From: Escherichia phage vB_EcoM_JS09
Sequence record: NC_024124.2
Reading direction: 5' to 3' (one strand)
DNA: 64,000 bases
The notes below the pieces were generated by a model, which did not search any database, had not been told where the DNA came from, and worked only from the letters and a program-made list of their open reading frames with translations. Both the position numbers and the translations under genes were made by a program. The stretch's first letter is position 1, and every line of letters begins with the position of its first letter. Shown here piece after piece: positions 1 through 64,000 of this stretch.

Positions 1-296
1 GCGAGCCATTCTTTTGCAAGATGGTCTAGGAATTTAGAAGCTTGTTCAGCCAATTTTTTATCAGCTTTCTCTTCAGCATCTTCTTTAGCCTTTTCAACTT
101 CTTCTTCGGCTTTTTCGGCGATGGCTTTGATATGAGATTCAGCCAGTTTGACTGCTTCCTGCTTAACGGTGGCTTCGAATACAGTGCTGAAATTAGCTTT
201 AACGTCCGGAGACAGTTCTACTGATTCGAAAACACTATTAAGAGCAACTGAAGTCTCGATGTTCTGAGCTTCTTTCAAAAGTTGTTCTTTGATCAT
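1..296 (-). CDS. 22: prohead core scaffold protein gp22, N-terminal part (gene runs off window edge)
   Basis: Minus-strand translation from ATG at 296 gives MIKEQLLKEAQNIETSVAL..., matching T4 gp22 N-terminus as recalled; lies downstream of gene 21 as in T4. Confidence 0.8.
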   Translation of the reverse strand, partial: MIKEQLLKEAQNIETSVALNSVFESVELSPDVKANFSTVFEATVKQEAVKLAESHIKAIAEKAEEEVEKAKEDAEEKADKKLAEQASKFLDHLAKEWL

Positions 297-329
297 TTTA
301 GTGTCCTGTGGTTTAGATTACATTATTAT

Positions 330-971
330 TTATAATGCTTTTAAACTCTCTGCGAGAGCTTTAAATGCTTCATCAGCACTGTTTTTGGTGGTTTCCACCG
401 AATTTTCTGATTCTGATATTTGTTTAGGAGTAACCCAAGCATCTGGAGCAGAAGGTCCCCATACGGCATCTACGCCGACGGTTAATTTAAATCCTTCGTT
501 CACGATACGGTACCCTTTATTGGTGTCGGTTAAAGAACCAAGACCACGAGAGGAAACACCTGGAATCCAACCAGCTCGTATATTAGCAGCTAATTTATCG
601 CCGGGACCATGGTCGCCTTCAATAATTCTAGCACGTCCATATACATCGTTTCCTTTCCACCACATATCTTCAATAATGATAGCGGCTTGCATAGGGTCAA
701 CATTTGCACGAGGTGGATGGTTTAATTCTCCAAGGGCTTGTTTGGTTGCGACTTGTTCTTTAATATAGTCACTTACTGCTTTTTCCAAAACGCGTTTAGG
801 ATATAAACGTTTATTTCGGTTAACAACCTCTGCCTGAAGAAAAATACCTTCTATATAAAGCCCTGGTTTTAAGCCAGAATCTTTTCCATCATGAGATTCC
901 AACATTGGAACGCCATCAATAATCTCACCGGGTTGACCCCAAGTTTCAATAAGTAACTCGGGTTTATTCAT
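330..971 (-). CDS. 21: prohead core protease gp21
   Basis: 213 aa; [31 protein letters not shown]... near-identical to T4 gp21 as recalled. Confidence 0.95.
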   Translation of the reverse strand: MNKPELLIETWGQPGEIIDGVPMLESHDGKDSGLKPGLYIEGIFLQAEVVNRNKRLYPKRVLEKAVSDYIKEQVATKQALGELNHPPRANVDPMQAAIIIEDMWWKGNDVYGRARIIEGDHGPGDKLAANIRAGWIPGVSSRGLGSLTDTNKGYRIVNEGFKLTVGVDAVWGPSAPDAWVTPKQISESENSVETTKNSADEAFKALAESLKAL

Positions 972-1396
972 TAGCTTAATCCTAATGCTTTACGACGTTT
1001 AAGAGCCTTTTTACGCTTACGCAAGCCTTTAACTTGGCCTGAAGGGTTAGCTTTTTTAGCTTTAACGACCTTACGAGCGATTTGTCTACGTTTTGCTTTA
1101 GAAAGACCAGTGGTTTGGAACGCGTTACGTTCACGAGTTTTACGGTCTTTAGTGCGGGTGACTTCACCACGAGAAGAAACATGTTTAACGATAAACTCAT
1201 TTAACTGTTCTTCATTAATAATGGAAGCCATTGCAACAGCTAAATCCGTTTCAGTTTCAAGCATGTTCTCGATAATAGTATTTATATCGTCAATATCGAG
1301 AGCAGAAGACAATGCATCGATTCGGCCCTGTGCTTCAGGAATAAGTGCTTCGACATTTTCGAGTACCAATTCATAAGATTCAGGGATAAGATACAT
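971..1396 (-). CDS. 68: prohead core protein gp68
   Basis: 141 aa, basic C-terminus; T4 position between 67 and 21. Confidence 0.85.
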
Positions 1397-1632
1397 TATT
1401 CATCGTCCTCATCATCTTCGTCTTCGTCGTCATCGCCTTCATCAGCGTCGTCTTCCGAAGCTTTAGCTTTCTTTTCTTCTTCAGGTTCTTCGCCTTCAAT
1501 TAAAAATTGAGAAGCGATTTCTGCTTTGCGTGCTTCAATCAAACGAACCGTTTTTTCTGCCATTGCACTTTCAAAAAACTTTCGAGTAGCAACGAGGTCG
1601 TTTGATTTAATAGCTTGAATTAAATCGTCCAT
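1396..1632 (-). CDS. 67: prohead core protein gp67 (acidic C-terminal tail)
   Basis: 78 aa, poly-D/E tail; T4 position between 20 and 68. Confidence 0.8.
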
Positions 1633-3203
1633 TAAAAATCCTCTTGTTCTTGGTCGGGGTCTTGGAAACGAGCCTCTTTCGACTCTTCTTCAATTTGCTT
1701 AGCCTCTTGTTCAATTTCCTCGTCAGACATCTGAAGAATATCTTTCATAGCTGTTCTGTGAGAAATATATTTACCAATAAATGGTTCGGCCATCTGAAGC
1801 ATATTAATGCGGCGCTCCAGAATCTCAGCATCCTTTAATTCCGAGAAATAACTATCCCGATGAAATTTTATCTTAATATTATTTATTTCATCATTCCACT
1901 CATCTTCTGTAATAATTCCTTTAAGAATTAAATTAGTTTTAAGCGGGTCTAGGAATATCTCTTCAAATTTATGTTGCAGCTCACGAATAAATTTACCAAA
2001 CGACAATTCATCTCGTGTAATAGAAGTACCAGCATCAAACTGTATACCACCTTGGTCACTTGGAATACGGGTAATAGGAATACGTAAAGCCATATAAAGC
2101 GCATTACGGAACCAACGTACATCTTCCATATTTCCAGTATTATCTGCACCTGGTAATGTATCAACTTCTGTTACTGCTTTACCATCACGTCGTTGTAACC
2201 AATAATCTTCGGTCATCGACATAATATGCTGCTGGTTTTTAATCTTACCTGTAGTAGCATCATATGCAATACGGTTTTTCATCGTATTCATAACATGTTG
2301 CATATGTTCTGCTGCTTTTCTTGAAGGCATATTACCTGTATCAACGTACCATACACGACGATCTGGAGCACGAGTAATACGATAAATTACAACGGCATCT
2401 TCAAGAAGTTTTAATTGGTTCGCCGGCTTAATAGCCCGATGCAAATAACCAATGATATTTTTACCACAACAATCAACTAAACCAGAATGGGCATAAACAA
2501 TCGCGGCTTTAGGGATTTTTATTTTTGTGCCAGCTTCATATATGCGACCATCACAAGCATAAGATTCGTGTGATGTGTCATAAATGAAATATTCTTTATA
2601 ACCCTTGACTATTTTAACACCGGCTTCAGTGGTTGTAATAACTTCACGGACATATTGAACTTGGCGTGGGTCTAAACGACGAAGCTCTTTAATACCTTCT
2701 TTAGGGCGTTTAGGGTCAATAATTTTATGGAAGAAAATTCGAGAATCTACATACCAACGCCTAAAATGGTCTGAACCTTTACGTTGGAAAGATAAATGAT
2801 TCAACACTTCGTTAAATTCATCCAACATCATTGATTTTATATTTGGACTAAATTTTGTGTTGTCTAAATTTATAGAAACGACTTCTGTATCATCTTCATA
2901 TACGATAGCATCGGAAACTATTTCAGAGACTGCATTATCCACTTCATAGTTCGTCATCAAATTTCGATACGTATCGATTAATTCACGGGTTGATTTGAGC
3001 CCTGGTTCTTGACTACCAAACATTCTCTGAAACATAGCATTATATGTTTGCTGTGCTTCATTTTCAGATACTTCGTATTCTTTAGCACCATCGTCTAATT
3101 TTGGTGTAGTGATAGATTCTAAATTTTCTTTTTCTTGGTCTTTGTAATCACGTTCGTCCATTTTTGCCCATGGAGCAAACAAACTTAAGATATTAAATTT
3201 CAT
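1632..3203 (-). CDS. 20: portal vertex protein gp20
   Basis: 523 aa; size and sequence match T4 gp20. Confidence 0.95.
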
Positions 3204-3231
3204 TGTATTCTCCGAATGGGAATTATAGTTA

Positions 3232-3239
3232 TATTTATA
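3232..3239 (-). promoter_or_regulatory. T4-type late promoter TATAAATA upstream of gene 20
   Basis: Plus strand reads tatttata, about 25 nt upstream of gene 20 start. Confidence 0.6.
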
Positions 3240-3287
3240 TGGACTTCTCCGTCATCACGGGAAGCTGGGGATTTCTCCCCAACCAGA

Positions 3288-3779
3288 TTATTCCCACCAA
3301 TCAAGAGCAAGAGTTACTTCGAACGTTTCAATCTCGTTATTGCTGTCCCAGTCAAGAGATACTTCGCCAACGTTAGTAGGCCACAAGCCGACAATTTCAA
3401 CTTCTTTAGTGACCGTTTTAGCATCACGAGCAAATTGACGAACGATAGCAGTCTTTTTATATTCAGCAGGTTTACCACCGGTAATTTCATTACCTTGTCC
3501 TGCTGCAATACCTTGCCAATCAACAAATTTCTGACGAATGCTATGAGCATCATCGTTCATTACTGTAATAGTCCAATCATCGAATGTACGATCACCGGCC
3601 ACGTTAATTTTACGGTTCATATAAGAAACAGGAACCTTTTCAACGATCGCAGCAGGAAGAGCCGTAGCACGACACTGGAAGCTAAAGTTTTGCCCAAGAT
3701 AAGAGATTTCTACTTCGAACAGGTTAGGGCGAGCGAAATCACCTGATTCGAAGGCACGAGTTACGTCATCTACAAACAT
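3288..3779 (-). CDS. 19: tail tube protein gp19
   Basis: 163 aa; matches T4 gp19 size and sequence. Confidence 0.95.
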   Translation of the reverse strand: MFVDDVTRAFESGDFARPNLFEVEISYLGQNFSFQCRATALPAAIVEKVPVSYMNRKINVAGDRTFDDWTITVMNDDAHSIRQKFVDWQGIAAGQGNEITGGKPAEYKKTAIVRQFARDAKTVTKEVEIVGLWPTNVGEVSLDWDSNNEIETFEVTLALDWWE

Positions 3780-3851
3780 ATTAGCCTCTGTAGTAATATG
3801 GGCTTAGGATTAACCTGATGCCCATAGAATTAATTTTTAAACGATATAATA

Positions 3852-3859
3852 TATTTATA
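3852..3859 (-). promoter_or_regulatory. T4-type late promoter TATAAATA upstream of gene 19
   Basis: tatttata on plus strand; flanked by hairpin atgggcta-ccgaaa-tagcccat at about 3859-3880. Confidence 0.55.
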
Positions 3860-3880
3860 TGGGCTACCGAAATAGCCCAT
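3859..3880 (-). terminator. 8-bp-stem hairpin downstream of gene 18
   Basis: Inverted repeat atgggcta / tagcccat with 6-nt loop immediately after gene 18 stop. Confidence 0.45.
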
Positions 3881-3891
3881 CAGGCGTCTTA

Positions 3892-5874
3892 TTAACCACC
3901 TACAGCACCAATTAGTTCGTCGAAATCGGCACCAGTTGCTGTTGCTACAAAGTTCAACGTAATATAATTTATCGAGCGGGCAGGTTGTAAGTAGAAAGTA
4001 GCTACAAATTCATTACGGTCGATAACTGCTGGGGTGTTATTGGTAGTATCACAAACAACTTTAAAGTTATATACACCGCCGAGAGCTTTAATACCCTGTA
4101 GATATTGAGAAGTCTCTGTACGGAAAGAAGAACGGGTGAATGCGTTGTTCAATTCAAACAGGCGATATTTGGATGCTGAACCAATGTTCGTTTTAACCAT
4201 ATTGAACAAACGACGAACGTTAATACGGTCAAATGGTGAAGGAACAGAAGTGGCAGTTTTATCACCGTACAGAACATACCCATCACCACCGGTACCAGTA
4301 ACAGGGTTAATAGCTTCTTGATACAAACGATCACGCTGTGGTTGGCGAGTTTCAATTGCAAGCTTAATAACGTTAAGAATTTGACCACGGTTATAACCAG
4401 CAGGAGACATCCAAGGCTGAGAAATATTGTCTGTGCGAGCACAAAGACCAGCAATATCAGCAGCTAACGGAACCCAACGATTCACATCATTATATTTGTC
4501 ATATTGATATTTATAGTTACCGTCAATAGCCGCGTAAGTAGAACTTACATTAAAGTTATTATCAGTGTAAGTTCCTGACGCAGTACGCCAATCAACCAGA
4601 TTATCAACTGCACGATTAACAGGAATACCGACTATAGTTGCACGTGGCGGTGAGCAAAGAACCAAGCAATCTTGGCGAGAATCACCAATTGCTACAACAT
4701 GTTTCTGAACTGTAGAAGCAACTTCTAAAGATTCACCTGCACAAGAACCGGCAATAAACAACTGCGCATTAACAGATTCGCGGTCAGCAAACAAATCCCA
4801 AGCTTCCATTAAATCACCAGCGTCAACCGTTTCATTAGATGATAAGCCGCCACCCAGTTTGATTACGCCAGAGAAACCTTTTGGCCAACCTTGTGCAGTA
4901 GCGAAAATATAATTGCTTGCGCCTTTAGCAAAGAAATCATCAATAAAGATATTACTACCATAAATATCGCGTTCACCACGTTTAGTAGAAAGAATTACGC
5001 TCTGAACTACAGCATCGTTACGACGAACGATAATTGCATATTGGTCATCAGTTTGTGGGCCATACCCAAAGATTGCTTTAGCAGTAGATGCACGAGTACC
5101 ACCATCAGGATAAATTTTTAACTGGGCTGAAGCACCTTTGTCATAGTCTGCTTTAGATACGATTTCAATTTCGAGCTGGTCGCCAAGTTCACCAGGATAA
5201 AGAGCAACTACGCCTGGGACACCATATTTTTTAATAGATTCTTGGAAAGTTAGAGAAGTAATAGCTTCTTCAGAAGTTTCAACTTCAGTTAACAGAATAC
5301 CTGAATCGGTTACGATAGAACCAATTGTAATAACGCCAGAGAGTCCAGAAGAAGAACTGGCAACTTCGGCGGTCCAGTTAGAACCCAATGCCGGATATTC
5401 ATTAATTTCTTTTGCACGAGCAATAATTTTACCGGTTGGGATATAAATGTTAAGAATTTTACCATCGACATCAACTGAAGTGACATAACCATCTGCTTCA
5501 ACAGTTTCGGTCAAATACTTAACGATAATTTTATCACCAACTGCATAGTTACTACCAGCAGCAGAGATTGTGAATTCAATATTGCCTGCTACAGGAGATG
5601 AGTTCTTAGCAGTATCACGATCAACTGCGCGTACAACACGAAGGTCATTACCATATTGAAGGAAGTTCATAGCAGACATGAAATAATCTGCTGTATCTGT
5701 ATTAGGAGTACCAAACATATCAACTAATGCAACTTCATCAGTGATTTGTTTAATCTGGAATGCAGGTCCCCATTGGAATTTTCCAGCCAGGGCAGCAGTA
5801 CCAGTGGAGTTATTAACTACAGTACTCTGTACGGTAGTTTCTTTGAGCTCAACGCCCGGAGAGAGAAGTGCCAT
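3892..5874 (-). CDS. 18: tail sheath protein gp18
   Basis: 660 aa; MALLSPGVELKETTVQSTVVNNSTGTAALAGKFQWGP... matches T4 gp18. Confidence 0.95.
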   Translation of the reverse strand: MALLSPGVELKETTVQSTVVNNSTGTAALAGKFQWGPAFQIKQITDEVALVDMFGTPNTDTADYFMSAMNFLQYGNDLRVVRAVDRDTAKNSSPVAGNIEFTISAAGSNYAVGDKIIVKYLTETVEADGYVTSVDVDGKILNIYIPTGKIIARAKEINEYPALGSNWTAEVASSSSGLSGVITIGSIVTDSGILLTEVETSEEAITSLTFQESIKKYGVPGVVALYPGELGDQLEIEIVSKADYDKGASAQLKIYPDGGTRASTAKAIFGYGPQTDDQYAIIVRRNDAVVQSVILSTKRGERDIYGSNIFIDDFFAKGASNYIFATAQGWPKGFSGVIKLGGGLSSNETVDAGDLMEAWDLFADRESVNAQLFIAGSCAGESLEVASTVQKHVVAIGDSRQDCLVLCSPPRATIVGIPVNRAVDNLVDWRTASGTYTDNNFNVSSTYAAIDGNYKYQYDKYNDVNRWVPLAADIAGLCARTDNISQPWMSPAGYNRGQILNVIKLAIETRQPQRDRLYQEAINPVTGTGGDGYVLYGDKTATSVPSPFDRINVRRLFNMVKTNIGSASKYRLFELNNAFTRSSFRTETSQYLQGIKALGGVYNFKVVCDTTNNTPAVIDRNEFVATFYLQPARSINYITLNFVATATGADFDELIGAVGG

Positions 5875-5901
5875 TTTAATTCCTCTTAATTTGCTTTATT
5901 T

Positions 5902-8218
<2,317 letters not shown>

Positions 8219-8227
8219 ATTTACCTC

Positions 8228-9052
8228 TTATTGTTTTCTAGGACCAGGAGGGGTTGGTGGAGTCGGGATTGGAATATCATGAGTATAAGTTTGTTCAACT
8301 TCGCCATTCCAATCTTGTGCTTCAACGTCTCTCGGTTTAATTTCTGTATCAACTGATTCAAAAACACTGGCGGCTGTTTGAAGGTCTCGTTCGTTAGCAT
8401 GAAAATCAAGATAAGTCGTTTTAATAAGGCCTTCAGCTGCGCCTACCGGAGGATACATCCATCCATTTACTTCAAATGTTAATGACCACTCTAAACGTCG
8501 ACGGGATAAATTATCACCGTCTATTTGTTCATCCATTGCTGCTGCCATCCATACGACTTTAATATCCCTTTCAAATGGAATATCCTGCCCATATTGCTCA
8601 ATCATAGTCGTATTAAAATGCGGCTGAAAATATGGAATAATTTGCTCAACGATTTGGAACATATCATCTTCATAACGAGTAAAGATGCTCAGTTCAAAAA
8701 TCATTTTAATTGGTGATGGGTTGTATTGGTCTACAATATCCTTAGTCGATTTACTCAAAAGAGAGTTATTCAATATATTCGTTTTAAACGTCGGGTTATA
8801 AACGAAATCTACCATTTGGAGATTTATACGTGGTAGAATAGTTTCGACTTTAGCCACATCTTCTTGTGAGTTTATAGAGGTCCATTTATTAAGTTTCATC
8901 ATAAAGTGCTCTTTAGATGCATACGTAATAGGAACTCTAATTAATTTATTGCCTGTAGACAATTGACGGTTAACTTGGATATTTGAAAACAAATCGCCCA
9001 TCATTGTGATATATCGCCTGAACGACGAGTTGTAAAAATAGCCAAACATCAT
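8228..9052 (-). CDS. 15: tail sheath stabiliser / tail terminator gp15
   Basis: 274 aa; T4 synteny between 16 and 14. Confidence 0.88.
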   Translation of the reverse strand: MMFGYFYNSSFRRYITMMGDLFSNIQVNRQLSTGNKLIRVPITYASKEHFMMKLNKWTSINSQEDVAKVETILPRINLQMVDFVYNPTFKTNILNNSLLSKSTKDIVDQYNPSPIKMIFELSIFTRYEDDMFQIVEQIIPYFQPHFNTTMIEQYGQDIPFERDIKVVWMAAAMDEQIDGDNLSRRRLEWSLTFEVNGWMYPPVGAAEGLIKTTYLDFHANERDLQTAASVFESVDTEIKPRDVEAQDWNGEVEQTYTHDIPIPTPPTPPGPRKQ

Positions 9053-9101
9053 TTCTCCTAACCGGCCTTTCGACCGGTGTTTGCTTTATCTTATCTATTT
9101 A

Positions 9102-9866
9102 TTAATTCATAAACCCATCGTCAAATGGTGAATTTTGTCTACCACGGTTGTTAACTACTACATACGGCTCAACGTATTCACTTGCCTCTGAATTGATTTG
9201 CTCAACTTCAGAATATTCATCGATATTAATGTCATGGATACCGTCAAGATTTCTAACAGGGTTAAGTTCCAAGTCACTAAATTCAGGTATATTGATACCT
9301 TCATTTTTCTGAAGCACCGGATTGATTTCTTCGCCAGAGTAAATAAACTTGCCTGCAGTAATTTTACGAATCGCATTTTTACCTACTTGATAGAATGGGT
9401 CATATGGTTCAACCCAGTTAATCTCAAACAAACTATTGTCCATTGGGAAGTATATTAAATCACCTTCCTTGGGCTCCTGATTGTTGACCTGGTGTTTGAA
9501 AAGACCCGGGTTAATAGATAATGTAACTTCGTCTTGAACTTGCATTCCGAAGTTGCTGAAGAAGGATTTCGCTCCTTCATAACCTTCAAAAGAGTTCAGA
9601 TATGCAGCAAATTTCCATGCTTTAGTAAATTTATTTTTAAGGTCCTCACCAAAGATAAGGTCCACGGCAACATATTCACGTGGAACATAAAAACATTCAA
9701 TACCGCGCATCTGTATGCTTTCTGCCACTAGAACATCGGCTAATGTCTGACTATTCTCATAATTATTAAAATTGACAAATGGATTGAGGATTTCAGTTTC
9801 ATTTGTCTGAGAATACCCACCACGATTTTCTAGTTTGGCGAAAAGATTTTTATCATAAGTTGTCAT
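9102..9866 (-). CDS. 14: neck protein gp14
   Basis: 254 aa; T4 synteny and size. Confidence 0.88.
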
Positions 9867-9867
9867 A

Positions 9868-10794
9868 TTAACCTACCAAAATACCTGCAGGAGGGTCCAG
9901 TAAATATAACTCTTCTCGTAAAGCTTCTTTCTCTAAACGAGCTTCTTCAATTAATCGAACACCATCGACAGTGACGCCACCAGGTAACATCATACCTTGA
10001 TGTTTAGCAAGAATTTGTCCATTAAGCTCTTTAGCTAATGCAGTTGCATAATCTTTAACCCAGCGGTTGTTATATGCGCCTTGTTTAGTTGCAGGATCTT
10101 CACCAACTCGACGTCCGACCAAATTATGGTCTGGATTATCATAACGTTCAGAAATAGACCATGAATCACGAGGACCGACCTGTCCGTACCCTACTGTATT
10201 TCCTACCATCTTATGGGTCTCGATATAAGAGCGAACGTATGATTCAACGATAATGACATCTTTCTGTCTAAAGTTACCCATCACTTTTAATTGCTCGTTT
10301 GCAGAGTTAAACCAAAAATCTGGAAGAGGAGCAATCATATCTTGAAGCATACCCATATAAGATACTAATTGAGAATAATACCCGAGATCAGCGCCAAAAG
10401 CGTTCGGGCCGTAGAATTTACCACAATTACTACCCATACCACCTGAAACACCTGCCATTCCTAAAAGGAAATCAGTGAACCATGGATAAGTTGCATTACC
10501 ATCCATTGAAGTAATAGAGCCAACATTTGTTCTTATAATTCTTGTTACAGCAAATACGTTAGAACCGCGCATATCAAATACGCCGTGACGGTATTTTTCT
10601 TCGTCATCAACAAAAAATACATGGAAACCTTTATTCAACCCGTCAAAATGGTATTCGCCATAAAGTTCTAACGCTCGTGAAATACAATCATAAATTTGGT
10701 CTGTAGTTAATTCAACATTTACAATAGGAGCGCCTAAACGACGTAATATTACGTCCTTTAATTCTTTAGGGTTTTGTGCATTATAACCTGACAT
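9868..10794 (-). CDS. 13: neck protein gp13
   Basis: 308 aa; T4 synteny and size. Confidence 0.88.
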
Positions 10795-10805
10795 ATAAAT
10801 CCTTT

Positions 10806-10821
10806 AGGGCCCGAAGGCCCT
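10806..10821 (-). terminator. GC-stem hairpin with CGAA-type loop between wac and 13
   Basis: agggcc-cgaa-ggccct palindrome in the 30-nt intergenic gap. Confidence 0.4.
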
Positions 10822-10826
10822 TTTCA

Positions 10827-12275
10827 TTAAGCTGTAGGAAGTTCAACCCATGCACCATCTTTGCGAACATAGAATTTACCGTCTGAAGGAGCATCTTCAA
10901 TATATCCAGCTTCCTTAAGAGTTTGGATTTCAGCTTCTGCAGCGGCCAAATCAGTTTCAAGAGTAGCAATTCTAGAAGTTAAACCATTAATTGTCGTATC
11001 ATGACTTTTAACTGTAGGCAATATACCACGTTCTTCAACAGTCGAACCATTTGGGTTGGTGCCATTTATAAGAGTATTTAATGTGTTTACAGAACCCTTA
11101 ATTCCTGTGCTATTAGTCCCAACATCAGTTTGAATGTTCTGAATGTCATTACTCAGCCCACTGATAGTTCCTTCAAGCTCTCGAGTACGATAAAGCAAAG
11201 AGCCGTCTGGTTCCGGTTTCCCGCCTGAAGCGTCAACACCGACTACGTTATTTAACCATGACACATTAAAACGCAATCCTGACGAAGAATCAGAGCCGAC
11301 AACAGTGTTCAATGCTCCGATAGCATCAGTATTGAGTTTAATACGTCCTTGGATTGTAGTAGGCAAATCATCAGCGCCAATGGCAGTTTCTACTGTAGTC
11401 AAACGAGGTTTAATACCACCTGATTGATTGAGCTCAAGATTAATGTCATTTATTGCTGAACTATTTGCATTAGTTGTAGTAATAATAGAAGTCGTATTAG
11501 GATACCCAATAGACTGTTTAATGCCGTCCAAGTCAGCATTTTGACGCGACAAAGTTAAATCAATACCGGAAAGACGACTAAACACTGGAGTAGTGAAAGA
11601 AGTGCGAGGCCCCATTTCTTCGCGCAAGTGTTCAACTTCAACAGTTAAAGAGCCGACGTCAGAATCAGCAAATTTAGTTTCCAAATCAGTTAATCGAACA
11701 CCGTGGTCAACAATTACGGAGCTATTAGTCATAATACGGCGTTTCATACCAGTGCTATCATTTCCTGGAGTAGGAACCCCATTAATATCTTGACCGGTAT
11801 ATTGTCCTAATTCATTTTTAATCCAAAGCAGGTCGTTACGAACCGTTCTATAAACTGAATCTGTTTCCTGATTATAAACACCAATATCGTCAGTATTCGC
11901 ATCAATATGTTCATTCAAATCATTCAATTCACTGGCATGGGTTTGAACTGTGACTTTAATGACATCGATATCTTGGGTGTTCTGGCCTATCTGTGCAAGA
12001 GCATCAACATCCCCAGAAACATCTAAAATACCTTGAATAGCTTTGATATCTTCATTGGCCGTATTCAAAGAAGATGCTATAGTTTTAATATTAACATCTA
12101 ACGCTTCTACGTTACGTTGAACTTCAACAATAGGACGGTTCATTACACCTTCAGAACCGTATTTTGTGTCAGCACCTGTTATTTCTTCATCGTTTTTAAT
12201 CCATTCAATACGACTCTGACCCGCGTCTGGTGGGCCGTCAACATATGGTAAATCTACCAGAGTTATATCAGTCAT
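10827..12275 (-). CDS. wac: fibritin (whisker) with C-terminal foldon
   Basis: 482 aa; coiled-coil body; C-terminus GYIEDAPSDGKFYVRKDGAWVELPTA resembles the T4 foldon. Confidence 0.92.
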   Translation of the reverse strand: MTDITLVDLPYVDGPPDAGQSRIEWIKNDEEITGADTKYGSEGVMNRPIVEVQRNVEALDVNIKTIASSLNTANEDIKAIQGILDVSGDVDALAQIGQNTQDIDVIKVTVQTHASELNDLNEHIDANTDDIGVYNQETDSVYRTVRNDLLWIKNELGQYTGQDINGVPTPGNDSTGMKRRIMTNSSVIVDHGVRLTDLETKFADSDVGSLTVEVEHLREEMGPRTSFTTPVFSRLSGIDLTLSRQNADLDGIKQSIGYPNTTSIITTTNANSSAINDINLELNQSGGIKPRLTTVETAIGADDLPTTIQGRIKLNTDAIGALNTVVGSDSSSGLRFNVSWLNNVVGVDASGGKPEPDGSLLYRTRELEGTISGLSNDIQNIQTDVGTNSTGIKGSVNTLNTLINGTNPNGSTVEERGILPTVKSHDTTINGLTSRIATLETDLAAAEAEIQTLKEAGYIEDAPSDGKFYVRKDGAWVELPTA

Positions 12276-13948
12276 TATTTTACCTTAATGATATAGTTTA
12301 AAGAAATATTCCATGGGCGAGTTTCATTTCCAATTAATTCTGGACGATTCAGGGTATATTTAGAGTTACGCTGAGACGCTGGATCAATTTCATATCCATC
12401 GTTAGTAAAATACGAACGGTTATCTTCTGGACGATTCAGGGTATATTTAGAGTTACGCTGAGACGCTGGATCAATTTCATATCCATCGTTAGTAAAATAC
12501 GAACGGTTATCCCACCAGTCAAGTCCTTTACGAGTACCAACAAAGTTTGAACGACGAGTATTACCGAATGCTCCTGCATCGCCATGTTCACCAAAACCGC
12601 CAGCATGCTTATGATATGACATCTGTTGTTTTTGCACCTCACCAACATATCCACCGGTACAACCTACCGCCAGACGAGGCTTACCGAATTGGTCATTACC
12701 ATTAACATTAGGGTTAGTTAAATGGTTACCACGACCGGAGCCGCGAACAAATAATCCACGCATATCGGGCAAGCCTGGGTTAGAAGAACTACCACCATAT
12801 CGTGTCCCAATTCTGGAAGCATATACCGGACATTCTGAAGCAGAAACGGTCCCACCGTGACAGAAACGCCAGTCCGAACTCGGCAAACTATCTGCAGCCC
12901 ACATTGTAATAGCGCCAACTGGAAGAATTCGGTCTAATTCATTTTGAGTCACAATACGATTGCCTTGAATATAACCACCGGTCATATTGACATTACCCGT
13001 TATATTAGCACCACCAGAACCAACCGTCAACGTATTATTAATGCGAAGAGTGCCATTAATAGTTTGACCGCCTCGTTGGTGGATAACATCAGCATTCCAA
13101 GCAAGGGCAGAAGAACCATCACCACCTGATTGGCTACCCGCTTGTGTAGTTAAACGAACAACTCCACGTAAAGAAGTTGTAGCCCCACGCCCGTTTAATG
13201 TTGCGCCGGTCACTACAACTGAAGAGTTGTTACTATTTACTTCAGTCTGTGTCCCTAGTTTAACGACACCTTTATTAGTTTCTGATGCTACTGAATTCAT
13301 AAAGGTATAAGGTGAAATTGCATAGCCTTCACGCAGGGTGCCTTGTTGTGCTTGTGCAACTGTAGCTAAACGAACAACACCTGTAATAGATTCGGTGGCG
13401 TCACTATTATTTGGAGCAATTTGCGAAATAAGTTTAATTGCTAATTGTTGCGTTTTTAACGGAGTCATTGCCGTTGTATCGTCAGAACCAGCTAATGCCG
13501 CAGCAGAAGTTGAAATTTTAATTACACCATTTGTTGCTTCTGTTGATACTTTTGTCTGGAATACATTGTCTATTTTTTGATTCAATTTAAGCGGAGTAAT
13601 TGATGCATCGTCAATAGCTCCGGCTACTGCTTCATCTTCAGTAGCATAACGAGTTAAACCATATTGAGTTTCGGTTGCATTAGGATATTGTAGACGAGCA
13701 TTCAGTGATGCCGGAGTAACAGCTTTACTATTATCTAATCCATCAATAACTTCTTGTGGAGTGGCTATTTGAATAATTCCAGGTGTAGTAGTTGTTGCTT
13801 CCGGTACGCCATTAACACCTGAAGGAGAAATAGCAGCTAATGCGGCTTGGACATTAGTGACTGTATCTGGAAAATTCGACCCAGTAGGGTCGAATTCAAC
13901 GTAAATAGATTCATTTGAAACGTGTTGGTATGTATTGTTATTACTCAT
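12275..13948 (-). CDS. 12: short tail fibre gp12 (carries in-frame 29-aa tandem duplication near C-terminus)
   Basis: 557 aa versus 527 aa recalled for T4 gp12; C-terminal ...[20 protein letters not shown] matches T4. Confidence 0.92.
12338..12511. repeat. perfect 87-bp x 2 direct tandem repeat inside gene 12
   Basis: Unit ttctggacgattcagggtatatttagagttacgctgagacgctggatcaatttcatatccatcgttagtaaaatacgaacggttatc occurs twice back to back (12338-12424, 12425-12511), encoding [29 protein letters not shown] twice. Confidence 0.9.
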
Positions 13949-14622
13949 GAGGCTCTCACAAAGTGGTAGAAAACGGTAGGAGTATCATGGTTATCAAGAG
14001 TAACCGTTTGGGCACCTAATAAATTCCATGTTCCGTATCCGGATTTTGCTTCAGACAAAATTTCTTGCGAAATTGTTACACCAAACGAAGCATATGTTGG
14101 CAACACATGACGTTGGTTATCTAAATATGTCACCTGAAGTTTATTACCTTCAGACGGATGGTCTTTATAAGAAGAAATAGCGATTTGATTAGCAATGGCT
14201 TCTTGTAAAGCTATACGAACTTGTGCCGTTAATTCGTTATCAGTCATACCGATTGTTGCTTTAACAGCAAGTCCAAATACGTTAATAACGACTGGCGTTC
14301 CAGTGGTCAAAGTATCGTCGAGAACATCACCAGAAAAAGTCCAATAATCAACTTGTGCTGTACCTTCAGGCGATACGCCTGAAGTGTTTGTGACAACAGT
14401 ACCAATATCAGCTCGTGCCATATTATGGACATCATTTATTGCAGATTCTACGTTAGCATCATAAAAACCGCGAGCTAACTGAGAAATAGTCACGGAACCT
14501 ACAGCTTGGTTGTTTAAAACATCAATTTGAGCTGGATTTTTTCTGTAATTCAAAAAATCAGCATGACGGGAAATAACTCCCGCCTTTGTATTAAGTACAG
14601 TCATTATGCAATCCTTACCCAA
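13945..14622 (-). CDS. 11: baseplate wedge / short-fibre attachment protein gp11
   Basis: 225 aa; T4 synteny. Confidence 0.88.
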
Positions 14623-16409
14623 CGGTATACAGTTATAGATGGCTGAATATTAGTTATAGAACGCGCTGGAACATGAGATCCATTAGTCTTTGCATGGTCT
14701 TCACGATATTTAGTGTAAATAGGACCTTCTTCATCCGGGTCATATTGGCAACCGCCTATAATTACTGTACCATTATCATCAGAAATAAGAACCTTTTCAT
14801 CGGTTTGTGTAGCTGGTAAATCAGCATTTTCTAATGTGATGGTTGTTACACCAACGGTACCACCTGCGGTATGAGTAGGGTTACCATTGACGTCAAGGTC
14901 ATTATTATTTAATGCAAAATTAGGATCGGATGCGTCGTCATTCCAACCTGCTAATACTTTGCCTTGTCCCCAAATTTTCCACAAACCAAAACCTAAATAA
15001 GTTGCCGGATTATTAGGGTTAACCGCATTTTCGTAAATAGTCCCGACAGGATAAATTGTATCAAATATTGCTGAGATAGTCGAGAATTCACGTTCATACT
15101 TAGGAACAGGTTCTACATTAGGCCATCCAATTTTATCGAAATCGGTTAATGCAACGTCACCAGTAATTTCAATGTTAGACCCTTGAGAAACATATTTCTC
15201 ATCAGCGACATCAAGGATTTCTTCCATTTCGAGAAGAGTTCCTAAATCGTTATTAAACCATGTGATGGTAATAATGTCTTGGTCTTCAAATTGACGGTCA
15301 AATAGAATTGCGCTAGGGATATTATCAGTATATTCAATCGCATAATCTGTATACGATTGAGTCCATGTCCCACCGAGATTAGTGCATGACTCTTCAGAAT
15401 CAGCATCCACACCTTCACAACGGAAAATAGGAGTTCCAACAGTACCAGCTAATTCTTGGAGAATACCATTGAAGCGAACTTCTAATGAATTCGGGTTAGG
15501 TGGTTCTGTAGGATTAATACCAAATGCTGTAAATGGAATAGACCTGAACGTACTCAAATCAGTGACGTAAATACTTCCGTCAATAGACTTTTTAGCAGTC
15601 AATTTACTATCTAAAATGCGAACTTGGCGACGAGTATATGAACTACGCCACTGAGAAACACCATCTAGGAATGTCTCAATTTGTACAGTGTCCCCAACAT
15701 TACACGGTTGGCGTAATCTAATATTAAATCCATCGAGTGCAACCAGTTCACCAGGATTAGCGCCTGGAGAACCAAAATCACTATTATCACTGAATACATC
15801 ACCATAGTACAATTCGTTGCCACGATGTTTTACGCGAATGTTGTTAACATTATAAGAGGTCCCGTTAAAAACATCCATGAAATCGGTCTGACCTTGGGTT
15901 TCAACCAGATATTCTCTACGAGCAACATTACTAATGTCAGAGCTAACTATTTTATCAATTTGTTTGTTCTTGATGTATTCCCAACGTCCAGGAGCACAAT
16001 AAACTAATTCTAAATCAGAGAACTGGACGTTAATTTCTACCGGAGATGAAGAACCTTTAATCGTGTCTCCATTTGCCGGAATTAAAGTAACAGGGTTAAT
16101 GTTCCAAGTTGCAAATACGTCACGAGCACGAATAACTTTATTATAGTCTGCAATTGTCCCTTTAGGAAGATTTACCGAAACTCGCCCAGAAGTAGTATTA
16201 ATTGCATAAGATTTACCCCAAGCGGCCTTAAGATTAAGACCATCAGCCGCATCATAAGTCTTCCATGCGCCAGCGGCATAAGGAACTTCACCATCACCTA
16301 ATTCATAATAGATTTCGTCAAAGTTCTCATTTATTTTTTCACCACCTCGACGAAGGTAATCGCCTTGTCCGTCATCAACGACGTTACCAATTTTAATATT
16401 TTGTTTCAT
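14604..16409 (-). CDS. 10: baseplate wedge protein gp10
   Basis: 601 aa; T4 gp10 is about 602 aa; synteny. Confidence 0.9.
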
Positions 16410-17281
16410 TATTGAGCGACCCCAATTTTCTGTGTTGAGATAATTTTAACTGCTGAACGTAATCCAATAATATCGGATGTAATCGTCATAGTAGCAAAGT
16501 TGTTAATAATACTAAAGCTAATATTAGCAATCTCGTCGGTTTCATCTACATTACCAACTCGCATTACTGCAAATTCGGTAGAAAGAACTTCTGAGTTAAT
16601 TGTATCTATTAGAATATTTATTTCGCATGTTTTTATTTTTCTACCGTCGGCGGATTGGCATGTAACAAGCAATTTAGCCATGTTATAATCCGTGCGATAA
16701 AACAGAGGAATAGAAACTGTGTTTCCTGTAAGACTCCAAGTCCCATCGACAGGAGATTCTTTCTGCCCAAACATGCTATCAGTAGAATAATTCCATACTG
16801 AAGTTGGCCCATTAAGTTCAATACAACGAAGAACAACATGGGTATAAGGGGTGGAAATAACAAGATTATTAAGAACGCCTTTAATTGAACCATCGGTTAC
16901 TTGGATACTTAAAGGATTGTTAACAGAAATAGACCCATTAGAGTTTATGAATTCTACAGAGTCACCTAATTCAGGACGGTCAATAATAACAATCACACCA
17001 CCATCAGAAGCATCAATATCATGCATGGTGCCTGGTTTAATAGGAGTTTGATAATCGACAGCCTTTCCTTTTTGATAATAGCCTGTGGCATGAATAGTTT
17101 GACCTGTAGGTCCGGTTCCATCTGCTACAGCCATTTTACGTTGATCGCCAAATGCATTGTAAATAGCGTTGATATCGTCATTTATTTTATTACCACCGTC
17201 GAATAAGATATCACCTGTTGAGGCATTACCAATTTCGCCGGTATCGATTAATTGTTTAGGAGTTTGCTTAAAAAATGCCAT
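16409..17281 (-). CDS. 9: baseplate wedge / long-fibre socket protein gp9
   Basis: 290 aa; T4 synteny. Confidence 0.88.
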   Translation of the reverse strand: MAFFKQTPKQLIDTGEIGNASTGDILFDGGNKINDDINAIYNAFGDQRKMAVADGTGPTGQTIHATGYYQKGKAVDYQTPIKPGTMHDIDASDGGVIVIIDRPELGDSVEFINSNGSISVNNPLSIQVTDGSIKGVLNNLVISTPYTHVVLRCIELNGPTSVWNYSTDSMFGQKESPVDGTWSLTGNTVSIPLFYRTDYNMAKLLVTCQSADGRKIKTCEINILIDTINSEVLSTEFAVMRVGNVDETDEIANISFSIINNFATMTITSDIIGLRSAVKIISTQKIGVAQ

Positions 17282-17313
17282 AATTCTGCCTTTTGTTGTC
17301 CGATATTATATTC

Positions 17314-17321
17314 TATTTATA
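17314..17321 (-). promoter_or_regulatory. T4-type late promoter TATAAATA upstream of gene 9
   Basis: tatttata on plus strand about 35 nt upstream of gene 9 start. Confidence 0.55.
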
Positions 17322-17333
17322 GATACAAAAATG

Positions 17334-17350
17334 GGAGCCCGAAGGCTCCC
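17334..17350 (-). terminator. hairpin gggagcc-cgaa-ggctccc downstream of gene 8
   Basis: 7-bp GC stem with CGAA loop, followed by a T-run on the minus strand. Confidence 0.5.
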
Positions 17351-17353
17351 TAA

Positions 17354-18358
17354 TTAAAACATAAACAAAATGTTAATTTCTTCTGTTTGGTCCATTGCCA
17401 TAATAACAGGTGGTCGGTTTTCCATATAAATCATTTCACCTGAATGACGCTGCAGGTCTCTAGGGTCGTAATAATCCTTTTCTGCTTTAACATTAGGGTC
17501 ATTTGGATTTTTCTTAGCTTCTAAAGGGTTTGCGATAATTGATATCTGTCTAAAACCCTTGTTACCAGGCAAAGCTGCCTCAGGGAAATAAACAGAATCA
17601 AAATATGCTTTAAACCGCATCGTATTGGCTTTAACACGGTAAATCAAGCCGTAGTCATCTTGTTGCCAAGTTAAGTTATTTTCATATCCCCAACGGGTGG
17701 GGTCTTCTTTAATTTCTTCCGGCCATGGAACTACAAGATATTCATTAGTGCAACGGTTAATTGACACATCTGCAGGAATCTCATAAAGATATTCCCAAAT
17801 ATATCCATCACCGGTTTCTATAACCCCATTAGCATCGCCTCTGCCTTCAGGAGGAGACATAGAACGAACAGACGGGGTCCATTTACCACCTAATTTAAGA
17901 CATTCATCTTTATTATCTAAAGATTCTATTGAACAGAGCCCTACGTCAGGGACATCTAAACAACGGTAAATTAACCAACCAGCTCCAACTTCTGTCGCGT
18001 TGTACGGAGCAGTATTACATGCGACTATATCGTTAATTCTAAACGTGTAAGGGTCTGGATATCGCACATCTCCCCAATCACGTCTAGGAATAACAGAATC
18101 TAACATTGAAGGTAAAACTTTAACGGTGCCCATCATATGGGTCCACATATCAGTAACACCAAGAACAGAATCTGTAGGATAAGGTGGGGCGAAGCCCACC
18201 TCATTTTCATTTGACGCCCAAGGCTCTGAACGTCCAAACGTAATATAAATGGAGTTCTTATCATCTCCATCCCCAACTGAATTATAAAAATTCAGCATTT
18301 TCTCTGTTCTAAATTTTGATGTAACTATTGCACGATAGATAACACTTGAATCATTCAT
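17354..18358 (-). CDS. 8: baseplate wedge protein gp8
   Basis: 334 aa, same as T4 gp8; synteny. Confidence 0.9.
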   Translation of the reverse strand: MNDSSVIYRAIVTSKFRTEKMLNFYNSVGDGDDKNSIYITFGRSEPWASNENEVGFAPPYPTDSVLGVTDMWTHMMGTVKVLPSMLDSVIPRRDWGDVRYPDPYTFRINDIVACNTAPYNATEVGAGWLIYRCLDVPDVGLCSIESLDNKDECLKLGGKWTPSVRSMSPPEGRGDANGVIETGDGYIWEYLYEIPADVSINRCTNEYLVVPWPEEIKEDPTRWGYENNLTWQQDDYGLIYRVKANTMRFKAYFDSVYFPEAALPGNKGFRQISIIANPLEAKKNPNDPNVKAEKDYYDPRDLQRHSGEMIYMENRPPVIMAMDQTEEINILFMF

Positions 18359-21300
18359 CTAATTTAACCTGTGGTGGATTCACGGGGTCTCTTGGATTTC
18401 CTACATTATCGATTAACCGTTGTTCAACCAAATCTCTAAATCTAGAGAATGTTGTTCCGGACGCATCAAATAATGGGCTCATCAGTTTACGACGTTCCGA
18501 TGGAAGTTGACCTTGAAATACAGAGTTATTGTTTTCAGCGTTATAATCTTCAGGCAATGGATAATCTTGACCAGCCATAGGGCCTATTTCATATATCGCT
18601 TTACCTGTAATAGGGTCAAACTCAACATTTCCTTGTGGGTCTAATTTAGCCACTCGGTCTGCATATTTAGTCGGTAATCCAGAATCCCACTTATAGTTTT
18701 TGTATTTATTAATAATGGTTTCAACATGTTTAAGTGTTAATCCGGTGTTAATAAACATTGTGAGAAGGGTAATTGCGATAAATCCAAATCCAACCGGATG
18801 AACAAAACGTAATACGTCTGATTTCCAACGAGATGATGGAAGTTTAGATTTAATCTTCATTACGTAGTATGCTCTACCACGATTTATGTAATCGATGTTG
18901 TTCTGAGAAAGCTCTTTACCTTTAATACCACGAACAATTTCACCTTCAAAACCAGGGAGTCTTTCAGCTTTAACTTCCTGTCCTTGAATTAAACGACCTA
19001 AGAGGTTGTGAATTGTTACGGTCCATTGTAATTTACCTTTAGAGTAACTTCTCTCGATATACGTCACATTACAACGTCCTGTAGCGGTGTATATAGTTTG
19101 TCCGACCAAATCTTCTGTCAACGAATCAGATTCAATGATGATATCGTATTCGGTCCCGGAACTAGATTCAATTTCAATTTCAACATCTTCGTTATAAAGC
19201 ACTTTAAACAAGAATTTATATGATGCTTCAGTTCCTTTAGTTGAATAGAAGTCATAACTTCTTGATTCAAAGAAACGAGACACTAAATCGCGTTTTTCAG
19301 CGTTTAAGTAAATGTTTCGTTTATAAATCTCAGACCATAAATATTCCCACGCATGTTCTTCGCGTGGATATTGATTTTTAATAAGATTTAAAAGGTTGTT
19401 ATAATGTGTCCCATAACCGTCAGAAAGATATTGAATATAAGCCTCGCAGAATGCTTCGAAGTTTGTATTATCTAAAAGATAAGACTCTGGCATCATTGTA
19501 GTGAGTAATGGACGTAAATCTGGGTCCGCGATACCATTCTCTTCCACAGGAGTCCATGTGGTATCTTTTTCTTGGTTTTGTAACGATGCTGTTAAGAATA
19601 TATTAGTAGGCTTCCAAATTATAGAAACATTATCTCTAACACGGTAACTAAAATCATAATAAGAAATAATCTCACCTGATGCTTTATAGAAAATCATGCC
19701 AGATGCATATTTTTTAAATCCGGTGAAATCTACGTTAGGCATCACTATTGTACAGTCACCGTCATTCCAATATTCATGAACTTCACGGTCTGAAGAACTA
19801 AGTGGATGATTCTCAATAACCTTAGTGTAAAGTAAATCAGAATAAATTACAACGGCCTTGTCTGAGTTATTAATCCAACACCGAGTACCAGACTTTCTAG
19901 AATAACTAAAGAACGGCTCAGCATAGTATTCCATCGGTTGAGGAGTGAACGATTCCCATTGAGAGTCTTCAGTTGAAATAAATGCCATCATATGATAATG
20001 TTTATCAGCCAACCATTCGCGAGGATACTCATATTTAACAGCACCGATTAAACCGTACTTGACTTGTGTTTTTGGGTCATCAACAATATCTGATTCTAAA
20101 AATTTAAAATTACTAGATGAAATAGATAACTCAACACCATCAGTAGACATACTGGTGTACCCAGGTTCAATACGACGGCGTTCTTCTTCAGTATTACCAA
20201 ACACACGTTTAAATGTGCCAGCGTCATGGTCTAGAACGTAAACACCCTTATCAACAGAATCAACAATAGGAGTGGTCCTCGGGTCGTCGTTAAGATTAAC
20301 AACTTCGCCGATAATCAGTGCAAATATTTTACCACCGACAGAATCCATTTTATAGCAAACTGCCTTAGGGTTACCTGTGATGTTAAATGTTTCTTGTTCA
20401 AACAAACGTTCGGAATATGTCGGAGATAACGGGTCTGAATCAATAGGGGCATTACTAGTTTTAATAAAACGAACTTTATCTCGAGCAGCAACGTATACAT
20501 AATCGTCATTGCAAACGATAGCTTCTGCAATACGTGATACGTTAGCAGGTAATGATGCATAGTTACCAAATATTTCTACATCAAATCCTAAATTTAACTG
20601 GTCACCAATTTTAGCAAATGTTATATCTTGAGAACTAAATCTCACATCATCAGCGGACCAACGAACGTCTGTTGATTTACGGCCGTAAAATAATTTATCA
20701 TACCCAAGAACATATGTGGTGTGATCTGTCTGGTAATACACTGTTCTTGATACAGGGTACCCTACACGGTCATTAAACAATTTAACCGATTTCCAGGTTT
20801 GTCCCTTATCATTAGAGACTTTAACCACAGGCTGATATCGTTCAAACAAATAAAGAATTCCTTCGGATTCCATCAAATAAACACGGTTTATATCATGACA
20901 CACCTGTTGAATCGAACCTTGAATTTCATGATACTCATTTTCGCCAATAATGAAATTTTTAATAGATGAAATATCAGCATAAGCAGGGCTAAATTGGAAC
21001 GATTCATTCATTAGAGCTGCCATTATAGTGTCGTTATTAAAATCGACATAAGCCATGTTATTATTTGTAAATTTTTCTCTAATAAAAGTGTTAGCCAATT
21101 GCATTTCAATCATATGTTGAAATGTATACGCGTTAGTCTGAAATGATTCAAATATTTCGGTATATACCCAATCAGATCTCTCGAATCCTTCAGCGGCAGT
21201 TGATACACGAATAATATAAGAAGTTAATGGGTCTAAGCTACTTTCGAACCAGTCGCTATTAGGAGTATATCCTAAATTTACCCATCTGTAGCTGGCAGGG

Positions 21301-21449
21301 GGAATTATTTCCCCGTCTGCCGTTTTAGTCTCAGCGATTTCTACGAAATAGTAGAAATTAGCACCAACGTCATCCCAGCGTATTTGAACTTGGTTAGCGG
21401 ACAACTTGGATATTCTGAGACTTGTGACTGCTGGCGCTTTTACTGTCAT
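18351..21449 (-). CDS. 7: baseplate wedge protein gp7
   Basis: 1032 aa, same as T4 gp7. Confidence 0.92.
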   Translation of the reverse strand: MTVKAPAVTSLRISKLSANQVQIRWDDVGANFYYFVEIAETKTADGEIIPPASYRWVNLGYTPNSDWFESSLDPLTSYIIRVSTAAEGFERSDWVYTEIFESFQTNAYTFQHMIEMQLANTFIREKFTNNNMAYVDFNNDTIMAALMNESFQFSPAYADISSIKNFIIGENEYHEIQGSIQQVCHDINRVYLMESEGILYLFERYQPVVKVSNDKGQTWKSVKLFNDRVGYPVSRTVYYQTDHTTYVLGYDKLFYGRKSTDVRWSADDVRFSSQDITFAKIGDQLNLGFDVEIFGNYASLPANVSRIAEAIVCNDDYVYVAARDKVRFIKTSNAPIDSDPLSPTYSERLFEQETFNITGNPKAVCYKMDSVGGKIFALIIGEVVNLNDDPRTTPIVDSVDKGVYVLDHDAGTFKRVFGNTEEERRRIEPGYTSMSTDGVELSISSSNFKFLESDIVDDPKTQVKYGLIGAVKYEYPREWLADKHYHMMAFISTEDSQWESFTPQPMEYYAEPFFSYSRKSGTRCWINNSDKAVVIYSDLLYTKVIENHPLSSSDREVHEYWNDGDCTIVMPNVDFTGFKKYASGMIFYKASGEIISYYDFSYRVRDNVSIIWKPTNIFLTASLQNQEKDTTWTPVEENGIADPDLRPLLTTMMPESYLLDNTNFEAFCEAYIQYLSDGYGTHYNNLLNLIKNQYPREEHAWEYLWSEIYKRNIYLNAEKRDLVSRFFESRSYDFYSTKGTEASYKFLFKVLYNEDVEIEIESSSGTEYDIIIESDSLTEDLVGQTIYTATGRCNVTYIERSYSKGKLQWTVTIHNLLGRLIQGQEVKAERLPGFEGEIVRGIKGKELSQNNIDYINRGRAYYVMKIKSKLPSSRWKSDVLRFVHPVGFGFIAITLLTMFINTGLTLKHVETIINKYKNYKWDSGLPTKYADRVAKLDPQGNVEFDPITGKAIYEIGPMAGQDYPLPEDYNAENNNSVFQGQLPSERRKLMSPLFDASGTTFSRFRDLVEQRLIDNVGNPRDPVNPPQVKLDE

Positions 21450-23419
21450 TGTGAAATAGGCTCCAAATCTATAGTTAAGTACTGAGGACGTAAGTCATTT
21501 TCGAATACGATTAAAGAACCATCCTTTGTAAAAATAATATCATCTGCAGGGTCGGAATAAAGTTCAATTGTTTGAACTTCAAAACGGTCTGAAGTGAGGT
21601 CAATTTTAGCAATGTTCCAATAAATCGAATCGGCAGGATAATTCACTTCACCAATTGAATAGTATTTGTTTCGTCCGTCAGTAACAGTAAGTTTATTAAA
21701 ATCATTACCTGTATAAGGTTGTATATTTTCGTTTTCAACAACATCGCCGTCTGCAAATGGACCAATAATAACTTGACCTATGCCACGGTCATTACGGTCA
21801 GAAGATACTATGCGAACACCGTATTTAATAGTTTCGTTTGCATTTTCTGGATTAGGTCTGTGCGAATCAAACGAGAATATATTAGATTCCATCGATCTAT
21901 CTTTAATCTGATTATTGTATTTAATACCGGCCTCAGGCGTTTTATAGAAGTTTTGTACTTCGCGAACCATTTGAATAGTAGCTGAAGAACCAATAATAGA
22001 AATATCTGCATCATCGACATAAGTTAGCATTTTAGATTTTGCAAACGATGAGTTAAAAATTTCTACATCTTCAATATAATAACGGTCAATTTTATTAATA
22101 ATCTGCCCTTCAAGATATTGTTCTGATTCTTGGAGTTTATTCAACGCGTATGTAACTTTGATATTCATTTTGATAAACAAATAATCAGGCGAAATAACAA
22201 CAGGTGTAATAGTCCCTAAGTTATAATCATTCAAATAGTTTTTGATATCATCTCGTTGGACGGAAGTCAAATACAACCCAGACTTAGGTTTAGCAGCAAT
22301 AAATGCGTACCCAGGCTTAGATGAATCTGTGAATGTTTGAACCGCTTGAATAATAGAACCAAACCGCTCAGAGACGAATGTGTCATAGTCAGAAGCGGTT
22401 ACACAACGTTGTTGAGTTTCGCGTTTAATTGTGCCTAATTCGCGGATACGTTCAATATCTTCAGGGTCGCCACCGCCATCAGCCCCAACAAAGTCTGGGT
22501 TATTGCTAGGGTTCTCGTTAATATCGATTACCGTGATATTAGCTAATGTATCAGCATAAGAAAATCCTACAGCACCGTTAGCATCTGCACCATTAGTAGA
22601 AATATACTCAATTACGATTTTAGAACCCTGAACAGGTTTAAGGCCACCAATATAGTTAGATGTTAACGCACCTTCTGATGTGTTAATAGAGATTTCACCT
22701 TCACCAAAATAAAATTCAGTGTTCCCATCAACTGTTTCACGCATATAATAGATTGTTGACGTAGAACCAGCGTGAACCATCGACTTACGAGTCCAGTTAA
22801 TCCATTCTGCTCCGTCAACATACAACTTAACTAAATTACGGTCAATGTTCTTATCACGAATAATGATAGGTTTTAATCTATCAAATGTTAATTCAGTGCG
22901 AACAATACGACCCTGAGCTAATCGAAGACGTGGAAAATATTGGTTATTTTTGTCTTTAACTACAATGACATCTTCAGTAGAAACAAAGTTATACGGGTTA
23001 ACAGAAGTATCTTTAGCGTATGCTAAGAAACGAGTGCCACGTGGAATGGTGATATAGTTTCTATTTAATGCATCCGTACATGTGAGCATAATTTCTGTTT
23101 GTGCTGCTGATTTAGATGAAGGCAGATATCCGTTATCTTGAGCCGCTTGTACAACAGAACTACGCAAGTTTGCAGTACGCATAAAACTTTCATACACTGC
23201 ACTATTACTGAACTGTTGGATGTAAAGAGTGTTATATGCTAAAAGGTCACACAATACGTTTAAACGCGAACCTTCAAAATCATAATCAAGAAATTCATTC
23301 TGCCCGTTGAGCCATTCGATAATGTTCTGTTTGATTTCGGCAAATGTGCCCCCGATAAAAATCTCGGGAATAGCATTCGCTGTTCGGGTTAATTGATAAT
23401 TTACAGGAGTGTTTGCCAT
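21446..23419 (-). CDS. 6: baseplate wedge protein gp6
   Basis: Track ORF 21446..23476; start moved to internal Met (MANTPVNYQLTRTANAIPEIF...) that matches the T4 gp6 N-terminus. Confidence 0.9.
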   Translation of the reverse strand: MANTPVNYQLTRTANAIPEIFIGGTFAEIKQNIIEWLNGQNEFLDYDFEGSRLNVLCDLLAYNTLYIQQFSNSAVYESFMRTANLRSSVVQAAQDNGYLPSSKSAAQTEIMLTCTDALNRNYITIPRGTRFLAYAKDTSVNPYNFVSTEDVIVVKDKNNQYFPRLRLAQGRIVRTELTFDRLKPIIIRDKNIDRNLVKLYVDGAEWINWTRKSMVHAGSTSTIYYMRETVDGNTEFYFGEGEISINTSEGALTSNYIGGLKPVQGSKIVIEYISTNGADANGAVGFSYADTLANITVIDINENPSNNPDFVGADGGGDPEDIERIRELGTIKRETQQRCVTASDYDTFVSERFGSIIQAVQTFTDSSKPGYAFIAAKPKSGLYLTSVQRDDIKNYLNDYNLGTITPVVISPDYLFIKMNIKVTYALNKLQESEQYLEGQIINKIDRYYIEDVEIFNSSFAKSKMLTYVDDADISIIGSSATIQMVREVQNFYKTPEAGIKYNNQIKDRSMESNIFSFDSHRPNPENANETIKYGVRIVSSDRNDRGIGQVIIGPFADGDVVENENIQPYTGNDFNKLTVTDGRNKYYSIGEVNYPADSIYWNIAKIDLTSDRFEVQTIELYSDPADDIIFTKDGSLIVFENDLRPQYLTIDLEPISQ

Positions 23420-23427
23420 TTTAATTC

Positions 23428-23721
23428 CTATTTTATAAAGACTTTTGACGAGGCCTGAGAAACAGTATCCCCGCATGAAATTGGGTCGGCCATTTGAACG
23501 GCCTTTTTACCGGTGACGTATACTTTGGATGTACGAGGTTCAGTAACACCTCCATGAGTCTCGTATGGTTTTTTAATTTCTGTATGAGGTGTTATTTGGT
23601 CTCCTGCCACAAGAACAGGAATACCACCGGTGAACACTTTAGATTGGGAAGCATTTATTACAGTAGGAGGCCATGCTTCATGACCTGTTGTAACGCACTT
23701 GTCGTAACTTAAGCCAGACAT
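23428..23721 (-). CDS. 5.4: PAAR-type spike tip protein gp5.4
   Basis: Track ORF 23428..23775; start at internal Met [21 protein letters not shown]..., 97 aa, matches T4 gp5.4. Confidence 0.85.
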
Positions 23722-23723
23722 TT

Positions 23724-24239
23724 TCACGGCCTCACATAAACATAGTTTCGTAATTGTTGAGCCCATTTGCTCCAATTTCCTACTATAGTTTTTGTATAAA
23801 CCTTAGTAAGAGTTTTTTGTACTGGAGCCGGTGGAGGTTCTGTACCAGAGTCACTTCTAGAACCGCCTGATGAACTTTCTTCTTGGTAGTTATAAATCAT
23901 TTCAACCGTATAACTAAACACTTTACGAAGATTCTGAGGAGCTCTCCACAAATATAACTGTGTGGATTCATCTTTTGGTAAATCATCCCATGAAGATGCG
24001 GTTTCAAAATCATCATTTAATCGGTATTTCAATGCATCCGAAGAAAAGCTAAACACACTTTCATATGTTCCATATAAACGATTACCATCTACCGTAATGC
24101 CTTGTGTCGGTTCATAATCTGTTATATTTATTGACACTAAAGTTTCGGTTGGTTCTAACTGTGGAGTAAAAAGGACGTCAATAGACGCCCCTTCCATGTC
24201 TTCTCCTAAGTCGGTATTTAAAGGAAGTATTTGTGCCAT
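23724..24239 (-). CDS. 5.1: gp5.1-position conserved hypothetical protein
   Basis: 171 aa ORF between 5 and 5.4 as in T4. Confidence 0.6.
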
Positions 24240-24242
24240 ATA

Positions 24243-25976
24243 TTACCCAATATCAATACGAGATCCGTCAACAGTGTATTGTCCTGAAGCTACTGAGCTC
24301 ATTGTAGACATTGTTTCTGCCCAATCCCCAGCAACAGTCATATCAACATTACCATTAACAGTCCATTTGACGTTTCCGTTGACGGTGTAATCATGATTCC
24401 CTTCGACCTGAGTTTTAGCATCACCTTTAACAAGAATATCCGCATTTCCGTCAACGACTATTTTGATATTACCCTTAACGTAAAGAGTTCCATCGCCTTC
24501 AACAGTTTTAGATTGGTTACCACGAATAAAGATTGTATCATTGCCGTCTATTTGATGGAGGCGGTCTGCCATGTTATAATATATTTCATTAGCACCAACG
24601 TTAACAAGTTTATCACCGGAAATCAAGAAGTTCCCATCGCCATTAGTGATGTCAAAAAGGTCTTCTACAGTTTTACGAGTACGACGCCCAGACGGAGAAA
24701 CTTCCTCATATGACCCTGTTGGATGAACTAAGCGATAACGTTCATTACCTGGAGTATCGTCAAATTCTTGGATATGACCGCTTTCCGTTTCCATAGCATG
24801 AACGTATGGATACTCACCACGATAACTTGATTCAGGTTCTTTAAAAAGGATACGTGAATCTAACGGAACAGGAGGACCAGCTGGGTCTTCTGGATCAGTA
24901 TTTCTAGTAACTAAATCGGCACCAACTCCTGGTGAAGGTGGTGTTTTAACAGGAACGCCATATGATTCCATGTTACCAGTTAAAATAATTGTTGTTACAC
25001 GTGAAGCACGCCCTTTAGTCTGTTGGAACCATAACGAATCACGCCCAGATTTGTATGCGGTTTTCCAATCACCTGTGGCCATTGCTTTAAGCATAGTATT
25101 GAATTTTGCTACACCGCCGACGCCCATCTGGAAGCACATGTTTTCTAATGCCATTTGGCGAGATCTGTTCATTTTAGCATAAACAGGACCTACTTTAGAA
25201 TTAGAACGAATGTCTTTCTGCATCTTAGCAAGGTCCTTCTCAAATAACGCTGTTGCTTCTTCTAATGTAATAGTTCCCGGATTTCCTGTTACTTCACGCC
25301 CTACTTGATCAGATAACAATTTATTAATTCGAGACATATCTCTGGTCTTTTCCATTACGATAAGGTGTCCAATACCTACTGTAGGATACCCGAGATGGTC
25401 CCAATACACTTTATCACGAAGACCTTCGTCACGACGTAACATTTCTGTTATTGTAAAATTAGGGTCATCATCTTCTGGAATATTTGCTAAATCTGTATCA
25501 TCTGGGTTTATACCATAATCCAAGTTGTTATCTTGAATTACGTTAGAGTTCGAATAATAACCAGCTTCACCACCTTGGTTTAGTACGTTCGTATCATTAC
25601 CTAAACGTCGCGGATACTGGCCTGTCGGGTCTGAAAAACCTTCAAGTCTATTAGGCTTTTCACGTACTATTCCGCCGTATGTACCAAGTACAATCCCGTT
25701 TGTTTTCCATTTGTCTAAGAAATGACCATATACTCGAGTTCCTTCAACAGGACCTGTAACAGAACCACCAATACCTGACATTGATGCAGACGTAATAGGT
25801 TGAATAACAGTCATCCATGGAAGTTTTTCTGTAGGAATACCTTGTACATCACCTTGTGTTCTCTGCGCTGGATGAAGACCAACGACTCGAACTCGAACTC
25901 GCCCTTGTTTTAACGGGTCCATTCTGTCCTCGACAACACCCACGAACCAATTAAGGCTACTGCTAATCATTTCCAT
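24243..25976 (-). CDS. 5: baseplate hub / cell-puncturing device with lysozyme domain gp5
   Basis: 577 aa; lysozyme-domain motif MLRRDEGLRDKVYWDHLGYPTVGIGHLI; C-terminal beta-helix repeats. Confidence 0.95.
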   Translation of the reverse strand: MEMISSSLNWFVGVVEDRMDPLKQGRVRVRVVGLHPAQRTQGDVQGIPTEKLPWMTVIQPITSASMSGIGGSVTGPVEGTRVYGHFLDKWKTNGIVLGTYGGIVREKPNRLEGFSDPTGQYPRRLGNDTNVLNQGGEAGYYSNSNVIQDNNLDYGINPDDTDLANIPEDDDPNFTITEMLRRDEGLRDKVYWDHLGYPTVGIGHLIVMEKTRDMSRINKLLSDQVGREVTGNPGTITLEEATALFEKDLAKMQKDIRSNSKVGPVYAKMNRSRQMALENMCFQMGVGGVAKFNTMLKAMATGDWKTAYKSGRDSLWFQQTKGRASRVTTIILTGNMESYGVPVKTPPSPGVGADLVTRNTDPEDPAGPPVPLDSRILFKEPESSYRGEYPYVHAMETESGHIQEFDDTPGNERYRLVHPTGSYEEVSPSGRRTRKTVEDLFDITNGDGNFLISGDKLVNVGANEIYYNMADRLHQIDGNDTIFIRGNQSKTVEGDGTLYVKGNIKIVVDGNADILVKGDAKTQVEGNHDYTVNGNVKWTVNGNVDMTVAGDWAETMSTMSSVASGQYTVDGSRIDIG

Positions 25977-26551
25977 TATGCAATCTCCATCTCACGAATC
26001 AAATCTGTGATAAACGAGTTTATATCTTCTTTTGCAACAATTTTTATTTTACGAAGTTTTTCGTTATCTAATACTGCCGCTTCATAAGTATCTACTGCAG
26101 CTAAAGGTCCTTTATATTGCGGATACTTACGAGCTTCATCACCTTTATCGTACCACACTAAAGGCTCGTCCGGATATGAAACCAAATTGTAAAATTTCTC
26201 ACGGTTCTCGTTAATATGATAAAGAATTTGGTCTCCGCCGGCATTTGCATATTTCTGAATAGAAGCTTGATACGCTGCTTCCTGAGATGTAATCCAACCA
26301 TAATACGGGTCATAGTTATCGTTGCACATCAAAAGAACCCAGTATAATTGTGGGTTTCCATAAATTATGTTTGCTAGTTCTTCAGGACGTGGAGAGCCTT
26401 TAATGTAATAAGAACGTAATCTATAATTGGCAGCCACACGCTTAAAGTACTCTTTATAGTTACGAAATATGTCTGTCATAGGAATAGTAGGTGCATTCTT
26501 ATTAACTGTTTTAGCACTATATCCTATTGGGTCGAAGAATGTAAATAACAA
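25976..26551 (-). CDS. 53: baseplate wedge protein gp53
   Basis: 191 aa; MLFTFFDPIGYSAKTVNKNAPTIPMTDIF... matches T4 gp53. Confidence 0.9.
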   Translation of the reverse strand: MLFTFFDPIGYSAKTVNKNAPTIPMTDIFRNYKEYFKRVAANYRLRSYYIKGSPRPEELANIIYGNPQLYWVLLMCNDNYDPYYGWITSQEAAYQASIQKYANAGGDQILYHINENREKFYNLVSYPDEPLVWYDKGDEARKYPQYKGPLAAVDTYEAAVLDNEKLRKIKIVAKEDINSFITDLIREMEIA

Positions 26552-26578
26552 GATAGTCTCCTTCCAATATGAAATTGG

Positions 26579-26586
26579 TATAAATA
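26579..26586 (+). promoter_or_regulatory. late promoter TATAAATA for gene 4 (divergent)
   Basis: tataaata on plus strand about 27 nt upstream of gene 4 ATG; SD aaggagga follows. Confidence 0.55.
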
Positions 26587-26593
26587 ATAATAC

Positions 26594-26601
26594 TATTTAT
26601 A
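26594..26601 (-). promoter_or_regulatory. late promoter TATAAATA for gene 53 (divergent)
   Basis: tatttata on plus strand in the 53/4 divergent intergenic region. Confidence 0.5.
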
Positions 26602-26612
26602 AGGAGGACAAC

Positions 26613-27062
26613 ATGGCCTACTCTGGTAAATGGGTCCCAAAAAATTTAAAAAAATACCGTGGAGACCATACCAAAATAACGTATCGTTCAAACTGGGAAA
26701 AATTCTTTTTCGAATGGTTGGATAAAAATCCAGAAATTATTGCATGGGGTAGTGAAACAGCAGTAATTCCATATTTTTGTAATGCTGAAGGTAAGAAACG
26801 TCGATACTATATGGACATATGGATGAAAGATGCATCAGGTCAAGAGTTCTTTGTAGAAATAAAACCAAAGAAAGAAACTCAGCCACCTATTAAACCGGTG
26901 AATCTTACAACTGCGGCTAAGAAACGTTATATGAATGAAATCTACACGTGGTCTGTGAACTGTGACAAATGGAAAGCTGCCTCAGCTGTTGCTGAAAAGA
27001 GAAATATAAAATTTCGAGTTCTAACCGAAGACGGACTTAGAAAACTCGGATACAAGGGGTAA
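26613..27062 (+). CDS. 4: head completion protein gp4
   Basis: Track ORF 26469..; start at internal Met [18 protein letters not shown]... with SD aaggagga; matches T4 gp4. Confidence 0.9.
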
Positions 27063-27064
27063 TT

Positions 27065-27886
27065 ATGAGCATATTCCAAATTATATCTGAAGGCGTACAA
27101 GCCCCTAAGATTGCTCAGTCTATGAATGAAAGAAAATGGATTGAGATAGGATTAGAATACAGGAAAGCTAAAGAGAAAGGAATCACTGCAAAAGCATTTG
27201 CAGAATCAAAAGGAATAAAATACTCGTCGTTTACATCTGCAATGTCTAGATATGCATCATCTATTAAGACTGCACAGAAAATTGAAACGCTTGAATCTAA
27301 ACCTAAAAATAAACTCAATAAGCAAGAACGTCAACTTCTGATGATAAACTCGTTTCGCAGTTCAATACGAGAAAAGATTAGAAATGAAGGCGCAGCAGTA
27401 AACAACAAATCATCTAAGTGGTTTGTTGAAACAATTAAGAAAAGTGTAAAAGGTCATAAAGTAGTCAAGCCTACGCCAGGCAAAATTTATACTTACGTTT
27501 ATGATGCTAAACATAAAGATACTCTGCCATACTGGGACCGATATCCTTTGATTATTTATTTAGGATTAGGTAAACATAATTTGATGTATGGGTTAAACTT
27601 GCACTATATCCCACCTAAAGCACGTCAACAGTTTCTTGAAGAATTGCTGAAGCAATATGCTAGCACAACTACTATTACTAATAACACAAAGTTGAAGATA
27701 GACTGGAGCAAGGTGAAAGGATTTCAAGGTGCTGACAAAATGATTAAAGCATACCTGCCAGGCCACATTAGAGGAACAATAACAGAAATAGCTCCTAAAG
27801 ACTGGGCTAACATAATCATGTTACCTACTCAGCAGTTTATGTCAAAAGGAAAACGTTTCTCTGCGAATACTGTTTGGAAATCTTAA
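27065..27886 (+). CDS. 2: DNA end protector protein gp2
   Basis: 273 aa; T4 synteny 4-2-3-1. Confidence 0.85.
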
Positions 27887-27988
27887 TTCTATTCTCTTCC
27901 GTTCGTCTGATATTCTATTGAACCGGATTAATGGAAGAGACCTAAAACCATTATACTGCATTTTTATTAAAGCGTTTTTGAGGTGCTT

Positions 27989-28573
27989 ATGACTCGTCCA
28001 GCGAGACAGATTTTTAACCAAACAAATATAACAAACTTTGTTGTGGATATCCCAGATAGTACACGAACTTCAGGTTTTGTGCTCAATGCCCAAACGGCTC
28101 CATTGCCAGGTGTGAGAATTCCTGTTGTTGAAACTGTGACAGGCACAATGGGGCTAGGGCGTGCAATGCGTGCAGGCACCACATTTGAATATGACCCTTT
28201 TATTGTACGATTTATAGTTGATGAAGACATGACGTCCTGGATGAACATGTATAAATGGATGCTCAGCACTAATAACTATATAACCGGCCATAATACGGCC
28301 CACTCTGATGGTCCTGAGTTTGTTACTTTGCACATTTTAAACAACAATAAGACCGAAGTAGTTTTGACGGCAAATTTCTATAAACCATGGATTTCTGATT
28401 TGAGTGAAATTGAATTTAGTTACACTGAAGACTCTGACCCTGCCGTTACGTGCGTAGCAACTATTCACTACGCGTATATGACGATAGAAAAAGATGGCGA
28501 AGTCATTGTATCTCAACAACCACGTCAAGCGGTCGAATCTAAATCCATTTCTAGACACCCTTCCTTGCGTTAA
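27989..28573 (+). CDS. 3: tail completion / sheath stabiliser gp3
   Basis: Track start is GTG at 27983; ATG at 27989 gives MTRPARQIF...; T4 synteny. Confidence 0.75.
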   Translation: MTRPARQIFNQTNITNFVVDIPDSTRTSGFVLNAQTAPLPGVRIPVVETVTGTMGLGRAMRAGTTFEYDPFIVRFIVDEDMTSWMNMYKWMLSTNNYITGHNTAHSDGPEFVTLHILNNNKTEVVLTANFYKPWISDLSEIEFSYTEDSDPAVTCVATIHYAYMTIEKDGEVIVSQQPRQAVESKSISRHPSLR

Positions 28574-28626
28574 TCGCTTCTAGCTCCGTATGTTATAATC
28601 GCTCATAAATTATATGAGGAAAACCT

Positions 28627-29361
28627 ATGGAGCTAATCTTTTTAAGCGGTATCAAACGTAGTGGTAAAGACACCACTGCTGATTATATCAATTCAAACTT
28701 TAAATCCGTAAAATACCAATTGGCATATCCGATTAAAGACGCTCTAGCAATAGCCTGGGGACGTAGGCATGCTGAAAATCCTGATGTATTCACAGAGTTG
28801 AAATACGAATACTTTGAAGGCATTGGATACGACCGTGAAACACCATTAAATCTCAATAAGTTGGATGTTATTGAATTATTGGAAGAAGCGCTAATTTATT
28901 TGCAAAGTCACTATTTACCAATTAATAATGTTAAAGTATTATCATCGTTAGAAGGTGGATATTCGTATCTAGATATTAAACCATATGAAGCCCTGCGTGA
29001 AGCTATAAATAATATCAACGACACATGGTCAATCCGCCGTCTTATGCAAGCCCTCGGTACGGATGTTGTCGTTAATTTATTTGACCGTATGTATTGGGTT
29101 AAACTTTTTGCATTAAACTATATGGATTATATTGGAAGTGATTTCGATTACTATGTTGTGACCGATACACGCCAAGTCCATGAAATGGAAACCGCTAGAG
29201 CGATGGGTGCTACAGTTATTCATGTGGTTCGCTCTGGTACGGAATCCACCGATAAACATATTACAGAAGCTGGGTTGCCTATTGAAGAAGGCGATTTAGT
29301 TATTACAAACGACGGCTCTTTAGAAGAGCTTTATTCTAAAATTGAAACAATCTTAAGGTAA
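28627..29361 (+). CDS. 1: deoxynucleoside monophosphate kinase gp1
   Basis: 244 aa; P-loop LSGIKRSGKDT; matches T4 gp1. Confidence 0.92.
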   Translation: MELIFLSGIKRSGKDTTADYINSNFKSVKYQLAYPIKDALAIAWGRRHAENPDVFTELKYEYFEGIGYDRETPLNLNKLDVIELLEEALIYLQSHYLPINNVKVLSSLEGGYSYLDIKPYEALREAINNINDTWSIRRLMQALGTDVVVNLFDRMYWVKLFALNYMDYIGSDFDYYVVTDTRQVHEMETARAMGATVIHVVRSGTESTDKHITEAGLPIEEGDLVITNDGSLEELYSKIETILR

Positions 29362-29365
29362 TAAA

Positions 29366-30051
<686 letters not shown>

Positions 30052-30064
30052 TTTTCACAAAACA

Positions 30065-30094
30065 GTTTACATAAGGATGATGGTGTGTTACTAT
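30065..30094 (+). promoter_or_regulatory. T4-type early promoter (GTTTAC -35, TACTAT -10) with inverted repeat ggatgatg/catcatcc
   Basis: Motif read from sequence; upstream of 30129 CDS. Confidence 0.55.
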
Positions 30095-30128
30095 CATCCT
30101 ATCAAATAAACAACCTCAAGGAAATAAA

Positions 30129-30416
30129 ATGAAAACCTATAAAGAATTTATATCACCTGTTGCTAACGTTTCTACTCTGACTGAAGCAACCCTTACTTCC
30201 GAAGTTATTAAAGCAAACAAAGGCCGTGAGGGTAAACCAATGATTAGTCTAGCTGACGGCGAAGAAGTAAAAGGTACTGTTTACTTAGGAGACGGGTGGT
30301 CCGCTAAGAAAGATGGCGCTACTATTGTTATCTCTCCGGCTGAAGAGACTGCACTGTTTAAAGCTAAGCACATTTCTGTAGCTCAGCTTAAAATTATTGC
30401 AAAAACTCTTCTGTAA
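30129..30416 (+). CDS. internal head protein with capsid targeting sequence (ipI position)
   Basis: 95 aa; N-terminal MKTYKEFI capsid-targeting-sequence motif; adjacent to 57B where T4 ipI lies. Confidence 0.6.
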   Translation: MKTYKEFISPVANVSTLTEATLTSEVIKANKGREGKPMISLADGEEVKGTVYLGDGWSAKKDGATIVISPAEETALFKAKHISVAQLKIIAKTLL

Positions 30417-30419
30417 GTA

Positions 30420-30449
30420 GTTTACACGCTGATAGGACTATGTTATAGT
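30420..30449 (+). promoter_or_regulatory. early promoter cassette with palindrome GATAGGACTA...TAGTCCTATC around -10
   Basis: GTTTAC, 18-nt spacer, TATAGT; perfect 10-bp inverted repeat flanks the -10. Confidence 0.55.
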
Positions 30450-30487
30450 AGTCCTATCAAAACAAAATGAGTAAATGGAGAAATAAA

Positions 30488-30673
30488 ATGAAACGCGCTG
30501 AACTGATTCGTAATGTTGCTGTAGTAATTGCTTCAATGGCTTTTAGTTTTTCGATGTTTGTAGGATTCATTTGTGGACTACTGACAACAACAGAAAATTC
30601 TATCTCATTGGTAGTAGCATTTCTAATCGGCTTAATCGCTATCGTTATGGATAAAATTGCAAAAGGTGAGTAA
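30488..30673 (+). CDS. small hydrophobic membrane protein
   Basis: Track ORF 30467..; second ATG follows SD ggag in the conserved leader; 61 aa, mostly hydrophobic. Confidence 0.5.
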   Translation: MKRAELIRNVAVVIASMAFSFSMFVGFICGLLTTTENSISLVVAFLIGLIAIVMDKIAKGE

Positions 30674-30674
30674 A

Positions 30675-31037
30675 ATGAAATATCACGTATATGCGGATTT
30701 TGAAGCAAATCCTTCTAAAGACCCTGATTGTCGTTTGATACGCAGACCATTTGATTCAGCAGCTCAAGCATGGGCTTGGATTAAATCTAAATCGCCTGGT
30801 TATATGTTCTTTGAAGTAGTCGATGACAATGGTACACTGCATCCAGCCCCTACGGAAACTATTAATTTCCTTCTGTTTGCCGGTTACGACTGTTATCCTC
30901 TTGGCGGTATTGACGACCTTGTTGCTACAGGAAAAACTGTTGAGGCTCTTCGCGAAATTTGTAAAAACGCAGAAGAAAATTTTGACTGGTATCATATTGT
31001 TGATGCTCATACCTTTGAAATGGTGGAACATTCATGA
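30675..31037 (+). CDS. hypothetical protein
   Basis: Track ORF 30657.. (TTG); ATG at 30675 gives MKYHVYADFEANPSKD... Confidence 0.55.
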   Translation: MKYHVYADFEANPSKDPDCRLIRRPFDSAAQAWAWIKSKSPGYMFFEVVDDNGTLHPAPTETINFLLFAGYDCYPLGGIDDLVATGKTVEALREICKNAEENFDWYHIVDAHTFEMVEHS

Positions 31038-31324
31038 TTCTTTATGCTAAGGTAAAATCCGTTGAGAATGGATATGAAAGCGACCGAGCTGCAGCTAAAG
31101 CACTAGTCGATTACTATGGTATTTTGACCCACTTTGAAGTTGAAAAGGTTTACGTCGACCGTTCATCTTCACAGGTTAAATTACTTTGGGAAGACCGCAA
31201 ATTTAATAGTGTGAACTTTGATTTCTTTATTGAAACAGAAAAAGGTCCTCTTGAATATGATATTTTCAAGAATCCTTTGAAATTATGTTGCATTGAATAT
31301 AATTACATTAATATGGTACGGTGA
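31034..31324 (+). CDS. hypothetical protein
   Basis: 96 aa ORF, ATGA overlap with upstream gene. Confidence 0.55.
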   Translation: MILYAKVKSVENGYESDRAAAKALVDYYGILTHFEVEKVYVDRSSSQVKLLWEDRKFNSVNFDFFIETEKGPLEYDIFKNPLKLCCIEYNYINMVR

Positions 31325-31328
31325 GTAA

Positions 31329-31844
31329 ATGAATATTTGTTTAGGCAGTACAATTCCTAAAGGTTACGTAATTGATGTCACTACTTGGGAAAATGACGGC
31401 GACAACTATAAAACCAAAACATTATTTGGTGTAGAAGAGCATGAGCTCCAACAGTTTAAATATCTCTTGAAGAAATTTAAGAGTCGTCATTCTAGCACTA
31501 AAGCTGAACGTTACTGTGGTAATACACCATTCAGTGATTGCTCGCTTTTAATCTATGAATACTTGGTTGAAGGACTGTTCTCAGACCAGCTTTATCCAGA
31601 ATTCATTAAAAAGGTCTTTGATATTGAAGTCGACCTTGGTAATAAATCTGAAGAAGACGAATCGCGTGTATTCGACCTGTTCTTTGTGAAAGGCGATGAG
31701 ATATCCCAAGGCCTTATTGATATTCTTGGCTATGCTTCTGAATACTACGACTATGATTTCTTGCGTGTAGTTGAACGTGTTGAATTCGCTTATATTGAAG
31801 AAGAAATTGTTTTGCCGACTGTTAAAATGATTGATTTGCTTTAA
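31329..31844 (+). CDS. hypothetical protein
   Basis: 171 aa ORF, acidic. Confidence 0.55.
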   Translation: MNICLGSTIPKGYVIDVTTWENDGDNYKTKTLFGVEEHELQQFKYLLKKFKSRHSSTKAERYCGNTPFSDCSLLIYEYLVEGLFSDQLYPEFIKKVFDIEVDLGNKSEEDESRVFDLFFVKGDEISQGLIDILGYASEYYDYDFLRVVERVEFAYIEEEIVLPTVKMIDLL

Positions 31845-31923
31845 GAATTATGTGTTATTATTAATTCATACCCTCTATTACCAAAGGTGCTCTAAAGTGC
31901 CTTTCATAATAGAAAGTTATTTA

Positions 31924-31995
31924 GGCCCTGTAGCTCAATGGGAGAGCTGTCAGCTCATAACTGATAGGTAGCTGGATCGAAACCAGCCAGGGTCA
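31924..31995 (+). tRNA. tRNA with anticodon CAT (Met, or Ile2 if lysidine-modified); genomic CCA follows at 31996-31998
   Basis: Hand-folded cloverleaf: acceptor ggccctg/cagggtc, D stem gctc/gagc, anticodon stem gtcag/ctgat with loop ctCATaa, T stem gctgg/ccagc. Confidence 0.8.
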
Positions 31996-32001
31996 CCAAT
32001 C

Positions 32002-32075
<74 letters not shown>

Positions 32076-32096
32076 CCAACTTTAAGTGAGGAAAAT

Positions 32097-32441
32097 ATGA
32101 AAGGCAATATTTATCTGGTAGTTCATGACTTAACGTTTTATTTTAACGAACGTGAAACAGTTATTTCCGATAGGTTAATTAATTCGCTGTATCAGCATGC
32201 TGATTATGTCTATTTTCAAAATGAATTCGGACATTGGAAGTTTCTTAAAAACCGTTCCGGGTTAACTAGTTTTGAATACTTTGACCGTAAAGACCTTTTA
32301 AACGAAATTCCATTACAACATCGGTTCCAGAAACGCGAATCACTATACTATTGTCGTCATATACCAAATGCTGAATGTGTTGATGAAGTAATTAATCTAT
32401 GGCGTAGACGTAGAGAACAAATTGATGATATGTCAAAATAA
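32097..32441 (+). CDS. hypothetical protein
   Basis: Track ORF starts at TTG 32049 inside tRNA-Arg; ATG 32097 with SD gaggaaaat is the likely start. Confidence 0.55.
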   Translation: MKGNIYLVVHDLTFYFNERETVISDRLINSLYQHADYVYFQNEFGHWKFLKNRSGLTSFEYFDRKDLLNEIPLQHRFQKRESLYYCRHIPNAECVDEVINLWRRRREQIDDMSK

Positions 32442-32744
32442 GAAGCCGGGTCGCTACCGGCAAGTCGTCGGACTGATGTTCCCTGAGTAAGGACTGGTCT
32501 TAATAAATCTTTATGATTTGTTAATATCCCCTTACATCACAGCAGAAACGGCGCAAAGAATTATCGATTCGAGGAAATATCTTTGCCGTAAGCCGAGTAG
32601 CGTTTTTGACGGAACGTTCGGATATGGTCGAGATATGGCCTTTTAAAAATATTGAGTAGCGTCAACTGCTTAATAACCGGGTTCGAATCCCGGCGTTTCG
32701 TACAAACACTTGCCTTAGTAGGTGGAAACCCCGACAAGGTATAT
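32442..32744 (+). ncRNA. candidate small stable RNA region (tRNA-cluster-associated, T4 RNA C/D-like position)
   Basis: About 300 bp non-coding stretch after the tRNAs; contains T-arm-like ccgggTTCGAATcccgg at about 32677-32693 and a repeated gagtagcgt motif; ends at a strong terminator. Confidence 0.3.
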
Positions 32745-32773
32745 AGCCCCTTCCGAAAGGTTGGGGCTTTTTT
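32745..32773 (+). terminator. rho-independent terminator
   Basis: agcccc-ttccgaaaggtt-ggggct followed by tttttt. Confidence 0.7.
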
Positions 32774-32817
32774 GTATAAATATAGTAAACAATAAACCTA
32801 CTTTCTAAGGACCATCA

Positions 32818-33444
32818 ATGTATACTTTTAATGAATTTTTAGCCGAAACGGAAGTAATCACCGAAGCCGGTGTACGTATGACAAAAGAGAAATGGCAAGC
32901 TGCTTACGATGCTATTTCTGGTACAAAAACTAGTACAGAGTTTTTCAAAAACGTTCAAGCCATGTATGGTATCGACACTTCCAGCCAAAAAGAATATTAC
33001 AGAGCTTCTAAAGCATTCAAAGATATTGTTAGTGGCGGTGTTTCTGCTAAATCGGGTTCGCCTAAAGTAAAACCTGCTCCTACCGTTCCTAAACCTGCGA
33101 CCCCTAAAGCAATAGCAAAACCTGAGCCTAAGCCGGAAGTAAAAGCAACTCCTAAAGCTCCCGCTCTTAAGTTTGATACTTCTAGCCTGGAAAAAAAATA
33201 TAAACAACTATCTTCGCTTGTTCGTGATATTGAATCCGATACATCTTCACTCGTTCGTGAATTCAACAGTCTTCGTAATGGCCAACATATCAACAACCTT
33301 GATACCCCAGACCTTTATCGTCTTTATTTGACTATCGAAGGTTTGAAGTATACTCAACCACTTCACGATGCGATTAAAGAAAAACTTCGTCAGGCAGGTC
33401 GTTTGGCTGCTGACGCTGCTCAGTATGCAAAAACTCGTAAGTAA
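32818..33444 (+). CDS. internal-protein-like protein with variant CTS and basic PAK-rich linker
   Basis: 208 aa; N-terminus MYTFNEFLAE resembles CTS; low-complexity KPAPTVPKPATPKAIAKPEPKPEVKATPKAP segment. Confidence 0.55.
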   Translation: MYTFNEFLAETEVITEAGVRMTKEKWQAAYDAISGTKTSTEFFKNVQAMYGIDTSSQKEYYRASKAFKDIVSGGVSAKSGSPKVKPAPTVPKPATPKAIAKPEPKPEVKATPKAPALKFDTSSLEKKYKQLSSLVRDIESDTSSLVREFNSLRNGQHINNLDTPDLYRLYLTIEGLKYTQPLHDAIKEKLRQAGRLAADAAQYAKTRK

Positions 33445-33449
33445 AGAAT

Positions 33450-33478
33450 GGGGACTTCGGTCCCCTTTAGGGGGTCTA
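33450..33478 (+). terminator. UUCG-tetraloop hairpin (ggggac-ttcg-gtcccc) with weak T tract
   Basis: GC stem and ttcg loop directly after the 32818 CDS stop. Confidence 0.45.
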
Positions 33479-33496
33479 TAACTTACTGAAAAAGTT

Positions 33497-33525
33497 GTTT
33501 ACTTCTTCCCTAGATGTGTTACTAT
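33497..33525 (+). promoter_or_regulatory. T4-type early promoter (GTTTAC / TACTAT)
   Basis: 17-nt spacer; upstream of 33554 CDS. Confidence 0.55.
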
Positions 33526-33553
33526 GGTCCTATTAAAACATGAGGAGAATAGT

Positions 33554-33859
33554 ATGAGTCTTTATACTGAACTGAATAAAAAATCTGAAGAATCTGCTGA
33601 AACTATTTTTAAAAACGTGCAAAAGCGTATTTTAGAAAAGATGTATAACACTGCAGCTAAAGGTGAAAAATCTTGCCGGTTCCCGATGAGGTGTTCTTCT
33701 GATTTATGCGCAAATACTATTGAATGGCTGGAAAGTGAAGGTCTTACGGTAGAGAAAAACCCGGCGATTTCTATTGACAGTGAATCATATATTAGTATTT
33801 CTTGGGATAAACCACGTACGAATGAAGGATACTACAAGTTGTTAAGTTGGAAAAATTAA
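33554..33859 (+). CDS. hypothetical protein
   Basis: Track ORF 33524..; start at MSLYTELNKK... after SD gaggag. Confidence 0.5.
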   Translation: MSLYTELNKKSEESAETIFKNVQKRILEKMYNTAAKGEKSCRFPMRCSSDLCANTIEWLESEGLTVEKNPAISIDSESYISISWDKPRTNEGYYKLLSWKN

Positions 33860-33867
33860 AAATAATG

Positions 33868-33898
33868 ATGTACAAACACCAAGGATGGTGATACTATA
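33868..33898 (+). promoter_or_regulatory. early promoter variant (ATGTAC -35, TACTAT -10)
   Basis: Same cassette family as other TGTACA-type copies. Confidence 0.4.
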
Positions 33899-33927
33899 GA
33901 CTTATCAACTACAGAGGAGTAAACAAA

Positions 33928-34092
33928 ATGACTACTTTAATTATTTGGTTCGATGAAAATGAAGAAACATACTGTGTGAATATTGGTGAAAGTCCAATGC
34001 CTGAATTTGAATCCTCAGATAAAAACTCTGTTGTATCTTGGGCTGAAGGTTATAAAGCCGCTAAAGGTGACGTTGAAATAATTTACATCTAA
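33928..34092 (+). CDS. small hypothetical protein (54 aa, below ORF-track cutoff)
   Basis: ATG after SD gaggag; MTTLIIWFDENEETYCVNIGESPMPEFESSDK... Confidence 0.4.
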   Translation: MTTLIIWFDENEETYCVNIGESPMPEFESSDKNSVVSWAEGYKAAKGDVEIIYI

Positions 34093-34110
34093 GTACGTTT
34101 ATGTTATAGT
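34081..34110 (+). promoter_or_regulatory. early promoter (ATTTAC / TATAGT)
   Basis: 18-nt spacer; upstream of 34139 CDS. Confidence 0.4.
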
Positions 34111-34138
34111 AATCACATCAAATCAAGAGGAAAATAAA

Positions 34139-34366
34139 ATGGCTAAAGTTAGTATTGATGTCGTTGATTATGAATACACCGAAGAAGTTATTCGCAACCG
34201 ACACCCTGAAGTTCATATCGATTCAGTCCAAGATTCCAAGTTCTGGACAACTGAGCTTAATCTGAGTGGTCCTTATGAAGCTGTTAAGAAGTTCATGGTT
34301 GAAGAATACTGCGAAGGCATGCACCCCGAAGACGCCAAGTTTTATGTCAATTTGATTAAAAAATAA
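34139..34366 (+). CDS. hypothetical protein
   Basis: 75 aa ORF with SD agagga. Confidence 0.55.
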   Translation: MAKVSIDVVDYEYTEEVIRNRHPEVHIDSVQDSKFWTTELNLSGPYEAVKKFMVEEYCEGMHPEDAKFYVNLIKK

Positions 34367-34436
34367 TTTACAAACTCTTGAGAGCAGAGTATAATGCTCT
34401 CGTTGGATAATAAACCACCAATTGAAAGGTAATAAT

Positions 34437-35030
34437 ATGAACACACTGAAGAAACTTGTCGAATTCATCCGCACTAAACTGGGTACTGCTATGGCTAAAA
34501 ATCTGACTGTCGAAGAACAGTATAACGCAGCTGCAGATAAGTTGATTACCCAAATCAAAGAACTAAAAACGGCTTCTGTTAAATCTATTAATGAAGAAAA
34601 ACGTATTCGCGAACTTGTTAATGAAAAGAACAAGCAAGCCGCTTCTAAGGAACGTGAAATTCGTAAGCTCCTGGCCGAAGGACAAGATGTTACCATGCAT
34701 GCTAAGCTTGGTCTTCTGTATCGTCGAACTGCCGAACAACTTAATACAAAAGCTGACGGGTATGCCGCTATGCGAATTGAAATTGCTCGTAAGGTGGTTG
34801 AACTTGACGATGCTCGTCAGAATCTGGCAATCAAACTCGAATACATTCGTGAAACTCGAGCAGCTAATGCCCTTGGTATCTCTACGGCTGATGATGTAAT
34901 TGAAATCGCTGCACTGACTAAGGTTGATATCGAAGACACTCTGACTCGTGTTGAAACGTTCAATGGCACTCCAGCTGGTGTCGAAACCACTTCTGCTGAT
35001 GTACAAGAATATATTAACTCTTTGAAATAA
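34437..35030 (+). CDS. coiled-coil protein
   Basis: Track ORF 34422..; long predicted helical / heptad-rich sequence; function unknown. Confidence 0.55.
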
Positions 35031-35038
35031 AATAATAC

Positions 35039-35060
35039 GGAGGACTCCGGTCCTCCTTTT
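35039..35060 (+). terminator. rho-independent terminator
   Basis: ggaggac-tccg-gtcctcc followed by tttt. Confidence 0.65.
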
Positions 35061-35079
35061 GGATAATAAAGGAGTTAAC

Positions 35080-35676
35080 ATGCGAAACCAAAATAATGAT
35101 ATTGACTCAATGTTCGAAGAGTTCCGAGATAAGGTAAATCCACCTACGTCTTTAGTTGATTCATTACGATATGTTGCAACTGGACGTAAATGGTACTGGT
35201 CGTCTTCTTATGAGACAACTGAATATGCAAATAACCGAAAATCTTTATTAGCCCCAGGTATTATGATTCATGATATCGGAGCTATTGCTAAACTAGTTGC
35301 AGACCATGATATTAGATTCACTGATTTCGTTGCTCCTACGTGGTCTGTTTGTTGTTTAAACACTGAATGGGACTATATCAGTGAACGTTCAGATGATTAC
35401 GTAGGCTTTAGAGACAAGCTTTTAAGGTCTAACATGTTTTATATTGATACAGAAGTTCTGGTCAATAATAAAAAATACTACTTCACTTTAATCGTCGATT
35501 CTGAAACTATGTATGAAGGCAAGCCTTTGCTTAAAAGAGTTGATGCTTTAAGTGCTATTGATGCGCTTTATGAAACTATGGTTGTTAGTCCTAATTTCAC
35601 TAACAATTTAATCCTTGAGCAATTTATTATGGAATGTAGAGAATATGTCAAAGCCAACCCTGTACATGCCAATTAA
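35080..35676 (+). CDS. hypothetical protein
   Basis: Track ORF 35059..; ATG at 35080 after SD aaaggag. Confidence 0.55.
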   Translation: MRNQNNDIDSMFEEFRDKVNPPTSLVDSLRYVATGRKWYWSSSYETTEYANNRKSLLAPGIMIHDIGAIAKLVADHDIRFTDFVAPTWSVCCLNTEWDYISERSDDYVGFRDKLLRSNMFYIDTEVLVNNKKYYFTLIVDSETMYEGKPLLKRVDALSAIDALYETMVVSPNFTNNLILEQFIMECREYVKANPVHAN

Positions 35677-36040
35677 GCCCTGGGCATACGAATACAAACG
35701 TAAATTAATCCCAAATGAAGTACTATTTGGCCCTATTTTAGCTTTAGCATTTTTAATCTTTATGATTATAGGAGCTATTTTAGATTCCAATAAAGTTATA
35801 TCGTCTGATGCAGTGTTTTTACTTATTATACCCGGGTCGTTTATTGTACCATTTTTATTAATGCCTATTAACTGGGTGGGATATTGGTACCAAGGACGTC
35901 ATCATAGAGCCCGATTAAGAGAATGGAAAGTTCAGTGCGCAAAAGCCCAAGCTCAGTATGATGAAGCTGTTAAAAAGTATGAATACGAAGAAGCTATGGA
36001 ATTCGTTAAGGAAATAAGATGCAAAAGCCTCAACTCTTAA
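35645..36040 (+). CDS. small membrane protein, family with C-terminal F-I/V-K-E-x-R tail (member 1)
   Basis: Two predicted TM helices; C-terminus EFVKEIRCK; start uncertain (track 35615). Confidence 0.5.
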   Translation: MSKPTLYMPIKPWAYEYKRKLIPNEVLFGPILALAFLIFMIIGAILDSNKVISSDAVFLLIIPGSFIVPFLLMPINWVGYWYQGRHHRARLREWKVQCAKAQAQYDEAVKKYEYEEAMEFVKEIRCKSLNS

Positions 36041-36378
36041 CCGTATGGCCTTCTCTTGGTGAGAACATTCTAATTTTTATTATGAGTATTGGCATGGGAT
36101 TTGCCTTTGGATTAGTTGGATTTCTTATTGACGGCGTTGTGTTAGGATTTATAGGGAACACTGGTGGATTCACAGACCAATGGCAGGACTTACGGTATAC
36201 CCAAGCCTTTGCATCCATCGCATCATTTTGTACTGTAGTCTATTTTTACTACGATTTTATAAACCATAACAAGAAAAATAAAAAGGTTTACGCTTCTCAA
36301 ATGATTAGTTATAATGAACTCCTAGCTAGACGTGAAAATGAAACAATAGAAAACTTTATTAAGGAATGTAGAAAATGA
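36019..36378 (+). CDS. small membrane protein, C-terminal ENFIKECRK family (member 2)
   Basis: 119 aa; hydrophobic helices; ends ...IENFIKECRK. Confidence 0.55.
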   Translation: MQKPQLLTVWPSLGENILIFIMSIGMGFAFGLVGFLIDGVVLGFIGNTGGFTDQWQDLRYTQAFASIASFCTVVYFYYDFINHNKKNKKVYASQMISYNELLARRENETIENFIKECRK

Positions 36379-36680
36379 GTAAGATTATTGAAATTAAAGT
36401 ACCAGAGTTTAATGATGCCAAATCCGCTTCAGACGCAATTTATAAACTTCTAAATCAAGCTGAACGTATCGAAGAAGAAGCAACAAAGATCGCAGACCAA
36501 TATGCAGTATCGTTTTCTGTAGGTGATTATGGTAGCGGTCGTACTTATTATCCTAAGGGTGAAATCGTATCCCAGTGGATGAAAGATGAAATTGAAAATA
36601 ATGGTGGCGATGTTAAGCGTGAAGGTAATGGTTACGTTATTACTGAAGGTGCTTGGGTTTCGTCTTCTGCGTTGTGCTAA
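36375..36680 (+). CDS. hypothetical protein, GWVSSSxxC C-terminal family (paralogue A)
   Basis: 101 aa; ends GAWVSSSALC. Confidence 0.55.
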   Translation: MSKIIEIKVPEFNDAKSASDAIYKLLNQAERIEEEATKIADQYAVSFSVGDYGSGRTYYPKGEIVSQWMKDEIENNGGDVKREGNGYVITEGAWVSSSALC

Positions 36681-36689
36681 GGAATTATT

Positions 36690-36962
36690 ATGTCTAAAGA
36701 ACAAACCGAACTGGCTGAAGCCGTAGCAAAAATCTATGCAGCTATTGAGGCTGCCAAAGAAATTGCTGATAAACAAAACACAACATTCAACTTGTATCCA
36801 GCTTATGGTATGGGTGGAACCTATCATTCACCCGGACATCTTAAAGCCGATCTTGAACGTTGTACAAAAAACGGCTATGCCGAATGGGCCGACGTTTACC
36901 AATACGACTATAACCTGAGTCTCGAAACTGGTGGTTGGGTTGCATCTTCTCACACTTGCTAA
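36690..36962 (+). CDS. hypothetical protein, GWVSSSxxC C-terminal family (paralogue B)
   Basis: 90 aa; ends GGWVASSHTC. Confidence 0.55.
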   Translation: MSKEQTELAEAVAKIYAAIEAAKEIADKQNTTFNLYPAYGMGGTYHSPGHLKADLERCTKNGYAEWADVYQYDYNLSLETGGWVASSHTC

Positions 36963-36971
36963 GGAAACCGT

Positions 36972-37169
36972 ATGTCTCGTGAATTAGATTGTGCTGTACG
37001 TACCGCAGTAGCTGCTCTAGAAAACCTGTTCCAAATTGCAACAGAAGAACGCGAAGAAGTTACATTATGGATTGAAGATAACGCAGGTCTGAATCTCCAG
37101 GACGCGATCTCATTATCTAATAATAGCATTACTGTTCAAGGCTGGGTATCATCTAGTTATTCTTGCTAA
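36972..37169 (+). CDS. hypothetical protein, GWVSSSxxC C-terminal family (paralogue C)
   Basis: 65 aa; ends QGWVSSSYSC. Confidence 0.5.
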   Translation: MSRELDCAVRTAVAALENLFQIATEEREEVTLWIEDNAGLNLQDAISLSNNSITVQGWVSSSYSC

Positions 37170-37174
37170 AACAG

Positions 37175-37203
37175 TTTACAACAAGATAGGGCTATGTTAT
37201 AGT
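37175..37203 (+). promoter_or_regulatory. early promoter cassette with palindrome GATAGGGCTA...TAGTCCTATC
   Basis: GTTTAC, 17-nt spacer, TATAGT. Confidence 0.55.
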
Positions 37204-37231
37204 AGTCCTATCAAATTAAATGGAGTCTGCA

Positions 37232-37471
37232 ATGATTTATTACGAAAGTATTGGAACTAAAGTGGTTGCTAAAACCATTACTCGTGAAAAGTTTGCAAAG
37301 ATATTCGATATGCGTTATAAAAAATCTGAACACAAAGGCATCCGATTCGAAGATGCGCACTGTACAATTTGCCCTTATAATGAAGACATAAACGGTACAA
37401 TCGTTCCATTGGTAGAGGCTTCACATGATGACCTCTGGGATGAATATAATATCGCATGTCGTGAAATTTAA
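37232..37471 (+). CDS. hypothetical protein
   Basis: Track ORF 37220..; second ATG follows SD ggag. Confidence 0.5.
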   Translation: MIYYESIGTKVVAKTITREKFAKIFDMRYKKSEHKGIRFEDAHCTICPYNEDINGTIVPLVEASHDDLWDEYNIACREI

Positions 37472-37495
37472 GTTAATTAATCCGAGGAAAATATT

Positions 37496-38452
37496 ATGAT
37501 GTTAGTTATTGGTTCTCGTGCACTTCACTATCATGGTCTTATTGATTCTAGCGCTATCAAAAATAGCGATTGGGACTTTATTGCGGACCAAGGTTCTTGG
37601 AATGCATTCAAAAATCAAATGATGGGTGTATATGTTCACCAAGACAACCCTGATGTCCAAGTTTTCAAATGCTTCCATAATGGACGCGAAACTCATTTTG
37701 AAGCATATATTGTTCCGGCAATCACTAATGTTCGTGAATTAGTCGGTGAACTCACTCCTGAAGATTTCACGTCTTCTTATGACCTTTTAAAATACGCCAA
37801 GAAAAATTTGACTAAAGATCGTTTGACCGGGTTTTACTGGGCAACTCCTGAGATATGTCTTGCAATTAAAATGTCTCATCGTTTCAAGAAAAATAATCCA
37901 TTCTTTTTAAAGACTATGAACCATATTCAGTATCTTCGTGGTAAAGGTGTTACACTGAACGATGAACTTACTGAAATTATGCTGAAACGCCAGAAAGAAA
38001 CTTTGAACTATGCTCACCCAGTTCTTGACACTTCTAAAAGTGCGTTCTTTAAAGATGACATCTATACATATGACCATGATACTATTCACGAAGCCATTGC
38101 ACTAACAGACCGTCCGGCTTATACGTTTTACATGAAAGACGGTTCTGAAGTCATGACCTCACGCGAGAAGTTCGAATCGTTACCAGAAATGGTCAAATTG
38201 GCCGGCGTATATGAAGAATCATGTGTACTAGCGTTAGAACGTTCTCAGATTCCTAATAACTTTGAAATTAACCCTGAAGCCAGTTTCATGATGGCATTAG
38301 AAAAAGTCTGCACAATCATCACCTCCGGTTGGTTCCGTGAGTTCGCTTGGGAAAATTATAGCAAAGTAGTAAGTATGTACCAAAGCTTAGGACATGACGA
38401 TTACGTCAAGCGTTTCAAACAAAACTTTCATATGGTAAAACCTTTCAAATAA
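37496..38452 (+). CDS. hypothetical protein, possible nucleotidyltransferase-like N-terminus
   Basis: 318 aa; N-terminal IGSRALHYHGL...SDWDF loosely fits G-S...D-x-D; unverified. Confidence 0.6.
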   Translation: MMLVIGSRALHYHGLIDSSAIKNSDWDFIADQGSWNAFKNQMMGVYVHQDNPDVQVFKCFHNGRETHFEAYIVPAITNVRELVGELTPEDFTSSYDLLKYAKKNLTKDRLTGFYWATPEICLAIKMSHRFKKNNPFFLKTMNHIQYLRGKGVTLNDELTEIMLKRQKETLNYAHPVLDTSKSAFFKDDIYTYDHDTIHEAIALTDRPAYTFYMKDGSEVMTSREKFESLPEMVKLAGVYEESCVLALERSQIPNNFEINPEASFMMALEKVCTIITSGWFREFAWENYSKVVSMYQSLGHDDYVKRFKQNFHMVKPFK

Positions 38453-38464
38453 TTTCACAAAACA

Positions 38465-38494
38465 GTTTACAAGGTCTGTAGTTGTTGATACTAT
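38465..38494 (+). promoter_or_regulatory. early promoter cassette (GTTTAC / TACTAT)
   Basis: Followed by conserved leader caaaacaaatgagtgaatggagatataaaaATG. Confidence 0.55.
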
Positions 38495-38532
38495 AGACCT
38501 ATCAAAACAAATGAGTGAATGGAGATATAAAA

Positions 38533-38733
38533 ATGACTACTTTGAATAAACGTTTCGGTAAAGCTAAACCTGGTTGTGCAGCAAAACGTCGTTATGTTTT
38601 CGCTCAGTTAGAAGATGTAGAGTATCAGATTAATCAAGTTCACATTACTGGTATCGAGCCTATGTGTGGCCTTGAAGCTCTTCGTGAAGTTCGTGATGGG
38701 TATCGTCGTGACATCGAAGAAATGTCAAAATAA
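38533..38733 (+). CDS. hypothetical protein
   Basis: Track ORF 38515..; second ATG after SD ggag; 66 aa. Confidence 0.5.
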   Translation: MTTLNKRFGKAKPGCAAKRRYVFAQLEDVEYQINQVHITGIEPMCGLEALREVRDGYRRDIEEMSK

Positions 38734-38734
38734 G

Positions 38735-38763
38735 TGTACAAACTGATAGGGCTATATTATAGT
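38735..38763 (+). promoter_or_regulatory. early promoter cassette (GTGTAC / TATAGT) with palindrome GATAGGGCTA...TAGTCCTATC
   Basis: Same cassette family. Confidence 0.5.
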
Positions 38764-38789
38764 AGTCCTATCAACTTGAGGAGAATATT

Positions 38790-39095
38790 ATGAAATTAAC
38801 AGAAACCAACCGAATTGGTCTTTTAACAATACTTGCATCACCTTTTTACGCAGCCCTTTCTGTTGCAGTATTACAAAAGGCTTACGATATGGATGGTGTT
38901 CCTGGTTTTATATTCTTATCGCCGTTTTTGCTATTCGTTGGAGCATTGTTATTATATGCCACGACTGGTTTTGACCATAATGTCTGGGTCAATTATAAAC
39001 GTAAATTGTCTGAAGAAGAACACGCAGAAGCTCGTAAAAAAGCTATTGAATCTACCAATCTAGAAAATTTCATTAAAGAATGTCGAGGAAAATAA
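38790..39095 (+). CDS. small membrane protein, C-terminal ENFIKECRGK family (member 3)
   Basis: 101 aa; two TM helices; ends NLENFIKECRGK. Confidence 0.6.
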   Translation: MKLTETNRIGLLTILASPFYAALSVAVLQKAYDMDGVPGFIFLSPFLLFVGALLLYATTGFDHNVWVNYKRKLSEEEHAEARKKAIESTNLENFIKECRGK

Positions 39096-39096
39096 T

Positions 39097-39783
39097 ATGA
39101 ATAGTTCTAAAGTGTTTAATAGTCAAGCTCGTGCAGTAGGTGGTTTTGCCGGCGGTATTTCTAATGATAAAATCAAGAACGAGCCTATGTTCTTCAACTG
39201 TAGTTTAGAATTTGCTTATAATAACGGCGGTCCTATTACTCGTAGCTTCATCATGAACTTGCCGGACGATTGGAACACTGACCAGGTTGTATTTGATTCA
39301 CGAGTCCACATGCTGATGCCTGGTTGGTACCCTGCTATTCCTGGATATCACCATGATGACGTACCGCGCCCAGATATTCCAGTTGGTCAACACTTTATTA
39401 CTGCAGGACAACCTGATTATGACAATCCTCGCTATTTGTCTGAACATATTCTTGGTCTTGTTAACGCTGATGTGTGTCCTACTCATTTTGCAACAGGAAC
39501 TGCAGAGTTCAGTCAGATTCCTGATGGCGAACTTATCTATCGTCAGTGGCACAAAGAAGTCCTCGAAAAAATTGAAAAAGGTGAACTAGAGAAATGGGAA
39601 GCTCCAGATCGTACTCTTCTTCAGTTTGATTGGCAGACATGGCATACAGGTTCCCGCGCAGTAAGTAACGGTTGGCGTTGGTTCGGACGTGTATCTCGTA
39701 ATACAGACCGAGTTAAAAAGATTACCAATGAAATTCGTGTCAATGCTCAAGTTTATCTGGAATTCCCTATGGAAGGCTGGTAA
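39097..39783 (+). CDS. hypothetical protein
   Basis: 228 aa; contains GYHHDD and a later WHTGSR; any metal-binding assignment is speculative. Confidence 0.6.
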   Translation: MNSSKVFNSQARAVGGFAGGISNDKIKNEPMFFNCSLEFAYNNGGPITRSFIMNLPDDWNTDQVVFDSRVHMLMPGWYPAIPGYHHDDVPRPDIPVGQHFITAGQPDYDNPRYLSEHILGLVNADVCPTHFATGTAEFSQIPDGELIYRQWHKEVLEKIEKGELEKWEAPDRTLLQFDWQTWHTGSRAVSNGWRWFGRVSRNTDRVKKITNEIRVNAQVYLEFPMEGW

Positions 39784-40274
39784 TGATTAGCAAAACATAT
39801 TGGTCTAATATAGACGATGTCAACGAAGGTATTTCATACTATTCAGTAGATTGGACAGGATGTCCATCCTACTTAGTGAAACATATTTGCCAAGAATTTA
39901 AAATCGACCAGCCAGCAGGTATTATCGTGAACAGATACATTAATGGATATCAACCTATCGATGAAGTAATACGAACAACTCAAGCTGAGCTTGAAAAGTT
40001 TTTCAATAAGTGCCAATGGACAACAGGATGGATTATATTTGTACCGTCGGTATGGTTTTTTAGTACTAAGGTGAGTTCTTTCGGTTTTGTTGATATTATT
40101 GCTATCTTATTAGCATCTATTATCATAAGTGTTGTTGGTGGCATCATTGGCGGCGGCACTGTCGCTATCATTATTAATCTTATTAAAAGTAGTTTACAAG
40201 AACATAAAGACAAGATAAAAGCCAAGAATAATGAAGTTGAACGTTTTATTACAGAATGCAGGAATTTGAGATGA
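39783..40274 (+). CDS. membrane protein, C-terminal ERFITECR family (member 4)
   Basis: 163 aa; soluble N-domain plus two TM helices; ends ...NNEVERFITECRNLR. Confidence 0.6.
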   Translation: MISKTYWSNIDDVNEGISYYSVDWTGCPSYLVKHICQEFKIDQPAGIIVNRYINGYQPIDEVIRTTQAELEKFFNKCQWTTGWIIFVPSVWFFSTKVSSFGFVDIIAILLASIIISVVGGIIGGGTVAIIINLIKSSLQEHKDKIKAKNNEVERFITECRNLR

Positions 40275-40507
40275 GTATAGCAATTTACATTAAATCAGAA
40301 TCATGTGATAGTTATCTGTACACATACGATAAAGATGTGTCAGAAGAAAAAATCAAAGACGACCTTAATACGGACCTTGATTTGTTCCGTCCTATTGCAG
40401 ATTACAAACTTGCGGTCTCTAATAGTGAAAGTCCATCTAAAGAAACGCGCATTGAAGAATTTATGTCCAAATTAATGGCCAAATCATGGGACCGAGATGA
40501 TGAGTAA
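40271..40507 (+). CDS. hypothetical protein
   Basis: Track ORF 40256..; start at MSIAIYIKSES... Confidence 0.5.
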   Translation: MSIAIYIKSESCDSYLYTYDKDVSEEKIKDDLNTDLDLFRPIADYKLAVSNSESPSKETRIEEFMSKLMAKSWDRDDE

Positions 40508-40955
40508 GAAAAATAAAGTGAAAGAGCTATCAGCCGGTATTATCTTCATGACAAAAGATAAAGAGTTATTCATGGGGCGTGTAACTGGTTCTCGTCCTAA
40601 AGGTGCATTAGCTCATCGGTGGGATATTCCTAAAGGCCGTGTCGAACCCGGCGAATCTCCTATTGAAGCCGCTATTCGTGAATGCGAAGAAGAAACTGGG
40701 TTTACACAATATGACCCTGCCTTCCTGAAAGACCTAGGCGAACATCATTACTCAGACAATAAGAATATTCATCTGTTCCAATATACCATCCCTGTAGAGC
40801 ACGAGCAATTCAGAAACAGTGTTTGTAATTCCTATCATACATTCCCGGACGGACGACAGATTCCTGAATTTGATGCATTCGCTTTAATTAAACCTTCTCA
40901 ATGGGAATATGTAATGGGCAAATCATTATATAAGGTGCTCACTACCCTCCTATAA
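40497..40955 (+). CDS. nudE: Nudix hydrolase
   Basis: 152 aa; Nudix box GRVEPGESPIEAAIRECEEETGF; lies immediately upstream of e as T4 nudE (e.1) does. Confidence 0.85.
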   Translation: MMSKKNKVKELSAGIIFMTKDKELFMGRVTGSRPKGALAHRWDIPKGRVEPGESPIEAAIRECEEETGFTQYDPAFLKDLGEHHYSDNKNIHLFQYTIPVEHEQFRNSVCNSYHTFPDGRQIPEFDAFALIKPSQWEYVMGKSLYKVLTTLL

Positions 40956-40963
40956 GTAATAAA

Positions 40964-40987
40964 TACCTCCTATAAACGTGGGAGGTA
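40964..40987 (+). promoter_or_regulatory. SD-sequestering hairpin upstream of e with late-promoter-like box in the loop
   Basis: tacctcc-tataaacgtg-ggaggta; the 3' arm is the SD of e; loop holds tataaacg (one mismatch from TATAAATA). Confidence 0.5.
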
Positions 40988-40989
40988 TT

Positions 40990-41478
40990 ATGAATATATT
41001 TGAAATGCTTCGTAATGACGAAGGTCTTAGACTGACTTTATACAAAGACACTGAAGGCTTTTGGACGATTGGCATAGGCCATTTAGTAACAAAGAACCCG
41101 TCTTTAGCCGTAGCTAAAGCTGAACTTGACAGAATGATCGGTCGTAAATGCAACGGTACAATTACCCTTGATGAGGCTGAAAAGCTATTTAATGAAGACG
41201 TTGATAAAGCCGTCCGCGGAATCTTGGGTAATGCTAAACTTAAACCGGTATATGATTCTTTAGATGCAGTTCGTCGATGTGCATTGGTCAATATGGTCTT
41301 CCAAATGGGTGTAGCAGGTGTAGCTGGTTTTACTAATTCTCTTCGTATGCTTCAACAAAAACGTTGGGATGAAGCGGCAGTAAATCTAGCCCAATCTAAA
41401 TGGTATCGTCAGACACCTAATCGCGCGAAACGCGTAATCTCAACATTTAAAACAGGAACTTGGAAAGCGTATATATGA
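40990..41478 (+). CDS. e: endolysin (T4 lysozyme, muramidase)
   Basis: [32 protein letters not shown]...; catalytic E11/D20/T26 context conserved; about 162 aa. Confidence 0.97.
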
Positions 41479-41756
41479 AAACATATAGTGAATTTTTATC
41501 AGAATCTATTCTTAACGAAGCTACTGACACATTTGCGACTAAGCTAGGTGCAGCTTTGGTTGAAGCTGAAAGTCTATTAGCACGTATTTCTGAACTTGCT
41601 AGTAAGATAGATACTCGCAAATTTGAGCGCACCAGTGATATCGTTAAGCTTGAAGCATTGTTGCGTATGTGCGATAAGCCAGAAGAAATCGCTAAGAACG
41701 GCTCGCTGATGAAACAACGTCTTGAAAAATATATTTCAGGCGCTTCAGAAAAATAG
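41475..41756 (+). CDS. internal-protein-like protein with CTS
   Basis: Track ORF 41460..; start at [10 protein letters not shown]...; 93 aa. Confidence 0.55.
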
Positions 41757-41757
41757 T

Positions 41758-41788
41758 GTTTACTTCCTCCAATGGTTTTGATACTATA
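41758..41788 (+). promoter_or_regulatory. early promoter (GTTTAC / TACTAT) with inverted repeat TTCCTCCAA / TTGGAGGAA spanning the SD of denV
   Basis: The 3' arm (41803-41811) is the denV Shine-Dalgarno. Confidence 0.55.
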
Positions 41789-41814
41789 CATTCATCAACT
41801 ACTTGGAGGAAATT

Positions 41815-42228
41815 ATGACTCGTATCAATTTAACACTTGTTTCTGAACTGGCCGACCAACATCTTATGGCTGAGTATCGTGAATTACCACGCGTATTTGG
41901 TGCAGTCCGTAAACATGTTCAAAACGGTAAACGTGTAAAGGATTTTAAAATCTCTCCAACATTTATCTTAGGCACAGGTCACGTAACATTCTTTTACGAC
42001 AAACTCGAATTTTTACGTTTACGCCAAATCGAGCTAATCGCTGAATGCTTGAAACGTGGTTTCAAAATCAAGGACACGACTGTCCAGGATATTTCCGACA
42101 TCCCTGCCGAATTTTGTAATAATTATGTCCCGTCCGAAGCGTCCATTGCGATAAGTCAAGCACGCTTAGATGAAAAAATTGCTCAACGTCCGACTTGGTA
42201 CAAATACTATGGTAAATCAATTTACTAA
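41815..42228 (+). CDS. denV: endonuclease V (pyrimidine-dimer DNA glycosylase / AP lyase)
   Basis: [35 protein letters not shown]... near-identical to T4 DenV; 137 aa. Confidence 0.95.
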
Positions 42229-42240
42229 GGAAAAATGAAA

Positions 42241-42351
42241 ATGTATCAAGAATTTATCATTGAAGCAGAGGCCAAAGGTCCTAAAGTAGATGTTGACGAT
42301 ATTGGATATGATTTTAACAACTTCGGAATTATTTCTGGCGGTAAAGCTTAA
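42241..42351 (+). CDS. short CTS-like peptide (36 aa; possibly an internal-protein gene remnant)
   Basis: MYQEFIIEAEAKGPKVDVDDIGYDFNNFGIISGGKA; has the CTS core YQEFI.E. Confidence 0.3.
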   Translation: MYQEFIIEAEAKGPKVDVDDIGYDFNNFGIISGGKA

Positions 42352-42354
42352 ACG

Positions 42355-42384
42355 GTTTACGCTTAAGTATTAATATGGTATAAT
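42355..42384 (+). promoter_or_regulatory. early promoter (GTTTAC / TATAAT)
   Basis: 18-nt spacer; upstream of 42415 CDS. Confidence 0.55.
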
Positions 42385-42414
42385 TGCTCTATCAAAACAA
42401 ACAAGGAAACAAAA

Positions 42415-42729
42415 ATGAAAACGTATAAAGAATTTATTGCAGAATCCGCCAACCAACGCGTTGAAGGTGGTTATATTTGGATTGAACAAGTTGAGCCACC
42501 GAGCCGCACTTCTACAGGTAAATGGAAAATTACTGTTGATGGTCCTGGTGGTAAACGTAGGACTCTTAAAGAAATTAACGGGTACTATGAAGAAGCTCTT
42601 TCGGATGCAGGAACTTACATGATGCAAATCATGATTAAAAACCCTGAAAACCGTTTTGCAGCTAAAGTCTTCCGCCGTATTGGTAATAAACTTTATGATG
42701 CATATTCTAAAAACTTCCCTAAAGAATAA
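42415..42729 (+). CDS. internal head protein with CTS
   Basis: 104 aa; N-terminus MKTYKEFIAE (CTS consensus with gp21 cleavage site after Glu10). Confidence 0.6.
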   Translation: MKTYKEFIAESANQRVEGGYIWIEQVEPPSRTSTGKWKITVDGPGGKRRTLKEINGYYEEALSDAGTYMMQIMIKNPENRFAAKVFRRIGNKLYDAYSKNFPKE

Positions 42730-42755
42730 CATAAATTAAAACAATAGGAAAAAAA

Positions 42756-43058
42756 ATGAAAACATATCAAGAATTTATTACTGAAGCGCGAGTGAGTGCA
42801 GGTAAATTAGAAGCCGCTATAAATAAAAAGGCCCATTCATTTCATGATTTGTCCGATAAAGACCGTAAGAAACTTGTAAGCCTTTATATTGACAAAGAGC
42901 GTATTCTCGCTCTTCCTGGCGCTAATGAAGGTAAACAGGCCAAGCCTTTGAATGCTGTCGAAAAGAAAATTGATAACTTTGCTTCTAAATTCGGTATGTC
43001 TATGGATGACCTTCAGCAAGCGGCTATCGAAGCAGCTAAAGTAATTAAAGGTAAATAA
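42756..43058 (+). CDS. internal head protein with CTS (ipII-like)
   Basis: 100 aa; MKTYQEFITEARVSAGKLEAAINKKAHSFHDL...; T4 IPII is about 100 aa. Confidence 0.65.
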   Translation: MKTYQEFITEARVSAGKLEAAINKKAHSFHDLSDKDRKKLVSLYIDKERILALPGANEGKQAKPLNAVEKKIDNFASKFGMSMDDLQQAAIEAAKVIKGK

Positions 43059-43060
43059 CA

Positions 43061-43090
43061 GTTTACTTTCTCCTAGAATTGTGATAGTAT
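43061..43090 (+). promoter_or_regulatory. early promoter (GTTTAC / TAGTAT) upstream of denV fragment
   Basis: Resembles the cassette upstream of intact denV. Confidence 0.5.
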
Positions 43091-43115
43091 ATTCATAATT
43101 ACTTGGATGGGTAAA

Positions 43116-43244
43116 ATGACTTATATTAATTTGACTTTAGTATCTAAATTTGCTGATCAACATTTAATCGCCGAATACTGTGAATTGCCACGTGTTTTTG
43201 GTATAATTCGTAAACACGTGGCAAAAATATTTACATTCAAATAA
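43116..43244 (+). pseudogene. truncated denV paralogue (N-terminal 35 codons, then divergence and stop)
   Basis: [42 protein letters not shown] versus den[36 protein letters not shown]... Confidence 0.6.
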
Positions 43245-43387
43245 AATGGGAACAACCTGGACCTCATGATTCTATGAGGGATTCCCGCCAACCTGTAATA
43301 AGGTCGAGCCCAAGTGCGGTAATGGGTAAATACAGAAATGGACAATTCATGCGCCATGGAATGGCCCCCAACCTTAAGAGAAATAAT

Positions 43388-43927
43388 ATGAGAACATTTT
43401 TAACTGGACCTTATCTATCCCTGATGAATGCTTTTACACACCATTCTGATGCTAGAGTAGAAGAAATTTGTAAGAACGGTTATGCCCCACCATTTGAAGA
43501 CGTACTCAAGCAGTACTGTACACTTCGTTTAGACGGCGGCAGACAATCAGGTAAATCGACCGCAGTAACTAATTTTGCTGTTAATTGGCTGTATGACGGT
43601 GGAACAGTTATTGTTCTTTCTAATACTTCAGCTTATTCTAAAATTTCTGCTGGCAACATTGAAAAAGAATTTTCTCGTTATTCTAGCGACGATATTCGAT
43701 TCCGTTTATTTACTGATTCTGTCCGTAGTTTTATTGGCAATGAAGGTTCTAAATTCCGTGGATTAACGCTTTCTCGTATTCTGTATATAATTGACGAGCC
43801 TATTAAAGCTCCTGATATGGATAAGATTTACAACATACATATTAAAACAGTCCAACACTGTTGCAAAAGCAAATATTGCATCGGCGGTATTGCTCGTCCT
43901 CAATTTTTTGTGATTGGAATGCAATGA
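43388..43927 (+). CDS. hypothetical P-loop protein
   Basis: Walker-A-like DGGRQSGKSTAV; start uncertain (track 43274; Met at 43388 chosen for SD aagaga). Confidence 0.5.
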   Translation: MRTFLTGPYLSLMNAFTHHSDARVEEICKNGYAPPFEDVLKQYCTLRLDGGRQSGKSTAVTNFAVNWLYDGGTVIVLSNTSAYSKISAGNIEKEFSRYSSDDIRFRLFTDSVRSFIGNEGSKFRGLTLSRILYIIDEPIKAPDMDKIYNIHIKTVQHCCKSKYCIGGIARPQFFVIGMQ

Positions 43928-44232
43928 TGACCACTATTGAAGTTTTTGAGTATTGTTATAACAGCCCAGTATGCAATAAAAGGGCTCTTGTAGAAAATTA
44001 CGAGATCTACCATTTTAAACCTAAACGATATTGTTTGACTAAAGGTCCGTTCGCAGGTCAGCAGGTTCTTTGTACTGCTCCTAATGCACGGTTGATGACT
44101 AGTATTCCGCATTTCAAAATGGAATTTATTGATGGGCCGTTTAAGGGATTAATCACTCAAAGTTTAATGGCGTTTAATTCCGTCCCATTTTTGATTAAAG
44201 AAAAAACTTGGATAAATTTATTTTCTAATTGA
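43924..44232 (+). CDS. hypothetical protein
   Basis: ATGA-coupled to upstream gene; MMTTIEVFEYCYNSPVCNKR... Confidence 0.5.
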   Translation: MMTTIEVFEYCYNSPVCNKRALVENYEIYHFKPKRYCLTKGPFAGQQVLCTAPNARLMTSIPHFKMEFIDGPFKGLITQSLMAFNSVPFLIKEKTWINLFSN

Positions 44233-44238
44233 GGTTAT

Positions 44239-44601
44239 ATGAAAGCATATCAAATTCTTGAAGGTGCGCATAAAGGCACTATTTATTTTGAAGACGGTAC
44301 TCAGGCCCGGATTATTGTCTCTAAGACTTTTAAAGAAGACGCTATTGTAGACCCGGAAATTTTCTACGGTTTGAATGCCCGTGAAATTGAAATTGAACAT
44401 CAACCTAAAGTTAAAATTGAAGGTGGTCAACACCTGAACGTTAACGTTCTGCGTCGTGAAACTCTGGAAGATGCAGTTAAGCATCCGGAAAAATATCCTC
44501 AGCTGACCATCCGTGTATCCGGTTATGCAGTTCGCTTTAACTCTCTGACTCCAGAACAGCAGCGCGACGTTATCGCTCGTACCTTTACTGAGAGTCTATA
44601 A
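44239..44601 (+). CDS. autonomous glycyl radical cofactor (GrcA/YfiD-like)
   Basis: C-terminal [61 protein letters not shown] matches the PflB/GrcA glycyl-radical domain (RVSGYA); a T4 homologue is known. Confidence 0.85.
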
Positions 44602-44825
44602 TGGCTAAATTGATTATAGAAGGGTCTGAAGATGTTTTAAAATGTTTTGCCGCCTGGTTTAGTTGCTCAGGCGAGCAATCATTCACTGAAGCATTTAGAA
44701 TGGGTGATATTACCGGAAACTATCCGACAACTGATATCACTGTACGTGGATATGGTATTAATGAGCCTATCCAATTGGTCGAATATGACCTTGCCACCGA
44801 TGAGGAAATTCCTTATGTCGATTGA
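44601..44825 (+). CDS. hypothetical protein
   Basis: 74 aa ORF, ATGA-coupled. Confidence 0.5.
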   Translation: MAKLIIEGSEDVLKCFAAWFSCSGEQSFTEAFRMGDITGNYPTTDITVRGYGINEPIQLVEYDLATDEEIPYVD

Positions 44826-45081
44826 AGATATTAAAGGTTACAAACCGCACACCGATGACAAAATCGGCAAAGTGAACGCTATTAAAGATGCCGAAGTCCG
44901 TCTTGGATTGATGTTTGATGCTCTGATTGAAGAAGCATATATCTTGAAAGAAAATGAAACAGAGCAACAAACCAAAGAAGATATGGATGCAGTGCAGGCT
45001 CTTAAGTACGCTAAGCAACATCTAAAAGAAGCCAGCATGTGGGCGTGTCGTGCAGTATTTCGACCTGAGGAAAAATACTAA
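44815..45081 (+). CDS. hypothetical protein
   Basis: Track ORF 44647..; start at MSIEDIKGYK... Confidence 0.5.
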   Translation: MSIEDIKGYKPHTDDKIGKVNAIKDAEVRLGLMFDALIEEAYILKENETEQQTKEDMDAVQALKYAKQHLKEASMWACRAVFRPEEKY

Positions 45082-45296
45082 TGGCTTCTACTATTACTGG
45101 GTTATTGGACTTTCAAGAAAAGGTCAACAAAATTTGTAGTGAATACTTAAAGTATCTTGAAGAAGACCTTGAAGATTGTAAGGAAGAAGGCGAAGAAGAC
45201 TATGCTGACCAGCGCCGACGCCAAATCGAAGAGATGAGGCATTTCGCCGATATGGTATCTAAAGAATCTTGGGCTTTAACTCCATTTTATCAATAA
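45081..45296 (+). CDS. hypothetical protein
   Basis: 71 aa, acidic. Confidence 0.5.
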   Translation: MASTITGLLDFQEKVNKICSEYLKYLEEDLEDCKEEGEEDYADQRRRQIEEMRHFADMVSKESWALTPFYQ

Positions 45297-45300
45297 AGTA

Positions 45301-45329
45301 GTTTACTTCTCCTCTAGTTGTGTTACTAT
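45301..45329 (+). promoter_or_regulatory. early promoter (GTTTAC / TACTAT) with 14-bp perfect inverted repeat TTCTCCTCTAGTTG / CAACTAGAGGAGAA
   Basis: The 3' arm (45339-45352) contains the SD of regB. Confidence 0.6.
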
Positions 45330-45357
45330 AGACCTTGTCAACTAGAGGAGAAACCAA

Positions 45358-45816
45358 ATGACTATCAATTCGGAAGTTTTTATCCGCCGTAATAAACTCC
45401 GTCGAATCTTTGAAACGGAGTTCCGCAAAATAAATGCCGGTATAAAAGATGCTGCAAAGTCTCTTGGACTACCAGGCTTTCATATCAAGTATTCTCAACA
45501 TCTCTTAGATCGTGCCATCCAGAGAGAAATAGATGAGAATTACGTTTTTGAATTATTTCATAAAGTAAAAAATCATGTTAAAGAAGTTGCAGAATTTTTA
45601 TCAATGCCGGCACGTCCAGATGTTGATGAAGATTTTGTCGAAGGTGTCGAATATCGCCCAGGCCGTTTAGAAATAACTGATGGAAATCTTTGGTTAGGAC
45701 TTACAGTTTGTCGCGAAAATCCAGCATTCAAAATGAAGACTCTTCAATGTAGAATGGCTATTATTAACAGTAAACGACTACCAGGAAAAGCTTCTAAAGC
45801 AGTGATTAAAATCTAG
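45358..45816 (+). CDS. regB: RegB site-specific endoribonuclease
   Basis: MTINSEVFIRRNKLRRIFETEFRKIN... near-identical to T4 RegB; 152 aa. Confidence 0.92.
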   Translation: MTINSEVFIRRNKLRRIFETEFRKINAGIKDAAKSLGLPGFHIKYSQHLLDRAIQREIDENYVFELFHKVKNHVKEVAEFLSMPARPDVDEDFVEGVEYRPGRLEITDGNLWLGLTVCRENPAFKMKTLQCRMAIINSKRLPGKASKAVIKI

Positions 45817-45824
45817 AGGTAAAC

Positions 45825-46367
45825 ATGAGAAAAGCACTACTCGCTGGTCTATTTGCTCTTTCGTTATCAGCACATAGCTCCGAGCATACTTTTAGTAATG
45901 TCCAACTCGATAACTTGAATTATGCTTATCAGTTTGGGGAACAGTTTTCTAAGGACGGAAAATTTAAAACGCATGAAAATATGCATAAGAAAGGACTTGG
46001 ATACATAATGGCCGCAATACTATGGCAGGAATCATCTGCTGGTATTAATCTTAAAGATAAGAAAGGTCACCATGCGTATGGAATGTTCCAAAACTATCTA
46101 CCAACAATGAGGGCAAGAATTAACCAGCTTGGTTATAATATGACTGATGCCCAAATTAAGAAAATGCTATCTAAGCGGTCTAATTCAACCAGATGGGCTT
46201 ATATCGAATTTTCTTATTGGTTAAATATACATAATGGGGATATAAGAAAAGCTATATCCTCATACAATGCGGGATGGAAGACAAGTGCTGGAAGTAAATA
46301 TGCTTCTGAAGTCCTAGAAAAGGCTAATTACCTTAAATCAAATAAACTACTGGAAATAAAAGAATGA
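45825..46367 (+). CDS. secreted lytic-transglycosylase-like protein
   Basis: Signal peptide MRKALLAGLFALSLSAHS; SLT-like motifs ILWQESS...GMFQ...SSYNAG. Confidence 0.6.
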   Translation: MRKALLAGLFALSLSAHSSEHTFSNVQLDNLNYAYQFGEQFSKDGKFKTHENMHKKGLGYIMAAILWQESSAGINLKDKKGHHAYGMFQNYLPTMRARINQLGYNMTDAQIKKMLSKRSNSTRWAYIEFSYWLNIHNGDIRKAISSYNAGWKTSAGSKYASEVLEKANYLKSNKLLEIKE

Positions 46368-46711
46368 CCAAAGTGTTGGCTTTAATAGTTGGCTTGGTTT
46401 CATTTAACGCTCTTGCTAATACTACATATACTGATGTAACGGAGTATACAAACAGAACGGCGTCTGATTATTGTGGTAAAAGTCAAGAGTGTAAAGTAGA
46501 TTTTTCACAAAAATTGTTATATGCGTATAAAGACGGAGAAAAAGATGGGGCGTCTAGTAGGTTCAAGGCGTCTACCTTAATTAAAAGATACTATAAAAAA
46601 TGGCAAATATTAGAATGCTCGGTGGCGGAACCTAAAGATAAGGCAGCATGCAATTCTATGGTGGACCGTCTAGTTGACTCTTATAATAGAGGACTTGCAG
46701 CAAGTGATTAA
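46364..46711 (+). CDS. small secreted protein
   Basis: 115 aa; N-terminal signal peptide; 4 Cys. Confidence 0.5.
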   Translation: MTKVLALIVGLVSFNALANTTYTDVTEYTNRTASDYCGKSQECKVDFSQKLLYAYKDGEKDGASSRFKASTLIKRYYKKWQILECSVAEPKDKAACNSMVDRLVDSYNRGLAASD

Positions 46712-47171
46712 AAACTATATCAAGGGCGATATTGTCGCCCTGTTTTCTAAAGGTAATAATATTGCTCATGGGTGTAATTGTTTTCATACAATGGGCGCCG
46801 GTGTAGCAGGCCAATTAGCAAAGGCTTATCCAAAAATTTTAGAAGCCGATAAACTTCAAACCGAATTCGGAGACAAGTCTAAACTCGGGACTTATTCGGT
46901 TTATGAAAAATATTTTAAGACCCATAAAGCTTATTGCTTTAATCTTTATACGCAGTTTGAGCCGGGACCTAATTTTGAGTACTATGCTTTAATGAATTGT
47001 ATAATAGAATTAAATGAATTCGGAAAGAATAAGATAACAAAGCCTGTAATTTATATGCCAAGAATTGGTGCAGGTATCGGTGGCGGAAACTGGGATGTCA
47101 TCGAAGAGATTTTAGACACATATTCCACTAAACTAGAAATTGTGATTGTTGATTGGGAACCATTATTATGA
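46704..47171 (+). CDS. macrodomain protein (TARG1/DarG-like ADP-ribose hydrolase fold)
   Basis: Motifs YIKGDIVALF, HGCNCFHTMGAGVAGQLAKAYP, MPRIGAGIGGGNW align by eye with TARG1/DarG macrodomain signatures; start uncertain (track TTG 46674; GTG 46704 has SD gagga). Confidence 0.7.
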   Translation: MIKNYIKGDIVALFSKGNNIAHGCNCFHTMGAGVAGQLAKAYPKILEADKLQTEFGDKSKLGTYSVYEKYFKTHKAYCFNLYTQFEPGPNFEYYALMNCIIELNEFGKNKITKPVIYMPRIGAGIGGGNWDVIEEILDTYSTKLEIVIVDWEPLL

Positions 47172-47380
47172 ATATACATTATCCACATCCATATGACCCA
47201 AAGAATAAGGCAGTAATTATTCGTCAATGGGAACGCATTTGTCGTACCAAATGTCCAATTAATAGTCCACACGATGTAGATAAAGACTACATCGGAACAT
47301 TCGTTGAATATACCTTTATTGATAAGAAAGGCCGTAAACAACATGTAGAAGAATATTGCTTAAAGGTGACATGGTTATGA
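47168..47380 (+). CDS. hypothetical protein
   Basis: Track ORF 47153..; start at MNIHYPHPYDPK... Confidence 0.5.
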   Translation: MNIHYPHPYDPKNKAVIIRQWERICRTKCPINSPHDVDKDYIGTFVEYTFIDKKGRKQHVEEYCLKVTWL

Positions 47381-47583
47381 GTCAAACAAAAATTCTTACA
47401 GGTGCTAAATGCGAAAAATGCGAATGGCCTGTAGTTTTTGCTTTATGCAATGACGAAATGGCTTGTGATTTTGATTATTGGTGTTACTGTTCGAACAAAG
47501 GTTGTAGCAATCATAAAGGTGAAGGGTTTTACTCAGGATTTTACCCTTACCCGGATTTTGTTAAAGAAGGTGAACCTAAATGA
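47377..47583 (+). CDS. hypothetical Cys-rich protein
   Basis: CxxC...C...CxC pattern; start ambiguous (47371 or 47377). Confidence 0.45.
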   Translation: MSQTKILTGAKCEKCEWPVVFALCNDEMACDFDYWCYCSNKGCSNHKGEGFYSGFYPYPDFVKEGEPK

Positions 47584-47762
47584 AATTAACTAAAGAAGAG
47601 AAAGCTAAACTGTTCGAACTTATCCATGACCTATTGGATGAGCAAGCAGCCACCAATGCGTACGATGAATATGCTCCTTTGACGGATGAAGAATATCAAA
47701 CATTGTTGGAATCATTTGACAGGAAAGAACAAGAACTCATTGACTACGTGAATTCACTATAA
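47580..47762 (+). CDS. hypothetical protein
   Basis: 60 aa acidic ORF, ATGA-coupled. Confidence 0.45.
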   Translation: MKLTKEEKAKLFELIHDLLDEQAATNAYDEYAPLTDEEYQTLLESFDRKEQELIDYVNSL

Positions 47763-47771
47763 GGGACTCTT

Positions 47772-48353
47772 ATGGCTAGTTTAATTTTTACATATGCCGC
47801 TATGAACGCTGGTAAGTCTGCTTCATTACTTACTGCCGCACATAACTATAAAGAACGTGGCATGGGTGTATTAGTTCTTAAACCGGCTATTGATACTCGC
47901 GATTCAAAAGGTGAAATAGTCTCTCGTATTGGTATTCGTCAGGACGCCAATATAATTACAAAAGACATGGATATCTTTGAATTCTATAAATGGGCTGCAG
48001 CACAAAAGGATATTCATTGTGTATTTGTTGACGAAGCTCAATTCTTAACTACTGAAAAGGTGTATCAACTTAGTCGTATTGTTGACGTATACAATGTGCC
48101 GGTAATGGCATATGGACTACGAACAGATTTTAAAGGTAATCTATTTGAAGGTTCTCAAGCATTAATGGCTATTGCCGATAAGCTTGTTGAACTTAAAGGT
48201 GTCTGTCATTGTGGTAAAAAGGCCACAATGGTAGCTAGAGTCACGGAAGACGGACTTCCAATTACAGATGGCAGTCAAATTGAAATTGGTGATACCGATA
48301 GATATGTGTCATTATGCCGGAAGCATTGGAATGATTTGACAGGGTTGTTATAA
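47772..48353 (+). CDS. tk: thymidine kinase
   Basis: 193 aa; P-loop AMNAGKSASLL; C-terminal zinc motif CHCGKKA...CRKHW; matches T4 Tk. Confidence 0.95.
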   Translation: MASLIFTYAAMNAGKSASLLTAAHNYKERGMGVLVLKPAIDTRDSKGEIVSRIGIRQDANIITKDMDIFEFYKWAAAQKDIHCVFVDEAQFLTTEKVYQLSRIVDVYNVPVMAYGLRTDFKGNLFEGSQALMAIADKLVELKGVCHCGKKATMVARVTEDGLPITDGSQIEIGDTDRYVSLCRKHWNDLTGLL

Positions 48354-48380
48354 ATACTAATATCTAACCAAGAGGTATAT

Positions 48381-48593
48381 ATGCAGCAATTAAACGAAAG
48401 ACAACTTCGTAATCTTACTGTAACCCAATTGGATGAAATCCGAAGAGAATTAGGACATTCTATTTCTCATTTAAACGAGGATATCCGTCAAACTGGTTCT
48501 AAAGCTGATTATACACGCAAGCGCAAGCTGGAAAAATACCTCACAGATGTTAAGGCCGTCCAAAGGCGAAAAATAAATACTGGCCAAAATTAA
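48381..48593 (+). CDS. hypothetical protein
   Basis: 70 aa ORF after tk. Confidence 0.5.
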
Positions 48594-48605
48594 CAGGAGG
48601 CCTAT

Positions 48606-48908
48606 ATGGCCTTAAGAGCGATAGCTGTCATGGCGATGCTGGGGTTTTTTGCAGCAACAACTCCTATCGTTGGTACTGCATATATCGACCCATATTTTGA
48701 TAACTTTATGGAATCAGGGATTAAAAACGTATATACTTTGTTTGAAATTCAAAATGTCGAGAATTCTGAAAAATTCTATAAGTATATGGCAAAGCATTAC
48801 AAAAATAGCCCCTGTGATGATGCATTTGAATGTCATGAACAAGGCATAAAAACTGCCAGACAATTTGCCGAGTTCATGAAAATAAAATTAGAGCCTACAT
48901 CTATCTAA
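48606..48908 (+). CDS. rI: lysis inhibition regulator RI (membrane-anchored, periplasmic)
   Basis: MALRAIAVMAMLGFFAATTP...DPYFDNFMESGIKNVYTLFE... resembles T4 RI; N-terminal signal-anchor; about 100 aa. Confidence 0.75.
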   Translation: MALRAIAVMAMLGFFAATTPIVGTAYIDPYFDNFMESGIKNVYTLFEIQNVENSEKFYKYMAKHYKNSPCDDAFECHEQGIKTARQFAEFMKIKLEPTSI

Positions 48909-48914
48909 TTTACT

Positions 48915-48944
48915 AGCCCCTTCCTTACGGTTGGGGCTTTTTTG
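48915..48944 (+). terminator. rho-independent terminator
   Basis: agcccc-ttccttacggtt-ggggct followed by ttttt; near-duplicate of the terminator at 32745. Confidence 0.7.
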
Positions 48945-48952
48945 CATTTAGC

Positions 48953-48982
48953 AGTTTACTTCTCCTCAGGTTGTGTTATAGT
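48953..48982 (+). promoter_or_regulatory. early promoter (GTTTAC / TATAGT) with SD-complementary arm
   Basis: cttctcctc upstream pairs with gaggagaa SD of the 49010 CDS. Confidence 0.55.
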
Positions 48983-49009
48983 AGTCCTTACTTACTAGAG
49001 GAGAACGTT

Positions 49010-49189
49010 ATGTCACGTAAAGAAAAAATTTCTAAGTTAATGTTTTTGATTGAAGAGTACGCTAATGCTGTATCTGATTGGGAAAATGCTCATGGTTGCG
49101 AAGATGGAGACATCGACATTAACAGAGCTATGAAAAAGATGACCGATGCCCACACCGAATTGCAAATGTATGTTAACGAGATTATGTGA
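49010..49189 (+). CDS. hypothetical protein
   Basis: Track ORF 48971..; start at MSRKEKISKL... Confidence 0.5.
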   Translation: MSRKEKISKLMFLIEEYANAVSDWENAHGCEDGDIDINRAMKKMTDAHTELQMYVNEIM

Positions 49190-49196
49190 GGATATT

Positions 49197-49361
49197 ATGC
49201 TTTACGATTATACTGGAAAATCTGAAGACGGTGTACTTGAACTTTTACCTGAAAGCGCTGAAGATGATATGGTAGTGATGTTTTGTGTTGGTTGTCAATC
49301 AATGCGTGATGAAATTTTTAAACGTGAACCAAGAAACTGTTGGCACAGGAGCATGAGATGA
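49197..49361 (+). CDS. hypothetical protein, MLYD family (paralogue 1)
   Basis: MLYDYTGKSEDGVLELLPE...; Cys pairs. Confidence 0.5.
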   Translation: MLYDYTGKSEDGVLELLPESAEDDMVVMFCVGCQSMRDEIFKREPRNCWHRSMR

Positions 49362-49453
49362 TTTATTATCTTGAACCTTGGGCTTGGTTAACAATGGCTG
49401 TAGGACCTGTTTTAATTGGTTTATTCTTTTCATGGTTAGCGAGGAAACTGTAA
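49358..49453 (+). CDS. tiny hydrophobic peptide (31 aa) translationally coupled on both sides
   Basis: MIYYLEPWAWLTMAVGPVLIGLFFSWLARKL; ATGA overlap with upstream stop and TAATG overlap with downstream start. Confidence 0.3.
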   Translation: MIYYLEPWAWLTMAVGPVLIGLFFSWLARKL

Positions 49454-49668
49454 TGTTATATGACCCAAGCGGCAATTTTGAAAATGGTGTGATTGTTCTG
49501 GAGCCTGAGCATCCAGTTGGTGACGTATACCGCCCAGTTGAAGTATGCGAATGTAATTTTGTTAAAGGTAATACTGGCGGAATTTCCATTGAGCAAGACG
49601 ATGATGTTATTTACCTGGATGCAAGCCAAGTAGAAGCTCTTTATAGCATTTTAAAACACAATCGGTAG
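49453..49668 (+). CDS. hypothetical protein, MLYD family (paralogue 2)
   Basis: MLYDPSGNFENGVIVLEPE... Confidence 0.5.
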   Translation: MLYDPSGNFENGVIVLEPEHPVGDVYRPVEVCECNFVKGNTGGISIEQDDDVIYLDASQVEALYSILKHNR

Positions 49669-49697
49669 TTTACAACTTGGTAGGACTATGTTATAGT
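49668..49697 (+). promoter_or_regulatory. early promoter cassette with perfect palindrome GGTAGGACTA...TAGTCCTACC
   Basis: GTTTAC, 18-nt spacer, TATAGT. Confidence 0.55.
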
Positions 49698-49725
49698 AGT
49701 CCTACCAAAACAAATGGAGAACAAA

Positions 49726-49836
49726 ATGAAACTTTTGCTTATCGTTTATGTTATAGTACAATACAATTATCCAATGTTTACTTATAACATGGTAAATGGC
49801 ATAGTGAATCTTATTGAAACGAGTATGGTAAAATGA
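49726..49836 (+). CDS. small hydrophobic peptide (36 aa)
   Basis: MKLLLIVYVIVQYNYPMFTYNMVNGIVNLIETSMVK; follows conserved leader. Confidence 0.3.
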   Translation: MKLLLIVYVIVQYNYPMFTYNMVNGIVNLIETSMVK

Positions 49837-50012
49837 CACGTGAACAAGCTAATAAATTGATGGACCTTATCCATGACTTACGTGAAGCCGATTCAGATTT
49901 GAATAATGTAGCTTATCATGCGGTAAATGATAACGGAGACTTTTATGAAAATCAGGTTGACGCTTGCCAGAATGCTTTGGTGAATTTTGTTGAAACTTTA
50001 ATTGGTGAATAA
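49833..50012 (+). CDS. small hypothetical protein (59 aa)
   Basis: MTREQANKLMDLIHDLREADSDLNNVAYHAV...; ATGA-coupled. Confidence 0.4.
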   Translation: MTREQANKLMDLIHDLREADSDLNNVAYHAVNDNGDFYENQVDACQNALVNFVETLIGE

Positions 50013-50013
50013 T

Positions 50014-50544
50014 ATGAAAACCGTAATTGAAACAACCGAGTTGTTTGGTGATTTATGTATCGAAAAACGTGGGTATGTGTATGTTCTGACACAAGAAGAT
50101 GATGCTGCTACTATTCTTCCTATGGAACTGGACAAGATTTTGAAACTCAATCCACCAGGCCATGCATCTGTAATTAACATTGATGAAGACCTTCAAGTTC
50201 GTTTTTATCACGGACTTTATAGTGGGGTTAATATCGAAACTGAAGACGAATGTTTTTCTATTAATAATTGGAAAACATTCGTCACTAAAGTGAAAGAATT
50301 CATGGAATCTGAAACAGCCAAAAAGGCCAAACTTCAATGGGCTAAATGTCGTAATGCTTTTATTACAAATCAGGACCGCCCTGACTATACAACAGTCCTA
50401 GGCGTTAATCCTTCTTATGAAGATGGTGATGTCGTAGTTATTCGTCAAATTGACGACCTTCGTCAACATATCGTTACATTAGACAAAGATGAAGCAGTTG
50501 CTCTTAAAGCTTATCTTGATTCTATTATCCCGACTTTGAAATAA
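50014..50544 (+). CDS. hypothetical protein
   Basis: Track ORF 50002..; start at MKTVIETTELFGD... Confidence 0.55.
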   Translation: MKTVIETTELFGDLCIEKRGYVYVLTQEDDAATILPMELDKILKLNPPGHASVINIDEDLQVRFYHGLYSGVNIETEDECFSINNWKTFVTKVKEFMESETAKKAKLQWAKCRNAFITNQDRPDYTTVLGVNPSYEDGDVVVIRQIDDLRQHIVTLDKDEAVALKAYLDSIIPTLK

Positions 50545-50553
50545 GGAATTATT

Positions 50554-51027
50554 ATGATTATCAATGAAAACTCTTGGCACTTTAAAATTTATGCCATGTT
50601 CAATAGTACATGGAATCGTCCGAAAACGTTGTGTGCTTATTTTTGGAAAACGTTTATTCCGGTATTAGCTGTTTCAATTGTTGGATTTGCAACTTTAGCA
50701 GGTGCCGCAATCATTGGCCAAGAAATTTTAACTAAGTTCTTTGTCTTTAGTAGTTTATGGACATTAGTTCCTGCTTCAATTGGTATAGGCATTTTAACAA
50801 TATCAGTAATGGTTCTTATTGCTGTCGGGTTGGTAATTGGTCCGTCTTGGTTGTTAGACAAATATAACGACAGAAAATATTATAAAGAAATTGAGCTCAT
50901 TGCGCAAAACCAAGAACGAATTAAAAATGGACTTGAGCCTATTGAACGTAAGAAATCATTAATAGGCGAATACCTTAAAGCTCGTAAAGAAAAAGTCTGT
51001 CCTACTCTTGAATATAAGGCTAAATGA
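50554..51027 (+). CDS. membrane protein
   Basis: 157 aa; two or three hydrophobic helices then basic C-terminal tail. Confidence 0.55.
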   Translation: MIINENSWHFKIYAMFNSTWNRPKTLCAYFWKTFIPVLAVSIVGFATLAGAAIIGQEILTKFFVFSSLWTLVPASIGIGILTISVMVLIAVGLVIGPSWLLDKYNDRKYYKEIELIAQNQERIKNGLEPIERKKSLIGEYLKARKEKVCPTLEYKAK

Positions 51028-52013
51028 TGAAAACGATTGTTAAGGCTTACTTTGGTAGCCACCTTTATGGAACGTCTACTCCTGAATCTGACGTCGATTT
51101 TAAAGAAATTTATGTCCCTCATGCTCGTGATATCTTGACCGGTAACGTTAAAGAACATATGAGCAAGAACACGAATAACACATCTTCTAAGAACACAAAA
51201 GACGACGTGGACCATGAGTTGTATAGTCTCAAATATTTCTTTAAACTAGCTGCGGATGGTGAAACCGTCGCATTAGACATGCTTCACACTCCACAAAGTC
51301 TAGTAGTTAAATCTGATTTGCCTGATGTATGGAAGTATATTCAAGATAACAGGTCTCGTTTCTATACCACTAACATGAAATCTTATTTAGGGTATGTCCG
51401 TAAGCAAGCTTCCAAATACGGTGTCAAGGGTTCTCGACTGGCTGTTCTTCGACAAGCCCTTAAACGTTCTAATGAATGGGGACAATACTTTGATAATGGT
51501 GCAGTAATTCGTTTATCACATATGAAGAATGTTCTGCCTGTAGGTGAATTTGCTTCGTGGGTTGAAACCGAAAACGAGAAAACAGGTAAGCAAACATTCT
51601 ATAATCTGTTAGACCGTAAATTCCAAGATACGTTAACCAATAAAGAGTTCAATGCCATCCTGGTTAAACTGGAAGAGAACTATGGTGAACGTGCTCGTAA
51701 GGCAGAAGCTAACGAAGGTATTGACTGGAAAGCATTGAGTCATGCATGCCGTGGTGGACTTCAATTATTGGAAATTTACAAAACCGGTGACTTGGTTTAC
51801 CCACTTCAGGATGCTCCATTTATTCTCGATGTTAAGCTTGGTAAACATACGTTTAAAACTGTACAAGAATTCCTGGAAGACATTGTTGACCAGGTAGAAC
51901 AAGCATCAGAACAAGCCGCTAAGAACGGTATGCAACAAAAAGTAGATATGAGTTTCTGGGATGATTTCCTTGAGCAAGTCTATCTCGAAAATCATAATTC
52001 TTACTATAAATAA
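51024..52013 (+). CDS. nucleotidyltransferase-fold protein (Pol-beta-like superfamily)
   Basis: 329 aa; N-terminal FGSHLYGTSTPESDVDF fits the G-S-x(9-13)-D-h-D NTase signature, with a downstream acidic residue in VALDMLH. Confidence 0.65.
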   Translation: MMKTIVKAYFGSHLYGTSTPESDVDFKEIYVPHARDILTGNVKEHMSKNTNNTSSKNTKDDVDHELYSLKYFFKLAADGETVALDMLHTPQSLVVKSDLPDVWKYIQDNRSRFYTTNMKSYLGYVRKQASKYGVKGSRLAVLRQALKRSNEWGQYFDNGAVIRLSHMKNVLPVGEFASWVETENEKTGKQTFYNLLDRKFQDTLTNKEFNAILVKLEENYGERARKAEANEGIDWKALSHACRGGLQLLEIYKTGDLVYPLQDAPFILDVKLGKHTFKTVQEFLEDIVDQVEQASEQAAKNGMQQKVDMSFWDDFLEQVYLENHNSYYK

Positions 52014-52363
52014 GTAGATAAATAACTCTTAACTTGAGGTAAATATGAAAAAATTAGTAATTGGTTTATTCGCAGTAATGATGGCATTCTCTGTTGGTGC
52101 TACCACAGGTACAGGAGCCGGTGGTAACCAGTCTTCTGGGCCTTCCAACGGTTCGGTAAATGCATCACATTCTCAGGGTATTGAGAATATCAAATCAAGC
52201 TATATTAATAGCACGGCCGGACAAGCAACTGAAGCATGGTCAAAGGGACGAGTAGTTACTCGCTCCGTATTCTGTGATATGCCTAATTATGTTGCTAAGT
52301 GCGATAAGTAAATGCGGGGACCTTCGGGTCCCTTTAGGGGGTTAAAATATTTTTAAAAAAGTA

Positions 52364-52393
52364 GTGTACATGCTTTTAGGATATGTTATTATA
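52364..52393 (+). promoter_or_regulatory. early promoter cassette (GTGTAC / TATTAT) with conserved leader
   Basis: Followed by cgaaacgaaatgagtaaattggagaataaaATG. Confidence 0.5.
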
Positions 52394-52430
52394 GACCTAT
52401 CGAAACGAAATGAGTAAATTGGAGAATAAA

Positions 52431-53411
52431 ATGTTCAACGTTCAAATCAAAAAAGGTATCTATCGTAATAACGAAATCTCTGGTTCTTATGTTGCCACAA
52501 AGACCTGGTTCCCGGCAAAGCTTAATCCTGAATGTTCCCACTTAGGTGATGGTAAAATTTTCGTTATGATTGATGGTTCTGAACGTGGAGTATGGGTCTT
52601 CAAATCAGACATCGTAATGGAAGGAGTTGAGACGTCACCAGTTGCAGTTGTTGAAAGCACTGAAGATATGAAAACTCGTATCAACAAACGCTTTAAAGTA
52701 ATGAACATGATGACGAATGGCATTATCGATGGCAAAATTCGTTCACTCATTATTTCAGGTGCAGCTGGTATTGGTAAGACGTATTCTCTGGATAAAGCAC
52801 TTAATAATGCTAATGATAATGGTTTCATCAAATACAAAAGCATTAATGGTAAAATCTCCGGTATTGGCCTTTACGAACAACTTTGGCTCAACCGTGATGC
52901 AGACAGCGTTCTCTTAATCGACGACGTTGACGTATTCTCAGATATGGACATCTTGAACCTTCTTAAAGCAGCATTAGATACTGGAGATAAACGCAAAGTT
53001 TGCTGGAGCACTGCGTCATCTTATCTCGATGATAAGGGTATTGATAAAGAATTTGAGTTTGAAGGTACTATCGTTTTCATTACAAACGTTGATATCGATA
53101 AAGAGTTAGAACGCGGTTCGAAACTTGCCCCACACCTTCAAGCTTTAGTATCTCGTTCAGTGTATCTCGACCTCGGAGTACACTCTAATGAAGAGATTAT
53201 GGTTCGAGTTGAAGATGTAATATTATCTACTGACATGATGCAGAAACGTGGTCTGACTGATGCAGAAACGTATAAAGCATTGTCCTGGATGAAGGCTAAC
53301 GTATCTCGTCTTCGCAATGTATCATTACGTACGGCTCTTTATGTAGCAGATTTTATTTCAACTGATAAAGATGGTTGGGAGGAAATCTCTGAAGTAACTT
53401 TACTGAAATAA
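52431..53411 (+). CDS. AAA+ family ATPase
   Basis: Walker A ISGAAGIGKTY, Walker B VLLIDDVDVF, sensor-1-like FITNVD; about 110-aa N-terminal domain precedes the ATPase core. Confidence 0.7.
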   Translation: MFNVQIKKGIYRNNEISGSYVATKTWFPAKLNPECSHLGDGKIFVMIDGSERGVWVFKSDIVMEGVETSPVAVVESTEDMKTRINKRFKVMNMMTNGIIDGKIRSLIISGAAGIGKTYSLDKALNNANDNGFIKYKSINGKISGIGLYEQLWLNRDADSVLLIDDVDVFSDMDILNLLKAALDTGDKRKVCWSTASSYLDDKGIDKEFEFEGTIVFITNVDIDKELERGSKLAPHLQALVSRSVYLDLGVHSNEEIMVRVEDVILSTDMMQKRGLTDAETYKALSWMKANVSRLRNVSLRTALYVADFISTDKDGWEEISEVTLLK

Positions 53412-53549
53412 TCTTATAGGAAGTTCTGAGGTAACAAAAGCCATAAAGATGAATAATCATATGGCTTACCTCAAAGAAGGACACCAGGAACCTACTGAGG
53501 GCATAGAAATATTTAAAAATAATGATGTACAAATCAAAGAGGATATGTT

Positions 53550-53837
53550 ATGGATTTTATGCAAAAAATTAAAGCCGCAGTCGAACTCTATGCTCATCGT
53601 ATGGTTAGTTCTACAATGCAATATAGCGAGGAGGTTCGCCAGGACTCTTCCTTGAAAGGAAAAACTAAAGCCTTAATTACCTTAGATTGTTTGCAAAAGA
53701 ATGCCATAGAGATGCTCCAGTACGACAAGGGTGTATATAAGAAAGAACAGGAAGAGAAACTTAAATCTGAAAAATTACAAAAAATCCCGAAGTCTGTTTG
53801 GTTCAGTGGAAAAAATACCGAAAAAAGTTTCTTTTAG
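53550..53837 (+). CDS. hypothetical protein
   Basis: 95 aa; SD aagagga 8 nt upstream. Confidence 0.5.
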   Translation: MDFMQKIKAAVELYAHRMVSSTMQYSEEVRQDSSLKGKTKALITLDCLQKNAIEMLQYDKGVYKKEQEEKLKSEKLQKIPKSVWFSGKNTEKSFF

Positions 53838-53839
53838 TT

Positions 53840-53868
53840 GTTTACAAGGTCTATGATTATGTTATTAT
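53840..53868 (+). promoter_or_regulatory. early promoter cassette (GTTTAC / TATTAT)
   Basis: 17-nt spacer; inverted repeat ggtctat...atagacc. Confidence 0.55.
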
Positions 53869-53895
53869 AGACCTATCAACTACTGGAGGTAAAAC

Positions 53896-54423
53896 ATGAA
53901 CGCTAAAGATATTTTCAACCTGGTAAATTATAACGACGGTAAATTTAAATCTGAAGCACAAAGCAAGTTCTTTAATGACGTTGCTTATGGTAACGAGATT
54001 ACCGTAGACGGAGGTCAGATTTTCAAATCTCGCTGGAATTGGATTGCTATCATCGATTCAGTTGGAATTGTGGAAGTCTACAAAAACACTAACAAAAAAC
54101 GTACATTATTCTGGTCTCGTGAAACTAACGAGCAGTACAAAAAGGATAAAGCATCTCGTTTATCCAAAGTAACCCAGGAAGATATCGAGTTTATCAAGAA
54201 AGATATCGAGATGTACGAAAATTTAATCGCTGAAGACCAGGCAGTACTCGATAAGTTTGATGAAATTAAAGCTTCTCGTGAAATCCCTGACTTCATGAAA
54301 GAAACAGTAAACGAACGATACGCTCTCACTTCAGAACGTATTGCAAACTATACAAAACAGAAAGCAGAACGTATTAGTACTCTTCGGAAATTTGAAGAAC
54401 GTTTAAAGACGGTTCACGCATAA
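53896..54423 (+). CDS. hypothetical protein
   Basis: 175 aa; C-terminal half predicted helical. Confidence 0.55.
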   Translation: MNAKDIFNLVNYNDGKFKSEAQSKFFNDVAYGNEITVDGGQIFKSRWNWIAIIDSVGIVEVYKNTNKKRTLFWSRETNEQYKKDKASRLSKVTQEDIEFIKKDIEMYENLIAEDQAVLDKFDEIKASREIPDFMKETVNERYALTSERIANYTKQKAERISTLRKFEERLKTVHA

Positions 54424-54485
54424 ACGCTTTACCCAAGGACGGGTTATAATGGTTTTGAGTTCCAATTCAATCTGAGGAAATAGTT

Positions 54486-55481
54486 ATGAGCATTACATCT
54501 GATGCGGTAAAACATGAAATTAACGGTTTATGTGCTTCACAGATTAAAGTGTGGTTTAAAGACCATAATGATCGCAGAGCACTTAATTATGAGCAAATTG
54601 CTATCCAAGTTCATCAATTATTGACTAGTAAATTTGATTTTCATATGCCGTCTGAAATCTATACTAATCTACCGCGAGCGCTTATTAAAGCGTGTAAAGG
54701 TTACGGAAAATCAATGGCCGATGGAATCTTCAGCGCGCTGAATAAACTTAACGTTCTGTCGATGATTAACTCTAATAACATCCTGCGTAATCTAGGACGT
54801 ACTGATTTGTTCGGTCGTGAACAGTGTAAAATGCCTTTGAAATGGATTGTTGCTCATCTTAACGAGAACCAAACACGTTTTATGGCCGTATCAGCACGCT
54901 TACAAATGGGCCTAGATCGTCAGATGAACTTTAAAACTCATCCACGTTATTCAGGTTCAACAGACTTTTATAAATGTGAGCTTCAAAAGGTTGCAGGTAA
55001 AACTGTCTTAGTAGTTCGTGTAACGTTTGAAGGACGACGTCAAGGATATTTTGACCTAATCGGCTCTGGTCTTAAACATTGTGGATTTATTGACGAAGTT
55101 GTTATAAAGCGAGACGGCATTGGATATCGTATTGGATATGTTTGTACTCTTAAAGAAGAGATTTCAGGTCCAGCACCAGGACTAAAAGACGTTAGATATA
55201 AAGACGAGCTCGTTGAAGAAATAAAAGAAGTTGAATATGATATCAACCAAGAAGATGCTCTTAAAGACCTTATTGATGAACTAAACCAAGACGTTATTCC
55301 GGTTCAAAAATTTGAATCAAAACATGCTGAGCAAATCAAATACTTTGAAGCTTTGATTAACGAACTTAATGTAACTATTCAACAGACTGATGATGAAATC
55401 TCACGATTAGCAGGCTTAAACGGTAAAAATAAAACAGAACGAGCTAATCTTATTCAAGTAGTAAAACTTCTTAAGGAATGA
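54486..55481 (+). CDS. hypothetical protein with C-terminal coiled coil
   Basis: 331 aa. Confidence 0.6.
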   Translation: MSITSDAVKHEINGLCASQIKVWFKDHNDRRALNYEQIAIQVHQLLTSKFDFHMPSEIYTNLPRALIKACKGYGKSMADGIFSALNKLNVLSMINSNNILRNLGRTDLFGREQCKMPLKWIVAHLNENQTRFMAVSARLQMGLDRQMNFKTHPRYSGSTDFYKCELQKVAGKTVLVVRVTFEGRRQGYFDLIGSGLKHCGFIDEVVIKRDGIGYRIGYVCTLKEEISGPAPGLKDVRYKDELVEEIKEVEYDINQEDALKDLIDELNQDVIPVQKFESKHAEQIKYFEALINELNVTIQQTDDEISRLAGLNGKNKTERANLIQVVKLLKE

Positions 55482-55511
55482 TGTACAACCAAGGATGGTT
55501 GGAGTATAATA
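55482..55511 (+). promoter_or_regulatory. early promoter (ATGTAC / TATAAT) with ccaaggatggttgg element
   Basis: Near-identical cassette repeated at 56477. Confidence 0.5.
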
Positions 55512-55536
55512 AATTTTTCAACATGAGGAATATAAA

Positions 55537-56472
55537 ATGGCTTCTATTACACGTAGAGAACTTATCAAAGAATTTACCTCGAACGCATATACCCCAGGTC
55601 CTAATCCTATCCGTATGCCTGTAAAGACTCCTGAAGAGATTGAGGAAATCTGTTCATATTATGGGATTACTTCTCGTAAGTTTACTCAATTTGAATGCGT
55701 TACTAACACACCCGTTAAAGAGTTCATTAAAAATGGTGAGTTCAGCCGTTTATTAGCCAAACAGAAACTTCGTAATTTTTGTATTGGCGGTGAAGGACAA
55801 TATTTCGCTAAGCAGTTCAGGAATAACCTTAACAATCTGATGGCCATTGCTTCTCGTATTCGTCCTCAAGCAATTAACATGAAACATTTGAAATATACTT
55901 ACGATAAGTTAGAAATCATGGTTATCAGTGAGAACGAGTTCACTCTTACGTATAAACCTAAGAATGATAACGTTGCTCGTGTATTCCACCAAGCGTTGGA
56001 AGTGTTAGGTGATAATATCCACCAGATTAAAGCAATTTATTCTCGTGAGCTTAATATTATCAACCCTATCAAGAATAAGGGCCATATCGCTATCCAGGCT
56101 CGTGTATCTATTGGTAAAAAGGTTCCTGCGCCATGGTGGCACAAAGACTCTGAATACTATCAAAATCTTAAAAAGGAAAATGCCACGTTCGAAGCGTCAA
56201 TTACTACAACCCCAATTGGCAATGCTGAAGTTCAAGGTGCATATTTTACTGCTCCATCTATATACACTTCACCGTCGACTAAACTGGAAATCTCTAACGG
56301 TCTTCTTCCTGCCGAAGATTACCATTACAATCAAATCAAGGCCACTATGGACAAACTGTCTGTTGAACTTGACAAAGCACAAGCTAAGCTTCGTGATGCT
56401 CAAAGTGTTGTAACGAATCTCCAGTTGCAGTATTCTAAACTTTTTAACGCAATGAATGCATTAAAATCATAA
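55537..56472 (+). CDS. hypothetical protein with C-terminal coiled coil
   Basis: 311 aa. Confidence 0.6.
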   Translation: MASITRRELIKEFTSNAYTPGPNPIRMPVKTPEEIEEICSYYGITSRKFTQFECVTNTPVKEFIKNGEFSRLLAKQKLRNFCIGGEGQYFAKQFRNNLNNLMAIASRIRPQAINMKHLKYTYDKLEIMVISENEFTLTYKPKNDNVARVFHQALEVLGDNIHQIKAIYSRELNIINPIKNKGHIAIQARVSIGKKVPAPWWHKDSEYYQNLKKENATFEASITTTPIGNAEVQGAYFTAPSIYTSPSTKLEISNGLLPAEDYHYNQIKATMDKLSVELDKAQAKLRDAQSVVTNLQLQYSKLFNAMNALKS

Positions 56473-56476
56473 AATA

Positions 56477-56506
56477 GTTTACAACCAAGGATGGTTGGAG
56501 TATAAT
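56477..56506 (+). promoter_or_regulatory. early promoter (GTTTAC / TATAAT) with ccaaggatggttgg element
   Basis: 18-nt spacer. Confidence 0.55.
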
Positions 56507-56534
56507 GAATCTATCTTAACGAGAGGAAAATATT

Positions 56535-57485
56535 ATGACACGTTCACATTACATTGATTATTTTGCAGGTCTTATCGCTAACGTTCATGCTCAGCGCGCT
56601 ACTGGTGCACTAGGATTTGATGTTCCACACCGAGATGTAGTAAGTGGTATTCTTCGAGATTTTGGCACATACACAGGTCAAGAAAATCATATCTGTAAAG
56701 ATACTCAGAATGCGTATTCTCATTCATTAGGGACACTGCTTCATTGGTTCAAACGTTCTCGTTTATTATCTTCTACTGTGGCTCGTGATAACATTAAAAA
56801 CTTTATGAAGCCGAGCTTTATTAAATCTGTGACATCTAAAACTGATTTGGTTGAATTTACTATTATTAACGATGTTAAAAAGACTCATTTGGCTGATTGG
56901 TTATCTACCATTCCTGAAACTAAATTTGCTGATAAATTTGCTTGTGAATTCAATAACCAAGTGAATATGCTTTTTAAACATTCACGTAAATTATTCACAG
57001 GCGGTGATGGTCGTACAAATAAAGTTCATGTTAAAGATTGGGTTACTGCAGTATTCAAACCAACTGGTAATGGTAACGCATCATTGTCAATTGATATCCA
57101 GGTTCCTTATTACTACTCACGTAATCTCGGTACCATGAAAGCCGAAGAAATTAATAAGCGCAACAAAACCGTTCGTTCGCTGTCTTATAAACTTCGTATG
57201 ATGTTACAGACTATGGATGTTGTTGAAATGTTCAGCGAAACTGAAGATAATGGTTCAATGTTATTCAGTTCTCGTATTCAAATTAAGCTGAAGAACCCTA
57301 ATACGTATAAACCTAAGCCTATTAAAGAGCCTAAAGCAGAAAAAGTTGATAACTTAAGAGAAGAACGCGAATATCTCAAATCTCGTCTGAAAGAAGTCGA
57401 AGCCCAGATTGCAGAACAAACTAAATCGTTAAAAGCTCTGAATGCGAAAGCGGATGGCTTACGAAATGCCATTGAGGTGTTATAA
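56535..57485 (+). CDS. hypothetical protein with C-terminal coiled coil
   Basis: 316 aa. Confidence 0.6.
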   Translation: MTRSHYIDYFAGLIANVHAQRATGALGFDVPHRDVVSGILRDFGTYTGQENHICKDTQNAYSHSLGTLLHWFKRSRLLSSTVARDNIKNFMKPSFIKSVTSKTDLVEFTIINDVKKTHLADWLSTIPETKFADKFACEFNNQVNMLFKHSRKLFTGGDGRTNKVHVKDWVTAVFKPTGNGNASLSIDIQVPYYYSRNLGTMKAEEINKRNKTVRSLSYKLRMMLQTMDVVEMFSETEDNGSMLFSSRIQIKLKNPNTYKPKPIKEPKAEKVDNLREEREYLKSRLKEVEAQIAEQTKSLKALNAKADGLRNAIEVL

Positions 57486-57790
57486 TGAAACTACGTCTTT
57501 TAGAGGATATTGATATGAGCACTAATCATGGCTTGGTTAAGTTTATTGACGATAGTTCAAAGATTGAATTTGTTCAGCGAGATAAAATCCACGGTGAAGA
57601 AGAGTTCGTTCCTCCGGCATGGAACGAAATAATGAAAATGGTTGAACGACGTGAAAATGCTGCCAAATCGGCAGCAAAACATCCATGTCCGGAATGTGGA
57701 ACTATCCAAGTCCAACTGGTTAACTGGACCACTGATAACTTGAAATTGAAATGCCGTAAATGCTTCCACAAATTTGAGAGAACATTATAA
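57485..57790 (+). CDS. hypothetical protein with C-terminal zinc-ribbon
   Basis: CPEC...CRKC pair of CxxC. Confidence 0.55.
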   Translation: MKLRLLEDIDMSTNHGLVKFIDDSSKIEFVQRDKIHGEEEFVPPAWNEIMKMVERRENAAKSAAKHPCPECGTIQVQLVNWTTDNLKLKCRKCFHKFERTL

Positions 57791-58203
57791 TGAGATATAG
57801 CCTTCGTTGTTTTATCGCAGCTTTAGTTTTTGCTATTATTCCATTCATTTGGAACAGCCAGAATACTTACATGGAAACTAAAGTAATTCCTGTGGAGGTA
57901 GTGGAATTAATCTCAGGCCAATCTACAGGAAAATATTCTAAATTAGAATTTATTGCAGTCTATAAAGATGAGCAAGGACGAGTTTTTGACAGGCGTGTAT
58001 CGCCATCGTTTTATACGCTTCTGAATAAAGGTGATACGATAGCTATAGAAATTCGTGAGATGGATATCAAACAAACTACTAAAGATAACTTGATTTGGTT
58101 CTTTGGTACAGTGTTGTTGGTTTCTATCTGTATCACAGGTTTTATTACATGTATTGTATTTGGCATTGCATATTTAATCGATGAAAGGAAAAATAATGTT
58201 TAA
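57790..58203 (+). CDS. membrane protein
   Basis: N- and C-terminal hydrophobic helices. Confidence 0.55.
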   Translation: MRYSLRCFIAALVFAIIPFIWNSQNTYMETKVIPVEVVELISGQSTGKYSKLEFIAVYKDEQGRVFDRRVSPSFYTLLNKGDTIAIEIREMDIKQTTKDNLIWFFGTVLLVSICITGFITCIVFGIAYLIDERKNNV

Positions 58204-58459
58204 AGTGTACGGGTACGACTCTACTATTCATAAATGCATTTATTGCGATAATGCGAAACGATTGCTGACTGTTAAGAAACAGCCATTCGAATTCATTAAT
58301 GTTATGCCAGAAAAAGGTGTTTTTGATGATGAGAAAATTGCTGAGCTTCTGGTTAAGCTTGGACGTGAATCACAAGTCGGATTGACTATGCCTCAAGTGT
58401 TTGCTCCTGATGGAACTTCGATCGGTGGCTTTGACCAACTACGAGAATATTTTAAATGA
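58196..58459 (+). CDS. nrdC: thioredoxin / glutaredoxin NrdC
   Basis: Track ORF 58181..; MFKVYGYDSTIHKCIYCDNAKRLL... matches T4 NrdC (CxYC active site). Confidence 0.9.
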   Translation: MFKVYGYDSTIHKCIYCDNAKRLLTVKKQPFEFINVMPEKGVFDDEKIAELLVKLGRESQVGLTMPQVFAPDGTSIGGFDQLREYFK

Positions 58460-58812
58460 CATATTCATTAAATCTTAAAGATTTCCAAGATGTATACGAA
58501 GTTTGTGCCAATGAACTTGGTCCTGATGCTCCAACTATTATTGAAGTTTTAAATGTGCTCCCTTCATCATTAGCTTACGAAGCCAAATCATGGGGTTGGA
58601 GCGACACTGTCGTTCGTGATGACCTTTACGTCCTGATGAACGATATGATGGTTAAAAAGGCAGAACCGGTTGCACCAATGGTTACCATTACCGTTGAAGA
58701 ATATAATCGCCTGCAAGCCATTGAAGAGCTTCTGTGGAACATTGAATGTGACCTGCCGTCAGGGCTAGAATCCTGGATTGATTATGAAGAGCTCAATAAA
58801 CTCCGGGGTTAA
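58456..58812 (+). CDS. hypothetical protein
   Basis: 118 aa, ATGA-coupled to nrdC. Confidence 0.55.
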   Translation: MTYSLNLKDFQDVYEVCANELGPDAPTIIEVLNVLPSSLAYEAKSWGWSDTVVRDDLYVLMNDMMVKKAEPVAPMVTITVEEYNRLQAIEELLWNIECDLPSGLESWIDYEELNKLRG

Positions 58813-58861
58813 ACCGTGGTATTCGGCTCGATGGGAGACAGTCGAGCCAGACGTCGAAACA

Positions 58862-58891
58862 GTTTACAATGACGAAGAAACGTGTTATGAT
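58862..58891 (+). promoter_or_regulatory. early promoter (GTTTAC / TATGAT-like)
   Basis: Preceded by hairpin ggctcga...tcgagcc at about 58824-58847. Confidence 0.4.
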
Positions 58892-58940
58892 GAACCTTCA
58901 ATAAATGAATTAATTGATATGGAAATGGGAAGAGATTATT

Positions 58941-59111
58941 ATGCAAGTTAAATTATTATACCGTTTATTAAAAAATGGCAAGCATGATTGGTATTTGCTT
59001 ATTAAAACCGATCCGAATTTTTTCTCTGGACAACCATTTACAGTTCGTCCTACTAAACGTCAGCTTCGCAAAGCTAAACGTTCTCATCGTAACTTTTATA
59101 GAGAATATTGA
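58941..59111 (+). CDS. small basic protein, RPTKR family (paralogue 1)
   Basis: ...FTVRPTKRQLRKAKRSHRNFYREY. Confidence 0.45.
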   Translation: MQVKLLYRLLKNGKHDWYLLIKTDPNFFSGQPFTVRPTKRQLRKAKRSHRNFYREY

Positions 59112-59112
59112 T

Positions 59113-59526
59113 ATGAATATTTCTGAAACTCGCGGTAAATGGTTCAAGATTGTTAAAGAAGACGAAGAACTCCAAGATAAGTTTCCTGAATTAAAGAAAG
59201 ATACGATCATCAAGGTAATTGGTACTACTACCGAAGATGGTTATGGCGACCATGGCATTATCGAAGTGATGTTGAACACAGGTGAGAAACTTTGCATCTA
59301 TGACCGTGATACTTCTCTTTGGTGCTTCTGGGAATCCCATTCAATAGATGAACTCGAAGAAATTGACCAAGTAGTTTGTGATGGTGGACTTGGCGAATTC
59401 GAAGGTGAACGTATTTCTTATGCTTTAGCTAAATTAGCCGCCCAAGAAAATAATGACGGTTATGAAGGTAATCTGATGCAAGCCGCAGCGGAATACATTG
59501 AATATTTAGAAAGACGTTTAAGTTAA
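59113..59526 (+). CDS. hypothetical acidic protein
   Basis: Track ORF 58975..; start at MNISETRGKWFKIV... Confidence 0.55.
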   Translation: MNISETRGKWFKIVKEDEELQDKFPELKKDTIIKVIGTTTEDGYGDHGIIEVMLNTGEKLCIYDRDTSLWCFWESHSIDELEEIDQVVCDGGLGEFEGERISYALAKLAAQENNDGYEGNLMQAAAEYIEYLERRLS

Positions 59527-59535
59527 GGGCTTATT

Positions 59536-59715
59536 ATGAAAACTGCATTATTTTTTGGCGAAAGAACAAACGGTCAAAAATCTTGGAAATTTGTTATAAT
59601 TGGTGCTCCAAACAATCCGAACATGAGGACTTCAATCATTTCGGTAACACGTCCTACTAAAAGAATGATTCGCCAATACAAACGTTTCCATCGTGACTTT
59701 TATAACATTTATTAA
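59536..59715 (+). CDS. small basic protein, RPTKR family (paralogue 2; 59 aa)
   Basis: MKTALFFGERTNGQKSWKFVIIGAPNNPNMRTSIISVTRPTKRMIRQYKRFHRDFYNIY. Confidence 0.4.
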   Translation: MKTALFFGERTNGQKSWKFVIIGAPNNPNMRTSIISVTRPTKRMIRQYKRFHRDFYNIY

Positions 59716-59717
59716 AT

Positions 59718-59747
59718 TATAAATACCCTTATCTAATATGGTAAGGG
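59718..59747 (+). promoter_or_regulatory. late promoter TATAAATA plus SD-proximal hairpin upstream of gene 49
   Basis: tataaata at 59718-59725 followed by ccctta...taaggg inverted repeat overlapping the SD. Confidence 0.55.
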
Positions 59748-59753
59748 TTTATT

Positions 59754-60227
59754 ATGTTATTATCTGGCAAATTATACAAAGAAGAAAAACAAAAATTTTA
59801 TGATGCACAGAATGGTAAGTGTCCTATTTGCCACCGTGAATTAGACCCTGATGTTCAAGGTAACCATCTTGACCACGACCATGAATTAAACGGGCCAAAA
59901 GCCGGTAGAGTTCGTGGATTACTCTGTAATCTGTGCAACGCAGCAGAAGGCCAAATGAAGCATAAGTTCAACCGTTCCGGTCTTAAAGGACGTGATGTCG
60001 ACTACCTCGAATGGCTTGAAGCTCTTCTTGCTTATTTGAAACAAGATTATTCTGATAATAATATCCATCCTAATTTTGTTCCAGACAAAACTAAAGAGTT
60101 CTCAAGACTAGGTAAAGAGGAAATGATGGCTGAGATGCTTCAAAGAGGATTTGAATATAATGAATCTGATACCAAAACACAATTAATAGCTTCATTCAAA
60201 AAGCAGCTTAGAAAGAGTTTAAAATGA
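59754..60227 (+). CDS. 49: endonuclease VII (Holliday junction resolvase)
   Basis: 157 aa; MLLSGKLYKEEKQKFYDAQNGKCPICHREL... near-identical to T4 gp49. Confidence 0.95.
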   Translation: MLLSGKLYKEEKQKFYDAQNGKCPICHRELDPDVQGNHLDHDHELNGPKAGRVRGLLCNLCNAAEGQMKHKFNRSGLKGRDVDYLEWLEALLAYLKQDYSDNNIHPNFVPDKTKEFSRLGKEEMMAEMLQRGFEYNESDTKTQLIASFKKQLRKSLK

Positions 60228-62041
60228 AAATTGAAAAAGAAATTGAAGGATTAATTCATAAAACTAATAAAGATCTTTTGAACGAGAATGCTAATAAAGA
60301 TTCTCGTGTTTTTCCAACTCAACGGGACCTTATGGCTGGTATTGTGTCTAAGCACATTGCCAAAAATATGGTCCCGTCTTTTATTATGAAAGCACATGAA
60401 AGCGGAATTATCCATTTCCATGATATTGATTATTCCCCTGCTCTTCCATTTACTAATTGCTGTTTAGTAGATTTAAAAGGAATGCTTGAAAACGGGTTTA
60501 AGCTAGGTAATGCTCAAATTGAAACGCCTAAATCGATTGGTGTTGCTACTGCAATTATGGCACAAATTACCGCACAGGTTGCTTCACATCAGTACGGCGG
60601 AACGACTTTTGCTAATGTAGATAAAGTACTTTCTCCTTATGTTAAACGCACCTATGCAAAACATATTGAGGATGCAGAAAAATGGCAAATCGCTGATGCG
60701 TTGAATTATGCCCAATCTAAAACAGAAAAAGACGTATACGATGCATTTCAAGCTTATGAGTATGAAGTAAATACTCTTTTTAGCTCAAACGGTCAAACGC
60801 CTTTTGTAACAATTACATTTGGTACTGGAACTGACTGGACTGAACGAATTATTCAGAAAGCAATTCTTAAAAACCGCATTAAAGGCCTTGGTCGTGATGG
60901 AATAACTCCTATTTTCCCTAAACTTGTTATGTTCATTGAAGAGGGTGTCAATCTTTATAAAGACGACCCGAACTATGATATTAAGCAGCTTGCTCTAGAG
61001 TGTGCAAGCAAAAGAATGTATCCTGATATTATTTCAGTTAAGAACAATAAAGCTATCACTGGTTCATCTATTCCTGTTTCTCCAATGGGTTGTCGTAGTT
61101 TCTTGAGTGTATGGAAAGATTCGACTGGAAATGAAATTCTTGATGGACGTAATAATCTTGGTGTTGTAACACTGAATCTTCCTCGTATTGCGTTAGATTC
61201 TTATATTGGAACACAATTCAATGAACAGAAATTTGTTGAGCTATTTAATGAACGAATGGATCTGTGTTTTGAAGCCTTGATGTGTAGAATTAGTTCTTTA
61301 AAGGGTGTTAAAGCAACTGTTGCTCCTATTCTTTACCAAGAAGGTGCATTCGGGGTTCGTCTTAAACCTGATGACGATATAATTGAGTTATTTAAAAACG
61401 GTAGAAGTTCAGTGTCCTTAGGATACATTGGTATTCACGAATTGAATATTCTTGTCGGTCGTGATATTGGACAAGAAATTTTAACTAAAATGAATGCTCA
61501 TCTTAAGCAGTGGACTGAAAGAACCGGTTTTGCTTTTAGCTTGTATTCTACTCCTGCTGAAAACCTGTGCTATCGCTTCTGTAAACTTGATACCGAGAAA
61601 TATGGAAGTGTAAAAGATGTTACTGATAAAGGCTGGTACACTAATAGTTTCCATGTTTCAGTAGAAGAAAATATCACTCCGTTTGAAAAGATTTCTCGCG
61701 AAGCCCCATATCATTTCATTGCGACTGGCGGACATATTTCTTATGTTGAACTTCCTGATATGAAAAATAACCTAAAAGGTCTTGAGGCTGTATGGGATTA
61801 TGCTGCACAACATTTAGATTATTTTGGTGTTAATATGCCAGTAGATAAATGTTTTACATGTGGAAGTACTCATGAAATGACTCCTACTGAAACCGGATTT
61901 GTTTGTTCTATTTGTGGAGAAACTGACCCTAAAAAGATGAACACCATAAGAAGAACATGCGGTTATCTTGGAAATCCTAACGAACGCGGATTTAATCTCG
62001 GCAAAAATAAAGAAATCATGCATAGGGTTAAACACCAATGA
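60224..62041 (+). CDS. nrdD: anaerobic ribonucleoside-triphosphate reductase (intron-less)
   Basis: 605 aa uninterrupted; glycyl-radical motif RRTCGYLG near C-terminus; Zn site CFTCGS...CSICGE. Confidence 0.97.
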   Translation: MKIEKEIEGLIHKTNKDLLNENANKDSRVFPTQRDLMAGIVSKHIAKNMVPSFIMKAHESGIIHFHDIDYSPALPFTNCCLVDLKGMLENGFKLGNAQIETPKSIGVATAIMAQITAQVASHQYGGTTFANVDKVLSPYVKRTYAKHIEDAEKWQIADALNYAQSKTEKDVYDAFQAYEYEVNTLFSSNGQTPFVTITFGTGTDWTERIIQKAILKNRIKGLGRDGITPIFPKLVMFIEEGVNLYKDDPNYDIKQLALECASKRMYPDIISVKNNKAITGSSIPVSPMGCRSFLSVWKDSTGNEILDGRNNLGVVTLNLPRIALDSYIGTQFNEQKFVELFNERMDLCFEALMCRISSLKGVKATVAPILYQEGAFGVRLKPDDDIIELFKNGRSSVSLGYIGIHELNILVGRDIGQEILTKMNAHLKQWTERTGFAFSLYSTPAENLCYRFCKLDTEKYGSVKDVTDKGWYTNSFHVSVEENITPFEKISREAPYHFIATGGHISYVELPDMKNNLKGLEAVWDYAAQHLDYFGVNMPVDKCFTCGSTHEMTPTETGFVCSICGETDPKKMNTIRRTCGYLGNPNERGFNLGKNKEIMHRVKHQ

Positions 62042-62508
62042 ATTATGATAGATTTTATCCTTGCGATTTTGTGAATGGCCCTGGTTGCAGGGTCGTTCTT
62101 TTCGTTACAGGTTGTTTGCATAAATGCGAAGGGTGTTATAATAAATCAACATGGAACGCTAGAAATGGTATTCCATTCACGGGTGAAACACTAGAGCAAT
62201 TAATTGAATGTTTGAATAATGATTATATAGAAGGATTAACTATAACTGGAGGAGACCCTCTCTATCCCGATAACAGAGATGTTGTTCATTGCATTGCTCA
62301 AACAGTAAAAAATCTTTATCCCAATAAAAGCATTTGGTTGTGGACAGGATATAAGTTTGAAGATATTAAACAACTAGAAATGCTTAAATATGTTGATGTT
62401 ATTATTGATGGGAAGTATGAGAAAAATCTTCCGACTAAAAAGATGTGGCGAGGATCAGATAATCAGCGACTTTGGTCAAATACCGATGGGGTGTGGAAAC
62501 ATGATTAA
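62038..62508 (+). CDS. nrdG: anaerobic RNR activating enzyme (radical SAM)
   Basis: 156 aa; CxxxCxxC motif CLHKCEGC. Confidence 0.95.
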   Translation: MNYDRFYPCDFVNGPGCRVVLFVTGCLHKCEGCYNKSTWNARNGIPFTGETLEQLIECLNNDYIEGLTITGGDPLYPDNRDVVHCIAQTVKNLYPNKSIWLWTGYKFEDIKQLEMLKYVDVIIDGKYEKNLPTKKMWRGSDNQRLWSNTDGVWKHD

Positions 62509-62618
62509 ATTGAATTACATTATGGATACTATAAATGATATGATTTTTCGTTTTGGTCCAGAATTTTATTCGCAGTATAGTTTGGTGTTTATCAATGCTT
62601 AGTTAATTAAGGGTAAAT

Positions 62619-62834
62619 ATGTATAAATTTCGTAAAGGTTTAGCTGATTTTCTTACAACTGTAACGTTCTTTTTGTTTATGGCAGTTGGAGCTATTTTTC
62701 TTATTCCTTTTACTGTTGTATTTTTCTTGATTAGTTTAATTTCTCCGGAAAAGGGTTTATCCTCCAGCGAATTCAATGAACGTTTGGACAAAATTACTAA
62801 TAAACTGAATTCTGTTCTTGATAAAAAGGCTTAA
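62619..62834 (+). CDS. small membrane protein
   Basis: 71 aa; central hydrophobic stretch. Confidence 0.5.
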   Translation: MYKFRKGLADFLTTVTFFLFMAVGAIFLIPFTVVFFLISLISPEKGLSSSEFNERLDKITNKLNSVLDKKA

Positions 62835-62836
62835 TT

Positions 62837-63154
62837 ATGATTAGTTTTGAGCGGTATGTGGTAGAGAGTTGGAAAGGTTTTGATATGTTCGGTAATGACT
62901 ATTATTTTTACGAATGTAATCTAAATCCTAGTTTTTGGGCTGGACGTGAACGAGATCTCGAAGAAATTAATGCTCGTGCCGAATTGTTAGGTGAACTGCC
63001 TACGGTTTATTTTACCTTTGATGAATCTGGATTTGTTATCCAGGTTTATTTTCCTGAAGAAAACTCTGGTGAGGATTCTGTTAATCCTCCTTATTGGGCT
63101 TACCAAGGAATTATTTCTCGTGGAACAAAACTCGAACTTAAAGAACAAGATTGA
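62837..63154 (+). CDS. hypothetical protein
   Basis: 105 aa. Confidence 0.55.
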   Translation: MISFERYVVESWKGFDMFGNDYYFYECNLNPSFWAGRERDLEEINARAELLGELPTVYFTFDESGFVIQVYFPEENSGEDSVNPPYWAYQGIISRGTKLELKEQD

Positions 63155-63443
63155 AATTTATGGCATCCCTGAAGAAGTAGGACGTTGTCCAGGATGTTAT
63201 ACTGTTACAAAACTTTTAAAGGAGCTCAATGCTCCTTATACATTTTATAAAGTCCTCACTAATAATGGTAAGATTGAATACGACCGTCCTTTAATCGTAT
63301 CTCTTGCTAAACGTGCAGGATTCACTTCACTTAATATTCGTTATCCTGTCATATTTTTAAATGATAAGAAACAAAAGAATATTGCAGAGTTTAAAAAGTC
63401 CTTGATTTCATTAGGATACGACTCTGATATCATAGAAGATTGA
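63120..63443 (+). CDS. glutaredoxin-like redoxin (NrdH-like)
   Basis: KIEIYGIPEEVGRCPGCYTVTKLL thioredoxin-fold CxxC; start uncertain (no in-frame ATG; GTG at 63120 proposed). Confidence 0.55.
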   Translation: MEQNSNLKNKIEIYGIPEEVGRCPGCYTVTKLLKELNAPYTFYKVLTNNGKIEYDRPLIVSLAKRAGFTSLNIRYPVIFLNDKKQKNIAEFKKSLISLGYDSDIIED

Positions 63444-63551
63444 CCAGGTGCCGCCTGGTCTTCTTTATCTCATTTCTAATATAATCCATTGGAATCTTCA
63501 CTTCACTATCTCCTTGTGCCCCTCTCAAATCGAAAATATTTTCATAAAACA

Positions 63552-63580
63552 GTTTACATCCTCAATAGATGTGTTAAGAT
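63552..63580 (+). promoter_or_regulatory. early promoter (GTTTAC / TAAGAT-like)
   Basis: Upstream of 63609 CDS. Confidence 0.4.
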
Positions 63581-63608
63581 TAAACCATCTACTATAGAGG
63601 AAAATAAA

Positions 63609-63791
63609 ATGACAATTGAAGATAAAGAAATTAAGGTCGACCAGTACTATTCTGTCAACGGTAATGCAGTACAGATAACCAGAGTTTCAAGCCTGGATGT
63701 TTGGTACCGTTCAATCAAATATCCAGAAATTGGTGAAATGCTTTGTGACCGTGGTATCTTCTGTTCAATTGCGAAGGAAATTAAGCCATGA
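63609..63791 (+). CDS. small hypothetical protein
   Basis: Track ORF 63489..; start at MTIEDKEIKV... after SD agagga. Confidence 0.45.
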   Translation: MTIEDKEIKVDQYYSVNGNAVQITRVSSLDVWYRSIKYPEIGEMLCDRGIFCSIAKEIKP

Positions 63792-64000
63792 TTAGTTTAG
63801 ATTCAAAGAAAGTTGTTCTAACCCTTAAAGTTAATGATGAGCGTCCAGTATTCGTTACCATTTCCGATTTGCATGTTGAAATTGCTAATGGCGTCCATAC
63901 TTATCAAACGTCTAAAACACATTGGGACTATATCCCAATGTTGACGCTTACTCAGCGTTTAGAATCAATCGGTCTTAAAGACCTTTCAGTAAGTGAAGTG
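63788..64000 (+). CDS. hypothetical protein (5' part; runs past window end)
   Basis: ATGA-coupled start; MISLDSKKVVLTLKVNDERPVFV... Confidence 0.4.
   Translation, partial: MISLDSKKVVLTLKVNDERPVFVTISDLHVEIANGVHTYQTSKTHWDYIPMLTLTQRLESIGLKDLSVSEV

What the first reader, a model, noticed from the sequence alone, without database searches (positions are those of the whole stretch)
46704..47171. TARG1/DarG-like macrodomain between vs and tk: candidate ADP-ribosylation counter-defence
The 46704-47171 ORF has three blocks that align by eye with TARG1/DarG-type macrodomains: YIKGDIVALF near the N-terminus, HGCNCFHTMGAGVAGQLAKAYP (compare DarG VNCVGVMGKGIA and TARG1 HCISEDCRMGAGIA as I recall them), and MPRIGAGIGGGNW (compare TARG1 MPRIGCGLDRLQW). 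Macrodomains of this class remove ADP-ribose from proteins or, for DarG, from thymidine in DNA. DarT-type toxins are known to block phage by ADP-ribosylating phage DNA, so a phage-borne DarG-like hydrolase is a plausible reversal enzyme. It sits in the variable vs-to-tk stretch, where I do not recall T4 carrying a macrodomain.
Basis: partly seen in the sequence, partly recalled or inferred. Interest (0 to 1): 0.72.

Follow-up and report, generated by a model that had tools for sequence, protein, structure and literature searches.

The report
Phage T4 tk.4/AdfM macrodomain ortholog

Summary
The ORF is real: 46704 (GTG) to 47171, + strand, 155 aa. It is a macrodomain. Pfam Macro scores 27.8 bits against a cut-off of 22, and the AlphaFold2 model has pLDDT 94.7. 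The best fold matches are TARG1, Poa1p, BT1257 and DarG.

The window is a Mosigvirus (RB69-like). T4 tk.4 sits at the same vs/tk position, is 84% identical, and has been annotated as an A1pp domain since 2006. RB69 Tk.4 is 97% identical.

A November 2025 preprint (HIDEN-SEQ) found tk.4 to be the single T4 gene required on DarTG2 hosts and named it adfM. Its enzymology was not shown.

What I add: this family lacks the TARG1/DarG catalytic lysine and the TARG1 aspartate. Gln84 and Asn25 are invariant in 118 homologs. They match Gln85/Asn27 of SCO6735, a lysine-less macrodomain shown to remove thymidine-linked ADP-ribose from DNA. It is therefore DarG-like in job but not a DarG. It has no DarT-binding domain, no adjacent darT and 29.9 bits against an NCBIfam cut-off of 250.

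Verdict: already known, low interest.

The parts
46704..47171 (+). tk.4 / adfM ortholog: 155-aa single-domain macrodomain protein (GTG start, TGA stop)
   Evidence: ORF; Pfam Macro above the gathering score; 84% identical to T4 Tk.4 and 97% to RB69 Tk.4; annotated 'macro domain protein' in phage mogra at the same coordinates
46689..46693 (+). Shine-Dalgarno GAGGA, 10 nt upstream of the GTG start
   Evidence: read from the sequence; conserved in T4, RB69 and mogra
46704..46711 (+). GTGATTAA overlap: the tk.4 start lies inside the last codons and stop of vs (46364-46711), suggesting translational coupling
   Evidence: T4 has a 4-nt overlap at the same junction. Coupling itself is inferred.
46767..46802 (+). 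HGCNCFHTMGAG (residues 22-33): ADP-ribose-binding loop 1, with invariant Asn25 and the GxG motif
   Evidence: G23, N25 and G33 are invariant and H22, C24, C26 and G31 are at least 90% conserved in 118 homologs; aligns to SCO6735 H24-V25-C26-N27
46941..46955 (+). NLYTQ (residues 80-84): end of the central beta-strand; Gln84 occupies the position of the TARG1 K84 / DarG K80 catalytic lysine
   Evidence: N80, Y82 and Q84 invariant in 118 homologs; hhalign places Q84 on PhiKZ gp104 Lys, TARG1 K84 and SCO6735 Q85; the model strand E75-84 ends here
47058..47093 (+). PRIGAGIGGGNW (residues 119-130): glycine-rich diphosphate-binding loop 2; Gly126 replaces TARG1 D125
   Evidence: P119, I121, G122 and G124 invariant; alignment to TARG1 PRIGCGLDRLQW
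47168..47171 (+). ATGA overlap of the tk.4 stop with the tk.3 start
46364..46711 (+). vs (valyl-tRNA synthetase modifier), upstream neighbour; fixes the synteny
   Evidence: 67% identical to T4 Vs, 98% to RB69 Vs
47772..48353 (+). tk (thymidine kinase), downstream anchor of the synteny block

Best explanation
The ORF is the Mosigvirus ortholog of T4 tk.4 (renamed adfM, anti-DarT factor macrodomain). It is made from the tightly packed regB-vs.1-vs-tk.4-tk.3-...-tk gene string. Its start overlaps the stop of vs. The protein is a free-standing macrodomain that binds the ADP-ribose which the host toxin DarT2 attaches to thymidine in single-stranded phage DNA. It most likely cuts the ribose-thymine bond, releasing ADP-ribose and restoring replicable DNA, so the phage escapes DarTG2 abortive infection.

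Catalysis probably does not follow the lysine chemistry of DarG/TARG1. The family has an invariant Asn25...Gln84 pair matching Asn27/Gln85 of Streptomyces SCO6735. In SCO6735 the Gln positions the distal ribose and a backbone-held water starts the reaction.

Shown here: the gene, its fold class, its conserved pocket residues, its orthology and its synteny. Shown in the literature for T4 only: it is required against DarTG2. Inferred: the same role in this phage, DNA de-ADP-ribosylation as the activity, and the Gln-type mechanism.
For: - Macro fold.
- Orthology and synteny with T4 tk.4 (84%) and RB69 tk.4 (97%).
- T4 genetics: tk.4 was the only significant hit on DarTG2, and the clean knockout was sensitised (10.1101/2025.11.20.689424).
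- All Tevenvirinae tested, including RB69 and its relatives, resist DarTG2 even without AdfA/AdfN (PMC11257639).
- DarTG2-sensitive T5 has no family member in its first 100 kb.
- N25 and Q84 are invariant in 118 homologs at 36-95% identity. They align with SCO6735 N27/Q85.
- SCO6735 removes thymidine-linked ADP-ribose; Q85A is dead and N27S nearly dead (PMC9411070).
- An unrelated-lineage phage macrodomain (PhiKZ gp104) was shown in vitro to reverse DarT2 modification (PMC13309987).
Against: - No enzymology exists for T4 Tk.4 or for this protein. The T4 evidence is one preprint, and no complementation is described in the passages I read.
- The loop after the catalytic position is neutral or acidic (net -2 here; family median -1). 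It carries 2 to 4 basic residues (net +1 to +4) in every proven thymidine-ADPr hydrolase compared: DarG, TARG1, SCO6735 and PhiKZ gp104.
- It also lacks the 5-residue longer lysine-bearing mobile loop that SCO6735 uses for DNA.
- The highest TM-score is to the small-molecule enzyme Poa1p (0.80).
- Some family members sit in NAD-salvage clusters.
- The Mosigvirus allele itself has not been tested.
Confidence: 0.75

Rival explanations
1. Its main job is processing small ADP-ribose derivatives (ADP-ribose-1''-phosphate, O-acetyl-ADP-ribose, or ADPr-based immune signals or toxins). This is the old 'A1pp phosphatase' annotation and the general prediction for phage macrodomains. Protection from DarTG2 would then be secondary or indirect.
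For: - Best TM-score is to yeast Poa1p, an ADP-ribose-1''-phosphate phosphatase (0.80). Sequence E-value is 1.9e-8.
- H22 and T29 align with Poa1p H23 and S30, residues mutated in PDB entries 6lfs and 6lft.
- The loop after Gln84 is non-basic.
- The homolog in Vibrio phage JSF10 lies between PRPP synthetase and Nampt, with a Nudix gene upstream. An Acinetobacter phage homolog abuts Nampt (H56).
Against: - The T4 phenotype is specific to DarTG2, a DNA-modifying toxin.
- T4-type tRNA repair (PNK plus ligase; my own knowledge) yields no ADP-ribose-1''-phosphate.
- The invariant Gln/Asn pair matches a DNA-ADPr hydrolase.
- Poa1p has Ser, not Gln, at that position (alignment).
Confidence: 0.1
2. 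It neutralises DarT2 mainly by binding it (stoichiometric inhibition, as for AdfA/AdfB or DarG's second mode), with hydrolysis dispensable.
For: Catalytically dead SCO6735 Q85A still inhibits DarT in vitro, more strongly than DarG K80A or TARG1 K84A (PMC9411070). AdfA and AdfB act by interaction.
Against: - The protein lacks DarG's C-terminal DarT-binding domain (PADLOC alignment covers only positions 4-145 of 329).
- Strict invariance of the pocket residues N25, Q84 and the glycine loops across 118 diverse phage homologs fits an enzyme. A binder tracking variable toxins would be expected to vary.
Confidence: 0.07
3. It reverses ADP-ribosylation of proteins or RNA, either marks written by the phage's own Alt/ModA/ModB enzymes or by other host ART defences.
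For: TARG1 and SCO6735 also act on protein-linked ADPr. T-even phages carry their own ARTs (context).
Against: The only condition in which T4 tk.4 scored was DarTG2, and it was dispensable on plain K-12. No protein or RNA substrate is indicated by any data here.
Confidence: 0.05

Closest known systems
Phage T4 Tk.4 = AdfM (anti-DarT factor macrodomain; HIDEN-SEQ preprint 2025)
   Same: 84% identical over all 155 aa. Same slot between vs and tk.3/tk, same length and same conserved motifs.
   Different: GTG instead of ATG start, and an 8-nt rather than 4-nt overlap with vs. 25 substitutions, none at invariant positions. The Mosigvirus allele is untested.
SCO6735 (S. coelicolor) / BT1257: lysine-less ALC1-like macrodomains
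   Same: Gln at the catalytic-lysine position, with Asn four residues before it. The H-x-C-N motif with the Gln-positioning Asn, and PRIG(A/C)G..GG.W. SCO6735 is a proven thymidine-ADPr DNA hydrolase.
   Different: Only about 21-26% identity. Tk.4 has MGAG (TARG1/DarG-like) where SCO6735 has WGKG. It lacks the 5-residue longer, Lys-bearing mobile loop. It is acidic rather than basic (pI 6.3 against 9.9).
DarG antitoxin macrodomain (Taq 5m31, Mtb 5m3i) and TARG1 (4j5r)
   Same: Same ALC1-like macro fold class (Foldseek probability 1.00, TM 0.66-0.76). Shared N-terminal (Y/F)xxG(D/N) strand, MG(A/K)G loop and glycine-rich loop 2. Same biological target pathway (DarT2 thymidine ADP-ribosylation) according to the T4 genetics.
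   Different: Catalytic Lys replaced by Gln; TARG1 Asp125 replaced by Gly. No DarT-binding C-terminal domain and no linked darT. 29.9 bits against the 250-bit NCBIfam DarG cut-off.
PhiKZ gp104, also named AdfM (Cell Rep 2026)
   Same: A stand-alone phage macrodomain that counters DarTG2. Same PHROG 335.
   Different: A different lineage. PhiKZ gp104 is closely DarG-like (PADLOC DarG 132.9 bits against 31.4) and keeps the FPTK lysine. BLASTP between the two aligns only 23 residues.
Yeast Poa1p (ADP-ribose-1''-phosphate phosphatase)
   Same: Best structural superposition (TM 0.80). Shared HxCNC...(S/T)(W/M)G.G motif.
   Different: Poa1p has Ser where Tk.4 has Gln84, and Phe152 where Tk.4 has Gly126. 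Its substrate is a small molecule from tRNA splicing.

Membership tests
Macrodomain superfamily (Pfam PF01661) | Profile score above the curated gathering threshold | tested here: met
   27.8 bits against 22, covering 2-117 of 118 profile positions
Macrodomain superfamily (Pfam PF01661) | Three-layer alpha/beta/alpha fold with a central mixed sheet | tested here: met
   AF2 pLDDT 94.7 with six long strands and five helices; Foldseek probability 1.00 to more than 50 solved macrodomains
Macrodomain superfamily (Pfam PF01661) | Conserved Asn after strand 2 plus two glycine-rich ADP-ribose-binding loops | tested here: met
   N25, G31/G33, G122/G124 and G127/G128 are invariant or at least 90% conserved in 118 homologs
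T4 Tk.4 / AdfM orthologous group | High full-length identity and conserved position between vs and tk | tested here: met
   84% to T4 and 97% to RB69; same neighbours
T4 Tk.4 / AdfM orthologous group | Required for plating on DarTG2-expressing hosts | not testable with these tools
   Shown for T4 only. Indirect support: RB69-group phages are DarTG2-resistant.
DarG antitoxin (NCBIfam NF048014 / PADLOC DarG) | Equivalog-level profile score | tested here: not met
   29.9 bits against a 250 cut-off; PADLOC DarG 31.4 bits, compared with 132.9 for PhiKZ gp104
DarG antitoxin (NCBIfam NF048014 / PADLOC DarG) | Catalytic lysine (Taq/Mtb K80) at the end of the central strand | tested here: not met
   Replaced by invariant Gln84
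DarG antitoxin (NCBIfam NF048014 / PADLOC DarG) | C-terminal DarT-binding domain and an adjacent darT gene | tested here: not met
   The protein is 155 aa and matches only positions 4-145 of the 329-position profile. Its neighbours are vs and tk.3.
TARG1/OARD1 | Lys84/Asp125 catalytic dyad | tested here: not met
   K84 aligns to Q84 and D125 to G126
SCO6735-type (lysine-less, Gln-dependent) ALC1-like macrodomains | Gln at the catalytic-lysine position, held by the loop-1 Asn | tested here: met
   hhalign places N25 on N27 and Q84 on Q85. The functional role of these residues comes from PMC9411070.
SCO6735-type (lysine-less, Gln-dependent) ALC1-like macrodomains | Extended basic mobile loop (K89, K94) used for DNA | tested here: not met
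   Loop is 5 residues shorter and carries net charge -2
SCO6735-type (lysine-less, Gln-dependent) ALC1-like macrodomains | Hydrolysis of thymidine-linked ADP-ribose on ssDNA | not testable with these tools
   Needs enzymology
Poa1p-type ADP-ribose-1''-phosphate phosphatase | Fold plus the His23/Ser30/Phe152 residues probed in the Poa1p structures | tested here: inconclusive
   TM 0.80. H22 and T29 align with H23 and S30, but F152 aligns to G126. I could not read the Poa1p paper.

The most novel reading that the evidence does not exclude
The Tk.4-type AdfM of T-even phages would be a separate, mostly phage-borne macrodomain lineage rather than a captured DarG ('orphan antitoxin'). It would reverse thymidine ADP-ribosylation without any catalytic lysine, using an invariant Asn25/Gln84 pair as in SCO6735, and without the basic DNA-binding loop of all characterised DNA-ADPr hydrolases. 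Its invariant, family-specific Asp49 and its occurrence in NAD-salvage clusters of other phages could mean a broader or different substrate range, such as DNA adducts plus soluble ADPr derivatives.
Probability: 0.45. Interest if true: 0.4.

Novelty: already known. Interest (0 to 1): 0.2.

Why it matters
For genome annotation, this gene should be called tk.4/adfM (anti-DarTG2 macrodomain) rather than 'phosphatase' or 'hypothetical protein', both of which are still common in the roughly 2,800 phage records that carry a homolog.

Scientifically, the remaining open point is small but concrete. The T-even AdfM lacks the DarG/TARG1 lysine and carries the SCO6735-type Gln, so the published description 'DarG homolog' hides a mechanistic difference. 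Q84A, Q84K and N25A mutants could test it directly. The name AdfM currently covers two different lineages.

Tried and rejected
- **ICP1 AdfB.** I checked whether it was a homolog. It is not: AdfB is a 77-aa DarT binder. The Vibrio phage hit JSF10 is a T5-family phage, not ICP1.
- **RNA element at the 5' end.** I tested whether the hairpin at the start of tk.4 (46723-46741) is a conserved RNA element. It is nucleotide-identical in T4, teqdroes and RB69 but lost in a Karamvirus, with no covariation, and the fold z-score is only -2.0. I did not pursue it.
- **Promoters and terminators.** The scan gave no more sites than shuffled sequence (19 against 18.3 promoter-like sites). I make no transcription-unit claim from it.
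- **Alignment of Gln84.** The plain phmmer alignment to BT1257 and the MAFFT alignment misplace the SCO6735/BT1257 Gln by 6 residues because of their longer loop. Profile-profile alignment resolves this, and I relied on that.
- **Poa1p mechanism.** The Poa1p structure paper is not in the library, so the Poa1p comparison rests on PDB entry names only.
- **Searches not run.** I did not run the large representative-protein search or metagenome scans, because the answer was already settled by orthology and literature.
- **Model coordinates.** These are not exposed, so I could not measure pocket geometry or the position of Asp49.

Full report
**1. The observation**

The ORF listing gives a 165-codon frame from an upstream TTG (46674) to the TGA at 47169-47171. 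The functional start is the GTG at 46704. It lies 10 nt after a GAGGA Shine-Dalgarno, aligns with the ATG of T4 tk.4, and is the start annotated in RB69 and phage mogra. The product is 155 aa.

The comparison strings it recalled for DarG and TARG1 are also correct.

The similarity is not chance:
- Pfam Macro scores 27.8 bits against a gathering score of 22.
- PHROG 335 gives E=2.8e-66.
- Direct sequence hits in the PDB are BT1257, Poa1p, SCO6735, DarG and TARG1.
- An AlphaFold2 model built on a 38-sequence alignment has pLDDT 94.7 and pTM 0.90.
- Its best Foldseek matches, all with probability 1.00, are TARG1, Poa1p (TM 0.80), BT1257, DarG and SCO6735. These are the ALC1-like/TARG1-like class and rank ahead of the MacroD and viral Mac1 types.

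**2. Where the window comes from and what the gene is called**

The region is 98.5-98.8% identical to many Escherichia Mosigvirus genomes of the RB69 group, such as phage mogra. In those records this ORF is already labelled 'macro domain protein' or 'phosphatase'.

The gene order is regB, vs.1, vs, this ORF, tk.3, a zinc-binding small ORF, tk.1, tk. This is the T4 order regB, vs.1, vs, tk.4, tk.3, tk.2, tk.1, tk.

T4 Tk.4 (NP_049723, 'phosphatase; contains A1pp phosphatase motif') is 155 aa and 84% identical without gaps. RB69 Tk.4 is 97% identical.

The A1pp (macro) domain of tk.4 orthologs, and their conservation among T4-like phages, were reported in 2006 (PMC1524935). tblastn finds a homolog in 2,791 phage records across many genera.

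**3. What is known about function**

- In 2024 it was noted that all Tevenvirinae tested, including RB69 and its close relatives, resist DarTG2 even when AdfA and AdfN are deleted. An unknown anti-DarTG2 factor was therefore inferred (PMC11257639).
- The HIDEN-SEQ preprint of November 2025 found exactly one significant T4 gene on a DarTG2 host, tk.4. It showed that a clean tk.4 deletion sensitises T4, named the gene adfM, and proposed, without enzymology, that it removes ADP-ribose from DNA.
- Independently, a 2026 Cell Reports paper gave the same name AdfM to PhiKZ gp104. It showed in vitro removal of DarT2-made thymidine ADP-ribose (PMC13309987).
- As a small consistency check, T5, which is DarTG2-sensitive, has no member of this family in its first 100 kb (best hit 8.2 bits in a non-coding frame).

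**4. What this protein is not: the catalytic residues**

I did, and neither residue is there.

In an alignment of 118 homologs (36-95% identity) the invariant residues are G23, N25, G33, A35, D49, G62, N80, Y82, Q84, P119, I121, G122 and G124.

Profile-profile alignments give the following correspondences:
- Gln84 falls on TARG1 Lys84.
- Gln84 falls on the FPTK lysine of PhiKZ gp104 and DarG.
- Gln84 falls on Gln85 of SCO6735, with Asn25 on Asn27. SCO6735 carries a 5-residue insertion right after the Gln.
- TARG1 Asp125 corresponds to Gly126.

SCO6735 is the documented precedent. It has neither TARG1 catalytic residue yet removes thymidine-linked ADP-ribose from DNA. Q85A abolishes activity and N27S nearly does. 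The proposed chemistry is Gln-mediated positioning of the distal ribose plus a backbone-held water. The authors state that this Gln distinguishes SCO6735/ALC1 homologs from TARG1/DarG homologs (PMC9411070).

The Tk.4 family is thus a hybrid. It has the TARG1/DarG-like MGAG loop 1 and the SCO6735-like Asn/Gln pair. It is about equidistant from both groups: hhalign probability is 98.2% to each, and HMM scores are 63.9 for BT1257, 62.7 for TARG1, 54.5 for SCO6735 and 44-50 for DarG.

**5. Membership**

It is a macrodomain and a Tk.4/AdfM ortholog. It is not a DarG:
- NCBIfam DarG scores 29.9 bits against a 250 cut-off.
- PADLOC DarG scores 31.4 bits, compared with 132.9 for PhiKZ gp104. The match covers only the macrodomain part, positions 4-145 of 329.
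- There is no DarT-binding domain, no darT neighbour and no lysine.

It is not a TARG1, because it has no Lys/Asp dyad.

It shares the defining Asn/Gln of the SCO6735 type but not that protein's long basic loop.

The two proteins called AdfM are different lineages. BLASTP aligns only 23 residues between them, although PHROG 335 lumps them together.

**6. Caveats and rivals**

The segment after the catalytic position carries 2 to 4 basic residues (net +1 to +4) in every proven thymidine-ADPr hydrolase I compared. It is neutral or acidic in the Tk.4 family: net -2 here, median -1 over 118 sequences. The protein's pI is 6.3. Overall charge is not decisive, since PhiKZ gp104 has pI 5.05 and is active, but the loop difference is unexplained.

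The highest TM-score is to Poa1p, a small-molecule phosphatase. H22 and T29 match two residues mutated in the Poa1p structures.

In a Vibrio T5-family phage the homolog sits between PRPP synthetase and Nampt, with a Nudix gene upstream. This fits the earlier prediction that phage macrodomains mostly handle soluble ADPr derivatives (PMC9503650).

Catalytically dead SCO6735 also inhibits DarT by binding, so a binding contribution cannot be excluded.

I rank enzymatic reversal of DarT2 DNA modification first (0.75). The rivals are small-molecule processing (0.10), pure binding (0.07) and protein/RNA de-ADP-ribosylation (0.05).

**7. Verdict**

However, the gene is a long-annotated, conserved T-even gene whose anti-DarTG2 role was published for T4 in 2025. 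Novelty: already known. The residual interest lies in the lysine-less, SCO6735-like active site, the non-basic loop and the missing enzymology.

Noticed in passing
window 47135-47380 (3' end of tk.4 through tk.3): tk.3 (DUF7202) is 100% identical in protein and about 98% in DNA to T4 tk.3, while the flanking genes are only 67-84% identical to T4. RB69, otherwise 97-100% identical to the window here, lacks tk.3 and the next ORF. This is a recombination mosaic whose left junction lies in the last ~35 nt of tk.4.
   Followed up: partly
window 47377-47583: The ORF in the tk.2 slot is a 68-aa Cys-rich protein (Pfam Phage_zn_bind, 101 bits), only 16% identical to T4 Tk.2 and absent from RB69. The small ORFs between tk.4 and tk are the truly variable part of this stretch.
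   Followed up: partly
window 46687-46749: An 8-bp GC-rich hairpin (46723-46741) lies just inside tk.4 and is followed by a U-tract. In the minimum-free-energy fold the U-tract pairs with the tk.4 Shine-Dalgarno, which could make tk.4 translation depend on ribosomes finishing vs. The sequence is nucleotide-identical in T4, teqdroes and RB69 and lost in a Karamvirus. There is no covariation and the z-score is only -2.0.
   Followed up: partly
window 46848-46850 (Asp49) and 46953-46982 (loop after Gln84): Asp49 is invariant in 118 family members but has no counterpart in TARG1, DarG or SCO6735. The loop after Gln84 is acidic or neutral, unlike the basic loop of all proven DNA-ADPr hydrolases. 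Neither feature is explained.
   Followed up: partly
L004 1-4587 (Vibrio phage JSF10, Demerecviridae): A 33%-identical family member, which keeps the N...Q motif, is embedded in a Nudix / PRPP synthetase / macrodomain / Nampt cluster. That is an NAD-salvage context quite unlike the T-even vs-tk context.
   Followed up: no
literature (10.1101/2025.11.20.689424 and PMC13309987): The name AdfM has been given independently to two different macrodomain lineages: T4 Tk.4 (Gln-type) and PhiKZ gp104 (DarG-like Lys-type). PHROG 335 lumps both together.
   Followed up: yes
L007 301-780 (phage teqdroes tk.4): Some Tequatrovirus genomes carry a tk.4 allele only 58% identical in protein to the window. Its first ~60 nt and upstream region are nonetheless identical to T4, which indicates mosaicism within tk.4 itself.
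   Followed up: no
window 31924-32078: There are only two tRNA genes (Met-CAT, Arg-TCT) in the window, found by both ARAGORN and Rfam. This is fewer than the eight-tRNA cluster I recall for T4.
   Followed up: no
window 44239-44601: vs.6 encodes a 120-aa GrcA/YfiD-like autonomous glycyl-radical cofactor (Pfam Gly_radical, 67 bits), 93% identical to T4 Vs.6.
   Followed up: no
L001 (phage mogra annotation): Several unrelated neighbours (vs.8, vs.7, vs.3-slot ORF, vs.1) are all labelled 'endoribonuclease' in the mogra record, apparently through propagated RegB annotation. This is an annotation error, not biology.
   Followed up: no
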